DNA of 64,000 bases, taken from a bacterium. GTDB lineage: Bacteria; Lindowbacteria; 2-12-FULL-62-27. The stretch is from contig JACQOF010000127.1 in NCBI GenBank assembly GCA_016202645.1, positions 3,781-67,780 on the forward strand. Direction: 5' to 3'. The notes under the pieces were generated by a model. That model saw only the letters and a list, made by a program, of their open reading frames with translations. It had not been told where the DNA came from and made no database searches. Within the stretch, counting starts at the first letter, position 1. Each line of letters begins with the position of its first letter. The position numbers and the translations under genes were made by a program. This document shows positions 1 through 64,000 of the stretch, piece by piece.

Positions 1-1036
1 TTTCCTTGTCGCGGCCCACCACGCGGAATCCCGCCGTACGGTTGTCGAAACTCCACGCCAGGCCCGTCGGCGCCCAGGATGCGGGCTGGTAGCGCTTGTA
101 GGCGTTGACCGTTGGCGCATAAAACACCGAGAGTTCCCGCGCGTGGGCGATCCAACCGCCGAGAAACCACCGGAAAATATCGGAACACGGGATGCCGGAT
201 AGACTCCGGGTTCCCGGAAAAACATTCCGGCCGCCTCTCCATATGGATAAGTGCACGTGACAGCTCGATCCGGCGCCGGATTCGGCGACTTTCGACATGA
301 ACGTCACGCTCACGCCCATCCGGTCCGCGGTTTCCTTCAGGCACTGCTTGAAGATCGAATGCCGGTCGGCCATGTCGAGGACTTCGGCGTAGCGGACGTT
401 GATCTCGTGCTGGCCAAGACCCCATTCGCCCTTCGAATTTTCAACCGGAATGCCGGACCGCTTCAGCGCGCGGCGGACTTCGCCGGTGAAATCCTCCTCC
501 CGCGCGCCCTGAAGGGCATGATAGTCCTCGAGGTACCATCCGGCCGGATGAAGATCCCGGTAGTCGCGCGTCGCGGCGTCGCGATACGAATCGCGGTAGA
601 GATAATACTCGAGTTCGGACGCGCCCATGGCGGTGTATCCGAGCTTGGCGAGCTCACCGACCTGTTTTTTGAGGATCGACCGCGGAGCGACTTCGACCGG
701 GTGATGCGTTTTGTCGTCAATCAAGTCGCACAGCGCAAGCGCCGTCCGGTCTAGCCATGCGGCCGTGCGGAGTGTGGTGAGGTCCGGAACCATGTGGAAA
801 TCGCCGTAGCCCTTTTCCCAGTTCGCGTATCCGTACCCGGGAACCGGGACCATTTCCATATCGACAGTCAGCAGGTAATCGCAGGCGTGCGTGCCTTCTT
901 TCAGCGCATGCTTCAAGAAGAAATCAGCGTCCAGACGCTTGCCCATGAAACGGCCGTAGAGGTCCGGAAACACCAGAAGCACGGTGTCGACCCGGCCCGA
1001 TTTGGCCAGCCGGGACAATTCCTTGACGGTCAGCAT
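1..1036 (-). CDS. Glutamine synthetase-family protein (gamma-glutamyl-amine ligase/GlnA4/PuuA-like); 3' end runs off the window
   Basis: Not in the ORF track because there is no stop in the window. Manual translation from ATG 1036: MLTVKELSRLAKSGRVDTVLLVFPDLYGRFMGKR...ASELEYYL...SKGEWGLGQHEIN...GSSCHVHLSIW...DNRTAGFRVV (GS catalytic motifs). Confidence 0.85.
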   Translation of the reverse strand, partial: MLTVKELSRLAKSGRVDTVLLVFPDLYGRFMGKRLDADFFLKHALKEGTHACDYLLTVDMEMVPVPGYGYANWEKGYGDFHMVPDLTTLRTAAWLDRTALALCDLIDDKTHHPVEVAPRSILKKQVGELAKLGYTAMGASELEYYLYRDSYRDAATRDYRDLHPAGWYLEDYHALQGAREEDFTGEVRRALKRSGIPVENSKGEWGLGQHEINVRYAEVLDMADRHSIFKQCLKETADRMGVSVTFMSKVAESGAGSSCHVHLSIWRGGRNVFPGTRSLSGIPCSDIFRWFLGGWIAHARELSVFYAPTVNAYKRYQPASWAPTGLAWSFDNRTAGFRVVGRDKE

Positions 1037-1084
1037 GCCCTCAAGTATGCCGTGACTTGATCCAAAAAGAAAGGATGGGATGCG

Positions 1085-1357
1085 GTGGCGGATGTAGCGG
1101 AGCGGATCGTGGCGGCGCTCAAGACTCGGTTGAATGCCGAGTCGGTTGAGATCGCTGATGAGAGCGCAGGGCATGCCGGCCACGCCGGCGCGATGCGGGG
1201 CGGCGGGCATTACCGGGTGACGGTGGTGTCCGGGGAGTTTGCGGGCAAGTCCCGCGTCGAGCGGCACCGCATGGTCTACGAGGCGCTGGAGTCGGAGATG
1301 GGCGCGGCGATCCACGCCCTGGCTCTGCGGACCCTCGCGCCCGATGAGCGGGCTTAA
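1085..1357 (+). CDS. bolA: BolA family protein
   Basis: DESAGHAGH, GHYRVTVVSGEFAGKSRVERHRMVYEAL, IHALAL signatures. Confidence 0.92.
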   Translation: MADVAERIVAALKTRLNAESVEIADESAGHAGHAGAMRGGGHYRVTVVSGEFAGKSRVERHRMVYEALESEMGAAIHALALRTLAPDERA

Positions 1358-1429
1358 GTTGCGAAATTTGCCGGATGTGGTAGGGTTGACGCGTCAGGTC
1401 AAAAAAACTCAGAGAGGTGAAGATCAACC

Positions 1430-1906
1430 ATGAAAGGGCACGCCGAGTCGATCAAGCTGTTGAACGAGATGCTCCGGTACGAGCTGACCGCGATCAACAT
1501 TTATTTTGTCCAGGGCAAGATGGCGAAGAACTGGGGATACGAGAAATTGAACGCGATTTTTCAGAAGGAGTCCATCGAGGAGATGAAGCACGCGGAGGCG
1601 ATCATCGACCGGATTCTCTATCTGGAGGGCGTTCCGAACATGGCGGCCTACAACAAGATGAAAATCGGGGCCGACGTGCAGAAGATGCTGCAGTACAACT
1701 GGGAAATCGAAAAGGCGGCGATCGACTGCCTGAACCACGGCATCAAGAAGATGGTCGACATCGGCGACAACGGCACCCGGGAACTGGCGGCGAAAATCCT
1801 CATCGACGAGGAGGAACACGCCGACTGGATCGAAGCCCAGCTCCACGCGATCGGCGAAATCGGCCTCGCGCGGTACCTCACGGAGCACTTGCACTCCTCG
1901 ACTTAA
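1430..1906 (+). CDS. bfr: Bacterioferritin
   Basis: ELTAINIY, ESIEEMKHA (heme Met), RILYLEGVP, DEEEHADW ferroxidase ligands; GAGG RBS upstream. Confidence 0.95.
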   Translation: MKGHAESIKLLNEMLRYELTAINIYFVQGKMAKNWGYEKLNAIFQKESIEEMKHAEAIIDRILYLEGVPNMAAYNKMKIGADVQKMLQYNWEIEKAAIDCLNHGIKKMVDIGDNGTRELAAKILIDEEEHADWIEAQLHAIGEIGLARYLTEHLHSST

Positions 1907-1907
1907 A

Positions 1908-2013
1908 GTAACTGTTCAGGTCGTCATGCCCGCGAAGGCGGGCATCCAGATCAATCTCAAAGCAGACTGGATTCCCGCTTTCGCGGGAATGACGGAGAAG
2001 GCTGGATCGTAAG
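1908..2013. mobile_element. MITE copy 1 (GTAAC-type TIRs, REP-like double hairpin core), degenerate
   Basis: GTAACTGTTCAG...CTGGATCGTAAG ends; flanks GACTTAAA/GGCTTAAA (7/8 target duplication); reverse-orientation homologue of 50458-50563. Confidence 0.75.
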
Positions 2014-2022
2014 GGCTTAAAT

Positions 2023-4023
2023 TCATTTCTTTTGTTCCAGCTCCGCTATCACATCCCGCAACGCCGCCGCCTTCTCGAATTCCAGCGCGTCCGCCGCGGC
2101 GAACATCTCGCGCTCGAGACGCCTCACAAGTTCCCGCTTGTCTTTGACCTTTTCCGCAATCTCGATGACATGGTCCTTTTCCACCAGATCGTCCTTCACG
2201 GCGCTCTGGATTGATTTGGGATCGATGCCGTGCGCGCGATTGTACTCGGTCTGCTTCTCCCGCCGCCGCGCCGTTTCCTCGATCGCGCCCTTCATCGCGG
2301 CGGTCATCCGGTCCGCGTAGAGAATCACCCGGCCCCGCACGTGCCGGGCGGCGCGGCCGATGGTCTGGATGAGCGCAACCTTCGACCGCAGGAACCCCTC
2401 CTGGTGGGCGTCGAGTATCGCGACGAGGGAAACTTCCGGGAGATCCAACCCTTCCCGGAGCAGATTGATCCCGACGAGGACGTCGAACCGGCCAAGACGC
2501 AGATCCCGGAGAATCTTGATCCGGTCTAGGGTATCGACGTCGGCGTGAAGATATTTGACCCGCATTTTTTCGCGGCACAAAAATTCAGTGAGGTCCTCCG
2601 CCATCTTTTTTGTAAGGGTCGTCACGAGCGTCCGCTCGCCGGCCGCGGAGACCGCCTGGATTTCCCTCATCAAATCGTCCACCTGGCCCGTCACCGGGCG
2701 GACTTCGATCCGGGGATCCAGAAGTCCCGTCGGCCGGACGATCTGTTCGACGACCTGCGCGGACACAGATCGCTCGTACTCGTCCGGCGTCGCCGACAGG
2801 AAAACAACCTGGCCGACGGATTTTAAAAATTCGTCGTAACTGAGCGGGCGGTTATCATAGGCGCAGGGAAGGCGGAACCCGAAATCGACAAGATTTTTTT
2901 TGCGGGCGCGGTCGCCATTCAGCATGGCATGGATCTGCGGCAGGGTGACGTGACTTTCGTCGATGATCGTCAGAAAATCCGGGCGGGTCCGGGCGGCATT
3001 TGAAAAGTAATCCAGGAGCGTAAACGGCGGATCGCCAGGCGCGCGGCCCGATAGATGGCGGGAATAGTTTTCGATGCCTTTGCAGTAACCGATCTCCGAC
3101 AGCATTTCCAGATCGTAGAGCGTGCGCGACCGGAGCCGTTCGGCGTAGAGGTCCTGGCCGGACTTTTTCAATTCGGCCAGGCGATCGCGCAGTTCCGCTT
3201 CGATGCCGGCCATGGCCGATTTTCGCTTCTCGTCCGTCGTCACGTAGTGTTTGGCCGGGTAGATCACGGCGAAATCGAGAGTCTTGCGGGCCCGGCCCGT
3301 GATCGGTTCGACTTCGACGATGCGTTCCAGCGTGTCGCCGAAAAACTCCAGGCGGTAGGCCGATTCGGAGTAGGCCAGGTAGACTTCCAGCAGATCTCCC
3401 CGGACGCGGAAACTTCCCCGGCGAAAATCGACGTGGCCGTTTTGATACTGCATCCGGACCAGCCGGTGGAGGAGATCCTTCCGGGGATAAGATTCGCCGG
3501 TCTTGAGGATCTGGACCATTTCGAGAAAGTCCTGCGGCGACCCGAGGCCGTAAATGCACGACACCGAGGCGACCACGATGACGTCCCGGCGCGACAGGAC
3601 GGAGGCGGTTGCGGCCAGGCGCAGGCGGTCGATCCGGTCGTTGATGTCGGAATCCTTTTCAATGTAGGTGTCGGTCTGCGGCATGTAGCTTTCGGGCTGA
3701 TAGTAATCATAGAAACTGACGAAATAGTGAACTTCGTTCTTCGGGAAAAAATGCGTGAACTCGGAAAAGAGCTGGGCCGTCAGAGTCTTGTTGTGCGATA
3801 CGACCAGCACCGGACGGCCGACGCGGGCGATCACGTTGGCGAGGGTGAAGGTTTTTCCCGATCCGGTCACGCCGTGCAGGGTTTGAAATCGCGCGCCGGA
3901 CTCGATCCCGCGCACCAGTTTTTCGATGGCCTGTGGCTGGTCTCCGGCCGGAGCGTATTCCGAGCTGATCTCAAACTGCCGCGCATCAGAGCCGGCGATC
4001 GCCGGCGGAGCATTCCGGGGCAT
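2023..4023 (-). CDS. uvrB: Excinuclease ABC subunit B
   Basis: GDQPQAI, GVTGSGKT, YFVSFYDYYQPE, DESH, GINLLREGLDLPEV, QTIGRAAR, C-terminal UVR motif. Confidence 0.98.
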   Translation of the reverse strand: MPRNAPPAIAGSDARQFEISSEYAPAGDQPQAIEKLVRGIESGARFQTLHGVTGSGKTFTLANVIARVGRPVLVVSHNKTLTAQLFSEFTHFFPKNEVHYFVSFYDYYQPESYMPQTDTYIEKDSDINDRIDRLRLAATASVLSRRDVIVVASVSCIYGLGSPQDFLEMVQILKTGESYPRKDLLHRLVRMQYQNGHVDFRRGSFRVRGDLLEVYLAYSESAYRLEFFGDTLERIVEVEPITGRARKTLDFAVIYPAKHYVTTDEKRKSAMAGIEAELRDRLAELKKSGQDLYAERLRSRTLYDLEMLSEIGYCKGIENYSRHLSGRAPGDPPFTLLDYFSNAARTRPDFLTIIDESHVTLPQIHAMLNGDRARKKNLVDFGFRLPCAYDNRPLSYDEFLKSVGQVVFLSATPDEYERSVSAQVVEQIVRPTGLLDPRIEVRPVTGQVDDLMREIQAVSAAGERTLVTTLTKKMAEDLTEFLCREKMRVKYLHADVDTLDRIKILRDLRLGRFDVLVGINLLREGLDLPEVSLVAILDAHQEGFLRSKVALIQTIGRAARHVRGRVILYADRMTAAMKGAIEETARRREKQTEYNRAHGIDPKSIQSAVKDDLVEKDHVIEIAEKVKDKRELVRRLEREMFAAADALEFEKAAALRDVIAELEQKK

Positions 4024-4026
4024 CGG

Positions 4027-5082
4027 TCAGAACCCCCGCAGGATTTCGAGGTCCGAACGCGGAGAGCCGTGGAGCTGGTACCGCTCGCGGTCGCAGACAA
4101 TCTCGCAGACCGACAGGTTCAACTCCAAGGGCGCCGCCTCCGGCAGGAGATCCCTCATTTTTTTCAACATCGAGAGCGCTCCCACCAGCAGGGACGACGG
4201 GCGGCTCGTCGGCAGGAGAAACCGGTAGCGGTGCGTGACGCGCTGGCCCCCGCCGGTCATCTCCAGCGTGAGGGCAAACCCGGCGTGTCCGTTTTTCTGG
4301 AGCTGATCGGAGAGTTCGCCGGTGAGGCGCGTCAGAATTTTCTTGTGGGATTCCGATCCCTCGGCCATCCGGAACATCCCGTTCCGGGACAGGCGGGTCG
4401 GTTTGGCGAAGGGCAGAACTTCGTGGTCGTCTTCGCCCCGGCCGAGCGCCGCCATGCGCCGGCCCTGCCCGGGAAATTTCTTTTCAAGAAGTTCCGCATC
4501 GAGGCCCCCGACTTCGCCGATCTTCTCCAGACCCATCTTCTTGAATTCCTGGATCCACTTCCGCGGAATGCCCCAGAAATGCTTCAGATCAAGGCCGCTC
4601 AGGACGTCGCGGATGTGCGGATCGGAAATGGTCCGGCCTGTCTCGTTCCCGAGTTTGGCGAGAAACTTGTTCCGGGATGCGTGGATGTCGACTCGGAAAG
4701 GATACGGGCGGCGGAAATTCTCCCGGAGAAGGTCTTCGGACCAGCCGTCCGGCTCCTCCGTCAGGTCGCTGAACCATTCATAGAAATCAAGTTGCTCCGT
4801 GAAAGGATACCGCTCGCGCAGGCTGCTGTTCAGCTGGTCCGATATCCGCGCGTAAGATTGATAGTCGGCGGGCACAAACACGCCGTCCGGCAGGGCCGCC
4901 CGGGCTTTGTCCAGCGGCATCCGCCGCCGAACCCCCCGCGCCGCGGCGCTCTCGGAACACGCCACCACAAACCCGGGCTCATCCGGAAAATGCAGAGCCA
5001 ACGCGGCCTCCTCCCCAAGACCCAGCCGGGCCCGCTCGATTGTCAAATAAAAATCCCGCACCGACACATGAACGATCCTCAT
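4027..5082 (-). CDS. Y-family (DinB/ImuB-like) polymerase homologue, catalytic acidic residues degenerate
   Basis: MRIVHVSVRDFY, VVACSESAAARGVRRRMPL, NKFLAKL, FWGI HhH-like segment; start re-placed at ATG 5082. Confidence 0.75.
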   Translation of the reverse strand: MRIVHVSVRDFYLTIERARLGLGEEAALALHFPDEPGFVVACSESAAARGVRRRMPLDKARAALPDGVFVPADYQSYARISDQLNSSLRERYPFTEQLDFYEWFSDLTEEPDGWSEDLLRENFRRPYPFRVDIHASRNKFLAKLGNETGRTISDPHIRDVLSGLDLKHFWGIPRKWIQEFKKMGLEKIGEVGGLDAELLEKKFPGQGRRMAALGRGEDDHEVLPFAKPTRLSRNGMFRMAEGSESHKKILTRLTGELSDQLQKNGHAGFALTLEMTGGGQRVTHRYRFLLPTSRPSSLLVGALSMLKKMRDLLPEAAPLELNLSVCEIVCDRERYQLHGSPRSDLEILRGF

Positions 5083-5092
5083 CGCCGATATC

Positions 5093-5779
5093 TTATCGGT
5101 TCCCCCCTTCCCGCGCAACTGCGTTCCCCAGTGAAAAACGCTTCTTCCCGGGACCCAATGTCGCGCCCCGGAGATACATTGGCAACAATCTGATCGCATC
5201 CGTGGTTTCTCCCGCGGCCGCTTTGAGCGCCGCCAGACGCGGGAGGCCGAGATAGAGCCCTTCGGGATTGACCGCAACCAGCGTTGCGTCTTTGGGGATT
5301 TTTATCCGCAGGGCGCCCGTTGAGGAAACGGCCGCGGGTGCGCGTTCGCAGACCGGCATCCGGTCGCCCTCGATTCGGTAGCCGGCGATGTACTCCAGAT
5401 CGCGGGCCGCCGGGAAGCGCACAAAGAAGCGCCCGGAACGCCCGGCCATGAGATGGGCGCCGACGGCGGCCGCTTCCAACCGGTTCACGCCGACCATCGG
5501 CAGATTCAAGGACTGCGAAACGGCCTTGGCCATCGACAATCCCACGCGAAGCGCCGTGAATCCTCCAGGCCCGACGCCTCCGGCGATAAATGCCAGTGAG
5601 GCGATCGCGACACCGGATTCGGATTGGATTTCTGAAAGAGCCCGGGTCAGCCATGTGAGAGATGTCGGTCCGGAAAGCGCGCGCCGCTCGGCCAGAATGC
5701 GGCCGCCGCCGTATATGCCGACCAAGGCAATCCGATCAGCGGTATCGATCAACAGGAACCGATCTTGAGACTGATTCAT
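5093..5779 (-). CDS. tsaB: tRNA t6A biosynthesis protein TsaB
   Basis: LLIDTA, GVGPGGFTALRVGLSMAKA, LLPMYLR; ATG 5779 overlaps the tsaE stop (ATGA). Confidence 0.88.
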   Translation of the reverse strand: MNQSQDRFLLIDTADRIALVGIYGGGRILAERRALSGPTSLTWLTRALSEIQSESGVAIASLAFIAGGVGPGGFTALRVGLSMAKAVSQSLNLPMVGVNRLEAAAVGAHLMAGRSGRFFVRFPAARDLEYIAGYRIEGDRMPVCERAPAAVSSTGALRIKIPKDATLVAVNPEGLYLGLPRLAALKAAAGETTDAIRLLPMYLRGATLGPGKKRFSLGNAVAREGGNR

Positions 5780-6261
5780 GGACCGCCCCCAACACGGAAT
5801 GGAGAAATTTCCGTCCTGGAAATTTCTGAGACTGGAGCGTTGGGGACTGGACATCCCTGTCCGCCGGCCAGGCGCTTCATGCGGATGTCCCTCCGGGCGG
5901 GATCGGACGTGTGCCGGAATGTTATTTCGAGACGCTGGCCCGGCATCAACGCTGGAAATTTGTCCGCCCACTCCACAAAAATCGCGGCGCGCGGGCCCGC
6001 CAGCAATTCCTCCCAGCCAAGCGACAGGACATCCTCCGCGGTATTCAGCCGATACCAGTCGAAATGATGGACCGGACCCTCCGGAAGGTCATATCGCGCA
6101 TGGAGGATAAATGTCGGGCTGACCACCTGTTTCGCCAGACGGGCTGAGCGCTTCCGGACCCACTCCCGGACAAAAGTGGTCTTGCCGGCGCCGAGCGGCC
6201 CCACGAGCGCAACGATGGACCCGGGAGGAATCTCGATTTTGCGGTGGGAGACGGCCATCAA
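5776..6261 (-). CDS. tsaE: tRNA t6A ATPase TsaE
   Basis: GPLGAGKTT, VVSPTF, HFDWYRL, VEWA. Confidence 0.93.
   Translation of the reverse strand: MMAVSHRKIEIPPGSIVALVGPLGAGKTTFVREWVRKRSARLAKQVVSPTFILHARYDLPEGPVHHFDWYRLNTAEDVLSLGWEELLAGPRAAIFVEWADKFPALMPGQRLEITFRHTSDPARRDIRMKRLAGGQGCPVPNAPVSEISRTEISPFRVGGGP
5811..5865. repeat. Dispersed ~55-bp repeat, copy A (inside tsaE 3' end)
   Basis: 49/55 identical to 14830-14884. Confidence 0.85.
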
Positions 6262-7223
6262 AACCTGTGCAAAAACCCCTGGGCCATGAGGGGGACTTCC
6301 GGGCGCTTCTCCATATTATATAGGCGGCCCCCACGGGCGGGGGCACGGCGGATCCGGCCGATGCAGGTGTACCGCGCCTGGATGATGCGCGGGATGGGCG
6401 GGCGCGCGGTAAAGAGAAGCACGTAGTCTTCGCCGCCAATCGCGGCTTCCGAGATCGGATCCAGGCCCAGAGACGTGAAGGCCTTCCGGGTGGATGGAGA
6501 CATGGGCAGACGACCGGGAAATATTCCGGCGGCGACACAACTGGCGGCGCAAAGGCGATAGAGATCGAGAAGCAGTCCATCCGAAACATCCATCATGGCG
6601 GTAACGCAGGGCAGTTTCGATAAAATCGCTCCAGCATTTTTCTGGGCCTTCGGCCGAAGATGGGCTTGGGCCAAATCTTTTGGAACCCGGCGGCGCGCCC
6701 GGAACAGGTGCAAGGCGGCGCGGGACGCCCCAACTTCGCCGGAGAGATAAATCAGGTCGCCGGGCCGGGCGCCCGACCTTGAAATGAATCGTTTTTCAAG
6801 TTTCCCCGCGACGGAAATATCGACAAACAGTTTCGGCGCCCGCGTCACGTCACCGCCGACGATCGGCGTCCGGTACTCGCCGGCCGCCTGGGCCATGCCG
6901 GACAGAAGTTCCCGGACCTGTGGGAGCCGGACGCCTTTGGGAATGCCCACCGTAGCCAGCGCCGCCGACGGGCACGCGCCGCAGGCGTAGATGTCCGACA
7001 CCGCGGCAGATACGGCCTTGTAGCCGACATCCGCCCAGGAAAAATATCGGAGATCAAAATCGACGCCCTCCTGCAGAGCGTCCGACGTCAGTACCACGTC
7101 GGTCTTGCCGATCCGCACCAGCGCCGCGTCATCCCCCGGGCCGATCCGCACGCCCAATTTCCGGGCGCGGGAATCCGCCTTGAACCGACGATAAACCTCC
7201 CCAAGGACTGTCTGCTCGTTCAA
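6258..7223 (-). CDS. thiL: Thiamine-monophosphate kinase
   Basis: GPGDDAA, SDIYACGA, IVGGD, RSGARPGD, MDVSDGL, GGEDYVLLFT. Confidence 0.95.
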   Translation of the reverse strand: MNEQTVLGEVYRRFKADSRARKLGVRIGPGDDAALVRIGKTDVVLTSDALQEGVDFDLRYFSWADVGYKAVSAAVSDIYACGACPSAALATVGIPKGVRLPQVRELLSGMAQAAGEYRTPIVGGDVTRAPKLFVDISVAGKLEKRFISRSGARPGDLIYLSGEVGASRAALHLFRARRRVPKDLAQAHLRPKAQKNAGAILSKLPCVTAMMDVSDGLLLDLYRLCAASCVAAGIFPGRLPMSPSTRKAFTSLGLDPISEAAIGGEDYVLLFTARPPIPRIIQARYTCIGRIRRAPARGGRLYNMEKRPEVPLMAQGFLHRF

Positions 7224-8365
7224 GGCTTGTAAATCCTGGGCAGTCGTTTTCCGAAATCCGTCATGACTTCGTACGGAATCGTGCCGGTCACTTTCGACAT
7301 CTCCCAGAAATCCGGCCCGCGGCTCTGAGCGGGAAACAGTCCATCGTCTCCCAGAATCAGGATGGGGTCGCCGACGGAAATATCATCCGCGACGGCCGTC
7401 AAATCCAGAAACGATTGGTCCATGCAGATCCGGCCCAGAAACGGCAGGGGCCGGCCCCGGAAATGCGCCACCGAATCCGCGCCACGCCGCCAATCCAGAC
7501 CGTCAGCGTATCCGACCTGCACGACCCCGACGGGCGTGAGTTTCCGGACGCGGCCGGCCAACCCGTACCCAACGCCCTCGCCGGGCTCGACCCATTTCAC
7601 GGAGATGAGCCGCGCTTTGACCACCATCGCCTCGGAAAGCCCCAAACGCGCGGCGTGAGACTCTTGGGGGGTTACGCCATAGAGACCCAGTCCCACGCGG
7701 GCCATGTCGTAATGAAAAGCCCGTGACACAAGAACGCCGCCGGTATTTGCCAGATGGCGGATGCGCGGGATCACGCCGAGACGACGCATCTCTTGAAGAC
7801 TCCGTTCAAATCGACGGCGCTGAATCTGCATGAAGGAAGGGTTCTCCAGGGCCGTTGCCAAGTGTGAATAGACACCTTCGACGGAAACGCCCCGAAAGAG
7901 CCCAAGCCGCAGGCTGAAATCTCCCGCCTGGCGCCAAGGCACGCCGAGGCGGTTCATACCCGAATCAATCTTGAGATGCACCACGGCGCGGCGGCCGGCC
8001 CGCGACGCCACGGAATCCAGTTCGTCGGCGAAGTCGATCGTAAACAACGTGAACGTCACATTTCTCAACAGCAGGTCCCGCAGATCACGGCGGTCGACGG
8101 GGCCCATGAGCAGTATCCGCGCGCGCGGACAAACGTCCCGCAGGCGGTGCGCTTCATCCCCCGTCGACACACAAAACCACCGCACACCGGACCGGTACAG
8201 CGCCGCCGACACGCCCTCGATGCCGTGCCCGTACGCGTCCGCCTTGACCACAGCCGCCAGTTGCGCGCGCCCCAGTTTCCTCTGAAACAACCGCGCGTTA
8301 GCGGCGATCCGGTCCAGATAAATTTCAACCCACGCGGGCCGCCGCACCCGCCACTTCCGCCCCAT
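7220..8365 (-). CDS. alr: Alanine racemase
   Basis: AVVKADAYGHG (PLP Lys), HLKIDSGMNRLG, GYADG, GRICMDQ, TIPYE. Confidence 0.96.
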   Translation of the reverse strand: MGRKWRVRRPAWVEIYLDRIAANARLFQRKLGRAQLAAVVKADAYGHGIEGVSAALYRSGVRWFCVSTGDEAHRLRDVCPRARILLMGPVDRRDLRDLLLRNVTFTLFTIDFADELDSVASRAGRRAVVHLKIDSGMNRLGVPWRQAGDFSLRLGLFRGVSVEGVYSHLATALENPSFMQIQRRRFERSLQEMRRLGVIPRIRHLANTGGVLVSRAFHYDMARVGLGLYGVTPQESHAARLGLSEAMVVKARLISVKWVEPGEGVGYGLAGRVRKLTPVGVVQVGYADGLDWRRGADSVAHFRGRPLPFLGRICMDQSFLDLTAVADDISVGDPILILGDDGLFPAQSRGPDFWEMSKVTGTIPYEVMTDFGKRLPRIYKP

Positions 8366-8473
8366 TCCGCCACACTAAATTTTGAACCCGACGTTGTAAA
8401 TCCCCCCAAAAGGGGACGGAGGCTAACAGATTAACAGTTGATGCCGGGTGGCCACTGGTGATAGTGTTTCCTC

Positions 8474-9217
8474 ATGAATGTGAAGGAAAGTTTCATCGAC
8501 CTCGCGACACCCACCGGCCTCATGCGGACGCATGTCTTCGAGCCCGCCACGGAAACGCCCGCCAAGAAGTATCCCGGGCTGTTGTTCTATACGGAGATCT
8601 TCCAGGTCACAGGCCCGATGCGGAGGCTGTCCGCGCAGTTCGCCGCACAAGGATATGTCGTGCTGGTCCCGGAGATATATCACGAACATGAGGCGCCGGG
8701 CACGGTGCTGGGATACGACGAGCCTGGGAAATCGAAGGGAAACGCGTACAAGCACAAGACACGACTGACGACGTTTGATGAAGACGCGCGGGTGGTCATC
8801 CGGGCGCTGAAGGAGTATCCCGCCTGCAGTGGACGGCTTGGTGTGGTCGGTTTCTGCATCGGAGGCCATCTCGCGTTTCGGGCCGCACTCAACAAGGAAA
8901 TCCTTGCGGCCTGCTGCTTCTATCCGACCGATCTCCACAGCGGCACCCTGGGTGAGGGACAGAATGCGGACTCGCTCCGCCGGGTCCAAGACATCCGCGG
9001 GGAACTTCTCATGATCTGGGGGAGACAGGATCCGCACATTCCCTATGAGGGGCGATTGGCGATTTACAAGACCCTGCATGAATCAGGCGCTCGATTCACC
9101 TGGCATGAATTCAACGCGGAACATGCGTTTATGCGGGACGATGGCAACCGCCACAATCCGGCCGACGCCGCGCGCTGTCTCACCCTGGCTTACGATTTGT
9201 TTCATCGAACCCTCTGA
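8474..9217 (+). CDS. Dienelactone hydrolase family protein
   Basis: EIFQV, GFCIGG nucleophile elbow, QDPHIP, HAFMRD. Confidence 0.9.
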   Translation: MNVKESFIDLATPTGLMRTHVFEPATETPAKKYPGLLFYTEIFQVTGPMRRLSAQFAAQGYVVLVPEIYHEHEAPGTVLGYDEPGKSKGNAYKHKTRLTTFDEDARVVIRALKEYPACSGRLGVVGFCIGGHLAFRAALNKEILAACCFYPTDLHSGTLGEGQNADSLRRVQDIRGELLMIWGRQDPHIPYEGRLAIYKTLHESGARFTWHEFNAEHAFMRDDGNRHNPADAARCLTLAYDLFHRTL

Positions 9218-9254
9218 CCTCATCGTTGACATCAGCAGCCAGGGCAGGATAGGG

Positions 9255-9480
9255 TCGCCGACGAACGGAAGGTGCCTTGCTGCACGTGCGGCTGGGTAAA
9301 CGGGAATCCCGTGACTCCGCTTTCTGCGGGGAAATCGGGAGCGGTCACGCCACTGTGAAGGGGTGCCGGCGCCGGATGCCACTGTCCTCCTTCGCCGCCT
9401 GCGATGATGTTCGCGCAGAGACGGCTACGGAGGACGGGAAGGCGGCGCGGCGATACGCCTGAGCCAGGAGACCGGCCTTT
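9255..9480 (+). promoter_or_regulatory. Cobalamin (B12) riboswitch
   Basis: AAGGTG...TAAACGGGAATCCCGTG...AATCGGGAGCGGTCACGCCACTGTGA...GCCACTG...GGGAAGG...B12 box GAGCCAGGAGACCGGCC; upstream of a chelatase-like gene; boundaries approximate. Confidence 0.9.
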
Positions 9481-9518
9481 CGGGACGATCAGATTCTCCT
9501 CGATGAAAGGGGAAGGCC

Positions 9519-9944
9519 ATGTCCTCCGGGAACGGATCCAAATCCATCAAGCATCCATCTTCAGCTCTCGTCATCGTTTCGCACCAGAGCCTCGTGCGGC
9601 GGGGCAGTCTTCAATTGCGCCGAATCGGCAGCCGGCTGCGCGCCGAGAGAAATTTTATCGCGATCTATGACGTGAACATCGCCGGAAAAGGAGGCTTGGA
9701 AAATCTCGCCCGAAAAATCGATAAGTCAGGCATCCGGTCTGTACTGGTACTACCCTTCTTTCTGCACGATGGATATCATGTCCGTGTCGAACTCCCATCA
9801 CGCCTTCGAACCTTGCGGCGCACACATCCCCGGCTCAAACTGCGGCTCCTGCCTCACCTGGGATCCCACCCGGACCTCGGGGATCTCGTTCGGGATATCA
9901 TCATGTCTCCGGGACGACCGACTGCAACATCAAGAGCGGAATGA
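9519..9944 (+). CDS. Small CbiX/SirB-type tetrapyrrole chelatase-like protein
   Basis: IVSHQS, VLPFFLHDGYHVRVELP, HLGSHPDL; follows a B12 riboswitch. Confidence 0.75.
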   Translation: MSSGNGSKSIKHPSSALVIVSHQSLVRRGSLQLRRIGSRLRAERNFIAIYDVNIAGKGGLENLARKIDKSGIRSVLVLPFFLHDGYHVRVELPSRLRTLRRTHPRLKLRLLPHLGSHPDLGDLVRDIIMSPGRPTATSRAE

Positions 9945-10065
9945 GGTTTGTTTTTCCGGGGGTTTTCTAGTATCTAGGATACAGAATGCGCCTGCCCCGC
10001 GCATCTATTTGCATGGAGGCAAGATGCCGTACGATGCCATGGATGGCATGCGTCGTACGGTACAT

Positions 10066-10139
10066 GCGCCCGTAGCTCAGCTGGATAGAGCGACGGCCTC
10101 CGAAGCCGTAGGCCAGAGGTTCGACTCCTCTCGGGCGCA
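10066..10139 (+). tRNA. tRNA-Arg (anticodon CCG); CCA not encoded
   Basis: GCGCCCG/CGGGCGC acceptor stem, TAGCTCAGCTGGATAGAGC D arm, ACGGC-CTCCGAA-GCCGT anticodon arm, GGTTCGACTCC T arm. Confidence 0.96.
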
Positions 10140-10192
10140 CAGGGGCAGGCGGGGATTGACAGAAATTCGGGGGGTTACTTACTGTGTTCGCG

Positions 10193-11179
10193 ATGTATGC
10201 CAACAAAAGAATTCTTGTCACGGGCGCTACAGGTCTGATCGGGAGGGCGCTTGTCAAACTGCTGATTCAGGCCGGCGCCAGGGTGCGGGCGGCGTCCTTG
10301 CGGGATCCGATAGATCCTCACCCCGAAGCGGAATATGTTCAGGGCGATTTGATGAGCCGGGACGTTTGCGCCGGGATGACCCGCGGGATGGACTATGTTT
10401 TCCACCTGGCCAGCATCAAGGGTTCTGTAGGTGTTGGGCGGAAATACGCCGCGGATTTTTTTGTCAAGCCCATTTTGATGAACACCCACATGATGGAAGA
10501 ATCCCGGAAAGCCGGAGTTGAAGCCTATTTGTTTGCCAGCAGCATCTGTGTTTACGCGCCCGCCCGGGTTTTTGTCGAGGAGAAAGCCTGGGACGCGCCG
10601 CCTCAGCAGGCCGACGCTTTCGCCGGCTGGGCCAAGCGTATGGGCGAGATGCAGGCCGCCGCCTACCGGGAGCAGTATGGCTGGAACAAAATTGCCATTG
10701 TCAGGCCCGTCAACATCTACGGTCCCTATGACAACTTTGACCCCCAGACCGCTCAAGTGATCCCAGCGCTGATCGCCCGAGTCGTTCACGGCGAAAATCC
10801 GCTGTGTGTCTGGGGGGATGGAACCGCCGTCCGTGATTTTCTGTATTGCAGGGATGCCGCGAGAGGCATGATGCTGGCCCTCGAAAAATACGCGAATGGG
10901 TCCCCGGTGAATCTTGGCTCGGGGGTCGGGTTTTCCGTACGCGAAATCGCCGAGGCCATTCTGGCCGCGACCGGGCGGAACCCGGAGATTCGCTGGGACA
11001 CCAGTAAAGCGACGGGAGAAAAATACCGCGTGGCCGACGCGAAGACAGCCCGCGAGCACCTTGGCTTTCAGCCTGAGGTTTCCCTGAGGGACGGCATTGC
11101 CGAGACCGTCAAGTGGTACATGGACCATCGCGATGGCCGGAGCTTCAGGAAACCCAACTACAGCCCATCCCCTTCTTAG
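10193..11179 (+). CDS. NAD-dependent nucleotide-sugar epimerase/dehydratase (GDP-L-fucose synthase/GME-like extended SDR)
   Basis: GATGLIG, SSICVY, FAGWAK, NIYGPYDNF, WGDGTAVRDF; alternative GTG start 10184. Confidence 0.88.
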   Translation: MYANKRILVTGATGLIGRALVKLLIQAGARVRAASLRDPIDPHPEAEYVQGDLMSRDVCAGMTRGMDYVFHLASIKGSVGVGRKYAADFFVKPILMNTHMMEESRKAGVEAYLFASSICVYAPARVFVEEKAWDAPPQQADAFAGWAKRMGEMQAAAYREQYGWNKIAIVRPVNIYGPYDNFDPQTAQVIPALIARVVHGENPLCVWGDGTAVRDFLYCRDAARGMMLALEKYANGSPVNLGSGVGFSVREIAEAILAATGRNPEIRWDTSKATGEKYRVADAKTAREHLGFQPEVSLRDGIAETVKWYMDHRDGRSFRKPNYSPSPS

Positions 11180-11199
11180 AACGTGCCCCGCGCCGCAAA

Positions 11200-12177
11200 A
11201 TGAAAAATCGTCTGCTCGGCAAGACCGGCTTGGCCGTTTCCGAAATCGGCTTTGGTACCTGGGGCATCGGCGGCGCCGCGGACGGCGACGTTGCGTACGG
11301 TCCGACCGACGATGAGGAATCGAAACGAGCCCTGGAGCGGGCCTACGATCTTGGGGTTACGTTCTACGACACGTCCGATCTCTATGGATTCGGCCACAGT
11401 GAGCGTATCCTGGGGAGCGTATTCAAGAAGGTCAGGGACAAAGTTGTCATTGCATCGAAATCCGGCTTCATCAGGCAAGACGGCGATCTAAAGCAGGATT
11501 TCTCGATCCAGCGTATCCGGCAATCTCTCGAGGAAAGTCTTCGGAGGCTGCAGACCGACTACATCGACCTGTACCAGCTGCACAGCCCGCCGGTTGATGT
11601 GATCGAACAGGACCCGGCGATCCTCGAAACGCTTCGGTCACTTCAGCGGGCCGGCAAAATTCGGGCTTTCGGAATTTCAGCGCGTTCCCCGGACGAAGCC
11701 CGGTTGGCGGTTCAGAACTGGGGGGTTCCCTGTGTCCAGGTCAATTTCAATTTGACAGACCAGCGCGTCGTGGAAAATGGCCTCATGGATCTTTGCCGGA
11801 AGGAGGACACGGGGCTCATCATTCGTACGCCGCTGTGTTTCGGGTTTCTTGTCGGCACCTACTCCGCAAACACCCCATTTGACCCCAGGGACCACCGCAG
11901 CAAATGGCCGGCACAGCAACTCGAGGCATGGGCCGGCGCCCCGAATGTTTTCTCACCGCTGCTGAACTATCCACACCAGACCCCGGCCCAGTTGGCGCTC
12001 CGCTTCTGCCTTTCCTACTCCTCCGTGTCCACAGTCATCCCCGGCATGTTGACGGCGGACCAAGTCACCGAAAACAGTTCCGCCAGCGCGCTGGGGCCCT
12101 TCACGGACGCGGAACGATCAACGCTTGAGGAGGCCTACAAGCGCCATACCTTTTTTGTGAAGAAATCCGGTTCCTGA
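11200..12177 (+). CDS. Aldo/keto reductase
   Basis: LGKTGLAVSEIGFGTW, DTSDLYGFGHSE, SLRRLQTDYIDLYQLH. Confidence 0.92.
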   Translation: MKNRLLGKTGLAVSEIGFGTWGIGGAADGDVAYGPTDDEESKRALERAYDLGVTFYDTSDLYGFGHSERILGSVFKKVRDKVVIASKSGFIRQDGDLKQDFSIQRIRQSLEESLRRLQTDYIDLYQLHSPPVDVIEQDPAILETLRSLQRAGKIRAFGISARSPDEARLAVQNWGVPCVQVNFNLTDQRVVENGLMDLCRKEDTGLIIRTPLCFGFLVGTYSANTPFDPRDHRSKWPAQQLEAWAGAPNVFSPLLNYPHQTPAQLALRFCLSYSSVSTVIPGMLTADQVTENSSASALGPFTDAERSTLEEAYKRHTFFVKKSGS

Positions 12178-12237
12178 TCAAGTGGGTTGTCGGCGCCTTG
12201 ACATTTACGCGGGTCTGATATTCTCTATGGGTCGAAG

Positions 12238-12963
12238 ATGAAAGTTACCCTTGTGATTCCCACGCGCGACGAGATCGTCGGAATGCGCCAGATTATTCCC
12301 CGCATACGGCCTGAATGGTATGACCAGGTGATCGTTTTGGACGGAGGGTCCACGGATGGCACCGTGGAGTTCGCCCGTGAACGGGGATTCGACGTCCATA
12401 TCCAGCGCGACCACGGCCTGCGGCTCGGGTACGCCGAGATCTATGACAAGATCCAGGGCGACGTGGTGATCACCTTCAGCCCGGACGGCAACTCCGTGCC
12501 CGAGGTCCTGCCGGATGTCATCGCGAAGCTTCGAGAAGGCTATGACTTGGTGATCGCGTCGCGCTATCTCCCGCCGGCCCGAAGTTACGACGACACCGCC
12601 CTGACAAGGATTGGAAATTATGTTTTCACCAAGATGATCGGCTGGCTCTTCGGGTATCCCTACACCGACTCCCTTGTGATATTTCGCGGGTATCGTAAAA
12701 CCGTGGTGCGCGATCTGGGCATTCTCGACCGCCGCTCACCTTTTTACGAATACTGGATCGGTCTCTACATCAGCTGGGAACCTCAGTTGTCGATCCGCGC
12801 CGCCAAGCGGGGCCTTCGGATCGCCGAGGTCCCCGGTGACGAACCGGTGCGCGTGGCGGACGACAGCAAAAAATCCATCTTCCTGCCGCAGACCCGGATT
12901 AGCCACTTCAAATCCGGCCTGGCCTGCCTCTACCTTGTCATCGAGGAGCGCCTTCGGCCATGA
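12238..12963 (+). CDS. Glycosyltransferase family 2 (DPM1-like)
   Basis: LVIPT, DGGSTDGT, FSPDG, DLVIASRY. Confidence 0.88.
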   Translation: MKVTLVIPTRDEIVGMRQIIPRIRPEWYDQVIVLDGGSTDGTVEFARERGFDVHIQRDHGLRLGYAEIYDKIQGDVVITFSPDGNSVPEVLPDVIAKLREGYDLVIASRYLPPARSYDDTALTRIGNYVFTKMIGWLFGYPYTDSLVIFRGYRKTVVRDLGILDRRSPFYEYWIGLYISWEPQLSIRAAKRGLRIAEVPGDEPVRVADDSKKSIFLPQTRISHFKSGLACLYLVIEERLRP

Positions 12964-14077
12964 CGGCGCGCCGGTAGAGTTTCCGGCGCAGCCGGCGTCT
13001 ATTTCTTCTGTCCGAGAAGGACCCATCCCCACGAACATTCTCGCTATCAAATTCCGCCATATCGGGGATAATCTTCTCGCGGCGGCGGCCCTTCGGATCC
13101 TGAAACGACGGTATTCGGAAGCAAGTATCGATTATCTCGTGCCTGAAAGCGGCGGCGGATCGGATCTGCTCAGGCTCATTCCAGCGGTCGATGAGGTGAT
13201 CGATTTTCCGTCCGACTACCGCCGGCGATGCCGGCTGGCCCGGAGGGTCCTGGCCAAGCGGTACGATCTAACCGTCGATTTTTCCTGGGACACCCGGAGC
13301 GCGGGCTGGGGCCTTCTAACCGGCGCGGCAATCCGACTTGGATACTATTTCCGAAAACGCGTACCAGCCTGGCCCTTTTACACCCGGGCCTGTCCGATGG
13401 GCAAGGCCCATACAGCCCAGGCGAACATAGACCTCGTCGGGCTGGCGGGCGCGAGGCCTCATGACGCGGAGGACTTGAGACTCAGGCTCGATATTCCGGA
13501 CACGGCGATGCGCCGTGCGGAAGAGGTTCTTCGGGACTGCGGGATTGGCGCGGGCGAGGATATTTTTGTTCTTCACCCGGCATCCCGGTGGGCCTTCAAG
13601 ATGTGGACGGACGCGGGTAACGCGGAATTTTTGGACATGTCGAGGCGTCTGGGCCTCCGTCCCGTTGTCACGTGCGGGCCGTCCGATCCGGAACGCAAAA
13701 AACTTTCGAGAATCCTTGAGCTGTGCCGGCACAAACCGGTCATGATTCCCGGCAGACTGGATCTTCCAGCCTTCGCGGCTCTTCTCCAGCGCGCGAAACT
13801 TTTCGTCGGCGTCGACAGCGCTCCGGTCCACATCGCGGCCGCCGTCGGCACGCCGGTCGTCGCCTTGTTCGGGCCTTCGGGCCAGAAGGAATGGTATCCT
13901 TGGCAAGTTCCTCACCGGACGATCCAGCGCCTGTCGTGGTCGTGCTGTCCCTGCGGGCAGGACGGCTGCGCGGGCACGAAGCGTTCGCTATGTCTGGAGG
14001 ACATCCGGCCGGAGGAGGTGTTCCGGGCCGCGGAGGAACTCATCAAGGAGACAAAAAATCCCATGGAGGTGATGTGA
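12935..14077 (+). CDS. Glycosyltransferase family 9 (LPS heptosyltransferase, WaaQ-like); start uncertain
   Basis: [45 protein letters not shown]; nearest in-frame start is TTG 12935. Confidence 0.88.
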   Translation: MSSRSAFGHDGAPVEFPAQPASISSVREGPIPTNILAIKFRHIGDNLLAAAALRILKRRYSEASIDYLVPESGGGSDLLRLIPAVDEVIDFPSDYRRRCRLARRVLAKRYDLTVDFSWDTRSAGWGLLTGAAIRLGYYFRKRVPAWPFYTRACPMGKAHTAQANIDLVGLAGARPHDAEDLRLRLDIPDTAMRRAEEVLRDCGIGAGEDIFVLHPASRWAFKMWTDAGNAEFLDMSRRLGLRPVVTCGPSDPERKKLSRILELCRHKPVMIPGRLDLPAFAALLQRAKLFVGVDSAPVHIAAAVGTPVVALFGPSGQKEWYPWQVPHRTIQRLSWSCCPCGQDGCAGTKRSLCLEDIRPEEVFRAAEELIKETKNPMEVM

Positions 14078-14478
14078 TGTTCACGGTAACCAAGGAAATC
14101 CACTTCTGCTACGGGCACCGCCTGATGAATTATGACGGGGCCTGCCGGCATCCGCACGGTCACAATGGGCGGGCGGCGTTTGAGATGAAGGCCGCGCGGC
14201 TGGACGATCTGGGGATGGTCAAGGATTTTACGGAGATCAAGACGGTCCTCAAGGACTGGATCGACCTCGAGATCGACCACAAGATGCTTCTGAGAAAGGA
14301 TGACCCGGCGCTTGACGCGTTCCGGAAACTCGGCGAGCCCGTGTTCGTGATGGACGAGAATCCGACGACCGAAGCGATCGCAAAACTTTTTTTTGAAAAA
14401 GCCAAGAGCGTGGGATTCCCGGTCAGCCAGGTGCGGGTATGGGAGACTGAGACAAGCGTCGCGTCGTATTCGGGCTAG
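14077..14478 (+). CDS. queD: 6-carboxytetrahydropterin synthase
   Basis: FCYGHRL, CRHPHGHN, DHKML, NPTTE, VWETE; ATG overlaps the upstream TGA. Confidence 0.92.
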   Translation: MFTVTKEIHFCYGHRLMNYDGACRHPHGHNGRAAFEMKAARLDDLGMVKDFTEIKTVLKDWIDLEIDHKMLLRKDDPALDAFRKLGEPVFVMDENPTTEAIAKLFFEKAKSVGFPVSQVRVWETETSVASYSG

Positions 14479-15536
14479 TCCCGCGCGAAGAGCTTCCGCC
14501 TCAGGCGCTCGGCCGTGAAGAGGAACTGCTGGGCGTAGCCGGCCCAGCGGCCGAAGCGGCGCCGGTAGAAGCGGCCGATCCGTTCGTATTCCCGGAGGCT
14601 CAGAAAATCGGCGTCCTTCGCGCGAAGACCCCGAAGGTTCCGGCGATACAGCCGGAGTGTCGCGTTGAACACATGCACGTCCACGGGGACGGCTTCGGTC
14701 AGCCCCAGCCCGAAGAGGCACACGCAGTCGGCCACTTTCGGGCCGGCGCCCATGCAGGTTTCACGAAGACGCCGGTGGGTTTCCTCATAGGTGTGCGATG
14801 CCCTCCCCCTTCGCAGATTGAAGAAAATCCCGTCCTGGGATTTCCTGAGTCTGGAGCTTCGGGGACTGGACATCCCTGTCCGCCAGAAACCCGGGTCCCG
14901 GGCGACTTCGCGGAATGTCCGGATGATGTTTTTCGCCTGCGGGCGGCCGTACCGCAGACCGCATTTCGCGAGGCGTACGGACCGGGCGCGCGCGAGAATT
15001 TCCGGACCCGGGGGCAGATAGAATGTTCCCCAGGGCGATTCGACGCGGCGGCCATAAGCTCGGCCGACCTCGTTCAAGATCCGCGCGATTTTGAGGATCC
15101 TGTTTTGCGGCGAACACAAGAACGTCAGCAGACACTCCATCGGCTCGACCCGAATCAGCCGGAGACCCGGCAGTGCGCGGTACGCCGCCGCCACATGCGG
15201 GTCTTTCTCCAGCACGGGCGCAATGTCCGAGAATTTTTCCTCCATGCGGAAATACCATCTCACGAATTCATCGGGTGTCTTGCACGGACCGATCTGCCTC
15301 GCTCCGCATTCCAGTTCGATCTCGCGGGCGGCCGGCTGTCTGAGCCGGACCACGGTTCCATACGTCGGCGCCGTGAACCATCCGTCGGCGTCCGGTTCGC
15401 CGTAGGACAGAAGCCGGCCCCGGCGGTCGTACCGGCCCCATCCGAAGGCGGCGCCGCTGGCGAGGGTTGAACGCAGATCAAAGGGTTCGTCCAGATGAAG
15501 GACGGACCGGAACGCGGACTTCGCGTGGATAGTCAG
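14475..15536 (-). CDS. 8-oxoguanine DNA glycosylase (OGG1-like, HhH-GPD); possible CTG start
   Basis: FDLRSTLASG, PGLRLIR, FLCSPQN, GAGPKVADCVCLFGL...VPVDVH, GRWAGYAQQFLF. Confidence 0.85.
   Translation of the reverse strand: MTIHAKSAFRSVLHLDEPFDLRSTLASGAAFGWGRYDRRGRLLSYGEPDADGWFTAPTYGTVVRLRQPAAREIELECGARQIGPCKTPDEFVRWYFRMEEKFSDIAPVLEKDPHVAAAYRALPGLRLIRVEPMECLLTFLCSPQNRILKIARILNEVGRAYGRRVESPWGTFYLPPGPEILARARSVRLAKCGLRYGRPQAKNIIRTFREVARDPGFWRTGMSSPRSSRLRKSQDGIFFNLRRGRASHTYEETHRRLRETCMGAGPKVADCVCLFGLGLTEAVPVDVHVFNATLRLYRRNLRGLRAKDADFLSLREYERIGRFYRRRFGRWAGYAQQFLFTAERLRRKLFARD
14830..14884. repeat. Dispersed ~55-bp repeat, copy B (in-frame inside the glycosylase gene)
   Basis: 49/55 identical to 5811-5865. 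Confidence 0.85.
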
Positions 15537-16111
15537 ACGCGCAGGAGGATCTGGAAGACGGACCAGAAAAAGGAAACGCCGAGACTGGCCCAGACGAATC
15601 CGTCCATCAGGACGAGAACGAGAATCGACCAGGCGGCCGAAAGACCCGCGGTGGACCGAAGGCCCTTGTAGAGGAGCGCGTACATCCAGATCATCAGGAC
15701 CAGAAGGCCGGGCACCCAGACGCCCCAGAAGGCGTTGCAGTAGCGCGCGACCAGGGCGATCGGCGCGGTCAGAATGGCGGGCAGAAATCCCAGAAGACCC
15801 AGCCGGAAAATCATCCGGCCTTCGATTCGACCGGGGCCGGCCCAGGCAATGACGAGCGTGGCGAAGGCGGCGAAACCAACCATGTACAAGACATACTTCA
15901 TGAACAGCAGAGCCGTGCTTCCGAAGAGCCAGAAGGCCGGCATGTCGCTCGCCGTTTCGGCCATGACCATCTCTCCGACCGCCTGGCTGAAAACGGCTCC
16001 CAATGTCCAGACGAGAAGCGCTCCCGTCGGCGTGTCCCGCACATGCTCCTCGGATACCCACCGGTCAGGCTCAAAGAAAAGAGAAAAATAGTCCAGCCGC
16101 GCGGGCGTCAC
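15533..16111 (-). CDS. Yip1-like multi-pass membrane protein
   Basis: About 5 hydrophobic helices; coupled to sppA (ATGA overlap). Confidence 0.6.
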   Translation of the reverse strand: MTPARLDYFSLFFEPDRWVSEEHVRDTPTGALLVWTLGAVFSQAVGEMVMAETASDMPAFWLFGSTALLFMKYVLYMVGFAAFATLVIAWAGPGRIEGRMIFRLGLLGFLPAILTAPIALVARYCNAFWGVWVPGLLVLMIWMYALLYKGLRSTAGLSAAWSILVLVLMDGFVWASLGVSFFWSVFQILLRV

Positions 16112-17154
16112 GGAAGTTCCCGCGAAGCCAGAGCGGCCAGGAGGCGCGCGAATTGCGCGGACGACAGAGCGCCGCCGGACGGATCGTAGAGATAGGACAC
16201 GGGAAGCGGCCCGGCCATGGGACCCTCCAACATTCCGCCCTGCCGGTGAAATGTTCCGGCCACCAGCATCGAGAAGAGATCAACCGGGGTGGGCCTTTCC
16301 TGAATAACGTGCGGCGGATCTTTCAACCCCGCCATCTGTCCGGCCAGGGCGATCGCGTCCTGCAGTGTGCCGACGCGGTCCACCAGCCCGGCCGCCAGCG
16401 CTTCCTCGCCGCTCAGGATTGACCCGTCCGCCAGGCTTTCCACTTGACGGACGCTCAGGCCCCTTCCCGCCGACACGGCCCCGACGAACTGCCGGTAAAT
16501 CCGGTCGACGGTTTTCTGAAGCATCTCGCGTTCCCTCGGCGTCATTTCCCGCCAATACGCGAGAATGTCCTTGTGCTCTTTGCTTTTGATGATGTTAAAG
16601 CCAATGTCCCAGCGCTTGAGAAGCCGCGAAAGATCGATCGACCCGACGATGACGCCGATACTGCCCGTGACAGTGCCCGGATTGGCGACGATCGAATCAG
16701 CCGCGCAGGAAATGTAGTAGCCGCCGGACGCGGCCAGGTCTCCGAAGGAGGCGACGACCGGGACACCCGAGCGCCGGATTTCCCGCAGGGCTTCGTACAA
16801 TTCCTGCGAAGCGCCGACGGACCCGCCGGGACTGTTGATCCTCACGACCAGGGCTTTGACGCGTTTGTTTTTCACGAATCTCTGGAGACGCCGGACCATC
16901 ATGTCCGCGCCCGCCGCGCGCACGCCGAACGGCCCGCCTTCGCTCTCGATCTGCAGAGGTCCGTAGATTGAAAAAAGTCCAACGCCGTCCTGAAATCCGC
17001 CGGCGAAATCCCACGGCACCATCGGAAGTTCGGCCGGAAAGGGATCGACCGGCGCCGCCGCGTCCTTCTTCTGAAACACCAGAATGACGCCGATCACGAC
17101 GGAAGACGCGACCAGCAGGCTCATCGCCGCTCCGAAAAAACGCCGGCTGTTCAT
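16108..17154 (-). CDS. sppA: Signal peptide peptidase SppA (S49)
   Basis: RINSPGGS, AASGGYY, TGSIGV, GLVDRVG; N-terminal TM; start ATG 17154. Confidence 0.93.
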   Translation of the reverse strand: MNSRRFFGAAMSLLVASSVVIGVILVFQKKDAAAPVDPFPAELPMVPWDFAGGFQDGVGLFSIYGPLQIESEGGPFGVRAAGADMMVRRLQRFVKNKRVKALVVRINSPGGSVGASQELYEALREIRRSGVPVVASFGDLAASGGYYISCAADSIVANPGTVTGSIGVIVGSIDLSRLLKRWDIGFNIIKSKEHKDILAYWREMTPREREMLQKTVDRIYRQFVGAVSAGRGLSVRQVESLADGSILSGEEALAAGLVDRVGTLQDAIALAGQMAGLKDPPHVIQERPTPVDLFSMLVAGTFHRQGGMLEGPMAGPLPVSYLYDPSGGALSSAQFARLLAALASRELP

Positions 17155-17984
17155 GCCGCCGCCGGGCCGACGCGCCGGCCCGCCGTCCGGGCAAGCGTGC
17201 CCAGGACCGCGATGACGAAAGAGGCCACCAGCCCCCAAAACCAGAGATTCCGGTTCATGAGGTATCCCAGAGTTTCAAGAGCGGCCAGCCCCGTGAGGGC
17301 GTAGATCGAAATCCGAAAAAGGGCCGGGTAGGCATACGCGCGCTTGCCCACTTCATTCGCGATCACGGCGCCGACGGAAAGCGCGCCGACTGTGACGAGC
17401 TTGGTAAGCAGATGGAACACAGACAGAATCAAAATCCACAGGACGGCGATAAAATCCGCAAACTGGTGAGCCCAGTATTCCGCCTCTTTCGGCCCGACCG
17501 TCAAGGGCTCAGCCTGCTCCGGAAATTTTGTCGTTTCGCCGCCGACAACGGCATTCTTGGCGATGATCCCATCCCGGGAGAGAATCAGGGCGAAATCATA
17601 ATTTCGGTCGGAAAGTTTTCCCTCGACGTCCACAGCCAGCACGCACTTCATCCCGCTCCAATCCCCCTCCAGAATGACGTGGGGCCCGGGCTGTTCCGTC
17701 GACGCGCGCCCGTTCTCGATCCGGACCACCGGCATCCGCTCCTTGAGCGCCGGCAATATAACCTGGAGCCCCTGCTCGATCTGCCGGAACGTCTGGTACG
17801 AATGCGCGACCCATACGATGGCCACGATCAGAAGGAAATAGGCAAAACATCTCCCGATGGGAATCCCCGGCACCCCGGCATAAAAATCGATTTGAGCGAC
17901 ACTCCGGTAAAGCGACACCCAGTGCCCGGGCGGCGCCGGTTCCAAAGTCGACGGACTGCCTGTTGGCGGCGGTTGCATAATCAT
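17151..17984 (-). CDS. Membrane protein (DUF1189-like)
   Basis: One TM, a periplasmic domain, then C-terminal TMs with LFRISIYALT. Confidence 0.55.
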   Translation of the reverse strand: MIMQPPPTGSPSTLEPAPPGHWVSLYRSVAQIDFYAGVPGIPIGRCFAYFLLIVAIVWVAHSYQTFRQIEQGLQVILPALKERMPVVRIENGRASTEQPGPHVILEGDWSGMKCVLAVDVEGKLSDRNYDFALILSRDGIIAKNAVVGGETTKFPEQAEPLTVGPKEAEYWAHQFADFIAVLWILILSVFHLLTKLVTVGALSVGAVIANEVGKRAYAYPALFRISIYALTGLAALETLGYLMNRNLWFWGLVASFVIAVLGTLARTAGRRVGPAAA

Positions 17985-17993
17985 AGCGTCACT

Positions 17994-18767
17994 TCATCCA
18001 CCGCGGCTTGTCAAGTTGGGAGCGCCGGCGAAATCGACGCCGGTGTGGACAGCCATGTACCGATGAAAAATCGTGCGGATGAACCTCTCGTGGCGGGCGT
18101 CGATTTCCAGGCCGGCTTTGAGGCGCGGCGGCAAAACAAGGGCGGAAAGGGCGCGGGCCTGATCGAGGGAGAGGGTGATCCGATCTCTCAGTCCGGCCGG
18201 GGGGTGCGGATCGTCGGATCGGCAGGCCGGGCACCGGATGCGTCCCGAGGAGAGGTCCAATTCGTGCGGGCCGTCGATTGCCGGCATTTTTCTGCAGACC
18301 GCGCAGGCGCCGACGTCGAGTTTCCAGCCGAGAGCGGAGAAGGCGCGGAGATGGAAGGAGAGTGTCAGGCAGTCGGCGCGGCCGCCCTCGCAGGCGGCGG
18401 CCAGGAGGGCCTCGAAGAGATCGAAGACTTCGTATTCGGGGACGCCGCGGGGGAGGACTTGCATGAGGAACGCGGCGGCGTCGGTGAGGCGCGTGAAGTC
18501 GTCGAGGTTTCGATAGAGGGCGAAGCGGGACACGAGGACTTTCAGGTCCTGGATGAGCGGGAGTTTTCCGGGGCGGCTCTGATAGACGGAAAACTCGGCG
18601 CGGGTGAAAGGCTCCAGCCCGCCGACCAGCCGGCGGCGGCTCCGGAACGCGCCGCGGGCGACGAAGGTCTCGAGGCCGCGGCTGATCGTCAGGACGTCGA
18701 CCATGGCGTCGCTTTCCCCGAAGGGGCGCTTGGCCAGGACGGTCCCCTCCATTTTAAAGGTGGGCAT
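17994..18767 (-). CDS. recO: DNA repair protein RecO
   Basis: GTVL..RPFGESD, ARGA, LEPF, CAVC...CPAC zinc motif. Confidence 0.9.
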   Translation of the reverse strand: MPTFKMEGTVLAKRPFGESDAMVDVLTISRGLETFVARGAFRSRRRLVGGLEPFTRAEFSVYQSRPGKLPLIQDLKVLVSRFALYRNLDDFTRLTDAAAFLMQVLPRGVPEYEVFDLFEALLAAACEGGRADCLTLSFHLRAFSALGWKLDVGACAVCRKMPAIDGPHELDLSSGRIRCPACRSDDPHPPAGLRDRITLSLDQARALSALVLPPRLKAGLEIDARHERFIRTIFHRYMAVHTGVDFAGAPNLTSRGG

Positions 18768-18772
18768 CCGCG

Positions 18773-20077
18773 TCAGGCTCCCGGCCGGGTGAACTCCATT
18801 TTGATTTTGGATATTTTCTTTTCGTCCGATACCACGACGGTGAACTTGAGGTCGTTCAGCGTGATGACGCTGCCCTTCGGCGGGATGGCGCCCGCGCGCT
18901 CGACGAGGTACCCGCCGAGGCTGTTGGCCATCCGGCTTTTGAGCGTGACGGAAAATTTTTCATTGAACTCCTGCAGGGGCAGGGCGGCGTCGATCACGTA
19001 GGACCCGTCCGACAGGTGCGCGATCTTGTCCATTTCTCCCTCATCCGTCTCGTCCCGGATCTCCCCGACAATCTCCTCGATGATGTCCTCGATGGTGATG
19101 ATCCCCGACACGCCCCCGTACTCGTCGACGACGATGGCCATGTGCGTCCGCTGGCGCTTGAAATCCTGCAGGAGGAGGTTGACCTTTTTGGCGGCGGGCA
19201 CGAAGAGGGGTTTGCGGAGGTGTTTGCGGAGATCGACGCTCACGGCGCCCGACCGCCAGAGATCGAGGAGATCCTTGGCGTAGAGAATGCCGAGGACGTT
19301 GTCGAGGCTTTCCTCGTAAACCGGCAGGCGCGTGAACCCGGACTCGGAGATGGCGGCGAGGACCTGGGGCAGACTGCTGGTAACTTCGACCGAAACGACG
19401 TCAACCCGCGGGATCATGATCTGCCGCACGAGGGTGTCGTCGAACGCGAAGATGCTGTGAAGCATTTCCAATTCGTGTTTTTCGATGAGGCCCTCCCGGG
19501 AGGAAACCTTCATGAGATTTTTCAGCTCGGCTTCGGTGATGAACGGCGTTTCCTGGATGCGCTTGCCGCCGATGGCGCGGATGAGGAGGTTGGAAACGAA
19601 CGTGAATCCCCGCACGATGATCCGCAGAATACGCGACATGCGGTAGATCACCCCGATGACCATCTGCGCGATCCCCTCGTAATGCTGTTTGGCGAAGGTC
19701 TTGGGCGTGATCTCGGCGAAGACCAGCAGGACAAAGGTCATGACGCCGGTCGACAGGCCGACGATGCGGCCGGCCGACTGCGCCCAGCCGAAATGGTTGA
19801 GAAGATCGATGGTGAGAATGGTGGCGAGGGACGACGCGGAGATGTTGACGACGTTGTTTCCGATGAGCAGAGTCACCAGGTATCGTTCCGGGTGTTCGAA
19901 CCATTCCGTGTAATATTTTTTCCGGTCTGTCTTCTCCCGCTCGATGATTTCCTTCAATTTCAGCTTCCCGAGCGACGTCACGGCCGTTTCGGCGGCGGAG
20001 AAAAACGCGGAGAGCGCGACCAGCGCGGCGAGGATGAAGAGCTCGATCCAGAATTCGATCCAGAAACGTTCGGTCAT
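18773..20077 (-). CDS. CNNM/hemolysin-family (DUF21-CBS-CorC) transporter
   Basis: SAFFSAAETA, TLLIGNNVVNI, EITPK, IMIPR, AIVVDEYGGVSGIITIEDIIEEIVGEI; start ATG 20077. Confidence 0.93.
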   Translation of the reverse strand: MTERFWIEFWIELFILAALVALSAFFSAAETAVTSLGKLKLKEIIEREKTDRKKYYTEWFEHPERYLVTLLIGNNVVNISASSLATILTIDLLNHFGWAQSAGRIVGLSTGVMTFVLLVFAEITPKTFAKQHYEGIAQMVIGVIYRMSRILRIIVRGFTFVSNLLIRAIGGKRIQETPFITEAELKNLMKVSSREGLIEKHELEMLHSIFAFDDTLVRQIMIPRVDVVSVEVTSSLPQVLAAISESGFTRLPVYEESLDNVLGILYAKDLLDLWRSGAVSVDLRKHLRKPLFVPAAKKVNLLLQDFKRQRTHMAIVVDEYGGVSGIITIEDIIEEIVGEIRDETDEGEMDKIAHLSDGSYVIDAALPLQEFNEKFSVTLKSRMANSLGGYLVERAGAIPPKGSVITLNDLKFTVVVSDEKKISKIKMEFTRPGA

Positions 20078-20568
20078 TCTGCTTCGCCTTCTGCTCCGCC
20101 GGGAGTACGCTTGCGCTTTTGAGGGCTTCGCAGAATGGAAGTCACTTTGCGCGACATGGCGCGGCGGCCGGCCGGCGTGTGATCCTCCATGCCGAGGGTG
20201 TGGAGGAGGCCGTGGAGGACGAGGATCGCCAGTTCCTTCGCGGGGCTGTGGCCCAGATGCCGGGCCTGCCGGCGGGCGATGTCCCAGCAGACGATGACGT
20301 CTCCGAGGAGAAGTTCCGTATCGGCTCCGGATTTCCGCCGGAGGGCCAGTTCCCGCGGCGTCGACTGCGGGACCGCAATCACGTCGGTCGGTTCGGCCCG
20401 CCCGAAAAACCGGCGATTGGCCGAGACCATGGCCGGCTCGTCCACGACCAGCACTGAAAGTTCCGCGTGTTTCAAATCCAGCCTTGCCAGCGCGCGCTCG
20501 ACGGTCCGGCAAAGCCGCCGGCGCGAAAAGCCCCGCTCGGCGGACCGCAGGATGGCCGGCATCGTCAC
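20074..20568 (-). CDS. ybeY: rRNA maturation endoribonuclease YbeY
   Basis: PTDVIA, LLGDVIV, HGLLHTLGMEDH. Confidence 0.92.
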   Translation of the reverse strand: MTMPAILRSAERGFSRRRLCRTVERALARLDLKHAELSVLVVDEPAMVSANRRFFGRAEPTDVIAVPQSTPRELALRRKSGADTELLLGDVIVCWDIARRQARHLGHSPAKELAILVLHGLLHTLGMEDHTPAGRRAMSRKVTSILRSPQKRKRTPGGAEGEAE

Positions 20569-22808
20569 GATCCGTTCTCTTCCTTGCGGCCCTTTTCCTT
20601 CTTCTTCAGTTCATCGTCCGTCGGATAGGCGACGCGCGTGTGGTACATGCTGGTCAGAACGCCCGTGAAGGCTTCCTCCACTTTTCTCAGGTCCTTGAGG
20701 GTGATGGGCGATTCGTCCAGCTCTCCGTCCGAGACCTTGATCTGGATCAGCCGTCGGACTTCCTCCTCGATCCGGTGCGGGGTCGGGTTGTTCAGGGACC
20801 GGACGGCGGCCTCGACGGTGTCGGCGAGCATGACGACGGCGGTTTCCTTGTAGCGGGGTTTCGGCCCGGGATACATGAAACTTTCCCGCTCGATCGTCTC
20901 GTCCTCGCCCGCATGGGAGAGGGCCAGATCGTAGATCGATTTCATCAGAGATTTGCCGTGGTGCTGTTCGATGAAATCGATGATGATCCGCGGCAGGCGC
21001 GCCTCCTTCGCCAGCTCCACCCCGAGTTTGACGTGAGACTTGAGGACCGACGCGTAGAGGGTCGGCTTGATCTCCTTCGTCTCCTTCCCGATGATCTCCC
21101 CCTTCTCGTCGATGATGTATTTCTGGTTTTCGGTGAAGTATTCGGCCTTTTTCATCTTGCCGATGTCATGGTAGTAGCTTCCGACACGCGCCAGAAGAGA
21201 ATTCGCGCCGATGGATTCACAGGCCGCCTCGGCCAGGATCGAAACGGTCTGGCTGTGCTGGTAGCTTCCGGGCGCCTCGAGAAGCATCTGCCGGAGAAGC
21301 GGGTGATTCAAATCCGACAGTTCGAGGATCTTGAAATCCGAAGGGAGGCCGAAGAGGATCGGGATGAAGTGGACGAGGCCAAAAGTCAGAAAGGGAACGA
21401 GGATGAGGCCGGAGATGCCCCCGGCGGCGGCGGAGTAGAGGACTTCGCGCGTGACGTTCGAATCGATCATGACAAAATGCGACGCGAGAACCGCGATGGG
21501 CGAAATCAGCCCGAGAAAAAGGCCGGTCTTGACGATGTCTCCCATGGTCCGGGTGTGGCGGACGACAAAGACGGAAGCGACGCAGGTGATGGTGAGGACC
21601 AGCATGAGCTGAAAATGACTTCCGTACAGGAGCGCGATGGCGACCGCCAGGAATGGAGAGGATAGCATCGCGACTCTCGGGCGGTAAAAAATCGTCACCA
21701 GCATCGCGTAGGCCGGGGCCGGTATGGCGAAGGCGAACGCGGCGCGGCTGTCGGTCAGCGTCCAGAGGACCCGGGCGATGCCCAGCATCAGGACAAAGAG
21801 CGTGACGATGAACCACATCCAGCCGGTGTCCTTCAGCCGGTCCGGCTGGTAGATCCGCAGGTACTGCAGTAAAAGAAGCGTGAGGAGGCTCAAAATAGCG
21901 AAGGCCGAAAGGCCCGTCGCCGTGAGGCGCGTCCGGTCGGCCTGCTGCATTTCGCGGATGGCGACCAGATGCGATTCGGTCACGGTCTGACCCTCCCGCA
22001 GAATCAGGTCGCCCGTCTGATATTCGCGCCAGATCGGGCCGATGTCCGCAAGCGCCTTCTGGCTTTCAATCCGAAAATGCTCGACGTCGAAAAATTGATT
22101 GGGTCTGGCGACCTTCAAGACCACCGCCGTCAGAATCGGCGTGCCCCGGACGTTCGGGTAAATGGCGTCGATCGACGTGTTCAGATAACCGCTCAGGCTC
22201 TTCAAGTCCAGAAGCTCCGGCGCGCCGCGGACCCGCTTCAGCGAGGCGGGTCCGGCCTCGTTGATGTAGCGGATTTCATGCTGGGGATGGCGGTGGATGT
22301 CCATCTGCAGGGCGGTGGCGGCTTCCTGAAGAAGTCCCTTCTCGCTCAAAAATTCATGGATGAGGGAGCGGATCGCCTTGCGAAGCTCGGCCCAGTCCGG
22401 ATCGGTCAGATGCAGGGACTCCTTTTCCACGTTCTCGTCGGCCCACGCCGGAACTTGCGCCGGAAGGCCGGACGACGTGATCCGTGCGGATTCCTTCAAG
22501 TCCTCCAACATCCGCGACGCCTCCTCCTGCGCCTTTTTCTCCACAGCCCGGTCCCGCATAAACCGGGGAGGGACCGAGAGGACCCGCGCCGTCTTGACGG
22601 CGCCTTCCTCCTCGAAATTTCTCACCTGAAACGCATGCCGCGCGACGACCTTTCCGGGCGAGGGAGAACCAACCATGAGCTGGTAGCGGGTGAGGTCGAA
22701 GAGAGGCGTGACGAGGAGGGTGGAAACCAGGACGAAGAGAAAACCGGCCGTCCCGAAATAAATTTTCCGGCGGATGGATTTCCGGGGCGCCATCGAAAGG
22801 TCAGCCAC
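20565..22808 (-). CDS. 7TM-HD phosphohydrolase (PgpH-like c-di-AMP phosphodiesterase family)
   Basis: Extracellular domain, 7 TMs, [40 protein letters not shown]; lies between phoH and ybeY. Confidence 0.9.
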
Positions 22809-23796
22809 GCCGGGCCGGCCTTTCCGTCTTTTGGTTCCGCGGCGATCCGACGCCGTCGAACGCGCGCAGGATCCGGGTGACCAGTCGGTGCCGGATGACG
22901 TCGACGTGATCGAACCCGCAGATCGCGATGCCGTCGACTTTTTTCAGGCGGCGCGCGGCCTCGACCAGCCCGGAAGACACGCCAGGCGGCAGGTCGGTCT
23001 GCGTGACGTCTCCGGTGACGACGATCCGGGCGTCGGCGCCCATCCGGGTGAGGAACATGAGCATCTGCGGGGGCGTGGTGTTCTGCGCTTCGTCGAGAAT
23101 CACAAAGGCGTCGTTGAAGGTCCGGCCGCGCATGTAGGCGAGGGGCGCCATTTCGATGATTTGTTTTTCGAGAAGGGCCATGAACTTTTCGGGCGTGAGC
23201 TGGTCGAACATCGCGTCAAAGAGGGGCCTCAGATAGGGATTTATTTTTTCCTGATAGCCGCCGGGCAGATACCCGAGCCGCTCGCCGGCCTCGACGACGG
23301 GCCGCGTGAGGATGATGCGCTTGACTTTGCCCTCCCGCAAAAATTCCAGCGCCGTCGCGACCGCAAGGTAGGTTTTGCCGGTGCCGGCCGGGCCGATCGC
23401 AAGCGTGAGGTCATGGCGACGGATGGCTTCGACGTAGGCTTTCTGGTTCCGGGTCTTGGGCTGGATGAGCTTGCCGGTGATCGTGATGCCGACCTTGTCC
23501 TCCGGCCCGACCCCTCCGGCCAGCGCGCGGACGTCGTCCTGGGAAAAGGAGCGGCCGCGCGCGGCGTCTCTCATCATTTTTTTCAACACGTCGCGGGCGC
23601 GGTCGGACTGTTCCGTCGAGGCCGCGTCGATTTGAAAGCCGCCGGGGACCGAGCGGAGGCGGACGCCGAAGAGTTCCTCAACGAGCGTCAGATTCCGGCC
23701 GAGAGGGCCGGTCGCCCGCTGAAGGATCGGGACGATTTCCGGGCTGTCCTCCGGGACGCCGGCGTCGGCAAGCGTCACGGAAACGGCGGACTTCAT
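22801..23796 (-). CDS. phoH: PhoH family ATPase
   Basis: [41 protein letters not shown]. Confidence 0.95.
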
Positions 23797-25562
23797 CCGT
23801 CCGATTTCTTCGTCTCGCGCAAACGGATTCCCAGCTCGCGCAGCTGGAGGTCTTCCACGGGGCTCGGCGCGTCAAAGCACAGGTCCGCGCCGCGCTGGTT
23901 CTTGGGAAACGCGATGACCTCCCGGATCGACTCGGCGCCCAGCATCAACATCAGGATCCGGTCGAGGCCAAGCGCCACCCCGCCGTGCGGCGGAGCGCCG
24001 AAGGAAAGCGCCTGGAGCAGAAACCCGAATTTTTGCCCGACTTCCTCGCGCTTGAGCCCCAGCGCGTCGAAAACTTCCTCCTGCCAGTCGACCCGGTGGT
24101 TCCGAATACTGCCGCCGCCGATTTCGGTTCCGTTGAGGACAATATCGTACGCTTGGGCCTTCACCTTGAGCGGGTCGGTCCGGATCAGGTCCCGGGTCTC
24201 GGCGGTGGCGGCCGTGAAGGGATGGTGGACGGCGACACAGCGTTTTGCCTCGTCATCGTACTCGAAGAGCGGGAAATCGATCACCCACACGAACGCGTTT
24301 TTGCCGCCAATCAACTTGAGTTTCTCGGCGAGGACGCCCCGAAGATGCGCGAGGACCTGATTGGCGGCGGCGGCCGGTTCGGCGACGAAACCGACCACGT
24401 CCCCCTCCTCCGCAGCCATCCGTCCGTGGATTTTCGCCAGAAGGCCCTCGTCGAAATATTTGGCGATATTCGACGCGAGTTTTCCCTCGGTAATTTTGAA
24501 ATAGGCGAATCCGCCGGCTCCCGCTTTCTGGGTTTCCGCCACAAGTTCGTCCAGTTCCTTCCGGCTGAATTTCCCGCCTCCCGGGATCCGGATGCCCTTG
24601 ACGATGCCGCCGGACTCGATGGCCCGGAGAAACACGCCGAACTGACTCGCTTTGGCGAGATCGGTAATCTCCGTCAGCGGAAGATCGTATCGCAGATCCG
24701 GCTTGTCGGAGCCGTATCGCGCAATCGCCTCGGCGTGGCTCAGGGTCGGAATGGGCGTCGGCACTTCAACGTCCTGGCACTCGCGGTAGAGCCGCACGAG
24801 CAGGCGGCTCACGACGTCCATCACGTCTTCTCTCTCGACGAAGGACATCTCGACGTCGACCTGCGTGAATTCCGGCTGGCGGTCGGCCCGAAGGTCCTCG
24901 TCGCGGAAACACCGGGCGATTTGAAAATAGCGGTCATACCCGGCGACCATGAGGAGTTGTTTGAAGAGCTGGGGAGACTGGGGCAGGGCGTAGAAATTTC
25001 CGGGCAGGAGGCGCGACGGCACGAGGAAATCCCGGGCGCCTTCGGGAGTGCTCTTGGTGAGAAAGGGCGTTTCGATTTCAAGAAAATCATTTTCAACAAG
25101 AAAATTCCGGATGAGGGCGGTCGCTTTCGAGCGAAACGCCAGACTGTTTTGCATGAGCGGGCGGCGGAGGTCCAGGAAGCGGTGTTTGAGACGGACTTCC
25201 TCGTTCAGATGCCCGTGCGAGATCTGGAACGGCAGGGCGCGCGATTGGTTGAGGACCTCGAGCGTGCGGGCCGCCACCTCGATCTCGCCGGTGGGAAGAT
25301 TGGGATTGACCGTTTCCGGCGAGCGGGCCACGACTTCGCCGGACGCCTCGATCACCCACTCTGAGCGGACGGCCGCGGCCTCCGCGTGGATTTTGGGATC
25401 CCGCGCCGGATCGAAGACCAGCTGGAGAAGACCGGTCCGGTCGCGAAGGTCGATGAATATCAGTCCGCCGTGGTCACGGACGCTTTCGACCCAGCCCGAA
25501 ACCGTTATCGTCCGGCCGAGATCCGTTTTCCGGAACGTGCCGGCGTAACCGGTCCGCTTCAT
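23793..25562 (-). CDS. aspS: Aspartate-tRNA ligase
   Basis: RDHGGLIFIDLRD, LPQSPQLFKQ, FRDEDLRADRQPEF, GGGSIR, PPHGG. Confidence 0.98.
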   Translation of the reverse strand: MKRTGYAGTFRKTDLGRTITVSGWVESVRDHGGLIFIDLRDRTGLLQLVFDPARDPKIHAEAAAVRSEWVIEASGEVVARSPETVNPNLPTGEIEVAARTLEVLNQSRALPFQISHGHLNEEVRLKHRFLDLRRPLMQNSLAFRSKATALIRNFLVENDFLEIETPFLTKSTPEGARDFLVPSRLLPGNFYALPQSPQLFKQLLMVAGYDRYFQIARCFRDEDLRADRQPEFTQVDVEMSFVEREDVMDVVSRLLVRLYRECQDVEVPTPIPTLSHAEAIARYGSDKPDLRYDLPLTEITDLAKASQFGVFLRAIESGGIVKGIRIPGGGKFSRKELDELVAETQKAGAGGFAYFKITEGKLASNIAKYFDEGLLAKIHGRMAAEEGDVVGFVAEPAAAANQVLAHLRGVLAEKLKLIGGKNAFVWVIDFPLFEYDDEAKRCVAVHHPFTAATAETRDLIRTDPLKVKAQAYDIVLNGTEIGGGSIRNHRVDWQEEVFDALGLKREEVGQKFGFLLQALSFGAPPHGGVALGLDRILMLMLGAESIREVIAFPKNQRGADLCFDAPSPVEDLQLRELGIRLRETKKSDG

Positions 25563-26842
25563 GACCGGGGCACACCCATGGTTTCGAGCAGACGGGGCAG
25601 GTCCGGCTCGGCGATCTCGACCTGCTCGCCGCTTGACATATTCTTGACCGACACACAGCCCTTCTCAGATTCTGCCTCGCCCAAGATCACGACGGCGCGC
25701 GCGCCCGATTTGTCCGCGGCGCGAAACTGGCTCTTGAAACTTTTACCGTCGAGGAGAGGCAAAACCGAGGAGAACCCCTCGGACCGGAGACGCTCAGTGA
25801 GGCGGAAGGCTTTCCGCCGGAGTTCCGGCGAGTCGGCGGAGACGAGGTAGACATCTCCGGCGGAGACCTGCGCGTCAGATGCGGGCGCATTCAGTTTCAG
25901 AAGTTCGATCAAGCGTTCGATCCCCCCCGCGAATCCCGTCGCGGGCACGTCCGGGCCGCCGAGGGACTTGACGAGACCGTCGTACCGGCCGCCGGCGATG
26001 ACGGCGTCCTGGGCGCCGAGATCCGACGTGACGAATTCGAAAACGGTCCGGACGTAATAGTCGAGCCCCCGAACGAGACGGTCCGCGGCCGCGAACGCGA
26101 TGCCGGCGTCGGCGAGCAGTTCCTTCAGGGTTTCGTCATGCCGCCGGCAGGCGTCGCAGAGCGTCGAGGATATTTTCGGCGATTCTTCGTAGGTTTTGGC
26201 GCAGGCCTCGCGCTTGCAGTCCAGACACCGGAGGGGGTTGGCGTCGATCCGGCCGCGGCAGTCCTCGCAGAGTTCGGCCGAACGCGCGCGCAGAAAGGAT
26301 TGGAGTTTCTCCATGTAGGCGGGGCGGCAGGCGGGACAGCCGACGCTGTTGAGGAGAAGCCGCGTGCGGGACTCGATGCCGAGCTTCGCGAGGAGCGACC
26401 GGCCGACGGCGATGACCTCGGCGTCGGCGGCGGCGGACGCGGCGCCGAAATATTCTATCCCGAATTGATGGAACTGCCGGTATCGCCCGGCCTGGGGACG
26501 GTCATAGCGAAACATGGGGCCGAGATAAAAAACTTTGAGGGTATCGGTGATCTGGATTTTTTCCTCGATGAGAAACCGCACGACCGGCGCCGTGCCTTCC
26601 GGTCGGAGACTCAGGCTCCGGCCTTTGCGGTCCGCGAAGGTGTACATCTCCTTCGAGACGATGTCGGTTTCCTCGCCGATGGAGCGCGTGAAGAGAGACG
26701 TTTCCTCGAAAATGGGCGTACGGACCTGCCGGATGCCGTAGCGCCGAAAGGCGGCGAGGGCGGCGGACTCGACCCGGGCGAAGAGCGCCTCGTCCGCGCC
26801 GAAAAAATCCCGCGTCCCGCGGACTTTCTGAATTAACGACAG
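25559..26842 (-). CDS. hisS: Histidine-tRNA ligase; probable CTG start
   Basis: [41 protein letters not shown]; no ATG/GTG/TTG near the expected N-terminus. Confidence 0.95.
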
Positions 26843-27984
26843 AGTCGCGCCAGGGCGGCGGCTTTGTCCGTCTTTTCCCACGTGAATTCCGGCAGGGCGC
26901 GGCCGAAATGCCCGTAGGCGGCGGTCTTGTAGTAGATGGGCCGTCGGAGATTGAGCATGTCCATGATCCCGCGCGGCGTGAGGTCGAAGACCTTGCGGAT
27001 TGCCTTCGCGATCCGGTCGTCCGAAACAACTCCCGTGCCGAATGTCTGGACCATGACGCTGACCGGTTCCGCGACCCCGATGGCATACGCGACCTGGACT
27101 TCGCATTCCTCCGCCAGTTTGGACGCCACAACGTTTTTCGCGATGTACCGGGCGGCGTAACAGGCCGAGCGGTCGACCTTCGTCGGGTCCTTGCCGGAAA
27201 ACGCGCCGCCGCCATGCCGGCCAAGGCCCCCGTACGTGTCGACGATGATCTTGCGGCCGGTCAGGCCCGCATCGCCCTGGGGGCCGCCGACGACAAACCG
27301 GCCCGTGGGATTGACATAGATTTTCGTGCGGCTGTCCATGAGATTCGCCGGAATGACCTTGCGGATCACCTTCTTGATCAGGATCGGGCGGATCCGCTGA
27401 ACGGTCGAATCGGCGCTGTGCTGGGTCGAGATAACAACCGCCTGGACGCGGCGGGGGCGGCCCCGCACGTACTCGACGGTCACCTGGGATTTTCCGTCCG
27501 GCCGGAGAAAATCGACTTCGCCGCGTTTGCGGATTTTCGTCAGCTGTTCGCAGAGCCGGTGGGCGAGGGTGATCGGAAGCGGCATGAGCTGGGGCGTCTC
27601 GTTGACCGCATAACCGAACATCAGCCCCTGGTCTCCGGCGCCGCCGGTGTCGACGCCCATCGCGATATCGGGCGACTGCTGTTGGACGGCGACGAGGACG
27701 GAACAGGTCTCGGCGTCGAATCCGAACTTGGCGCGGTTGTACCCGATATCAGCAACGGTGTCGCGGACGATTTTCTGGTAGTTCAACTGGGCCTTCGTCG
27801 TGATCTCGCCGGCCAGAACCACCATGCCGGTTTTCAGAAGCGACTCGCAGGCCACCCGCGAAAATTTGTCCTTCCTCAAGCACTCGTCCAAAATCGCGTC
27901 GGAAATCTTGTCGGCCATCTTGTCCGGATGGCCCTCCGTGACAGACTCCGACGTAAACACAAAACTCCGGTTAAAATGCGGCAT
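26833..27984 (-). CDS. metK: S-adenosylmethionine synthetase
   Basis: [27 protein letters not shown]; GAGGAGG RBS before ATG 27984. Confidence 0.98.
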
Positions 27985-28069
27985 ACCTGATGTGTCCTCC
28001 TCAGTCGTGATCAGTTTCCCACTCCCGGCCCGGGCCAAAGGCGGCCTCAGGGCAAGAACCCCTCTTGTA

Positions 28070-28993
28070 TCACAGGGAGGTTGCCTCTTCAAGAACTTCC
28101 CAGACACCATCCGCTGAAATTTCTCCCATAGCGCCTGCCCTCACGATCCGCCGCCGCTCCGTGTACGGGCCGACCTTTTCCGGATCCGTGGGCCCGAACA
28201 GCGCCACGACTGGGACGCCCAGCGCGGCGGCCAGGTGCATCGGGGCGCTGTCGACGGTGATGCAGGCTTTGGAGGCGGCGAGAACCGCGCACAGGACCGG
28301 AAGGCTCGTGCGGTTGATGAGGTCGACCCACGGGGCGGTACGCCACGATTCAGGGCGGCATCCATCGGACTCTCCGAGCCGGCCGACCACGACAACCCGT
28401 TTTGCGGCGCGGCGCGCGCGATCCGCCAATTCGACCCACCTCTCCGGCGGCCAAAGTTTTCGGGCCTGCCGGGATGTCGGCGAAAAAACGAGATACGCGC
28501 CTTCACCGGTCAGCGCCCGCGCCTCGCGAACCGACGCGGCCGGAATGTTCAGGGGGAAGACCTTTCCCGATGCCGCAACACTGAGGGAAGACAGCACGGA
28601 CCAGTACCTGTCCACAGCGTGCCGCGTTCCTTCAGGATAACGAGCCACGACGTTGTAAAAAAACATGGAGCCTTCCCGGGAATCGGGAAGGCCGACGCGC
28701 GTGTCCGTCCGGGCGAACGCCGCCGCCAACCCGGACCGCAGGAGTCCCTGAAGATCGATGACGGCATCGTAATCGCGCGCACGCAGATCGCGGACGAAGT
28801 GCGGCACGTCCGTCCACGCAGATGGGAAGTCCAGTACCGTGAATACGGACGGCGACATCTCAAGAAGCGGGCGATACTCCCGGCGCGACGAGAAGTGCAC
28901 TTCGAACCCGTCCGACGCCAGGGCCGCCGCGACCGGCAGGGAATGGACGATATCGCCGAGCGAACTCGGCTTGAGGATCAGCGCCCGAGGCAC
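28070..28993 (-). CDS. Glycosyltransferase family 9 (heptosyltransferase I, WaaC-like)
   Basis: [36 protein letters not shown]; GTG 28993. Confidence 0.9.
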
Positions 28994-30123
28994 GAGAGGA
29001 TTTCCTGGGCGTTGCGCTCGATCGTCAGATGAGCTGTTTTTTCCCGGAGGCGGCGGCCCATTTCCGGCAGGTCGGCGGCAAAGGCGGCCCTGAGAAGGCG
29101 CGTGAGGCCGGCAATGTCGTCCGAGCGGTTCAGAACAAATCCCTCGCCGTCGCCAATCCATTCCGAAAACCCGTTCCGCTTCGTCGTGATCACCGGCAAA
29201 CCGGCGCGCGCGGCTTCGAGGCATACCCGGGCCAATGGATCGTAGCGCGTGGGCAGAACAAAACAATCCGCCGCCGGGAAAACGTCCGGCATCTTCACAG
29301 GCCCCAGAAATCGGACGGCGGCGGTCAAGCCCAGCCGGTCAACGACCAACTGGGACCCGCAAACGTCCCCGCGGCCGGCGACCAGCAGAGTGATGGGACG
29401 GCCGGCGTCAGAGACGCCGGCACTTGGGGCGCCGGAGGCACTGACCCGCCCGGTGTCGCCGACTCTGGCCAGGGCCAGCGCGTGGAGGAGCGTGTTTAAA
29501 CCCTTGCGTTCGAAATTATGTCCGGCAAAGAGGCAGACCCGGTCGGCCGGCGGAACCGCGAGGCGCGCGCGCGCGTCTTCACGGGTGATCATCGGCGAGG
29601 TTTCGGACGGTAATCCCGTATAGACAACCTGAATGCGGTCGTCCCGGACTCCGTACTCGGACCTGATTTCATCGGCGACCATTTTTGAGTTCGCGAAGAC
29701 CATCCGGAGGCCCGGATGCGTGAAGGCGCCATGTTCGAGGGAAAGCAGGACCCGGTGTTTGATCGAGAATTTCGCGGCAAGCGTTGATCCCATGGACGCC
29801 AGATAGGCCCGGTGACTGCCGTCCCCGGCGCGGATGTACGGCGCACCCGGAATGCGGTCGAAGGCAATAAGTCTCAGGCTCGGATCGGAGGAAAGGCGCC
29901 GCCGGACGGCGCGGGCGAATGAGACGACGCCGCCAATGTTGGTCGGCCATGCCGGCGCGCGGTGAACCGCGAACCCGGCACCAGCCGTCGCCGGGTCCAC
30001 CTCCTGCGCCAGAAGTGAAACGCTCGCGCCTTCCAAGCGAAGCGCCCCCGCGAGCATCGCGACGTAGCCTTCCGCGCCGCCGAAAGTCTCACCGATGCGT
30101 TGCCGGGCGAGAAGAAGTTTCAA
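28978..30123 (-). CDS. Glycosyltransferase family 4 (WaaG-like)
   Basis: GGAE, RAGDG, NSKMV, FERKG, PTRYDP...LEA. Confidence 0.88.
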   Translation of the reverse strand: MKLLLARQRIGETFGGAEGYVAMLAGALRLEGASVSLLAQEVDPATAGAGFAVHRAPAWPTNIGGVVSFARAVRRRLSSDPSLRLIAFDRIPGAPYIRAGDGSHRAYLASMGSTLAAKFSIKHRVLLSLEHGAFTHPGLRMVFANSKMVADEIRSEYGVRDDRIQVVYTGLPSETSPMITREDARARLAVPPADRVCLFAGHNFERKGLNTLLHALALARVGDTGRVSASGAPSAGVSDAGRPITLLVAGRGDVCGSQLVVDRLGLTAAVRFLGPVKMPDVFPAADCFVLPTRYDPLARVCLEAARAGLPVITTKRNGFSEWIGDGEGFVLNRSDDIAGLTRLLRAAFAADLPEMGRRLREKTAHLTIERNAQEILSCLGR

Positions 30124-30128
30124 GCGAA

Positions 30129-30283
30129 CTGGTGTAGTGTCCCAGAAGTCTCTTTACATTTGTCATTCCCGCGAAAGCGGGAATCCAGGCAGTAGCTGAA
30201 TCGGATACGGCTGCCTGGACCCCCGCTTTCGCGGGGGTGACGGGCTTTGCAAATGTAAAGAAGCGTTGGATACACCACACTAG
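30129..30283. mobile_element. MITE with CT(A/G)GTGT-type long TIRs enclosing the same REP-like double hairpin
   Basis: CTGGTGTAGTGTCCCA...CTTTACATTTG / CAAATGTAAAG...TGGATACACCACACTAG imperfect TIRs; right end is the CTAG of the rmuC stop. Confidence 0.7.
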
Positions 30284-31644
30284 CCCGGTTCGAGGTGTCT
30301 GGGAGTAATCTCAACCGGCTCCAACTCTACAATATCCTTTTTACTGCCTGCGCCCAATGTCTTAAAGCGCCGCGCCGACGGCAGGACTCTCGTCTCCACA
30401 GACGACACCGCTTTGTTGTAGGCTTCGACACTGCGGCCCAGACTGTCGCCGATGTGCTGGAGATGCTCGGCCAGGACCGCCATCCGGTCGTGGAGTTCCT
30501 CGCCAAGACGGCTGATTTCCTTGGCGTTTTCGGCGACCTGCTCCTGCCGCCATCCGTAGGCGACGGCCCGAAGAAGCGCGATGAAGGTCGAGGGCGTGGC
30601 GATGACGACGCGCTTGGCGAGGGCATGCTCGACGAGCGCCGGGTCGCGTTCGGCGGCGGCGGCGAGGAATGAGTCGTTCGGAATAAAAAGGACGACGAAC
30701 TCCGGCGCCGACTCGAACTGGTCCCAGTATTCCTTGTTCGAAAGTTGCGATACGTGGCGCTTGATCTGCTCGACGTGCGACTGCTGGGCCTTCTCGCGCT
30801 CATCGTCCGTCCGCGCCTCGAGCGCCAGAAGATACGCCTCCAGGGGAACCTTCGAATCGACCACGACTTCGCGGCCCGCCGGAAGCTTCACAATCATGTC
30901 GGGGCGGAGCCGGCCGTTTTCAGATTCGACGGACTGCTGTTCGAAAAAATCGCAGTGGTTCGCCATGCCCGCCAGCTCCGCGCACCGCCGCAGGGTGATC
31001 TCGCCCCACCGCCCGCGGACCTGCGGCGCGCGCAGGGCATTCACGAGTTTGGCGGTCTCGCCCTGGAGCGTCGCCTGCGCGCCGGCCAGGGACCGGAGCT
31101 GTTCGCCGACGGCGGAATATTCCCGGAGGCGCTTCTCCTCCATGACCTGGGATTCGCGTTGATACAAATCGAGGGTTTCTTTCAGGGGCCGGACCAAATC
31201 CTCGATCGCGGCTTTCCGGTGTTCCAAGTCCGTGCTGGCCTCCTTCTGCAAAGATCCGAAAACCTGCCTGGCGAGGTCAATGAAATTCTGGTTGTTCCGG
31301 GATAGAGCGTCGGCCGCGAGGGACTTGAACGCGTCGGAAAGTTTCGTTCGGGCCTCGTCCAGCATCCCCTTCTGCTCCAAAATGGCGCGCTCCGCGTCCT
31401 CCACACGGGCCGCCGCCGCGCGCTCGCTGTCGGCCTTGCGGAGCGCATCCTGAAGCTGGGCGGCTTCGGCGCGGAGGGACTCGATCTGTTTCCGAAGCTC
31501 ATCCGCCTGCGCCTGCGACGCTCGCGCGCGGCCGTCGAGATCCATGAGCGCGCGGTCCGCGGAGGCGCGGGTGCGGTAGAGGGCGATGAACCAGCCGATC
31601 AACAATCCAAGAGCGAGACCCAAGGTCAAAAAAATCCAATTCAT
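30280..31644 (-). CDS. rmuC: DNA recombination protein RmuC
   Basis: N-terminal TM plus coiled coil, RGRWGE, RPDMIV.LP, VDSKVP, LSNKEYW, ATPSTF. Confidence 0.92.
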   Translation of the reverse strand: MNWIFLTLGLALGLLIGWFIALYRTRASADRALMDLDGRARASQAQADELRKQIESLRAEAAQLQDALRKADSERAAAARVEDAERAILEQKGMLDEARTKLSDAFKSLAADALSRNNQNFIDLARQVFGSLQKEASTDLEHRKAAIEDLVRPLKETLDLYQRESQVMEEKRLREYSAVGEQLRSLAGAQATLQGETAKLVNALRAPQVRGRWGEITLRRCAELAGMANHCDFFEQQSVESENGRLRPDMIVKLPAGREVVVDSKVPLEAYLLALEARTDDEREKAQQSHVEQIKRHVSQLSNKEYWDQFESAPEFVVLFIPNDSFLAAAAERDPALVEHALAKRVVIATPSTFIALLRAVAYGWRQEQVAENAKEISRLGEELHDRMAVLAEHLQHIGDSLGRSVEAYNKAVSSVETRVLPSARRFKTLGAGSKKDIVELEPVEITPRHLEPG

Positions 31645-31868
31645 GCGGATTGCACTTTGAGCCGCTCGGAGATCCAGACCTTGATGATCGACTGGCGCGT
31701 CACGCCCATCCGGCCGGCCTCCTTGTCGAGCGAGTGGATCATCCACGAAGGAAAATCCACATTGACGCGTTTGGGCGTCTGGTTCGTCCGGCGGGCGCGG
31801 GTCAGATCAAGGAATTTTGTGATATCTTTGCCCGAATCAAAGTTCCTGTCAAATTCCTTAGCTTTCAT
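31641..31868 (-). CDS. BrnA/CopG-type antitoxin
   Basis: KRVNVDFPSWMIHSLDKEA...TRQSIIKVWI RHH; follows a BrnT toxin. Confidence 0.88.
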   Translation of the reverse strand: MKAKEFDRNFDSGKDITKFLDLTRARRTNQTPKRVNVDFPSWMIHSLDKEAGRMGVTRQSIIKVWISERLKVQSA

Positions 31869-32118
31869 ACAATTCCTTCTCCTCCTTCCGCGATCTCCTT
31901 GCCGAAATGATCCGAATCTTCCCCCGCCTGTACGTAATCACCGCCGACCATTGTACGTCTTGAATTTTTCCGATACACAGGAATCTCTCTTCATCCGTCG
32001 TCCTTGCCGGAATCTCCAGGATATCCGGGTCACTCCACAGCGCTTGCGCCCCGATGAAATCGATCCCGTGTTTGGTCTTGTTCGCCCGGCTCTTGGCCCC
32101 GTCAAACTCAAATTCCAT
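31858..32118 (-). CDS. BrnT family toxin
   Basis: MEFEFD..KSRANKTKHGIDF, IRIISARR. Confidence 0.92.
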   Translation of the reverse strand: MEFEFDGAKSRANKTKHGIDFIGAQALWSDPDILEIPARTTDEERFLCIGKIQDVQWSAVITYRRGKIRIISARRSRKEEKELYES

Positions 32119-32199
32119 ATCTGTATAGAATATATACCATTTTTGCAAACCGAGTCAAGCCGCCAATACCTCGGTGAGTTCGGCCTTCGCCATGGCCTT

Positions 32200-33171
32200 C
32201 TACCTGCCCGCATTCATATTTTTTCGCCGCGACTTTGACCCCAGGAAACAGCGGGTGCGCCAGGCCCGGACGTAACAGCCGCATTCCAAAAACAGCCGGG
32301 CGAAGGCGCCGGGAGCACTGAGTAATAAATATAGAAGGAGCGCGAGGTCCATCGCCCAGATGAGCGGCAGTCTCAGGAGATAGTCGGCCGGGCGCTCGTT
32401 CTTGATCATCGTCAGCCAGCGGTTTTTGACGATGTGATATTTCAGGCCGGCCGGGCGGCCCGCCATCCGCGTGAGACGCGTCATGGGCCCGCGGAAGATT
32501 TGACTGCCGCCGCGGAAATGATACGCAACCGCGGACGGGACATAGACGGCCTTCCACCCAAGCCGCCGCGCGCGCCAGCCGACGTCCATGTCCTCCCAGA
32601 ACGCGAAATGGTCCTCGTCGAAAAGCGCGTCGTTCTCCAGCAGAATCTCTTCGATCATTTTGCGCCGGTAAAACGCCATAGCCCCGCAGACGGCGTCGAT
32701 CTCCGCGGGCGCGGCGTACTGACCGCGATCGGCCTGCCCGAACCCGCGGTCCCGGACCATACGCGCAGCCGTGAGAATCTGCCCGGCCGAATCGATGGTC
32801 CGGCGGTCGAACCGGAGGAGTTTTCCCGAGACCATACCGACCATCGAGTCGACGCCGAACGCCGCGCCGGCCTCCTGGAGATAGGTCGGTTCCAGCCGGG
32901 TATCCGGATTGGCGAAGAGGACGAGGTCGCCGTAACTCTGTTTGTAGCCGATGTTGTTGGCCCGGCAGAATCCGGTGTTCGCCCCAAGTTCGATGATTTC
33001 GACTTCGGGGCGCCGGGCGCGCGCGATCTCTAGGGTGCGGTCGGTCGATCCGTTGTCGACCAGGAGGGTCTGCATGGGAGGCACGGTCTGCCGTTCGAGC
33101 GAATCGAGGCAGTCGGCGATGAACCGTTCGGATTGCCAGGTCACGATCACGCAGGAGACCGGAAGCGTCAT
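32200..33171 (-). CDS. Glycosyltransferase family 2
   Basis: VDNGSTD, NTGF..ANN, NPD, FDED.FAFWEDMD. Confidence 0.9.
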   Translation of the reverse strand: MTLPVSCVIVTWQSERFIADCLDSLERQTVPPMQTLLVDNGSTDRTLEIARARRPEVEIIELGANTGFCRANNIGYKQSYGDLVLFANPDTRLEPTYLQEAGAAFGVDSMVGMVSGKLLRFDRRTIDSAGQILTAARMVRDRGFGQADRGQYAAPAEIDAVCGAMAFYRRKMIEEILLENDALFDEDHFAFWEDMDVGWRARRLGWKAVYVPSAVAYHFRGGSQIFRGPMTRLTRMAGRPAGLKYHIVKNRWLTMIKNERPADYLLRLPLIWAMDLALLLYLLLSAPGAFARLFLECGCYVRAWRTRCFLGSKSRRKNMNAGR

Positions 33172-33238
33172 ATCCCGGCCAGCGTAGCTTGCCGGTTCTT
33201 GAGCGGCAACTTGACGCTGACGCCGCCCGCTTGATTCC

Positions 33239-34528
33239 ATGCGTGTCATGGACGTTCAGGCGAGACTCCGGGACTTGTTGAAAACCGCCATCGATCCCCA
33301 GACGGCGCAGGATTTCATCGTGGACAGCGTGAAGGAAGCTTTCAAGATCAGCCGCGCCACGATCATGCTGTACAACAAAACGGAGCGGCTCCTCGAGGCG
33401 ACGGCCAGTTCCGGGCATCCCAACAAGGATTTCCGGGCGATCCGGGTGCCGATTTTGCGGATGGAGGGCATCGGGTCGCGGGCGGTGGAGTGCCGGGCGT
33501 TTCTGGACAACCGCACGATCGTCATCCGGGACCGGACGCCCGACCCGGAATACCGGATGCGGCACAAGTTCCCGCACAAACAGTACGCGCGGGAGTTCGG
33601 CGTGTTTCCGCTGGAGGCGCATTCCCGGAAAATCGGCATCCTGGCCGTCGCGGTCGACGACGGATGCGCAACGGGACTTACGCCGGCCCTCAACCGGAAA
33701 ATTCGGAGGCTCACGGGTCTCATCGCGCGGATCATTCTGGCCACACGGCCGAAACCTCCGTCGGACAGGTTCCTCGCCAAAATCATGAAAGACATCCTGC
33801 AGGACGGGCTGATGTGGATGGCCTACCAGCCGATCGTCGACGTGCGGAAGAAAACCGTCCACAGCTATGAGGCCCTGCTTCGGATAAACCATCCGGTGAT
33901 CAAGGACACGTCGGAGTTTCTGACGTATGCCGAAAAATTCAACCTCTTCCGGGACGTTTCTCATTTCGGAAACCGCCAGGCCCTTCGCGCCCTCCCGCGC
34001 CTCGGGCACGGACAGAAATTGTTCCTGAACCTGCACCCCGTCGATTTCCGGGAGTACGGAGACCTGGACGACCGCGCGAACCCTTTTTACAAGCAGGATC
34101 TCTCCCGCATCGTTTTTGAGATCACCGAACGGCAGTACGTGAAAGACACCGCATGGCTGAATTCCAAGATGAAATTCTTCAAGGGTCTCGGCGCGGGCAT
34201 CGCGATCGACGACCTCGGGAGCGGCTATTCCTCCTTGGAGATGCTCACCCAGCTTGAGCCCGACTACATCAAGCTCGACATGAGCCTGATCCGGAACATC
34301 CACCAGAGCGACCGCAAACAGAAACTCATCCGGTCCCTGCTCTACTACGGCGAACAGATCGGCGCGCGATGCATCGCCGAAGGCGTCGAAAGCATGGAGG
34401 AACTCGAGACGCTCATGTCCATGAAGTGCAGTCTCATCCAGGGATTCCTGCTGGCCAGGCCGGCGGCCGGGCTCACCCCCATGAAAGACATCAGGAAAAA
34501 CCTGCGGGTGGCGGCGGAGACGGTGTGA
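33239..34528 (+). CDS. GAF + EAL c-di-GMP phosphodiesterase
   Basis: YQPIV, YEALLR, FEITE, IDDLGSGYSS, IKLD, AEGVE, QGF. Confidence 0.9.
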   Translation: MRVMDVQARLRDLLKTAIDPQTAQDFIVDSVKEAFKISRATIMLYNKTERLLEATASSGHPNKDFRAIRVPILRMEGIGSRAVECRAFLDNRTIVIRDRTPDPEYRMRHKFPHKQYAREFGVFPLEAHSRKIGILAVAVDDGCATGLTPALNRKIRRLTGLIARIILATRPKPPSDRFLAKIMKDILQDGLMWMAYQPIVDVRKKTVHSYEALLRINHPVIKDTSEFLTYAEKFNLFRDVSHFGNRQALRALPRLGHGQKLFLNLHPVDFREYGDLDDRANPFYKQDLSRIVFEITERQYVKDTAWLNSKMKFFKGLGAGIAIDDLGSGYSSLEMLTQLEPDYIKLDMSLIRNIHQSDRKQKLIRSLLYYGEQIGARCIAEGVESMEELETLMSMKCSLIQGFLLARPAAGLTPMKDIRKNLRVAAETV

Positions 34529-34558
34529 TGGGAAAGTATTTGAAGATTGAGAATTGCG

Positions 34559-34688
34559 GTAACTGTTCAGGTTCCCCGGGCTATTGCATTCTGCCCGTCA
34601 TTCCCGCGAAAGCGGGAATCCAGGGCTTTGCCCTCGGTAAACCGGGCTGGATTCCCGCTTTCGCGGGAATGACGACCTGAATAGTCAC
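34559..34688. mobile_element. MITE copy 2 (GTAAC-type TIRs, 8-bp TSD)
   Basis: GTAACTGTTCAG...CTGAATAGTCAC flanked by GAATTGCG on both sides (34551-34558, 34689-34696). Confidence 0.88.
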
Positions 34689-34704
34689 GAATTGCGCCGG
34701 AATC

Positions 34705-35376
34705 TTGCCCACAACAGCCAAGCCGTTCTCCGACGATCCCGAGACCCTGCTCCTCTGCGAATGCTACTTGTCTCTCCAAGGAGAAGGCACATTCATGGGC
34801 GCGCCGACCGTGTTTCTGCGGACGACGGTATGCAACCTCCGGTGCGCGTGGTGCGACTCGGAATTCAGTTTTACGGAAGGGGATTATATCCGGCTGGACG
34901 CGCTGATGGAGAAAATCCGGTCATTCCCGGCGCAGCGGGTCTGCCTCACCGGCGGCGAGCCTCTTCTGCAAAAGCAAAGCTTCACGCTTTGCGAACGCCT
35001 GCTGGCCGCCGGGTTTCATGTCGTCGTCGAAACCGGCGGGTCGATTTCCATCCGCGGCCTGCCAAAGCACCAGAACCTGTCCGTCAGTCTTGATGTGAAG
35101 TGCCCTTCATCAAAAATGGAGGCGCGAATGGACTGGGACAACCTCAAAGCACTCGCGCCCGGAGACCAGTTGAAATTCGTCATCGCAGGACGCGCCGATT
35201 ATGATTATGCCCGGGACGTTTTGCGGCGTCATGAAATTCCATGCCCCGTCATTTTCCAGCCGGAATCCGGCACGAAACTCCTGCCGCTGGCCGACTGGAT
35301 CCTTGCGGACGGATTGGACGTCCGGCTCCTCCCGCAACTCCACAAACTCATCTGGGGCGACCGCCGCGGCGTCTGA
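34705..35376 (+). CDS. queE: 7-carboxy-7-deazaguanine synthase (radical SAM)
   Basis: SLQGEG, CNLRCAWCD, TGGEPL, VETGG, PQLHK. Confidence 0.93.
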   Translation: MPTTAKPFSDDPETLLLCECYLSLQGEGTFMGAPTVFLRTTVCNLRCAWCDSEFSFTEGDYIRLDALMEKIRSFPAQRVCLTGGEPLLQKQSFTLCERLLAAGFHVVVETGGSISIRGLPKHQNLSVSLDVKCPSSKMEARMDWDNLKALAPGDQLKFVIAGRADYDYARDVLRRHEIPCPVIFQPESGTKLLPLADWILADGLDVRLLPQLHKLIWGDRRGV

Positions 35377-35384
35377 TCCGGCGA

Positions 35385-35831
35385 TTACTTGCCCGACGAC
35401 GCGGTCGATTTCGGCAGCTCCTGCATCCGCAGCCGGTACAGCCCGTCGCTCTTGACGTCGACGACAATCTTGGCGCCGGCTTTCAGTTCCTTGATGAGCC
35501 GCACCTGTTCCTCATCCACCACGAGCTTGCCGGCGATCAAAACCATCCGGGGCAAAATCTGGACCTTCTGGCCCTTGAGTTTCGCCGGCTTCTTCGCCTT
35601 GCTCCCCGCCTGCGCCTTCGCGTCATCAACTTTCAGAACCCAACTGCCTTCCTGGACATCCGTGGAAACCACTTTCCCCGTCAAGATCCCAACAAATCCA
35701 CGCGCCTCAGCCGGCACCTTCATCTCCGGTGCCTTCTTCTCCGCGGCCGCAGCCACCGCGGCGCCCTGACCCGCCAACATCGCCAGTCCAATCAACATCC
35801 ACCCCGAAAATCCAAACCATTTGTCTTTCAC
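35385..35831 (-). CDS. Secreted hypothetical protein
   Basis: Signal peptide (AAVAAA), Lys-rich beta-type body; GTG start. Confidence 0.7.
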   Translation of the reverse strand: MKDKWFGFSGWMLIGLAMLAGQGAAVAAAAEKKAPEMKVPAEARGFVGILTGKVVSTDVQEGSWVLKVDDAKAQAGSKAKKPAKLKGQKVQILPRMVLIAGKLVVDEEQVRLIKELKAGAKIVVDVKSDGLYRLRMQELPKSTASSGK

Positions 35832-35895
35832 GGCAGTTCCGCCTTTCTTTTTTAAAATCCCGCATCGAAAATCGATGCCCGATGAATGTCATTGG

Positions 35896-35912
35896 AGCAA
35901 AACGCGAACCCG
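35896..35912 (-). promoter_or_regulatory. Candidate sigma54 promoter
   Basis: Minus strand CGGGTTCGCGTTTTGCT (GG-N10-GC); GTTAA motifs at about 36000-36035 upstream. Confidence 0.45.
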
Positions 35913-36077
35913 AAAAGGCGCCACCGGACGAAATCCCAGAACTTACAGACAATCTATCGGTTACAAGAAACATGGGATGTCAGGGGGCCGGCTGTGAGAC
36001 GTTAAAGGTAAACAGTGCGCGTTAAGCGTTAAGTTATATTGGGAATCAGTTGCCAGGAAATAAGGATCTGATATAGA

Positions 36078-36815
36078 ATGCGCTCCGTGAACCGGGTGTT
36101 GGTAGCGGATGATGATCCGTCCATGCAGAGACTGATGACATCCGCTCTGGCGAAGAACGGATTTGAAGTTGACATCGCGCAGGATGGCCGTGGGTGTGTG
36201 CTCCTGGCGCTGACGCGGCGGCCCCGGGCGGTCCTGATGGACATCCAGATGCCCGTTCTGGACGGGCTCCGGGCGGTTGCGCTCTTCCGGAAGCTCGAAT
36301 CGCTTCGAGACATTCCGATCCTCATGCTGACGGCGTTGAAGTCGAAGGACGACGTCATGGAGGCCATTCAACGCGGGGCGCAGGATTATGTGGTCAAGCC
36401 GATCGAGGATTTCAAGGTGGTGGCGGACAAGATCCAAAAATTGATTTCAAAGGAAGCGCGGTCGGACCGCCCGATCTATAACAACCTGTCGTACCGTCTA
36501 AGTTCCGAACGCGACATCCTGCGGTTCCACCTGGCCGAAACCCTGACGGCCGACGCCGCCGCGGACCTGGACCGACTCATCGAATCCCTCTCTTCCCTCC
36601 AACCCTTGAAAATCGAATTCGATTTCCAGAACGTCCGAGACATCGCCGCCGGCGCCCTGGCCATCCTATCGGAAACCCGGGAAAATATCCTGGACGACGG
36701 CGGTGGCGCCGACCTCACGCATTTCACCTACCTCAAGGACAAGGATATCGGCCGACAGCTCCGGGAGATTTTCTCAGGCCCGCCAAGGACCGGCAAAAAA
36801 CGCCGGAGGGCCTAG
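36078..36815 (+). CDS. Response regulator, REC + STAS-like C-terminal domain
   Basis: VADDD, DIQMP, LTA, KP; C-terminal beta/alpha pattern KIEFDFQNVRDI. Confidence 0.8.
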   Translation: MRSVNRVLVADDDPSMQRLMTSALAKNGFEVDIAQDGRGCVLLALTRRPRAVLMDIQMPVLDGLRAVALFRKLESLRDIPILMLTALKSKDDVMEAIQRGAQDYVVKPIEDFKVVADKIQKLISKEARSDRPIYNNLSYRLSSERDILRFHLAETLTADAAADLDRLIESLSSLQPLKIEFDFQNVRDIAAGALAILSETRENILDDGGGADLTHFTYLKDKDIGRQLREIFSGPPRTGKKRRRA

Positions 36816-36880
36816 CCGCTATCGAGATTGCGAGATTGGTATCAGACTTCGAGATTGGTATCAGATTGGTATCATATCAG

Positions 36881-37837
36881 ATTGGTATCAGACTTTGAAT
36901 TATTGAATTATTAGGGTAGTCTACTCGTTGCATGGGCTATATAGTTCGTGAATACGTCACAGGTTACTGGTATCATGTATATACGCGCGGTCAGCGCCGA
37001 GAACCCCTATTTTTTTCTCCGGGAGATCGCGTTCGATATCTCAGTTTACTTGATCAAGAACTCTACAGACGCGGCGGAAACATCGGCAGTTTTACGCTGA
37101 TGACCAATCATGTGCACCTCTTGTTGAGGATGGGTAAGACGCCCCTCGGAGACATTCTTCAATTCGCACATTCACAATATGCCAAGGACTTCAACGCACG
37201 ACGTGGGACAGTTGGACACGTCACCCAAGGTCGGCCCGGAGTCAAAATTGTTCTGGATGACGCCTACCTATGGGCACTGGTTGGCTATTTGCATCGTAAT
37301 GCCCTCGAAGCCCGAATCGTGAAGCGCGTGACAGACTATAAGTGGAGTTCGTGGTATTGGTTTGAAGGCCAGAAGTGCGATTGGATCAAGTTGAAAAGTT
37401 GGCGTTTTCCGCCAGGATTCGACGGGCGCAAAACCAGGACAGCTTTTCGGAATGCCGTGGATCGAGGCGAACACGACTGGCCGGAAGGAAGGGGCTTCGT
37501 CGGAACACAGGATCAATGGGATATGCTCGAGCGGAGAAGACAGGTGGGACGACCCGCACAAAAGTACAAAGAACGGCGGGGGCGAAGGGAGATGGCAGAG
37601 ATTGCGGCAGACTTGGTCAAGGCCACCGGACTTACCATACAAGAACTACAGGGGCCAAGCCGAAAGCGAGATGTCAGCAGTGTACGGCATCGTGTGATGG
37701 CCCTGATGTTTGAGGAAGGCTATGGAGCTTCGGAGATCGCAAGATGGTTTGGCCGCACTCCTGGAATAGTCTCCAAGACCCACGGAAGCTGAACCCCGAA
37801 ATCCTAATAATTCAATAATTCAAAGTGTGATACCAAT
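36881..37837. mobile_element. Inverted-repeat-bounded Y1/HUH element
   Basis: 35-bp IRs at 36881-36915 and 37803-37837 (34/35 match); AT-richer than the flanks. Confidence 0.8.
36932..37792 (+). CDS. Y1 HUH transposase (RAYT/TnpA-like) with DnaA-C-like HTH tail
   Basis: YHVYTRG..REPLF, LMTNHVHLL (HUH), YLHRN, YKWSS; C-terminal GLTIQELQGPSRKRDVSSVR. Confidence 0.9.
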   Translation: MGYIVREYVTGYWYHVYTRGQRREPLFFSPGDRVRYLSLLDQELYRRGGNIGSFTLMTNHVHLLLRMGKTPLGDILQFAHSQYAKDFNARRGTVGHVTQGRPGVKIVLDDAYLWALVGYLHRNALEARIVKRVTDYKWSSWYWFEGQKCDWIKLKSWRFPPGFDGRKTRTAFRNAVDRGEHDWPEGRGFVGTQDQWDMLERRRQVGRPAQKYKERRGRREMAEIAADLVKATGLTIQELQGPSRKRDVSSVRHRVMALMFEEGYGASEIARWFGRTPGIVSKTHGS

Positions 37838-38656
37838 TCGGATACCAATTCGTGATACCAATTCGGGGCGGGCCGATGAGGCGACCGGGCGGGTCCTGCG
37901 ATGCGTCACCACGCCTTCGTAGTAAAGGACATTTCCGGTTTCGTCCGTGGCGGACCGCACCGACTCTGAAATGTTCACCGGGTGGCCGTCGAACCTGCGC
38001 CACGTCATCGCCAAGTCCTGCACGGCGCCCTTCCGTGCCATCAGGTATTGCCAGCGACTGCAATCCGCGGGTTGGGCAATGAGGTCCCGGAACAAATTGG
38101 CGGCGAAAAGCTCCCGACGGCCCGGATACCCCAGCAGCGAGGCCAGGGAGTCGGTGCAGTCCAGGATCTCGCCCGTCAGGGACGCCCGGTACGTTCCGGC
38201 CGACGTCTCGCCAAAGAGTCCCGGATCGGCCGCCTTCTGGAGTCTTTTTTCCAACTGATCGACGCGCGATTCCAGGCCCGTCTGCGTCAAAACCGTCCGG
38301 GCCGCCGCCTGCAGACGGGCCAGGAATTCCTCGCGGTCGAAGGGTTTTCGGACGTAATCGTTCGCGCCGGACTGGATGCCGGACACGACGTCGAGGACGG
38401 TGTTTTTGGCCGTGAGAAGAATGATGTATGTCCGGCGGCCGCGCGAGGACGCGCGGACTTTGCGGCACAGTTCCACCCCGTCCATGCGGGGCATCATCCA
38501 GTCCAGGATCGCCCATTGCGGAGGATCGACCGTCTGGAAACTCCGCCAAGCCTCGACCCCGTCCCGGGTCACCGTTGATTCGATGCCCATCCGGTCGAGC
38601 AGACTTTTCAAAAGGCGTCGGCACGCCGGGTCGTCGTCCGCGATCAGGGCTTTCAT
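37820..38656 (-). CDS. REC-PAS protein, probably 3'-truncated
   Basis: IADDD, LDWMMP, LTAK, KPF; PAS ends YYEGVVTH and the frame stops inside the element's IR. Confidence 0.75.
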   Translation of the reverse strand: MKALIADDDPACRRLLKSLLDRMGIESTVTRDGVEAWRSFQTVDPPQWAILDWMMPRMDGVELCRKVRASSRGRRTYIILLTAKNTVLDVVSGIQSGANDYVRKPFDREEFLARLQAAARTVLTQTGLESRVDQLEKRLQKAADPGLFGETSAGTYRASLTGEILDCTDSLASLLGYPGRRELFAANLFRDLIAQPADCSRWQYLMARKGAVQDLAMTWRRFDGHPVNISESVRSATDETGNVLYYEGVVTHRRTRPVASSARPELVSRIGIRIGITL

Positions 38657-38678
38657 GACGTCGATTTCTTCTTCTCGG

Positions 38679-39893
38679 TCATGAGGGTATCTCCCTCTCA
38701 GAAATTCCCGCCGGGCTGAATACCGGCAGGGTCACGACAAACCGGGCGCCCCGGGGGATATCCGTATCTCCGAATAGAGTCTCCGCCGTCACGGTTCCGC
38801 CGTGGGCTTCGATGATGCCGCGGACGATCGACAAGCCCAGTCCCGCGCCCTTGATCGGGCCGCCCGGTTTTTGCCGGCCCCGATAAAATTTATCGAAAAT
38901 ATGCGGGAGGTCGGCGGGATCGATGCCCGGACCGTCATCCAAGACTTGAATTTGGCATCCGTCCCGGCCGCCGATGAGAATGATCTGTACGCGACGGGCC
39001 GCGAAGCGGACGGCGTTGTGAATGAGATTGACGACGGCCTGTTCCAGGCGGTCTCGATCGACCATCGCCCAGAACCCCGACCCGTTCGAGTCAGAGGGCC
39101 GGTCGGCATCCCATCCGTCCGTGGCCGCCCATTCCAGATGAATGCCGTGATGTTGGGCCAGGGTTGACTGGGCATGGCAGGCCGACCGGACCACCTCCCG
39201 AAGATCGGTCCATGCCGGACGGATATCGAAGCGGCCGGAGTCCATTCGGGAGAGATCAAAGACATCGGAGGAAAGGCGCAGGATTCGCTCGAGGTTTCGG
39301 CGGATGATCGCCGCGTAGGCCGGGCCTGCCGCGCCGGTTTGCCGGATCGTCCCCTCGATGAGGTCCAGCGCGCCGAGGGCGGATGAGATGGGATTATTGA
39401 GCTCGTGACCGATCATGGCGAGAAACTCGTTTTTCAGACCGTCAATTTCCAGTCTGCGCGTCTGGGCCTCCCGCAACTCCTGGAAAGCTTTCTTGCATAC
39501 CAGTTGGGCCTGGATGCGGGCCAGCACGACCGGGACGTCGAAGGGTTTGATGACGTAATCGTTCGCGCCGGCCGCCAGGCTGTCCAGGATGGCCGGGCGG
39601 CTCCGGTTACCGGTGACGACGATAACCGGCATGTCAGACGCCGCGTGATCCGCCCGAATTTTTTTCAGAATGTCGATCCCGTCCGCATCCGGAAGGCGCA
39701 GGTCCAGAAGAACCAGATCGAACGACCTCTGCCGGACTTGGGCAAGCGCCTCCTCTCCCCCCTCTGCGGTCGTAACCGTGTATCGCGCCTTCCAGAGAGT
39801 ATGCGAAAGCAGTTTCAAAATGGCCGGATCGTCATCCACCACCATGACGTGGGATTCGCCGGCCTGGTGTTCCACCAATGTTCCATTGTCCAT
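38679..39893 (-). CDS. Hybrid sensor kinase REC-HisKA-HATPase
   Basis: VDDD, LDLRLP, HELNNP, NLIHNA, DDGPG, GAGLGL. Confidence 0.92.
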   Translation of the reverse strand: MDNGTLVEHQAGESHVMVVDDDPAILKLLSHTLWKARYTVTTAEGGEEALAQVRQRSFDLVLLDLRLPDADGIDILKKIRADHAASDMPVIVVTGNRSRPAILDSLAAGANDYVIKPFDVPVVLARIQAQLVCKKAFQELREAQTRRLEIDGLKNEFLAMIGHELNNPISSALGALDLIEGTIRQTGAAGPAYAAIIRRNLERILRLSSDVFDLSRMDSGRFDIRPAWTDLREVVRSACHAQSTLAQHHGIHLEWAATDGWDADRPSDSNGSGFWAMVDRDRLEQAVVNLIHNAVRFAARRVQIILIGGRDGCQIQVLDDGPGIDPADLPHIFDKFYRGRQKPGGPIKGAGLGLSIVRGIIEAHGGTVTAETLFGDTDIPRGARFVVTLPVFSPAGISEREIPS

Positions 39894-39918
39894 TGCTCAC
39901 CTCCGAGTACATGGAGTG

Positions 39919-39935
39919 AGCAAGAATCGGGCCGG
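39919..39935 (-). promoter_or_regulatory. Candidate sigma54 promoter
   Basis: Minus strand CCGGCCCGATTCTTGCT (GG-N10-GC); repeated (G)TTAAG motifs at about 40008-40066 upstream; GGAGG RBS downstream. Confidence 0.65.
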
Positions 39936-40048
39936 AAGCCCCGGCGGATGATAAAAAAATCAATTCGGTCGAAATCAGGAAATTATGGACGGGCCGGATC
40001 CGGCCGCGCGGATTAAGGCGGCGGATGTTAAGGCGCGGACGTTAAGAA

Positions 40049-41446
40049 TTAAGTCTGACTGTTAAGCTGAATGTCGAATCGGCGGATTTTTTTCCACAAG
40101 GTGACCCGGCTGATGCCGAGTTGTTTCGCCGCGACGGTCCGGCTGCCGCCGGCTGCTTGAAGAGCGGAAATGATCCGCTCCCGTTCCTGACGGTCATCCC
40201 CGGAAAGAACGTCCTCGGACTCCGGTTCATGCCGGACAGACACGGGCGTTCGGATTTCGCTGGGAAGATCTTCGAGCCTGATCCGGTCGCCCGTCACGGT
40301 GACGAAGGCGCGCTCCACCGCGTTCCTCAGTTCGCGGATGTTGCCGGGCCAGGCATACTCCATCATCCGCCGGAGGGCCTGCGGGTCAATGCCCTTGACC
40401 GGTTTTTGAAACGTCCGCGAAAACTCCGAGATGAAATGGCCGACGAGGAGCGGGACATCCTCCTGCCGGGACCGGAGCGGCGGGATGAGAATTTCAAACA
40501 CCCGGATCCGGTAATAAAAATCCTCCCGGATCGCGCCGCTGGACAGCAGGGCCGGGAGGTCCCGGTTCGTCGCGCAGATCAGCCGCACGTCGACCTTGAC
40601 CGGGCGCTCGTCTCCGACCCGCTGGACCTCTTTTTCCTGAAGCGTCCGAAGGAGCTTCACTTGAAGGTTCGGCGACATGTCGCCGACTTCGTCCAGAAAC
40701 AGGGTCCCGCTGTCCGCCGCGCGGAAAACGCCGGCGCGGTCCCGGATTGCGCCCGTAAAGGCGCCCTTGACGTGGCCGAAGAGTTCGCTTTCCAGAAGCG
40801 TTTCGGGGATGGCCGAACAGTTGATGCCCAGAAACGGGCGGGTCTTCCGGGCGCTTTGCGCGTGAATGGCCCGCGCGGCCAGCTCCTTGCCTGTGCCGGA
40901 TTCGCCCAGGATCAGGACGCTCACGGCGCTCTCGGACGCCAGCCGGATCCGGCGGAACACCTCCTGCATTGCGTCGCTCCGGCCGTCCAGCCCCTCGAAC
41001 ACGACCCGGCTCTTCGACTGCTCCTCGAGCAGCGTGATCCGCTCGTTGGCTTCGGCCAATACCGTCCGGTCGAGCACCCGCCGCTCGGCGATCGCCAGCC
41101 GGACCTTGAACAATTTCATCTCGATGGGCTTGGCCACATAGTCGTCCGCGCCGGCGTCCAGCACGGCCTGCAAATCTTCCGCGCTGTTTTTGGACGTCAC
41201 CACCACGACCGTGCAGTACGGCCCGTGGTCATGCGCGCGGATGTTGCGGCACATCTCAAGGCCGCCCATCCCGGGCAAAACCAAGTCGAGAACCACCAGC
41301 GGATCACGCTCCTTCTGGAAGCCCTCCCAGGCATCCTCGGCCCGCGTAAAGGAGTCCACCGCATGTCCCGCGTCTTTCAGCACCGTCTCCAGAAGGCGGC
41401 GCATGGGATCGTCGTCCTCGACCAGCAGGGTTTTGTATCGGTTCAT
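40049..41446 (-). CDS. Sigma54-dependent activator (NtrC family REC-AAA+-Fis HTH)
   Basis: GESGTGKE, ESELFGHVKGAFTGA, FLDEVG, WPGNIREL, LGISRVTLWKK. Confidence 0.96.
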   Translation of the reverse strand: MNRYKTLLVEDDDPMRRLLETVLKDAGHAVDSFTRAEDAWEGFQKERDPLVVLDLVLPGMGGLEMCRNIRAHDHGPYCTVVVVTSKNSAEDLQAVLDAGADDYVAKPIEMKLFKVRLAIAERRVLDRTVLAEANERITLLEEQSKSRVVFEGLDGRSDAMQEVFRRIRLASESAVSVLILGESGTGKELAARAIHAQSARKTRPFLGINCSAIPETLLESELFGHVKGAFTGAIRDRAGVFRAADSGTLFLDEVGDMSPNLQVKLLRTLQEKEVQRVGDERPVKVDVRLICATNRDLPALLSSGAIREDFYYRIRVFEILIPPLRSRQEDVPLLVGHFISEFSRTFQKPVKGIDPQALRRMMEYAWPGNIRELRNAVERAFVTVTGDRIRLEDLPSEIRTPVSVRHEPESEDVLSGDDRQERERIISALQAAGGSRTVAAKQLGISRVTLWKKIRRFDIQLNSQT

Positions 41447-41453
41447 GAAACCG

Positions 41454-42768
41454 TCAGAGATATTCTTTCATCCCGTCGAAGCCATGCGCGGCGGTCGCCG
41501 GGCAGTCCAGTTCTTTCAGAAGACGCCGGGTGAGGTTGAGTTTGCGCTGGAGGAAATCGTCGTCATGCAGAGGGTCGTGATGGGTGACGATCCACCGTTT
41601 GACCCGCGCGACTTTGGCGAAGAGACATCCATTGGAGAGCGACGAATGGCCCCAGCCGATCTTCGAGCGGTATTCGTCGTTCAGGTACTGGGACTCGCCG
41701 ATGAGTACGTCGGCGTCCGAGGCGAACCGGATCAGTTTCTGGTACGGAAACAGAAGTTCGGGCTCTTTGGCGGCCGACGACGGGTGACCCAAGAAACCCT
41801 TGAGGAACTCGTTGTCGCTCGCGTAGACGATCGTTTTTCCGTCGACCTCAATCTTGTATCCGACCGTCGCCCCCGGATGGTGCGTGAATTCCGCCGTCAC
41901 CGAGCACCGGCCGATCCGGACGGGCTTGTCGTCCAGGTGCCGGAACTCGATCCCGGCGCGCATGTCTTCGATCTGCACCGGAAAATAATCCCGGTCGAGC
42001 TGGCCCCGGAAGATCGATTTTAAATCCTTGCCGAACCCGGACGCGCCGTAGATGATCAATTCAAAACCGGGCACGTAGGCCGGGATGAAGAATGGAAATC
42101 CCTGGATATGGTCCCAATGGGTATGCGTGACGAAGATGTGGATCCGCCGGGGTTTCTGGGAAACAAGCGTCATGCCGAGTTCACGGATCCCGGTGCCCGC
42201 GTCAAAGACGAGCAGGTCGTCCCCCGAGGAAAGTTCCATGCAGGAGGTGTTGCCGCCGTGGCGCGCGTATTTCTGACCGGAGACCGGAACAGAACCGCGC
42301 GTTCCCCAGAGGCGGTAGAAAAGATCGCCGGTTTCGAGCGCGGGCAGATACGGCTCGCCGGCCGGGCCCGCGGATGGCGCCGCCGTGCCGGCGGAATCGG
42401 ACGACGGAACACCCGAGAAAAAATCCCGGATCTTGCGGATAAACTCTCCAGGCTCGAACGGCTTGACGATGACGGCGGCCGCCCCGGCATCGTGGGCATG
42501 GTCCAAGTCCGGCTTGTAACTTTTCGCGCTGCACACCATCACCCCGATCGATCGCGTCTCCGGATCGGCCTTGAGGCGCTTCAGGGCGTCCAAGCCGTGC
42601 AGTTTCGGCATCATGATGTCGAGAATGATGAGATCCGGCCGGAATGTTCCGACCTTCTCGATACACGCCTCCCCGTCCTCCGCTGTTTCGACGGTGTAGC
42701 CCTGTTTGACCAGAAGGCCCACCATCAGTCTCGACATCGCCTCGGTGTCTTCCGCCACGAGAATTTTT

Positions 42769-42776
<8 letters not shown>
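41454..42776 (-). CDS. REC + metallo-beta-lactamase-fold hydrolase
   Basis: LDIMMP REC; WGTRGS, GGNTSC, DAGTG, THTHWDHIQG, GWGHS, HHDP. Confidence 0.88.
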
Positions 42777-44667
<1,891 letters not shown>

Positions 44668-44754
44668 GCGCCTCGAAACGCGCGATCCGATACATTTGCA
44701 CCGAGGTTAACAAGGCATGGAGACTTGTTCAATACAATCATCGTAGGATACACC

Positions 44755-44898
44755 AGCAAATTGAATGCCGGGCGAACACCGGGTCGGAGAAGTAAAAAAA
44801 TATAGTCTGTATATCAAAAACTTACAAAAATAGAATTTATATTCTCCGTGATCTCTGTGGCTAATAAGGGGGTTTTCAGCACCTTGTTAACGTTAACA
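44755..44898 (-). promoter_or_regulatory. Sigma54 promoter with IHF site and palindromic upstream activator site
   Basis: Minus strand CCGGCATTCAATTTGCT (44755-44771); TATCAAAAACTTA (44812-44824) fits WATCAANNNNTTR; palindrome TGTTAACGTTAACA (44885-44898). Confidence 0.72.
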
Positions 44899-44906
44899 CG
44901 TAAACC

Positions 44907-45317
44907 TCAGTGCCGGTCTCGATACGGCTCCGGAGACGGCGGCGGGCCGACTTCGTCCGCGGCGATGGCGCCGTAGACTTGGCCCTGCAGGGGCTCCGGC
45001 ACGTCCGCGCCCCAGCCGCGGCGGTCCACGTCGGCGGCGAAATCGGCGACGCGCTCGCCGAGGTCCGTGGAGTTGACGCCGGCGAAAACCACCGCGTCAA
45101 TCCCCTCCCGGCGCACCACCACCATGTTGCCTTTGGAACACGGCCCGAGACATCCCGTTTTCCGAATGGGAATCTCCGCCCGCCCGGACATTTTGAGCCG
45201 CGCCTGCAAGGCCCCCCGGATCCGGTCGACCGGCTCGCGTTTCGGCTTCCACTTCTGATCGACCGCCGTGACGCCGCAGCAACATCCGTAACACATCCAC
45301 ACTTCGGTTTGATTCAC
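44907..45317 (-). CDS. Thioredoxin-like (2Fe-2S) ferredoxin
   Basis: CYGCCCG ... TGCLGPCSKGNMVVV. Confidence 0.75.
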   Translation of the reverse strand: MNQTEVWMCYGCCCGVTAVDQKWKPKREPVDRIRGALQARLKMSGRAEIPIRKTGCLGPCSKGNMVVVRREGIDAVVFAGVNSTDLGERVADFAADVDRRGWGADVPEPLQGQVYGAIAADEVGPPPSPEPYRDRH

Positions 45318-45367
45318 GCGTCAATGCTACCACGGCCGACATTGAATCGAAAGCCGCCCGGGGATCG

Positions 45368-46228
45368 TCAGGGCAGGGGGATGTTCTCGAAGACGAACGG
45401 GATTTCCGTTTCGGCGCGGCCGGCGACCCACGAAACCGCGATGCCGAGGATATGCCCGGGTTTTCCATCGTAATCGAATTCCGGGTTGAATTTCAGGACG
45501 TCTCCCGAATAGCCGGTCGACAGGCTCCGGGACGGTATGGATTTGCCGGTCCGCAGTACAAGTTCCCACTCGTACAGATCCTGGAGGCTCTCGTCGAAGG
45601 ATTCCAGTGAGCGGCCGTCGATTCGGGCGATGGTCCGGCCGCGGGACTCCTGTACGACCTCCTGAAGCGTCAGCCGGACCATGCCGGCCGCGGCGGCGCG
45701 TTTCGGATCCTCCGGATCGGTGAGCGCAAGAAACGCGGTGTCCCGCGGCGGTTCCCTGAAAAGCGCGGTGATCGATCCCTCCAGACGCTCGATCTCCGTG
45801 GCCTTCCGATCCGGCAGGGGGAGGACAATCTGGACGGTGAAACTGTTGTTGTTTCTGCCAAGCTTCGAGTGGCGGCGACTTTCGTGGAGCGGTAGGAAAT
45901 CCTCCGGCGACGGCTGCCATCCGCGGTCGTATCGCACCGACTGGACTTTCGCGTGGCGGACATATTCGTAAGGCGTGTGATCTGGATCCGTCCGGCACTG
46001 AACCGATATCGTCAGGCTCGGCGGACGGGAGAGATTGACGAAGGAAACATTGGACGTCAGCGTGTGGATCTGCAGGTAAACACCCTGCGAAACGGCGGAG
46101 AGCGAATCGAGGGAGACATCCATCTGCCGGCTTTCGATTTTTCGGGTACGCATACGGGCGGCGGCGGGGTCACACCACGCCGCGAACAGGGCAACGGCCA
46201 AGATCGTCAATAACGCCGAACGGTTCAT
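45368..46228 (-). CDS. Secreted hypothetical protein
   Basis: Signal peptide; ends EIPFVFENIPLP; ATGA-coupled to the anti-sigma gene. Confidence 0.65.
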   Translation of the reverse strand: MNRSALLTILAVALFAAWCDPAAARMRTRKIESRQMDVSLDSLSAVSQGVYLQIHTLTSNVSFVNLSRPPSLTISVQCRTDPDHTPYEYVRHAKVQSVRYDRGWQPSPEDFLPLHESRRHSKLGRNNNSFTVQIVLPLPDRKATEIERLEGSITALFREPPRDTAFLALTDPEDPKRAAAAGMVRLTLQEVVQESRGRTIARIDGRSLESFDESLQDLYEWELVLRTGKSIPSRSLSTGYSGDVLKFNPEFDYDGKPGHILGIAVSWVAGRAETEIPFVFENIPLP

Positions 46229-47478
46229 TCTTCATTCCTCCTTGGGATTCCGGTATTCGTTCGAAACCGGATTTCGATGCGGACGCCGGTCTCGGCGGTC
46301 ATCCGCTGAAAGATTGGGGCAAGGCGGGTCAGGATATCTTGAGGGTCCGGATGGTGGACCGTCCATTCACCCGCGCCGGTGATTTCCATCCGGGCGCCCA
46401 ATTCGCGGACGGCCGTATCGAGCGCCGCGCGGAACGCCGGGGGATCGGCCACCCGAAGGACAACCCGCGCGGGTGTGGCCAGGAGGCTGGGCGCGGGAGC
46501 CGCAGCCGGCGTGGGCGTTCCGTTTGTCCTGGTGTACGCCACGAACATCGGATCCTTGGCGGCCTCGGCGGGGGTGTCAAGATCGGACGATGTCCCCGCA
46601 AACAGCGCGTATCCGGCAGACGCCGGCGCCTCCTTCTTTTCCTGCGGAGTCTGCGGCCCCGCGGGCGGCGGCGCCGATGCGGCGACCTCCGGGCTTTCAG
46701 TCTGGCTGAGACGATCCATGTAGACGCCCTTCGCCTTCATCGCAGTCCTCCGGGTCGCCATCTTTTTCGGCGTGGGTTTCGCCGGTGCCGAAGGCACTGT
46801 TTTCTCCATCGGGAGGATACCCGCGGCCTCCACTCGGTCCTCCTGCCCTTCGACTGAAACGTCAGCCGGTTCGGTGGCCTCCCACACCGATTTCTCTTCA
46901 CTCCTCGCCGGTACTGCCTCGGCGATTTCCGGGGCCGGGGTTTCCCGTACTGTCTCATCCTCCCCCCGTGAGGGGGAGGGCGGGAGGGGGGTGCCCTGAA
47001 TGGATGCGGCGGATGAGCCCCCCCCTTCCAGCTTCCCCCTCAAGGGGGGAAGAGGTTGATGGCGCTCCGCGGGCGGCAGGGATTCGACCGGCAAAACATC
47101 AGCCGTGGGAACCGTCTCCGATGGCGACAGCGGGATATGGGATTCGTCCCGCAACCGGAAAAGGACAACCGCCGTGAGACAGACCATTGCCGCCATCGCC
47201 CAGAGGTGTGGGTTGAAACGGCGGGATGGCGCCGCAACCCGAATGCGCCCGAGGATCTTCTCGTCGAGATTCGCCGGAACCGCCGGTTCCATCCGAAGGC
47301 ACGCCAGAATGTCGCGCGTCTCACGGATGGACGAGAGATCCGCCCGGCAGGCCGCGCAGGATTCCAGATGAGCCTGTATTTCCCGGGTCTCTTCAGCCGT
47401 CAGTCGCCCGTCCAGATATTCTGAAAGCTGTTCGGGTCTTTCGTGAGGATTCATTCGGTTCGTCATCCTGTCGGTCAT
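46225..47478 (-). CDS. Zinc-binding anti-sigma factor (zf-HC2, one TM, long Pro/Ala-rich extracytoplasmic part)
   Basis: LSEYLDGRL...HLESCAAC; TM WAMAAMVCLTAVVLF. Confidence 0.85.
   Translation of the reverse strand: MTDRMTNRMNPHERPEQLSEYLDGRLTAEETREIQAHLESCAACRADLSSIRETRDILACLRMEPAVPANLDEKILGRIRVAAPSRRFNPHLWAMAAMVCLTAVVLFRLRDESHIPLSPSETVPTADVLPVESLPPAERHQPLPPLRGKLEGGGSSAASIQGTPLPPSPSRGEDETVRETPAPEIAEAVPARSEEKSVWEATEPADVSVEGQEDRVEAAGILPMEKTVPSAPAKPTPKKMATRRTAMKAKGVYMDRLSQTESPEVAASAPPPAGPQTPQEKKEAPASAGYALFAGTSSDLDTPAEAAKDPMFVAYTRTNGTPTPAAAPAPSLLATPARVVLRVADPPAFRAALDTAVRELGARMEITGAGEWTVHHPDPQDILTRLAPIFQRMTAETGVRIEIRFRTNTGIPRRNEE
46959..47052. repeat. G/C-run double-hairpin element in-frame within the anti-sigma gene
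   Basis: CCTCCCCC-CGTGA-GGGGGAGG and CTTCCCCC-TCAAG-GGGGGAAG hairpins in mutually inverted arms. Confidence 0.7.
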
Positions 47479-48086
47479 GCGTCCTCCACTTTCACGATGC
47501 CGCGGGCGGCGAATTGTTCCCTCAGTTGTTTTCGCGCGCGGTGCAGGCGGACTTTAAGGTTTTCAAGACTGATCCCGATCGTGGCCGCGGCCTCTTCGTA
47601 AGTCAGGCCTTCCAAGTCCACCATCACGACCGTCTCCGCGAATTCGGCGGGCATCCGCGCAACTTCTTCCATCACCATCCGGCGCCGGTCGACGTCGACG
47701 GCACGCCGCTCCGGGTTGTCCGTGGAAGGGCGGTCGGGAGGACCGTCCGGAAAAAACGCTAGTTTTCTGTTTGATCGGACGTGATCCAGCGCCCGCCGTA
47801 CAGCCATCGTCCGTATCCAGCCGCCAAACGCGGCGGGACGTTCAAGCCTCGGCAGATTCCGCCACGCGCGAAAATACGTTTCCTGCGCGATATCCTCCGC
47901 CAGCGACGCGTCCCCAACAATCCGGCGGGCCGCACCGAATACAATCCGGGACGTCTCCCGGACCAGTTCCGCGAACGCCCCCTCATCGCCCCCACGCGCC
48001 ATGCCCACAAGTCCTTCCATCCGTTCCATCCGCAAATCCGCCATCGGATCCCAAGGTAGCAGGGGCCAACTCGCGGTCAAGGCCAA
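47475..48086 (-). CDS. ECF sigma factor (start may be ATG 48044)
   Basis: GDEGAFAELV, AEDIAQETY, WIRTMAVR, GLTYEEAA, KVRLHRAR. Confidence 0.92.
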   Translation of the reverse strand: MALTASWPLLPWDPMADLRMERMEGLVGMARGGDEGAFAELVRETSRIVFGAARRIVGDASLAEDIAQETYFRAWRNLPRLERPAAFGGWIRTMAVRRALDHVRSNRKLAFFPDGPPDRPSTDNPERRAVDVDRRRMVMEEVARMPAEFAETVVMVDLEGLTYEEAAATIGISLENLKVRLHRARKQLREQFAARGIVKVEDA

Positions 48087-48087
48087 T

Positions 48088-48154
48088 TCAGCGGAGCCTT
48101 AAGGCTCCGCTGATGATATCCCCCTGGGTATACACGGAGGAGCCTTAAGGCTCC
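48088..48154. repeat. Pair of GGAGCCTTAAGGCTCC palindromes (REP-like doublet)
   Basis: Perfect 26-bp TCAGCGGAGCCTTAAGGCTCCGCTGA (48088-48113) and a 16-bp copy (48139-48154). Confidence 0.8.
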
Positions 48155-50433
48155 CCTGCTGGTGCTGCTGGTGCCGGATTCCGCTCCGGCTCCGGCATGA
48201 TCCGCAGGATCCGGCCGTTGTGTTCCATGAGGACGTTTTCGCCCACGCTCAGGTACTTTGCAAGGATTGCGTCGGAAAAGATCAGGTCGTAATACGCGTC
48301 GCTGCCAAAAACGATCGTCTGGATCGGCTTCACGCCTGGGCGGCCGATGAGCGCCGCGTCGGTCCACACGCCGTCCTTCAGGATAAAGGTCTTGTCGCCG
48401 GCGCGGCGGATTTCTTCCGACTCGTTCCGCTCCATTTCATCCAATGACTCAGTCGCCTTGGCCTGCTTGAGCGCACGGCTCGCCTCAAAGGCCGCGACGC
48501 CGTCGGTCCGGCTGTAGGCTCCCGCGAGTTCCGCCTTTCTGGTTGGCTTGGCCTGCGGCACGGACGGCGCCGGAAGGGTCATATCCCCGGCCACCGCGCG
48601 CTCCTTTCGAACGACGGCCGAAGCCGGCCGGCGCGGTTCCCGCGCGCGCTCGCTGAAAGCGAGGCCCTCCGGTTCCTTGACCAGAAACGACGTGTAGGGC
48701 GTGACGATCCCGTGGCGCGTGCCGAGGGTCTTGATTTCCTCGACGAGTTTGGAGTCCTCGCCTTCGTGCCGGATCTGCTCGATAAGATGCGCGACCTTTT
48801 TTCTCGCCCAAAGAGTCGGAATGAAATCGTTGTCCCTCCGGTTTTCCAGGGCCTTTTCGGGAATCCGGATGTACGACCGGACTTCCTCATCGCCCTCCAA
48901 GCCCCGGACGACCACAGAGACCGGGCCGGTTCCGCGTTTGAGTCTTCCGAAGAGAAGAGCGCGGCTGCCGGAAAAGAGAACTTTCGGGACTCGGGGATAA
49001 ATGTCCTCCATCTCGACGCCCTTCCATTCCAGCGTCACCTCGTGCAGAAGCGGCGCGGAGAAGGACCGGTACAAATCCGAGATTTTGACTTCGATGTCCT
49101 CCTTCTCCTCCAGCAAAATCCCCTGCGCGCGGGTCCGGCGCGTCAGGACGTCCAGCAGGACGGCATTCACGTCCACGCCGATTCCGACCGTGAACACGAA
49201 CGGCCCGCCGTCGGTCAGAGACTCAAACGCCGGCTGATCCTTCGGCCCCACTGTGGGCTTGCCGTCCGTCACGAGAAGCACAAACCCGGGCCGGTTGGAT
49301 TTATTGGACAGCGCCTCCCTGGCGATCTGCAGGCCCTCGTGCAGGTTCGTGCCGCCCTCGGCTTCGGTCTCGTCCAGAAAATTTTTGGCTTCCGTCACCG
49401 CCGACGCATCCGCCTTCTTCAATCCCTCCCACACGGGCCGAGCCATGCCCGAAAAAGGGATGAGGGTGAACCGGTCCGAAGGGTTCAGATGTTCGAGAAT
49501 GAACCGGATCGCATTCTTGGCGCTGGCGAGCTTGTCCCCGCTCATGCTGCCCGACACGTCCAGCACGATCGCGACGTCTTTCGGCTCGACCCGGCGGCTT
49601 TCCGGGATCGAGAGCGCCAGCATCCCATACTCGGCGTCGGCGCGGTGGACCAAGAGATCCGCCCGGATGTCCTTGCCCTCGTCAGCGGAGAAATAGACTG
49701 AGAAATCGCGGGTGACCCGCGCGTTCTCCAAGTCGAGACTTATCTTGGCGGTCTGGTCGGACGGCCGGTCCACCTTCACATCGTACTCCGGCACATAGAC
49801 GGTTCGAACCGCCGCATTGGATTTGAGTTCGGTCTTCAGGGAAACCTTTCCCACCGGTTTGGACCCGGCATCGCAGGCCGACAGCGGAAAAACAAACCGG
49901 TCCATCCCGCCGGTCTTGTCGACCGGCGCGACGTACGACAGGGTCACCTTCACGTCCGCGTGCGGCTCGATGGGAAAAATGCTGGCGCGCACAAGACCAT
50001 GCCCCGCATACTCAAGCAGGGCGGGATCGCGCAGACTCCGGACAATTTTTTCGTATATCCCCCGGGCTTCGTCCCGGTCGAGCAGTTCCCCCTTGACCTC
50101 CCGGCCGTTGATCTCCATCGTGAAATCCTTGATCCCGGACTCCGCCGGCACCGGAAACAGATACGTGCCTTCGATCCGCGACCCCGTGGGATTATGAAAA
50201 ACTTCCTCCGACTTCACCCGCGCCACGGCGTTCTCGATGCCGATCCATACCTCCTGCTGTTTTAGATCCAAATAGCGACCGCGGTCCGGCGCGACCGGAA
50301 CCGCAACCCGCCGTTCCGGACGGGGCTGATCCTCGATCACCACAAAGCCTTCGGCCGCCGTCCCCAATGAGAGCCCCGCCATAGCCAGCGCGATTGCCCT
50401 GCCCATCCACATCCATCCCGATCGCTTCAGCAT
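48145..50433 (-). CDS. Secreted VIT + vWA domain protein
   Basis: Signal peptide, FHNP...EGTYLFP VIT, DVSGSM MIDAS, GGTN, TDG, IVTPYTSFLV. Confidence 0.9.
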   Translation of the reverse strand: MLKRSGWMWMGRAIALAMAGLSLGTAAEGFVVIEDQPRPERRVAVPVAPDRGRYLDLKQQEVWIGIENAVARVKSEEVFHNPTGSRIEGTYLFPVPAESGIKDFTMEINGREVKGELLDRDEARGIYEKIVRSLRDPALLEYAGHGLVRASIFPIEPHADVKVTLSYVAPVDKTGGMDRFVFPLSACDAGSKPVGKVSLKTELKSNAAVRTVYVPEYDVKVDRPSDQTAKISLDLENARVTRDFSVYFSADEGKDIRADLLVHRADAEYGMLALSIPESRRVEPKDVAIVLDVSGSMSGDKLASAKNAIRFILEHLNPSDRFTLIPFSGMARPVWEGLKKADASAVTEAKNFLDETEAEGGTNLHEGLQIAREALSNKSNRPGFVLLVTDGKPTVGPKDQPAFESLTDGGPFVFTVGIGVDVNAVLLDVLTRRTRAQGILLEEKEDIEVKISDLYRSFSAPLLHEVTLEWKGVEMEDIYPRVPKVLFSGSRALLFGRLKRGTGPVSVVVRGLEGDEEVRSYIRIPEKALENRRDNDFIPTLWARKKVAHLIEQIRHEGEDSKLVEEIKTLGTRHGIVTPYTSFLVKEPEGLAFSERAREPRRPASAVVRKERAVAGDMTLPAPSVPQAKPTRKAELAGAYSRTDGVAAFEASRALKQAKATESLDEMERNESEEIRRAGDKTFILKDGVWTDAALIGRPGVKPIQTIVFGSDAYYDLIFSDAILAKYLSVGENVLMEHNGRILRIMPEPERNPAPAAPAGEP

Positions 50434-50457
50434 CTCGAAGCGCCTCCATCTGGATTT

Positions 50458-50563
50458 GTTACTATTCAGCCCCCTCCGTCATTCCCGCGAAAGAGGGAAT
50501 CCAGATTGATTTGCGATTAGTCTGGATTCCCGCTTTCGCGGGAATGACGACCTGAATAGTCAC
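50458..50563. mobile_element. MITE copy 3 (GTAAC-type TIRs, 8-bp TSD)
   Basis: GTTACTATTCAG...CTGAATAGTCAC flanked by CTGGATTT on both sides (50450-50457, 50564-50571). Confidence 0.88.
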
Positions 50564-50594
50564 CTGGATTTTATCGTATTTCCCCTACAGGGAT

Positions 50595-50623
50595 AAGACG
50601 CCGGAGGGCCAAAAAAAGTTACA
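50595..50623 (-). promoter_or_regulatory. Candidate ECF-sigma promoter for the VIT/vWA-ECF operon
   Basis: Minus strand TGTAAC-N17-CGTCTT. Confidence 0.6.
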
Positions 50624-50658
50624 AAAAGATTTTTGGGGTAAGATAGGATGAACCCGCA

Positions 50659-51168
50659 ATGGGACGAGGCAGAGCTTGCTGGCTGATGAAATCCGAACCG
50701 GGTGTTTTCTCGATCGAGAACCTCCAAGCGGCCAGGAATCAAACGGCCGGATGGGACGGGGTCCGGAACTATCAGGCGCGGAATTTTTTGAGAGACGACG
50801 TGAAGCCCGGCGACCGGGTGCTGTTCTACCACAGCAGTGTTGTCCCGCCCGGCATCGCGGGGGAGGCGGTGGTCGTCCGTGAGGGCTATCCCGATCCGAC
50901 CGCATGGAATCCCGAACACGCGCAATACGATCCGAACGGCTCGCCGGAAAATCCCATCTGGTACATGGTCGATGTCCGGTTCGTCCGATCCTGCCGGTTC
51001 ATCCCGCTGGACCGGCTCCGCCAAATTCCGGAACTGAAGAACATGGTTCTTCTCCGGCGCGGGACGCGTCTTTCCGTCCAGCCGGTGACGGCCGGCGAGT
51101 GGCGGGCGATCCGTGGGCTTCCGGAATGGGCGAACGCCGAAATTCAGGCGGCGGGAACGGACCGATGA
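50659..51168 (+). CDS. EVE domain protein
   Basis: WLMKSEP, WDGVRNYQARN, FYHS, RLSVQPV. Confidence 0.93.
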   Translation: MGRGRACWLMKSEPGVFSIENLQAARNQTAGWDGVRNYQARNFLRDDVKPGDRVLFYHSSVVPPGIAGEAVVVREGYPDPTAWNPEHAQYDPNGSPENPIWYMVDVRFVRSCRFIPLDRLRQIPELKNMVLLRRGTRLSVQPVTAGEWRAIRGLPEWANAEIQAAGTDR

Positions 51169-53504
51169 CCGTCAACAAATCCGACCTGAAAGCCTTGATG
51201 AGACGGATCGCGCGCGACAAGAGCCGGACGTTTGCGGTCGTCGGATCGCACTGGAGTCAAAAACACCGGCTGGTGGAGGAAGTTCTCCGAGGCCGGCTGA
51301 GCCGGTCTCCGGCCGGGGCGGTCGAAGTTCTGGATCCGACGCGGCCGCCTCTGACGCCGGCGGACCTTGCCCGGTGCGCGCGGCCGTTCCTGGACATCCC
51401 GGAACGCCGGGCCGGCGCGGCGAGACTCTGGGTGGAGCGTCTTCAGAAAAAATGTTCCCGAAATCCCCTCATCCTTGTCTTTCGGACGCCCGTCATCCTT
51501 TCTCCGGAGACGGAACGCCTTCTTCTGGACCTTCTCACGTCCTACAAACTATTTTGCCTGATCCTGGTCTTTGATCTCTCCTGGAAAAAAGAGCTGATCC
51601 CGAACCCCGGAAACCGGGAGGCCCGGCGAAACAACGAGCGGATCCTGCAGTGCATCGACACCGTCGGGCATCTGCTCCGTCAGGCCCGCCGGTGGGACGC
51701 GGCGCAAAATGTCTACGACTATCCAAGCCGAATTCTCTTCAAAATCCGCGACACTTTCTTCCGCGGCGTCATCTGCCTCAATCTGGCGACGCTCCTGCAG
51801 CGTCGGGCGCACGCCATCCGGCCGGCTCTGAAGCTTTATCGAAGAGGCATCGAAGACATCCGGCTGGCGGACCCGAACCACGAACTTCTGCGCGCGGCCT
51901 GCAACAACCTCGGCAACCTCTACATCTCGCTCGCAAAATACGCCGAGGCCGAGACGCAGTTCAAAATGGGACTGGAATACGCGCAACGGACCCAGGACGA
52001 TTACTCGATGGCGGTCGCCTACTCGAGTCTCGGCCGAAACTATATCCGCATGGGCGAACACGAAAAGGCCGAGGACGCGCTCTGGACCGCCGCCGTGCAT
52101 CTCATCCGGTCCACCCGCTACGACGGGGTCCACTATATCCTGAATTCCCTGGGCCAGATCGCGATTCACCGAAAACAGCCCCAGGAAGCCCTCGGATTTT
52201 TCCAACAGTCCCACCAGATTTCGAAACTGCTGCGCCATGCGGAGGCGATCGGCATGAGTTTGATGTACAGGGGCGTCGCCCTCGGGCGCCTCGACCGGGC
52301 GGCCCAGGCAAAAGAGTCCTTCGACGAGGCGCTGGAAATCTTCCGCAAACTTGGACGGCTCTACGACGCCGCCTTTACCCACCATTATTATTACCGGTTC
52401 GCCCTCCGCATCGGAGACGCCCAGCTGGCCCGGCGGCATTTCGACGCGGGACTCCGGCTGACCCTGGAAAATCACTTCGAGGATATGCGCGCCCTCTTCC
52501 GGAAGGCCCGGTTCCGGAAATTTTCTTTGGGAGAGAAATCGGAGGCGCCGGCGGCGCCCGCGGCGGTTGCCCCTCCGAAGGTCCCCGCGGCGGGGAAACC
52601 GTCCATGGAAATCCGGTTCTGGGGCACGCGCGGATCCATTCCAACATCGTCCGAACGACATACCCGCTACGGCGGCAACACGTCCTGCGTGTCGATCCGG
52701 ATCGGCGGCCGCCTCCTCATCCTCGACGCCGGAACCGGAATCCGGTTCCTTGGACAGGAAATCCTCAAAGACCCGTCCCTGGACCCGCGCCTGACGATCT
52801 TCATCAGCCATACCCACTGGGACCATATTCAGGGCTTTCCGTTTTTCACGCCGGCGTATCTTTCCAAATTCACGATCAACGTCTGGGGACCCGAACATTA
52901 CAACCGCACGATCGGCGAAGTCTTCCAGACCCAGATGCGCTATGAGTTCTTCCCGGTCCGTCTGGATTCCATGCGGGCGGACATTCATTTTTTTCGAACG
53001 CAGATGGGCGACCTTCAAACCGGCCTGCCCTGCCGCGTCAGCGCCTTTGTCCTCAATCATCCCGTCCTCATCTACGGGTACCGGATCGAACACGCCGGCC
53101 GCTCGGTCGTTTTCGCGACGGATTCGGAATGTCTCAGGCCCAACCGGCCGCCGCTGGTCAAGGGCCGGACGGCGCCGAACATCAAGGCCTATAATTTTCT
53201 GGCCGAAATCGTGAACCGGCGCCTCGATCCATTCTTCGCCAACGCCGATCTGCTCATCTGCGACGCCCAGTACACCGAACAGGAAATCGAGGACAAAACC
53301 GGCTGGGGACACAGCACCCTCAATGACGCGTTGGACCTCGCCACCCGAAGCCGCGCCAGGCGACTCGTCCTCTTCCACCACGACCCGACGCACGAAGATC
53401 GCCAGATCGAGGAAATGGAAGCCACCATCCGCAAAACCGCCCACAAACGCCGCATCCCCGTACAAATCGAAGCCGCGAGGGAAGGCCGTGTGATCCGGGT
53501 TTAA
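51165..53504 (+). CDS. Degenerate STAND-like NTPase + TPR + MBL-fold hydrolase fusion
   Basis: ATG 51165 overlaps the EVE stop; TPRs (ACNNLGNLY, AYSSLGRNY, ILNSLGQIA); RFWGTRGS, YGGNTSC, SHTHWDHIQG, GWGHS, FHHDP. Confidence 0.8.
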   Translation: MTVNKSDLKALMRRIARDKSRTFAVVGSHWSQKHRLVEEVLRGRLSRSPAGAVEVLDPTRPPLTPADLARCARPFLDIPERRAGAARLWVERLQKKCSRNPLILVFRTPVILSPETERLLLDLLTSYKLFCLILVFDLSWKKELIPNPGNREARRNNERILQCIDTVGHLLRQARRWDAAQNVYDYPSRILFKIRDTFFRGVICLNLATLLQRRAHAIRPALKLYRRGIEDIRLADPNHELLRAACNNLGNLYISLAKYAEAETQFKMGLEYAQRTQDDYSMAVAYSSLGRNYIRMGEHEKAEDALWTAAVHLIRSTRYDGVHYILNSLGQIAIHRKQPQEALGFFQQSHQISKLLRHAEAIGMSLMYRGVALGRLDRAAQAKESFDEALEIFRKLGRLYDAAFTHHYYYRFALRIGDAQLARRHFDAGLRLTLENHFEDMRALFRKARFRKFSLGEKSEAPAAPAAVAPPKVPAAGKPSMEIRFWGTRGSIPTSSERHTRYGGNTSCVSIRIGGRLLILDAGTGIRFLGQEILKDPSLDPRLTIFISHTHWDHIQGFPFFTPAYLSKFTINVWGPEHYNRTIGEVFQTQMRYEFFPVRLDSMRADIHFFRTQMGDLQTGLPCRVSAFVLNHPVLIYGYRIEHAGRSVVFATDSECLRPNRPPLVKGRTAPNIKAYNFLAEIVNRRLDPFFANADLLICDAQYTEQEIEDKTGWGHSTLNDALDLATRSRARRLVLFHHDPTHEDRQIEEMEATIRKTAHKRRIPVQIEAAREGRVIRV

Positions 53505-53513
53505 AGTAAGGGT

Positions 53514-53596
53514 GGATTGGGATTGGATTGGGATTGGGGCCGGGTATTGACATTATTGACATTCCGAATGTCAATAATGTCAATACCCGGCCCCAA
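53514..53596. repeat. Perfect 63-bp palindrome preceded by GGATT(G) stutters
   Basis: 31-bp arms at 53534-53564 and 53566-53596; lies between convergent genes. Confidence 0.9.
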
Positions 53597-53612
53597 ATGG
53601 CCATACTTTCCC

Positions 53613-56204
53613 CTAACCGGCGATCAGTTTTCTGACAGTCGAGAGCGCTCGGTCCAGGTTTGCGGCGTCTTTGCCGCCGGCTTGCGCGAAGTCCGGGCGG
53701 CCGCCGCCTTTGCCGCCAACCGCCGCCGCGGCTTCCGCGATGATTTTTCCGGCGTGGATTTTGTCGGTGAAATTTTTGGGGACGGCCATGACGAGTTGCG
53801 CGACGCCGCCCGATCGGGCGGCCAGGAAAACCGGGCCGGAGATTTTGTCCCGGAGACGTTCGGCCAGGCCCCGGAGGGTTTCCATGTCGAGGTCGCCGGC
53901 GTCGGCGACGATGAAGTTCAGATCGCCACGCGTTTCCTTTCCCGCCAGAAAATCGTCCGGCGACGGGCCGCCGCCGCGTTTGGCCTCCTTCAACTTCTTT
54001 TCAAGGTCCTTCTTCTCCTTCTGGATTTTTTCGACGAAGGCCGGCACGTCGGCGATCGGCACTTTAAGGGCTGATTCCGCGTCGCGGATGCGCCCGGCCA
54101 TCGCCTGCACGTGCTCGACGGCGGCGCGGCCCGTCACGGCGACGATCCGGCGGGTACCGGCGGCGATGGCGGTCTCGGAGACGATTTTGAAGAGGCCGAT
54201 TTCGCCCGTGGCCGCGCAGTGCGTGCCGCCGCAAAGTTCCACGGACTCGCCGGATCCCACGGTGACGACACGGACGCGGTCGCCGTATTTTTCGTCGAAG
54301 AGCATCATCGCGCCGGTCCCACGGGCCTTCTCCATCGTCATTTCGTCCACCCGCACCGGAAGATTTTTCAGGATGAGGTCGTTGACCTGAAGTTCCACCT
54401 CGGCGGCGCGGTCGCCGAGGCCGGACTTGGCCGTGAAATCGAACCGCAACAGGTCCGGCGACACCAGCGAGCCGGCTTGATGGACGCTCTCGCCGAGAAG
54501 GCCCCGCAGGACTGCGTGGAGAAGATGCGTCCCGGTATGATTCCTCAGGATGGCGGCGCGGCGCGCGGGGTCGACTTCCAGACGTATCGGCCGGCCCGTT
54601 TGGATACGGCCTTTCGATATTTTCGAGCGGTGAACCGACACGACGCCGACCGGCATGCAGGATTCGACGACGACTTCGGCCTCGCTTGACCGGGCAATGC
54701 CGCTGTCGCCGACCTGGCCGCCACGCTCGGCGTAGAAGGGCGTGCGGTCAAACACGATTTCGACGGATTCGCCTTCCGCCGCCGATTCGACAAACGCGCC
54801 GGCCTTCACGATCTTCACCACTCTCGCATCGACCGACAGTTTTTCATAACCGTCGAAAACGGTCGCCTCCGGGATCGAGACGAAAATCGCCTCGGCGCCG
54901 CCGTGGTCCGCCTCCCAGGCCGCGCGCGCGCGGGTCTTTTGCGCGTCCATCTCGCGGGTGAATCCCGCAAGATCCACCGAACAGCCCTGCTCCAGCAGGA
55001 CCTCCTGGGTGAGGTCGAGCGGGAAGCCATAGGTGTCGAACAACTCGAAGGCTGTCCCGCCCGGGAGGATCTTGCGGCCGTCCTTTCGAAGATCCGCCAC
55101 GGCGCGCGTGAGCCGTTCCAGGCCGACGTCGAGTGTCTTCGCGAAGCGCTCCTCCTCCGCGCGCAGTTCTGATTCGATCTGTTTGCTCTCCTTTCGGAGT
55201 TCCCCGTACGGATCGACGAACATCTCGACGACGCGCGGCGCCAGCTTGTAGAGCGCGGGGCCCGACACGCCGAGTTTGTGCATCGCCGCGGCGGCGCGCC
55301 GGATGAGGCGCCGGACGACGTAGCCGCGGTCCTCGTTGGACGGCCGGGCGCCGTCGGCGAGCAGAAATGAAACCGCCCGCGTGTGATCGGCGATGACGTT
55401 CAGGGCAACACGCCGCGCCCGACCGGTCACGCCTCCGGTCGAGAGAGCTTCGGCGGCTTCGATCAGCGGGTACAGGAGGTCGGTGTCGAAATTGGATTTT
55501 TTGTTCTGGAGGATCGCCGCGAGCCGCTCCAGACCCATGCCGGTGTCGATGTTTTTTTTGGGCAGGGGATGGAGTTTGCCGTCGGCCTGGTTGTATTCCA
55601 TGAAGACGAGATTCCAGACTTCGAGGTACCGGTCGCAGTCGCACCCCGGCGCGCAGTCGGGCTTGCCGCAGGAAAACTCCGGACCCTGATCGTATAACAA
55701 TTCTGAGCACGGTCCACAGGGGCCGGTCGGGCCGACTTCCCAGAAATTGCCCTCCTTGCCGAGACGGATGATCCGGTCCTCCTTCAGGCCCGCGATTTCC
55801 TTCCACAGACGGAAAGACTCCTCGTCCTCGCGGTAGATGGAGGCGTAGAGGCGGTCTTTCGGAAGCGACAGCGCGCCCGTCAAGAATTCCCAGGCCCAGC
55901 CGATCGCCTCGCGCTTGAAATAATCGCCGAAGGAAAAATTCCCGAGCATTTCGAAAAAGGTGAGGTGCCGGGCGGTCGTGCCGACTTTTTCGATGTCGTT
56001 CGTCCGGATGCATTTCTGGCTGGTCGTGGCGCGGGGATGCGGCGGGGCGACTTCGCCCAGGAAATAGGGCTTGAACGGCACCATGCCGGCGATGTTGAAG
56101 AGGAGCGTCTTGTCGCGCGGGAGAAGAGAGGCGCTGGGCATAACCGCGTGGCCGCGTTTTTCAAAAAAGGCCAGAAAAGTCTTGCGAAGGTCGGATCCCC
56201 TCAT
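53613..56204 (-). CDS. alaS: Alanine-tRNA ligase
   Basis: AGMVPFK, HLTFFEMLGNFSFGDYFK, DTGMGLER, HTGTHLL, ELCGGTH, GGGRPDFAQAGG. Confidence 0.98.
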   Translation of the reverse strand: MRGSDLRKTFLAFFEKRGHAVMPSASLLPRDKTLLFNIAGMVPFKPYFLGEVAPPHPRATTSQKCIRTNDIEKVGTTARHLTFFEMLGNFSFGDYFKREAIGWAWEFLTGALSLPKDRLYASIYREDEESFRLWKEIAGLKEDRIIRLGKEGNFWEVGPTGPCGPCSELLYDQGPEFSCGKPDCAPGCDCDRYLEVWNLVFMEYNQADGKLHPLPKKNIDTGMGLERLAAILQNKKSNFDTDLLYPLIEAAEALSTGGVTGRARRVALNVIADHTRAVSFLLADGARPSNEDRGYVVRRLIRRAAAAMHKLGVSGPALYKLAPRVVEMFVDPYGELRKESKQIESELRAEEERFAKTLDVGLERLTRAVADLRKDGRKILPGGTAFELFDTYGFPLDLTQEVLLEQGCSVDLAGFTREMDAQKTRARAAWEADHGGAEAIFVSIPEATVFDGYEKLSVDARVVKIVKAGAFVESAAEGESVEIVFDRTPFYAERGGQVGDSGIARSSEAEVVVESCMPVGVVSVHRSKISKGRIQTGRPIRLEVDPARRAAILRNHTGTHLLHAVLRGLLGESVHQAGSLVSPDLLRFDFTAKSGLGDRAAEVELQVNDLILKNLPVRVDEMTMEKARGTGAMMLFDEKYGDRVRVVTVGSGESVELCGGTHCAATGEIGLFKIVSETAIAAGTRRIVAVTGRAAVEHVQAMAGRIRDAESALKVPIADVPAFVEKIQKEKKDLEKKLKEAKRGGGPSPDDFLAGKETRGDLNFIVADAGDLDMETLRGLAERLRDKISGPVFLAARSGGVAQLVMAVPKNFTDKIHAGKIIAEAAAAVGGKGGGRPDFAQAGGKDAANLDRALSTVRKLIAG

Positions 56205-56206
56205 GG

Positions 56207-56303
56207 AACACGAATGACACGAATCAAACGAATGAGACGAATAAAAAATTTACCTGCCCATGAGAATATTCGTGACATTCGAACCATTCGTGCCATTCGT
56301 GTT
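56207..56303. repeat. Inverted array of 9-mer (ACACGAATN) tandem repeats
   Basis: Four ACGAAT units facing four ATTCG(T) units. Confidence 0.85.
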
Positions 56304-56310
56304 AGGCGGG

Positions 56311-57417
56311 CTATTTGAACAACAGGATGGCAACCACGAGAAAGAGCAGGATGACAACCCCGACCGCGCCGAAAACGGCGACCCAGGTCGACATCGGAGC
56401 GCCGCCGATCTTGACCTGCACGGGGTTCTCCCCGTCAAACTTCTGCATCTGGGGCGTCTGGATGGTTTTCATGGCGTTGAGATAGGCGCGGTCGTAGTTG
56501 GTGCAGAGCCGAAGAGACGAGCGAATCCGGCCGTAGGCCATGGTGCCGTCGGGGAGATTCACGACGAGAACGCCGAAATCGTCCTCAAGGCGGGACAGAG
56601 TGACCCGGCCCTCGGAGAAGACGCCGGAGGGGCGCTTGATCCAGATGACGCCGCCCAGCTCGATTTCCCGGAAAGACTTTCCGTTGACGATGTCCAGTAC
56701 CGGCGTGAACTTTTCCATCCCCCGGAATTCCTCCGGGACGTCGGCGTCCGATTCCGGGGCGGGCGCGCCCGGGATTCCCGTGTCGACGGCGTAGCGGTAC
56801 AGCTGAATTTGTTTGGCCTCCCAGAACTTGTCCTTGACAAAAAGCCCCTTGTCGCCGAGGGTGTCGAGCGTGGCCTGCGTGATGAGGACCTCGCCGCCGC
56901 GGCCCTCCTTCTGAAGATGCCCGGCGGTGTCGATGACGGCGTCGAAAAGTTCCCCGATACTGCGGCTCTTGTCGATGAGGACGCGACCGGTATTGAGGCC
57001 GATCCGGAGGACCATCGGTTTTTTGAGGCGGTTGACGATCTGATTGAACTCGGGCATCCCGGTCTGGATTTTGATGGCGGCTTTGCAGGCGGCGCCGGCG
57101 TCGTCGAAGACGCACATGATGCCGTCCCCGGCGGTCTCGTGGACCTGGCCGGCGTTTTCCTCGGTGGCGCGCCGCACGAGCTGGTGATAGCCGTCGAAGG
57201 TCAAAAACACGTCATCCTGGTTTTTGCCCTTCTTGAGATCGGCAGACTTCTGAACGTCGATCGCCATGAACGTCTTCTCGCGAAAATACTCATCCTGAAT
57301 CTTCGCGTCCAGATCGACTTTCTGCTTCAAGAGGTCGGCAAGCCCGGCCTGCGGCGCGGTCCGGGAGGACGCGCCTCCGCCTTCCTGCCCCAGCGTGTTC
57401 GGTTGACTCAAAGCCAA
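56311..57417 (-). CDS. Class III nucleotide cyclase-like protein with C-terminal TM anchor
   Basis: FMAIDVQKS, ETAGDGIM, LRIGLNTG, DTAGHLQ, VLITQAT. Confidence 0.8.
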   Translation of the reverse strand: MALSQPNTLGQEGGGASSRTAPQAGLADLLKQKVDLDAKIQDEYFREKTFMAIDVQKSADLKKGKNQDDVFLTFDGYHQLVRRATEENAGQVHETAGDGIMCVFDDAGAACKAAIKIQTGMPEFNQIVNRLKKPMVLRIGLNTGRVLIDKSRSIGELFDAVIDTAGHLQKEGRGGEVLITQATLDTLGDKGLFVKDKFWEAKQIQLYRYAVDTGIPGAPAPESDADVPEEFRGMEKFTPVLDIVNGKSFREIELGGVIWIKRPSGVFSEGRVTLSRLEDDFGVLVVNLPDGTMAYGRIRSSLRLCTNYDRAYLNAMKTIQTPQMQKFDGENPVQVKIGGAPMSTWVAVFGAVGVVILLFLVVAILLFK

Positions 57418-57497
57418 TGCCTCCCTGCTGTCAAAGTCCGCTCTCGATCAGGGAATTATACCGAAAAGAGGCGCACGCCGCAAGGAATTTCTGTTGC

Positions 57498-57577
57498 CCG
57501 GTAACCGGTAACCGGTAACCGGTAATCGGTGACCGGTCATCAGGTTTACCAGTTACCGATTACCGGTTACCGGTTAC
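57498..57577. repeat. Inverted array of 7-mer (CGGTAAC) tandem repeats
   Basis: CCGGTAA repeats facing TTACCGG repeats downstream of fabF. Confidence 0.85.
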
Positions 57578-57597
57578 TGACAGGACGCAACCGGTCG

Positions 57598-58833
57598 TCA
57601 GAAATATTTCTTGAACACCACAGTCGCATTATGCCCTCCAAACCCAAACGCATTCGAAATCGCGTGGGTGATGGGGTGGGCGGCTTTGACATTCGGCGTG
57701 TAGTTTAGATCGCAGTCCGGGTCCGGGTTCGTGTAGTTGATCGTCGGCGGCACGACGCCCTCGCGCATCGCCATGACGGCCGCGACGGCTTCGACGGCCG
57801 CGCCCGCGCCGAGCAGGTGGCCGTGGACGGATTTGGTCGAGCTGATGCGGACTTGCCGGGCGTGCTCCCCGAAGACGTCCTTGAGGGCGGCGGTCTCGGC
57901 CTTGTCGTTCAGCTGGGTCGACGTGCCGTGGGCGTTGATGTAGTCGATGTCCGTAGGCTTGAGTCCCGCGTCCGCCAGCGCCAGGCGCATGACGCTCCGG
58001 GCGCCGTCGCCGTCCGGGCACGGCGCTGTGATGTGGTGGGCGTCGCTGTTGGCGGCGTACCCGATGATTTCGGCCAGAATCGGCGCGCCGCGGCGCCGGG
58101 CGGTTTCAAACTCCTCCAACACCAGCGCGCCGGCGCCTTCCGAAAGAACAAACCCGTCACGGCCCTTGTCGAAGGGCCGGCTGGCCTCCTGGGGAGCGTC
58201 GTTTCGGGTCGAGAGCGCGCGCATGATGGAAAATCCCGCCAGAGAAATATGCGTGATGCCGGCTTCGCTCGCGCCCACGATCATCGCGTCGGCGTCGCCG
58301 CACTGGATGGTCCGAAGGCCAAACCCGATGCAGTGGTTGCCGGTGGTGCAGGCCGACACCATCGACGTATTGGGGCCTTTAAAGCCGTGCCGGATGGCGA
58401 TCTCGCCGGCGGCGATGTTGACGATCATCATGGGAATGAGAAAGGGATTCACGCGTCGCGGGCCGTTTTCCAGAAGCCGCTTGTGCTGTTCCTCGATCGT
58501 CGAAAACCCGCCCATGCCCGACCCGAAGACCACGCCGATCCGGTCCTTCGGGACGCCGCCGTCGATCCGCGAGCCGGTCACAGCCTCGCGGCAGGCCACA
58601 AGCGCAAACTGCGCGAACCGGTCCAGCCGGCGGGCCTCGACTTTCTCAAAAAAATTCAACGGATTAAAATCGGAAATCTCGCCGCCAAACCGCGTCGGAT
58701 ACGGCGCCGGATCGAGAATCGTGATGGTCTTGATCCCGCTTTTGCCCTCCCGCACCGACTCCCAGAACGCCGGCACGCCGATCCCGCATGGCGCAATAAC
58801 GCCCATGCCGGTGATGACGACGCGCCGTTTCAT
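57598..58833 (-). CDS. fabF: Beta-ketoacyl-ACP synthase II
   Basis: RRVVITGMG, SACTTG, NAHGTST, KSVHGHLLGA, FGFGGHN. Confidence 0.96.
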   Translation of the reverse strand: MKRRVVITGMGVIAPCGIGVPAFWESVREGKSGIKTITILDPAPYPTRFGGEISDFNPLNFFEKVEARRLDRFAQFALVACREAVTGSRIDGGVPKDRIGVVFGSGMGGFSTIEEQHKRLLENGPRRVNPFLIPMMIVNIAAGEIAIRHGFKGPNTSMVSACTTGNHCIGFGLRTIQCGDADAMIVGASEAGITHISLAGFSIMRALSTRNDAPQEASRPFDKGRDGFVLSEGAGALVLEEFETARRRGAPILAEIIGYAANSDAHHITAPCPDGDGARSVMRLALADAGLKPTDIDYINAHGTSTQLNDKAETAALKDVFGEHARQVRISSTKSVHGHLLGAGAAVEAVAAVMAMREGVVPPTINYTNPDPDCDLNYTPNVKAAHPITHAISNAFGFGGHNATVVFKKYF

Positions 58834-58873
58834 GATTGTGCTATTGGCTGATAGCTAATGGCCAATGGCGACG

Positions 58874-59131
58874 TTACGAATTGTGCGACGACGCCAGACA
58901 GGATTCGACAAACAGGACAACACGGCCCACGGTCGTGAGCTTCTCGATCTGGTCGTCCGGGATCTTGAGGTTGAATTCCTCCTCGACCGCGAGCACCAGC
59001 TCCGTCAGCTCGAGGGAATCCGCGCCGAGATCGTCCAGAAAAGAGGCGGTCTCGGTGATTTTATCCTTTTTCACGTCCAGACGGTCAAGCACAATCGCCC
59101 GGACGCGCTGTAAAATCTCGTCATGCGTCAC
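58874..59131 (-). CDS. acpP: Acyl carrier protein
   Basis: DLGADSLELTELVLAVEEEF; upstream of fabF. Confidence 0.93.
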   Translation of the reverse strand: MTHDEILQRVRAIVLDRLDVKKDKITETASFLDDLGADSLELTELVLAVEEEFNLKIPDDQIEKLTTVGRVVLFVESCLASSHNS

Positions 59132-59220
59132 GTCAAATCTCCTTGGTTGATGAAATTGTCCACGCCCCGGAGGAATCCTACGTTTATTGGGGGGGGGCTG
59201 TCAACAAAAAACGAAAGGGA

Positions 59221-59328
59221 AGGGAGAGAGGGAGAAAGGGAGATAGGGAGAGAGGTTAAACATATCTTCAGAAATGCTGTCTTCCGGTTCCCGACTTTCT
59301 CCCTTTCTCCCTCTCTCCCTTTCTCCCT
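59221..59328. repeat. Inverted 8-mer (AGGGAGAR) array element, copy 1
   Basis: Purine arm, AGGTTAAACATATC, spacer, pyrimidine arm; homologous to 61210-61344 in opposite orientation. Confidence 0.85.
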
Positions 59329-59345
59329 GCTCCAGTTCGGTTGTT

Positions 59346-60578
59346 TTATATCTTGTCCAGTTTCCACTCCGCGCCGTCGAACTGGAAAACCGCGGTCTGC
59401 ATGCCGGCGTTGTTGTACGTGGTCACGCGTTCGGTCTTGGTGACGGTCGCCTCGTCCCCGTTGAAGTCCACGGATGTGTTGTCGTCGCCGTGCCGGAATT
59501 CGAGTTCCGAAACGACCCAGAGCTTGACCCAGACCCGGGACCCCGGCTTCTCCGGGGATTCGGCGGCGATCTGAACGATCCGCCAGGTCCATTTCTTGTA
59601 TTGCTGCTTTCGAAAGAATTCTTCGAGCATCGGAAACTGCGGCGAGGCCGGCGTCATCCGGGATTTCAGGAACTTGATATCCGCTTTCACCAGCGCATCG
59701 GCCGTCGTTTTGACCAACGGCTCAAACTTCCCGCGGAGTTTCGCCTGTTCCGCCATCCACGGAGCGTGCGTGTCATACCAGTCCGCGTAGTACGCCTTGC
59801 GAGGCGCGCCGCCGGGGATCTGATCCAGCGCGGCGTGAAGATCCGCAAGGGCCGACCGCGCATCTTCAGGCTCGGCCGCGAAAAGATGCGCCCGGACGCG
59901 CGTGGGCTGATATTGCTCAATGCCGAAACCGACGTAGGTGTCGCGTTGAACGAGATCGGGCCGTTTCTGGAGCATATCCCGGACCAGGTCACGTGTTTCC
60001 CGAAGGGATTTCAGCGCCTCATCGGCCTCGCCGCGGGCCAACTGCACTCGCGCCTTCGCGACCGTCCCGGCCAGGAGAGTCCGGTCGTCGATGATGTCCT
60101 TCGCCCAGGAAAAAAACTGGTCCACCAGGATGACCGGATATTCGGTCGCGCCGCGGTCGGTCATCGCCAATTGTTCGAAAAAAGACGCGCAGGTAAGCTG
60201 TGAAACCTCATTCCGAATCTGCTCGAACCTGGGCGTTTCCGCCAGACGGCGCTGTCTGGGCATCAGCGCGGAGTGCTTCTTCGCAGTCGAGAAAAACAGG
60301 ATGGCGTCGGTTGTCACCGTGTCCTTCAGGCCGATTTCCGTCGCCAGGATCGACAACCGGTAAAGTTTGTAGTAATCGCCCTTTTTCTTGGCCGGTCCCC
60401 CGGCCTCCCCGATTTTTTCCTTCGCCTCCTCCGACTTCCCCTCCCGGATCAGGGCGGAAATTTCATCAAAAACCGCCTCGTCCCCGGCGACGGCGCAGAG
60501 CGTTCCCGCCGAGAAGATTGCCGCGGCCAGAAGGATGCGCGAAAAAAGCCGCCGGATGGTACGCAGGGCTCGGGTCAT
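59346..60578 (-). CDS. Secreted hypothetical protein
   Basis: 410-aa ORF with signal peptide; ATGA-coupled to the toxin gene. Confidence 0.65.
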   Translation of the reverse strand: MTRALRTIRRLFSRILLAAAIFSAGTLCAVAGDEAVFDEISALIREGKSEEAKEKIGEAGGPAKKKGDYYKLYRLSILATEIGLKDTVTTDAILFFSTAKKHSALMPRQRRLAETPRFEQIRNEVSQLTCASFFEQLAMTDRGATEYPVILVDQFFSWAKDIIDDRTLLAGTVAKARVQLARGEADEALKSLRETRDLVRDMLQKRPDLVQRDTYVGFGIEQYQPTRVRAHLFAAEPEDARSALADLHAALDQIPGGAPRKAYYADWYDTHAPWMAEQAKLRGKFEPLVKTTADALVKADIKFLKSRMTPASPQFPMLEEFFRKQQYKKWTWRIVQIAAESPEKPGSRVWVKLWVVSELEFRHGDDNTSVDFNGDEATVTKTERVTTYNNAGMQTAVFQFDGAEWKLDKI

Positions 60579-60928
60579 TGGGGTCTTGGGGAAAGATTCA
60601 ACACCATACAGACGCCGGCTTCCACGCGCCGCATAACCGCAGATGGGACACTGCCGGCGCGGCGGGTAAGACGCGATTTGTTGAGGGTCAGGACCTGCGA
60701 GATGTTCACAACGGAATCTTTCGGGAGGCCGGATTCGGAGGCGGGAAGAAAGACGTTTCCGGGGGCGTCTTTCAGATCGAGATTTGATGTGATCACCAGG
60801 ACGATGACCGTCCGGATACGGCTCCGGTTGAAATCGTCAGACTGCAGGACAACGACCGGCCGCCGGAATCCCGGCTCCGAACCCTGCGGCGCCGGCAGTC
60901 CGGCCCACCAGATTTCACCGCGGTTCAC
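60575..60928 (-). CDS. PemK/MazF family toxin
   Basis: RGEIWWA.L....GSEPGFRRPVVVLQSD, ITSN, GLPKDS; GTG 60928. Confidence 0.93.
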   Translation of the reverse strand: MNRGEIWWAGLPAPQGSEPGFRRPVVVLQSDDFNRSRIRTVIVLVITSNLDLKDAPGNVFLPASESGLPKDSVVNISQVLTLNKSRLTRRAGSVPSAVMRRVEAGVCMVLNLSPRPQ

Positions 60929-61173
60929 GGCGCGGGCCGCCACCCCTCGGCGCCGGCCGCCTCGTCCTGCATCCGGCTCCAGCCATCCTCCACGGCGGAC
61001 TCGGTTTTCGAATAGACCCGATTGAGCGCGGCCGTGACGTTGCGGCGCCGGTAGGCCTCGATGAAATAGGCGACGGCCTGGGCATACAGTTCGCTCCGGG
61101 ACAGCCGAAGCTCCCTCGCCACCCGGTCCGCCGACCGAAACACCCCGTCGGGAATCGATATCGCGGTTTTCAC
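60925..61173 (-). CDS. RHH antitoxin (ChpI-like)
   Basis: MKTAISIPD.VF..AD......SRSELY..A...LNRVY. Confidence 0.88.
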   Translation of the reverse strand: MKTAISIPDGVFRSADRVARELRLSRSELYAQAVAYFIEAYRRRNVTAALNRVYSKTESAVEDGWSRMQDEAAGAEGWRPAP

Positions 61174-61179
61174 ACTGGA

Positions 61180-61209
61180 AGTATAACCAGGGTCATACTA
61201 TGTTGTCAA
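61180..61209 (-). promoter_or_regulatory. Sigma70 promoter with overlapping operator for the TA operon
   Basis: Minus strand TTGACA-N18-TATACT, 6 nt before the GTG; palindrome AGTATAACC-AG-GGTCATACT. Confidence 0.7.
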
Positions 61210-61344
61210 TAGATCAGGGAGAAAGGGAGAGAGGGAGAAAGGGAGAAAGTCAGGATCCGGGGCGGGAATGACGGAGAGGGCTGAATAGTAACGATATGTT
61301 TAACCTTTCTCCCTCTCTCCCTTTCTCCCTCTCTCCCTGATCTA
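61210..61344. repeat. Inverted 8-mer array element, copy 2, containing a MITE end fragment
   Basis: TAGATCAGGGAGA...TCTCCCTGATCTA; 61262-61292 matches the reverse complement of 50458-50488 at 30/31. Confidence 0.85.
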
Positions 61345-63735
61345 GTGATGAAACGGGTTCGGGTTGCCGAGCCAAGACGTCTGATCGAAGGGTACAGCGG
61401 CGCCGCTTTGCGGCGCGGGGGAGGTGAAATCGGCGTCGTTCGCGTCGTAGAACACCGTCCCGCTGAAGGCCGCCATCGGAGAATGGCCGTCTCCATCCAC
61501 GTCAACGATCGTCGCTCCGGCCTCCGGATAGCCAGTCGGAACTGTTCCCCCGACGTTGACGTAGCCGAATCCGGCCGGACCGCTCGTCTCGAATCCCGAA
61601 TTGCCGGTCACCGTACCCGCTTTGTCGGGGCTGTAGTAGACGATGTATGCATCCGCATACTGATCGAAATATACACCGGGATCTGGCGTATAGACATTGA
61701 TGGTCACGATATCCCCGTGGCCGTTGAGATCGGGTGGAAAGGACAAAGGATTGAGAGGATCGCTGCCGAATTGGAATTCGGCCAGATTGGTGAAGCCGTC
61801 CCCGTCCAGATCGAGCCCCCCATCATTCGGATCGCTCAAATTCATTGAATGGACCGACTCCCAGAAATCCGGGATGCCGTCACCGTCCATGTCGGCATAT
61901 CCACCCGGACCGCTCGCACCAACCGGGGTCTGCGTTGTCGTTGCCTCCGCCACAGGGACGGAAATGGCATCGAATGGATCCGTGGCGGATTGAAACTCCT
62001 GCAGGCTGGTGAAGCCGTCGCCGTCGGGGTCCAATAGGGCGTCGGCGGCGCTGTTCGGGTTCAAGCCGATTTGCAGTTCGTAATAGTCGGGGAGGCCGTC
62101 ACCGTCGGCGTCAAAGGATGCGGCATCGAGAAAGAGAAGGGGATCAAGGCTGTTCTGAAATTCATATAAATTGGAGAGGCCGTCGCCGTCTGCGTCCAAT
62201 AGGGCGTCGGCGGGGTTGTTGGGGTCCAATCCGTATTGCAATTCGTAAAAATTGGGGAGGCCGTCGCCGTCGTAATCTTCGGCGCCTGAACCCACGGATG
62301 CAAGGGTAACGCCGTGTGAAGTCGGGTCTCTCGGATTTGTCTGATCGTGAAATTCAGTTAAATTATCCCAACCATCCCGATCCGGATCTTGTTGAGCATC
62401 GCGCGGATCCAAAGGATTCAAGCCGTTCTCCCGCTCCCAGTCGTCCGGAATTCCATCCCCATCCGCGTCGCCGCCGGATACGACGGGCGGCGGCTGAAAT
62501 TCCGGCGGAGGCGCCGGATCACGCTGAGGGTCTAAGGAAGGATCTCCAAACGGATCGCCTTCTTCTCCCGGTGACGGAGGAAATCCTCCAGGATCGCCCA
62601 CCGTTTTGTCGGGGTCATATTGCCCACGCCCGGGACCATCCAACGTAGGCTGAAAATCCCTGTCCCCGTTGCCCAACTCCACCACCGGGCCGATCGACGG
62701 ATCTACTGCGGCCGGATCCAGCAGTGAAGGTCCATCAGGCAGGCCGTCGAAGACCGGAAGATCCGCCGGGCCAAGGACGGACGGATCCATCGGTCCAATC
62801 GGCGCGGCTTCGGGAGCCAAGCCACCCACGGCAGGTCCCGCAACTTCGGGTCCCGCCTGGCCGACAGATAAGCCCGCATTCGACGCCGCCTCGAACAATT
62901 GCGTTACAGCCTGAACGGACGCAAATCCCTGTTGAATGGCCTGGACCGCGCCCGGCCCCGCTCCCGATGCGGCCGCCACCTGAGCCATGATCTGACGGGC
63001 TTCCGTGGTCGGCGGCAATCCCGCCGCGATCTGCGCGACGATGGCGGCCGGGGCGCCCGCTTTTTCCGCCGCTTTGGCCGCGGCTTCCCGGGCCGCCGGA
63101 GGCGGCGCAATGTTTAGAATTTGTTGGACGGCGGGCGGGAGGCGCTCGGCCTGCACCGGCGCGACAAATCCGGCGCCTTCGGTGATGCGGTTCACCGCGC
63201 CGAGGCCGGGGGTATACTCAGTCTCAAGCGTCGTTCCACGGATTCCGGCGACCGAGGCGGGCGTCGTCACCGTGAACCGGTTGGCTTTGCCGCTCTGCTT
63301 GTCGATTTTTGAGGTGAGCTTGCCGACCTGAAGAAAAATTTCGGTTTGATAGACTTTGTCGCTTTCCTGAGCGCGCCCCACCGCAAACTGCGCCAGCGGG
63401 GCGATGTCGGTCTGGCTGTTGGCGAAGGCCATCGTCGCCCGACCGTCGATACCCGCCGCGACTTGGTCGCCCGGACCGATGTCCATGCCGGCCTGGGCTT
63501 CGACCCACTCGGAAGTCCCGGCTTTCTGGACTTCGACGACGCCTTCGACCTTCGTCAAATTGCCCTTCATGGCGGCGATCCCGGCGGGAGGATTCTCGGC
63601 AAACGCTAAAACCAATGCCGTGCGGGGAACTGTCACGGAAGAAAGCAGATACACGAAGAACAGGGTGGCGAATTTTCTTGGGAAACTACACGGCCTGATT
63701 ACAGGCGACCGACCCGAATCCGGAGGGTTACGCAT
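61342..63735 (-). CDS. Secreted FecR-domain protein with DxDGDG (TSP3-like) calcium-binding repeats
   Basis: GDQV, FTVTTPASVAGIRGT; repeats such as DADGDGIPDDWE..NGLNP..DA..DPD.DG..NL.EF; start uncertain. Confidence 0.8.
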   Translation of the reverse strand: MRNPPDSGRSPVIRPCSFPRKFATLFFVYLLSSVTVPRTALVLAFAENPPAGIAAMKGNLTKVEGVVEVQKAGTSEWVEAQAGMDIGPGDQVAAGIDGRATMAFANSQTDIAPLAQFAVGRAQESDKVYQTEIFLQVGKLTSKIDKQSGKANRFTVTTPASVAGIRGTTLETEYTPGLGAVNRITEGAGFVAPVQAERLPPAVQQILNIAPPPAAREAAAKAAEKAGAPAAIVAQIAAGLPPTTEARQIMAQVAAASGAGPGAVQAIQQGFASVQAVTQLFEAASNAGLSVGQAGPEVAGPAVGGLAPEAAPIGPMDPSVLGPADLPVFDGLPDGPSLLDPAAVDPSIGPVVELGNGDRDFQPTLDGPGRGQYDPDKTVGDPGGFPPSPGEEGDPFGDPSLDPQRDPAPPPEFQPPPVVSGGDADGDGIPDDWERENGLNPLDPRDAQQDPDRDGWDNLTEFHDQTNPRDPTSHGVTLASVGSGAEDYDGDGLPNFYELQYGLDPNNPADALLDADGDGLSNLYEFQNSLDPLLFLDAASFDADGDGLPDYYELQIGLNPNSAADALLDPDGDGFTSLQEFQSATDPFDAISVPVAEATTTQTPVGASGPGGYADMDGDGIPDFWESVHSMNLSDPNDGGLDLDGDGFTNLAEFQFGSDPLNPLSFPPDLNGHGDIVTINVYTPDPGVYFDQYADAYIVYYSPDKAGTVTGNSGFETSGPAGFGYVNVGGTVPTGYPEAGATIVDVDGDGHSPMAAFSGTVFYDANDADFTSPAPQSGAAVPFDQTSWLGNPNPFHH

Positions 63736-63874
63736 CCACAGGGATGATATCCCGCCATCAGCCTTTTTGCAACTTCATTAGTGATGAAACGGGTTCGGTT
63801 GGGTCGGGCAGGGTCGGAGGACGCCCCATCATCGGTCGATCGGAATGTGTCAAAGGGCCAGAATGGCCCCTGAC

Positions 63875-63982
63875 CTAGTTCTGGTCCGTGGGTCTGTAGG
63901 TTTTCAGCGCGTATAAGGCGGCCAGCCAGAGCGCCGCGTTTACGGCGTAGAGAAGAATGAACCCAGGGTTGATGTTTTCCAT
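63875..63982 (-). CDS. Putative 35-aa single-TM small protein
   Basis: MENINPGFILLYAVNAALWLAALYALKTYRPTDQN; below the ORF-track length cut-off. Confidence 0.4.
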   Translation of the reverse strand: MENINPGFILLYAVNAALWLAALYALKTYRPTDQN

Positions 63983-64000
63983 CGCGCTCAAATTTTACTC

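Follow-up and report, generated by a model that had tools for sequence, protein, structure and literature searches.

Nested flank-and-tip repeats at the outer edges of the inverted repeats of TIRYT-type Y1 nuclease genes

What kind of element is a Y1/HUH nuclease gene that lies between long inverted repeats, and how did the short repeats that crowd the outer edges of those inverted repeats arise? Both questions are raised by one locus within a 64-kb window (the whole stretch of DNA that was analysed) of a 2.9-Mb bacterial genome, a bin of 146 contigs. A repeat search confirmed the basic arrangement described in an earlier note on this DNA, that is, a nuclease gene between inverted repeats of 35 nt that pair at 34 positions (97%). 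The arms are 887 nt apart, 16 nt upstream of the start codon and 10 nt downstream of the stop codon (Table 1), and their sole mismatch, left G versus right C, falls at the 11th arm base, which is tip position 8 counted from GG. The left arm is composed of the tip (ATT)GGTATCAGAC (36881-36893), two copies of TTGAATTA (36895-36910) and then TTAGG; on the minus strand, the right arm reads ATTGGTATCACAC TTTGAATTA TTGAATTA TTAGG. TRF reports a period-8 doublet of TTGAATTA in each arm (36895-36912 and 37806-37823). Dispersed copies on contigs C115 and C125, both solo and paired, show that the conserved tip begins at GGTATCA, position 36884 in the window, and the complete 35-mer arm, searched with up to three mismatches, matched only at the window element. 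No self-complementary hairpins were found in the repeats flanking the gene, nor were target-site duplications found at the elements of this family. A promoter and terminator scan of 36700-38000 returned one minus-strand promoter-like site, not above shuffles, and no terminator, leaving a promoter in the repeat arms unsupported.

Table 1. Positions, in the window, of the nuclease gene, its repeats and the neighbouring genes
Feature	Position	Strand	Details and evidence
Y1/HUH nuclease gene	36932-37792	+	286 aa; ORF list
Left terminal inverted repeat	36881-36915	+	35 nt; inverted-repeat search
Right terminal inverted repeat	37803-37837	-	35 nt; inverted-repeat search
Left junction stutter	36823-36880	+	direct-repeat family, TRF, shuffle test
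Left stutter unit CGAGATTG	36823-36830		
Left stutter unit CGAGATTGGTATCAGACTT	36831-36849		
Left stutter unit CGAGATTGGTATCAG	36850-36864		
Left stutter unit ATTGGTATCA	36865-36874		
Left stutter unit TATCAG	36875-36880		
Right junction stutter	37838-37866	-	direct-repeat family, TRF, shuffle test
Response-regulator gene, neighbour outside element	36078-36815	+	ORF list, Pfam
Response-regulator gene, neighbour outside element	37820-38656	-	ORF list; Pfam Response_reg

Outside each arm lies an array of short repeats, referred to here as a junction stutter. The counts previously given for these repeats, four on the left and three on the right, were reproduced: AGATTGGTATCA is present at 36833, 36852, 36863 and 36879, its only matches in the 64-kb window (shuffle mean 0.14; 0 of 100 dinucleotide-preserving shuffles reach 4), and GATACCAATTCG is present at 37829, 37841 and 37854 (3 matches; shuffle mean 0.24; 0 of 100 shuffles reach 3). 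The left copies are not four equal units but nested copies of unequal length, each consisting of flank bases (CGAG/ATT) followed by a tip prefix of variable length. The right stutter, read on the minus strand, runs CGAATTGGTATCA / CGAATTGGTATC and then the arm preceded by CGA, giving units of flank CGA(ATT) plus 6-7 nt of tip. Both arrays were detected by TRF. A tandem score was also computed on the outer 60 nt joined to 10 nt of the tip, with a threshold of at least 11; the left stutter scored 16 and the right 12, values reached in 0.5% of 5000 random genome windows and 0.9% of random genome windows, respectively. Insertion into a pre-existing microsatellite was considered as the origin of the arrays and rejected: the units differ between left and right and each carries a tip prefix that faces the element, so the two arrays are not one microsatellite split by insertion.

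The encoded protein has an N-terminal, RAYT-like catalytic domain with the HUH motif H60-V-H62 and the tyrosine Tyr119 (Y-LHR-N123). Residues N59, H60, H62, Y119 and N123 are invariant among the 11 paralogs of the genome, where the closest paralog of the window protein is 44% identical to it. Profile searches placed Pfam Y1_Tnp at 23.9 bits only just at threshold (cut-off 23), Pfam Bac_DnaA_C at 21.6 bits (E 2.2e-4) under its cut-off of 31.5, and NCBIfam REP_Tyr_transpos (NF047646) at 35.7 bits (E 6.9e-9) under its equivalog cut-off of 80. In the AF2 model (mean pLDDT 82), residues from about 181 to 220 form a linker of low confidence (10-residue pLDDT blocks of 49-60; residues 206-216 below 50), which leads to a C-terminal helix-turn-helix resembling DnaA domain IV (about residues 221-285). 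The best Foldseek match was 4er8_A, the E. coli RAYT-REP complex (E 1e-6, TM 0.73 on target), followed by IS608/ISDra2 TnpA, and the C terminus matched 3pvp_A, the DNA-binding domain of DnaA (rmsd 1.0 over 67 columns). A sequence profile of the family likewise matched DnaA domain IV (2hcb, 1l8q and 1j1v; E 5.8e-6) as well as ISDra2 TnpA.

With these features the locus fits the published TIRYT/TIRtron class, of the subclass 2.1 type of Quentin et al., and the earlier suggestion of a distinct HUH element was not sustained. The accompanying caution that Y1 subgroups flanked by inverted repeats might already have been described proved right: RAYT-like Y1 genes with terminal inverted repeats are named TIRYT/TIRtrons in the text of Di Nocera et al. 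2013 (PMC3733652), and the main text of Quentin et al. 2018 (PMC6006769) equates TIRYTs with subclass 2.1 TnpA_REP, which have C-terminal domains of Bac_DnaA_C/HTH-like type (Bac_DnaA_C / HTH_23 / HTH_28) and rank second in size among the subclasses of the Y1 superfamily (14.9% of strains). As these texts describe the class, the window locus shares with subclass 2.1, and with 2.1.2 especially, an HUH + Tyr RAYT-like Y1 domain with a DnaA/HTH-like C-terminal domain in a protein among the longest of the superfamily, a gene set between terminal inverted repeats with no REP hairpins, arms in small dispersed families that are often dimers, and several divergent genes per genome. The class 2 signature given in the main text of Quentin 2018 (PMC6006769), Y---NP, appears in the window protein as Y119-LHR-N123-A, with Y---N kept and P replaced by A; NP is present in 3 of the 10 other paralogs. 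The same text gives the subclass a conserved serine motif that follows the core; a candidate for it in the window protein is W138-S139-S140, of which S140 is invariant in the 11 paralogs. The motif GGGGWSAS, present in the repeat arms of some or a majority of TIRYTs, not all, according to the text of Di Nocera 2013 (PMC3733652), is matched by the window tip GGTATCAG at 6 of 8 positions, with departures at the other 2. In the main text of Quentin et al. (PMC6006769), the tip consensus was compared with DnaA boxes and no binding site for the tail was found. Text passages of PMC3733652 and PMC6006769 on this class mention neither an 8-mer doublet in the arm nor a stutter outside it. No description of junction stutter was found in the literature, a motif-based search giving unrelated papers only.

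Related systems share some features with the window element and differ in others. RAYT and REPIN-REP systems (E. coli TnpA_REP, 4er8; text of Corneloup et al. 2021, PMC8266576) provide the best structural match and, like the window locus, have a single-copy gene with cognate short repeats that are dispersed, often as inverted pairs. The window element, by contrast, has no REP hairpins or GTAG heads, its NF047646 score lies far under the cut-off, and its DnaA-like domain is extra relative to the E. coli RAYT (the 4er8_A chain has 165 residues). The TnpA of IS200/IS605 elements (IS608, ISDra2) shares the HUH/Y1 fold and chemistry and the lack of target-site duplication; these elements, as published texts describe them, have subterminal hairpins, guide tetranucleotides, no inverted repeats and near-identical multiple copies. 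The window element instead has inverted repeats and is present in one copy, with paralogs at most 44% identical. At rolling-circle Rep origins (geminiviruses, RCR plasmids), iterons lie beside the nick site and the repeat is specific to each enzyme variant. The addressing proposed below, in which enzyme-specific direct repeats adjoining the nick site would guide an HUH nuclease, may be regarded as analogous, although in the window element the candidate binding domain is DnaA-domain-IV-like, a replication function is lacking, and the gene is enclosed by two inverted copies. BIMEs and REP clusters have been proposed to be products of RAYT activity in the texts of Nunvar et al. 2010 (PMC2817692) and Di Nocera 2013, and an enzyme-driven origin, as opposed to slippage, has been hypothesised. 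The reiteration considered here would be a comparable product of RAYT-type activity, but BIMEs reiterate whole REPs (tens to hundreds of bases), whereas the repeated pieces here are only the first 2-14 nt of the tip and 3-15 nt of flank.

The arrangement seen in the window is general to the family in this genome. All 11 divergent members have inverted repeats of 26-40 nt immediately outside the ORF, and all arms consist of a tip of about 10 nt and a doublet whose 8-mer differs for each element (e.g. TATTGACA twice in one paralog). The doublet begins at tip +9 to +14, and in 8 of the 11 it was detected at the score used for other genomes. The window tip is GGTATCA[G/C]AC; most relatives have a GGGGTCAG-like tip, and among the paralogs of this genome the tips are GGGGTCAG, GGGGACAG or GGGTCAGA. 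Copies of the repeat arms are scattered through the genome, often as inverted pairs, and the gene is single-copy.

Stutters recur at these tips across the family. The threshold tandem score was attained at 11 of 21 gene-flanking ends, versus 1.1% of 5000 random genome windows, and at 21 of 75 dispersed repeat tips; none of 22 inner-side controls of the arms reached even 8. A junction word, defined as a 7-mer of 4 flank and 3 tip nt, was then sought a second time in the outer 60 nt, and recurred at 11/21 gene-flanking ends and 23/73 dispersed ends, as compared with 1/21 and 1/73 for the respective pseudo-junction controls. Roughly half of the repeat ends in the genome have no stutter. Where present, the unit is a constant flank piece followed by a variable tip prefix that stops short of the doublet, such as GCAATC with 0, 1 or 3 G, GAAAGC with GGG, GGGG or GGGGTACGG, or GAAGAC with CG, CGTGCCG, CGTGCCGG or CGTGCCGGG. 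Among 90 extra junction copies, the prefix was 2-4 nt in 64 and no longer than 14 nt in 89, and mostly comprised 2-4 G of a G-run. As at the window locus, each side has flank bases of its own, which differ between left and right, and the arrays on both sides face the element. Rotation within the G-run renders the phase of flank and tip units ambiguous. The flank piece is 3-7 nt in most arrays of the genome and 7-15 nt in L100, L041, L031 and e22. Cleavage at a fixed 6 nt outside the tip, a candidate drawn from the pieces GAAAGC, GCAATC, GAACCC, GAAACA, GCAAAA and GCATCA, fails in those four, and with pieces of 9-15 nt in L100, L041 and L031, a single fixed cleavage distance is unsupported.

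Loci from other genomes were gathered with a 5-sequence family alignment. The closest comparison is L100, a 60%-identical orthologue from another genus, whose two ends each show a stutter of two copies with 7 nt of tip as prefix, and whose arms have the same left-G/right-C asymmetry at the same tip position. Overall, about 90% of ends in other genomes have no stutter; the tandem score is at least 11 at 8 of 78 ends versus 6 of 909 control windows, and the junction word is found again at 9 of 74 ends versus 0 of 74 controls. Stutters were also seen in other phyla, and isolate genomes, one of them a complete chromosome, show them at 4 of 25 full ends. Homologues were thus found to have both inverted repeats and variable junction repeats, as the earlier note had asked to be checked, family-wide in the source genome and in a subset elsewhere. 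What is new here is that the stutter is a family-wide feature, located at the outer tip edges of paralogs that are all divergent and of their relatives. Its presence at the outer edge of cognate tips in 11 paralogs, dispersed copies, the orthologue, other phyla and isolates, together with its absence from ordinary G-runs and from the inside of the element, indirectly supports the earlier proposal that it is tied to the enzyme's own ends.

As for the tail, a doublet of about 8 nt was found in the arms of 9 of 20 homologues with long ORFs and of none of the 19 with short ORFs, with 3.5% of 744 control windows scoring; ORF length of at least 280 aa served as proxy for the tail, and 11 of the 20 long-ORF loci fall under the doublet score. 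By co-occurrence, this supports the earlier idea that the DnaA-like tail reads the TTGAATTA doublet.

Taking these data together, we lean towards reading the locus as a TIRtron in which a single-copy TIRYT nuclease gene sits within its own inverted repeats. In this reading, the doublet is what the tail binds, the tip is where the Y1 domain acts, and the stutters are left over from cleavage and strand transfer there. The doublet binding, cleavage position and strand-transfer route that we infer for the window enzyme would run as follows. The C-terminal helix-turn-helix would bind the doublet as an iteron-type address, placing the Y1 domain on the tip, where one strand would be cut and a 5'-phosphotyrosine link formed. 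Occasionally, this link might be resolved by a 3'-OH end that copying or cutting had already placed a few bases inside that tip, and a short piece of flank together with a tip prefix would thereby be duplicated in tandem; repeated rounds would build nested stutters on both sides. The reaction invoked is that of the RAYT class: as set out in the text of PMC8266576, TnpA_REP cuts single-stranded DNA on both the 5' and the 3' side of its own REP, at several sites, and holds a Tyr-5'P link that is resolved by strand transfer to any added oligonucleotide with a 3'-OH. If stutters arise from repeated cleavage and strand transfer, they are by-products marking the enzyme's work site, and neither part of the mobile unit nor binding sites. 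The broader proposition, that TIRYT enzymes work in vivo on the outer border of their inverted repeats, where cleavage and strand transfer write heritable, nested duplications of flank and tip prefix, is put forward more tentatively, at slightly less than even confidence.

Slippage independent of the enzyme was weighed against this reading. The G-run of the tip, or a structure into which the inverted repeats fold without protein, might stall the polymerase and let the nascent strand slip on microhomology; most units in the genome begin with G and end in 2-4 G, so that G-run microhomology is available. Two tandem copies, once present, are expected to expand further by slippage. However, G-runs outside the repeats behave differently, with junction recurrence at 36 of 3000 GGGG sites and 13 of 1103 GGGGTC sites in the same genome (1.2%) versus 34 of 94 repeat tips. 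The tips of the window element and L100 are not G-runs, and in the clean 2-copy cases (L100 left; window CGAGATTG twice) the junctions are blunt or share 1 nt of microhomology. The arrays are, moreover, confined to the outer side of the arm (inner controls 0/22). We therefore consider slippage an unlikely source.

Selection for the arrays themselves, as extra binding or cleavage sites or as decoys that tune the enzyme, with G-rich arrays perhaps acting through G-quadruplexes, seems about as improbable. Multiple end-binding sites are known from Tn7 and Mu, and the arrays do stand at both ends, face the element, contain the tip motif and in several cases have the form (GGGG-N5)n, the orthologue L100 retaining a 2-copy array at both ends. 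Against a selected function, the units are partial and unequal and include side-specific flank bases, their number and spacing vary among paralogs, among dispersed copies of one arm family and between the window and L100, and about half of the ends have none. L126 and L128, with the same arms in one isolate genome, have an array at one and none at the other.

Less probable still are footprints left by an element that repeatedly leaves and re-enters one site by cut-and-paste, or by end-joining repair of double-strand breaks at the ends. Some junctions do have 1-5 extra bases (AG, AGAG, GAT, T), as end joining leaves, and filled-in staggered breaks can give blunt duplications. Excision should, however, leave remnants of both ends adjoining, whereas all units on a side share the orientation of that side; target-site duplications are absent, and Y1 enzymes work on single strands (text of PMC8266576).

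Very improbable, finally, is an assembly artefact of short tandem repeats, even in a metagenome-assembled bin of many contigs: both arrays recur with 0 differences in the contigs that an independent assembler built from three samples, each array is shorter than 60 nt, and the same pattern is seen at dozens of loci as well as in isolate genomes, one of them a complete chromosome. For this comparison, Logan contigs from four runs of one study, which drop rare variants, were aligned to 36600-38100. Contigs X1 and X2, possibly from the source sample, cover this stretch entirely, and those of a third sample, X3, extend over both stutters (36600-37097 and 37696-38100); among the contigs of these three samples, which omit rare variants, there was no variation in unit number and no indel or other variant, and hence no sign that the arrays are growing, as the earlier note had proposed. 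One contig of the fourth run (X4) terminates within the right stutter, a point that would favour an artefact.

Under the favoured reading of stutters as by-products of the enzyme, the modular arm, with its conserved tip and enzyme-specific 8-mer doublet, gives the tail a concrete candidate for its binding site, and the stutters mark a zone of 10-20 nt at the boundary of flank and tip as the most likely place of strand breakage and joining. They would also provide a read-out of activity from sequence alone that can be surveyed across genomes. If stutters are indeed made by the enzyme, they represent an undescribed mutational process of a widespread class of HUH nuclease, with cleavage and joining sites legible in genome sequence, and a new, local origin of variation in tandem repeats next to genes.

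Such fast-changing micro-arrays would then remodel the ends of neighbouring genes. For the empty site, three same-family genomes were compared, at about 65% nucleotide identity too diverged for base-by-base reading of the pre-insertion site; in one of them (L096/G001), the orthologue of the plus-strand response regulator converges on the next gene across a gap of about 45 nt, with no Y1 gene between. In the window, the stop codon of the plus-strand response regulator lies 7 nt upstream of the first left stutter unit. On the other side, the last 15 or so codons of the minus-strand response regulator and its stop codon (37820-37822) lie inside the right stutter and repeat tip, and the C terminus of its product ends in ...PELVSRIGIRIGITL.

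Outside each arm of the inverted repeat that encloses the Y1/HUH gene of the window lies a stutter, a run of short nested repeats combining flank bases with the start of the arm. Four copies of AGATTGGTATCA lie outside the left arm and three of GATACCAATTCG outside the right one, and neither count was reached in any of 100 dinucleotide-preserving shuffles of the window; the junction arrays were accurately described in the earlier note. The left units are nested and unequal (CGAGATTG, CGAGATTGGTATCAGACTT, CGAGATTGGTATCAG, ATTGGTATCA, TATCAG, then the arm), and the right array reads, on the minus strand, CGAATTGGTATCA, CGAATTGGTATC, then CGA and the arm. Each arm also contains TTGAATTA twice in tandem. 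The element, of 50.8% G+C vs 61.3% for the window, is flanked by two convergent response-regulator genes. The sole difference between the arms falls at tip position 8, which is G on the left (36891) and C on the right (37827). The same asymmetry occurs in L100, an orthologue (60% identical) that lies at a different locus in a same-family genome of another genus (about 2050 and 1095, minus-strand reading); a gene-less arm pair on contig C125 is without it. Were the arms to pair as single-stranded DNA, a G-G mismatch would form at this position, a possible recognition feature.

Coordinates of the features discussed (window numbering unless contigs are named)
Feature	Position	Strand	Remarks
Y1/HUH ORF	36932-37792	+	286 aa
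Inverted-repeat arms	36881-36915 and 37803-37837		35 nt each; 34/35 complementary
Gene-less arm pair	53536-53594		GGGGCCGGGTATTGACATTATTGACATT / reverse complement; 3 nt between arms
TCATTCCCGCGAAAGCGGGAATCCAG palindrome family	1971, 30168, 34603, 34651, 50526		
Paralog loci L002-L011	contigs C95, C26, C103, C107, C74, C22, C88, C124, C60, C106		own genome

For the encoded protein, Pfam Y1_Tnp was matched at threshold (23.9 bits vs 23), Bac_DnaA_C below threshold and the NCBIfam REP-associated tyrosine transposase model far under its cut-off (35.7 bits vs 80). A profile of the 11 paralogs matched ISDra2 TnpA at the N-terminus and DnaA domain IV at the C-terminus (2hcb, 1l8q, 1j1v; E 5.8e-6 to 7.9e-5), with H60-V-H62 and Y119 invariant across all paralogs. 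The AlphaFold2 model (mean pLDDT 82) had as its top PDB match the E. coli RAYT with REP hairpin (4er8_A; E 1e-6, TM 0.73 on target), followed by IS608/ISDra2 transposases, and its C-terminal helices superposed on the M. tuberculosis DnaA DNA-binding domain (3pvp_A) over 67 columns with an rmsd of 1.0. RAYT-like genes between terminal inverted repeats have been described as TIRYTs and their units as TIRtrons; many of the repeats carry a GGGGWSAS motif, and some form small dispersed families, often dimers (Di Nocera et al. 2013, PMC3733652). Subclass 2.1 takes in 20 of 26 TIRYT examples, and its members have Bac_DnaA_C/HTH-like tails, whose target was then unknown because GGGGWSAS is unlike a DnaA box (Quentin et al. 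2018, PMC6006769). As this class is already published, the suggestion of a distinct HUH element is not supported; the window element is a further member of the TIRYT/subclass 2.1 class, although its tip, GGTATCAG, is atypical, matching the consensus at 6 of 8 positions.

The genome (2.9 Mb, 146 contigs, 82% complete, 60.8% G+C) holds 11 divergent Y1+HTH family members, at most 44% identical to the window protein (19-42% in the paralog alignment), which is an unusual number for about 2.9 Mb. All lie at lower G+C (51-59%) than the genome. Each is placed between its own inverted repeats of 26-40 nt, just outside the ORF, and each gene has a separate repeat-arm family built to a common plan. The outer tips are GGGGCCGGG, GGGTACGGA, GGGGTCAGACC, GGGGACAGGC, GGGTCAGACC, GAGCTCAGACC, CAGTGCCAGG and (A/C)GGGGTCATTC; about 9-14 nt into the arm follows an ~8-mer that is specific to the element and doubled head to tail (TATTGACA, TTGCAAGA, TACGTTTT, ATTGGTTT, TAAGTTGT, TATTGAGT, TTAGTTTG and others). 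The L100 arm reads GGTGCCG[G/C]ACA TAGACTTA TAGACTTA TTGGC. A confident inverted repeat was present at 39 of 80 other-phylum loci, and among these a ~8-mer doublet was found in 9 of the 20 with an ORF of at least 280 aa vs none of the 19 with a shorter ORF (control rate, 3.5% of 744 windows). With ORF length standing in for the tail, this co-occurrence is suggestive of a DnaA-like tail that reads the doublet.

Extra arm copies, 1 to about 20 per family, are found elsewhere in the genome, often as back-to-back inverted pairs that are MITE/REPIN-like. The gene-less pair in the window, a MITE/REPIN-like miniature TIRtron, belongs to the family of another paralog, whose gene is on C95, and carries a left stutter of its own (GGATTGGGATTGGATTGGGATT). 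Distinct from the arm families is a REP-like palindrome family, TCATTCCCGCGAAAGCGGGAATCCAG, whose 17-nt core has 184 copies in the genome and five in the window; these palindromes also adjoin several repeat-arm copies.

Stutter frequency was assessed by a tandem score, the self-similarity at periods of 4-20 over 10 nt of tip and the outer 60 nt, in comparison with random windows. A score of at least 11 was obtained in 1.1% of 5000 random 70-nt genome windows vs 11 of 21 complete gene-flanking ends in the same genome (at least 8 in 15 of 21), and the 22 windows immediately inside the arms all scored below 8. Among 75 dispersed tips, a few of which are one place found by two related queries, 42 scored at least 8 and 21, all distinct places, at least 11. 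By a stricter test, recurrence of the junction 7-mer (4 flank and 3 tip bases) within the outer 60 nt, 11 of 21 gene-flanking and 23 of 73 dispersed ends in this genome were positive vs 1 of 21 and 1 of 73 pseudo-junction controls 100 nt further out.

Stutters are common in this genome and rarer elsewhere. Both ends of L100 carry a stutter of two copies (CGTCAGATTC+GGTGCCG and TGTGGGAAT+GGTGCCG). For the 39 loci from other phyla, 8 of 78 ends scored at least 11 vs 6 of 909 control windows, and the junction word recurred at 9 of 74 ends vs 0 of 74 controls. Five isolate genomes gave 25 loci, 13 with an inverted repeat of score at least 14, and clear arrays at 4 of 25 complete ends; Desulfobulbus alkaliphilus DSM 24258 accounts for three of these and the complete chromosome of Sporomusa acidovorans for the fourth. 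The stutter is thus no binning artefact. In-frame TGA codons, one or two per gene, are found in several isolate homologues (L126 and L128 of S. acidovorans, G042; L117 and L123 of a second isolate, G041).

Each array unit consists of a constant flank piece of its own side and a tip prefix that varies in length between units. GCAATC, for example, is followed by nothing, G, GGG and the full arm; GAAAGC by GGG, GGG, GGGGTACGG, GGGG and the full arm; and GAAGAC by CGTGCCG, CG, CGTGCCGGG, CGTGCCGG and the full arm. Of the 90 extra junction copies counted in this genome, 64 had a prefix of 2-4 nt and 89 one of at most 14 nt, so that copies end at or before the doublet; in the one remaining case the whole arm is repeated in tandem. 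In window-type tips (window, L100 and a further locus, L018) the commonest end point was prefix 7, after GGTATCA, GGTGCCG or CGTGCCG (about 6 of 14 units, by eye in a small sample). Microhomology of 0-1 nt was seen at clean two-copy cases, and 1-5 extra bases at some junctions. Many G-tip stutters take the form (GGG/GGGG + 5-6 nt)n, e.g. at the C26 right flank, C60, C119:57530-57586 and C77:20644-20700, and could form G-quadruplexes on the strand that runs into the tip. Neither the outer stutter nor the 8-mer doublet was found described in the running text of the open TIRYT, TIRtron, RAYT and HUH literature; in Di Nocera et al. (PMC3733652) the repeat sequences are listed in Figure 9 and Additional file 5, which may show such repeats uncommented.

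The arm is modular, the catalytic residues are intact, and the nested duplications are tip-specific, point outward and follow each enzyme's own repeats, even far from the gene. From sequence comparison, it is reasonably probable that the stutters are made by Y1 cleavage and strand transfer at the tip, with the tail on the doublet. Binding of the tail would bring the Y1 domain to the tip; one strand would then be cleaved by the enzyme near the flank/tip boundary, with a 5'-phosphotyrosine link kept; and a 3'-OH already a few bases into the tip, from either a second-cut product or a nascent strand that the bound protein has stalled, would resolve the link and so duplicate flank and tip prefix. 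That the units share their 5' start and vary at the 3' end, and that prefixes end before the doublet, is consistent with such resolution within the tip. Precedent is offered by TnpA_REP, which cuts several sites 5' and 3' of REP and whose covalent intermediate is resolved by any 3'-OH oligonucleotide (PMC8266576); Nunvar et al. 2010 proposed that BIME arrays are built by RAYT activity, not slippage (PMC2817692).

Several results count against this reading, however. The flank piece varies between 3 and 15 nt across arrays, which fits no single cleavage distance; 11 of the 20 long-ORF loci were without a clear doublet at the threshold used; and half of the ends in this genome, and about 90% elsewhere, are without a stutter. 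Prefixes in this genome are also mostly mere G-runs. Slippage independent of the enzyme is nonetheless a doubtful source of the stutters; at ordinary sites of the same genome, junction recurrence was 36 of 3000 for GGGG and 13 of 1103 for GGGGTC. That the stutters are selected extra sites is improbable to a similar degree; L126 and L128 have the same arms, yet a stutter is found only at L126. End-joining or excision footprints are less probable again. Excision would pair left and right remnants, which the arrays do not, and one older microsatellite split by insertion was likewise rejected, since flank bases are side-specific and both arrays face the element. An assembly artefact, raised in the earlier note, is very improbable: in three samples of a single groundwater study (two possibly source samples, the third not), contigs built with a different assembler reproduced both window arrays with 0 differences, so the arrays are real. 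Among these contigs no unit-number variation was seen in the window arrays, which is a further point against the enzymatic reading.

The last ~15 codons (…PELVSRIGIRIGITL) and stop of the right-hand response regulator are the right stutter and repeat tip (37820-37866, minus strand), and its C-terminus has thus been rewritten by element and stutter. L096 (G001:C3), in a same-family genome, shows synteny with the window for a histidine kinase, a response regulator and a second, convergent response regulator; the convergent genes there are only ~45 nt apart and the Y1 element is absent. The right-hand regulator there appears much shorter.
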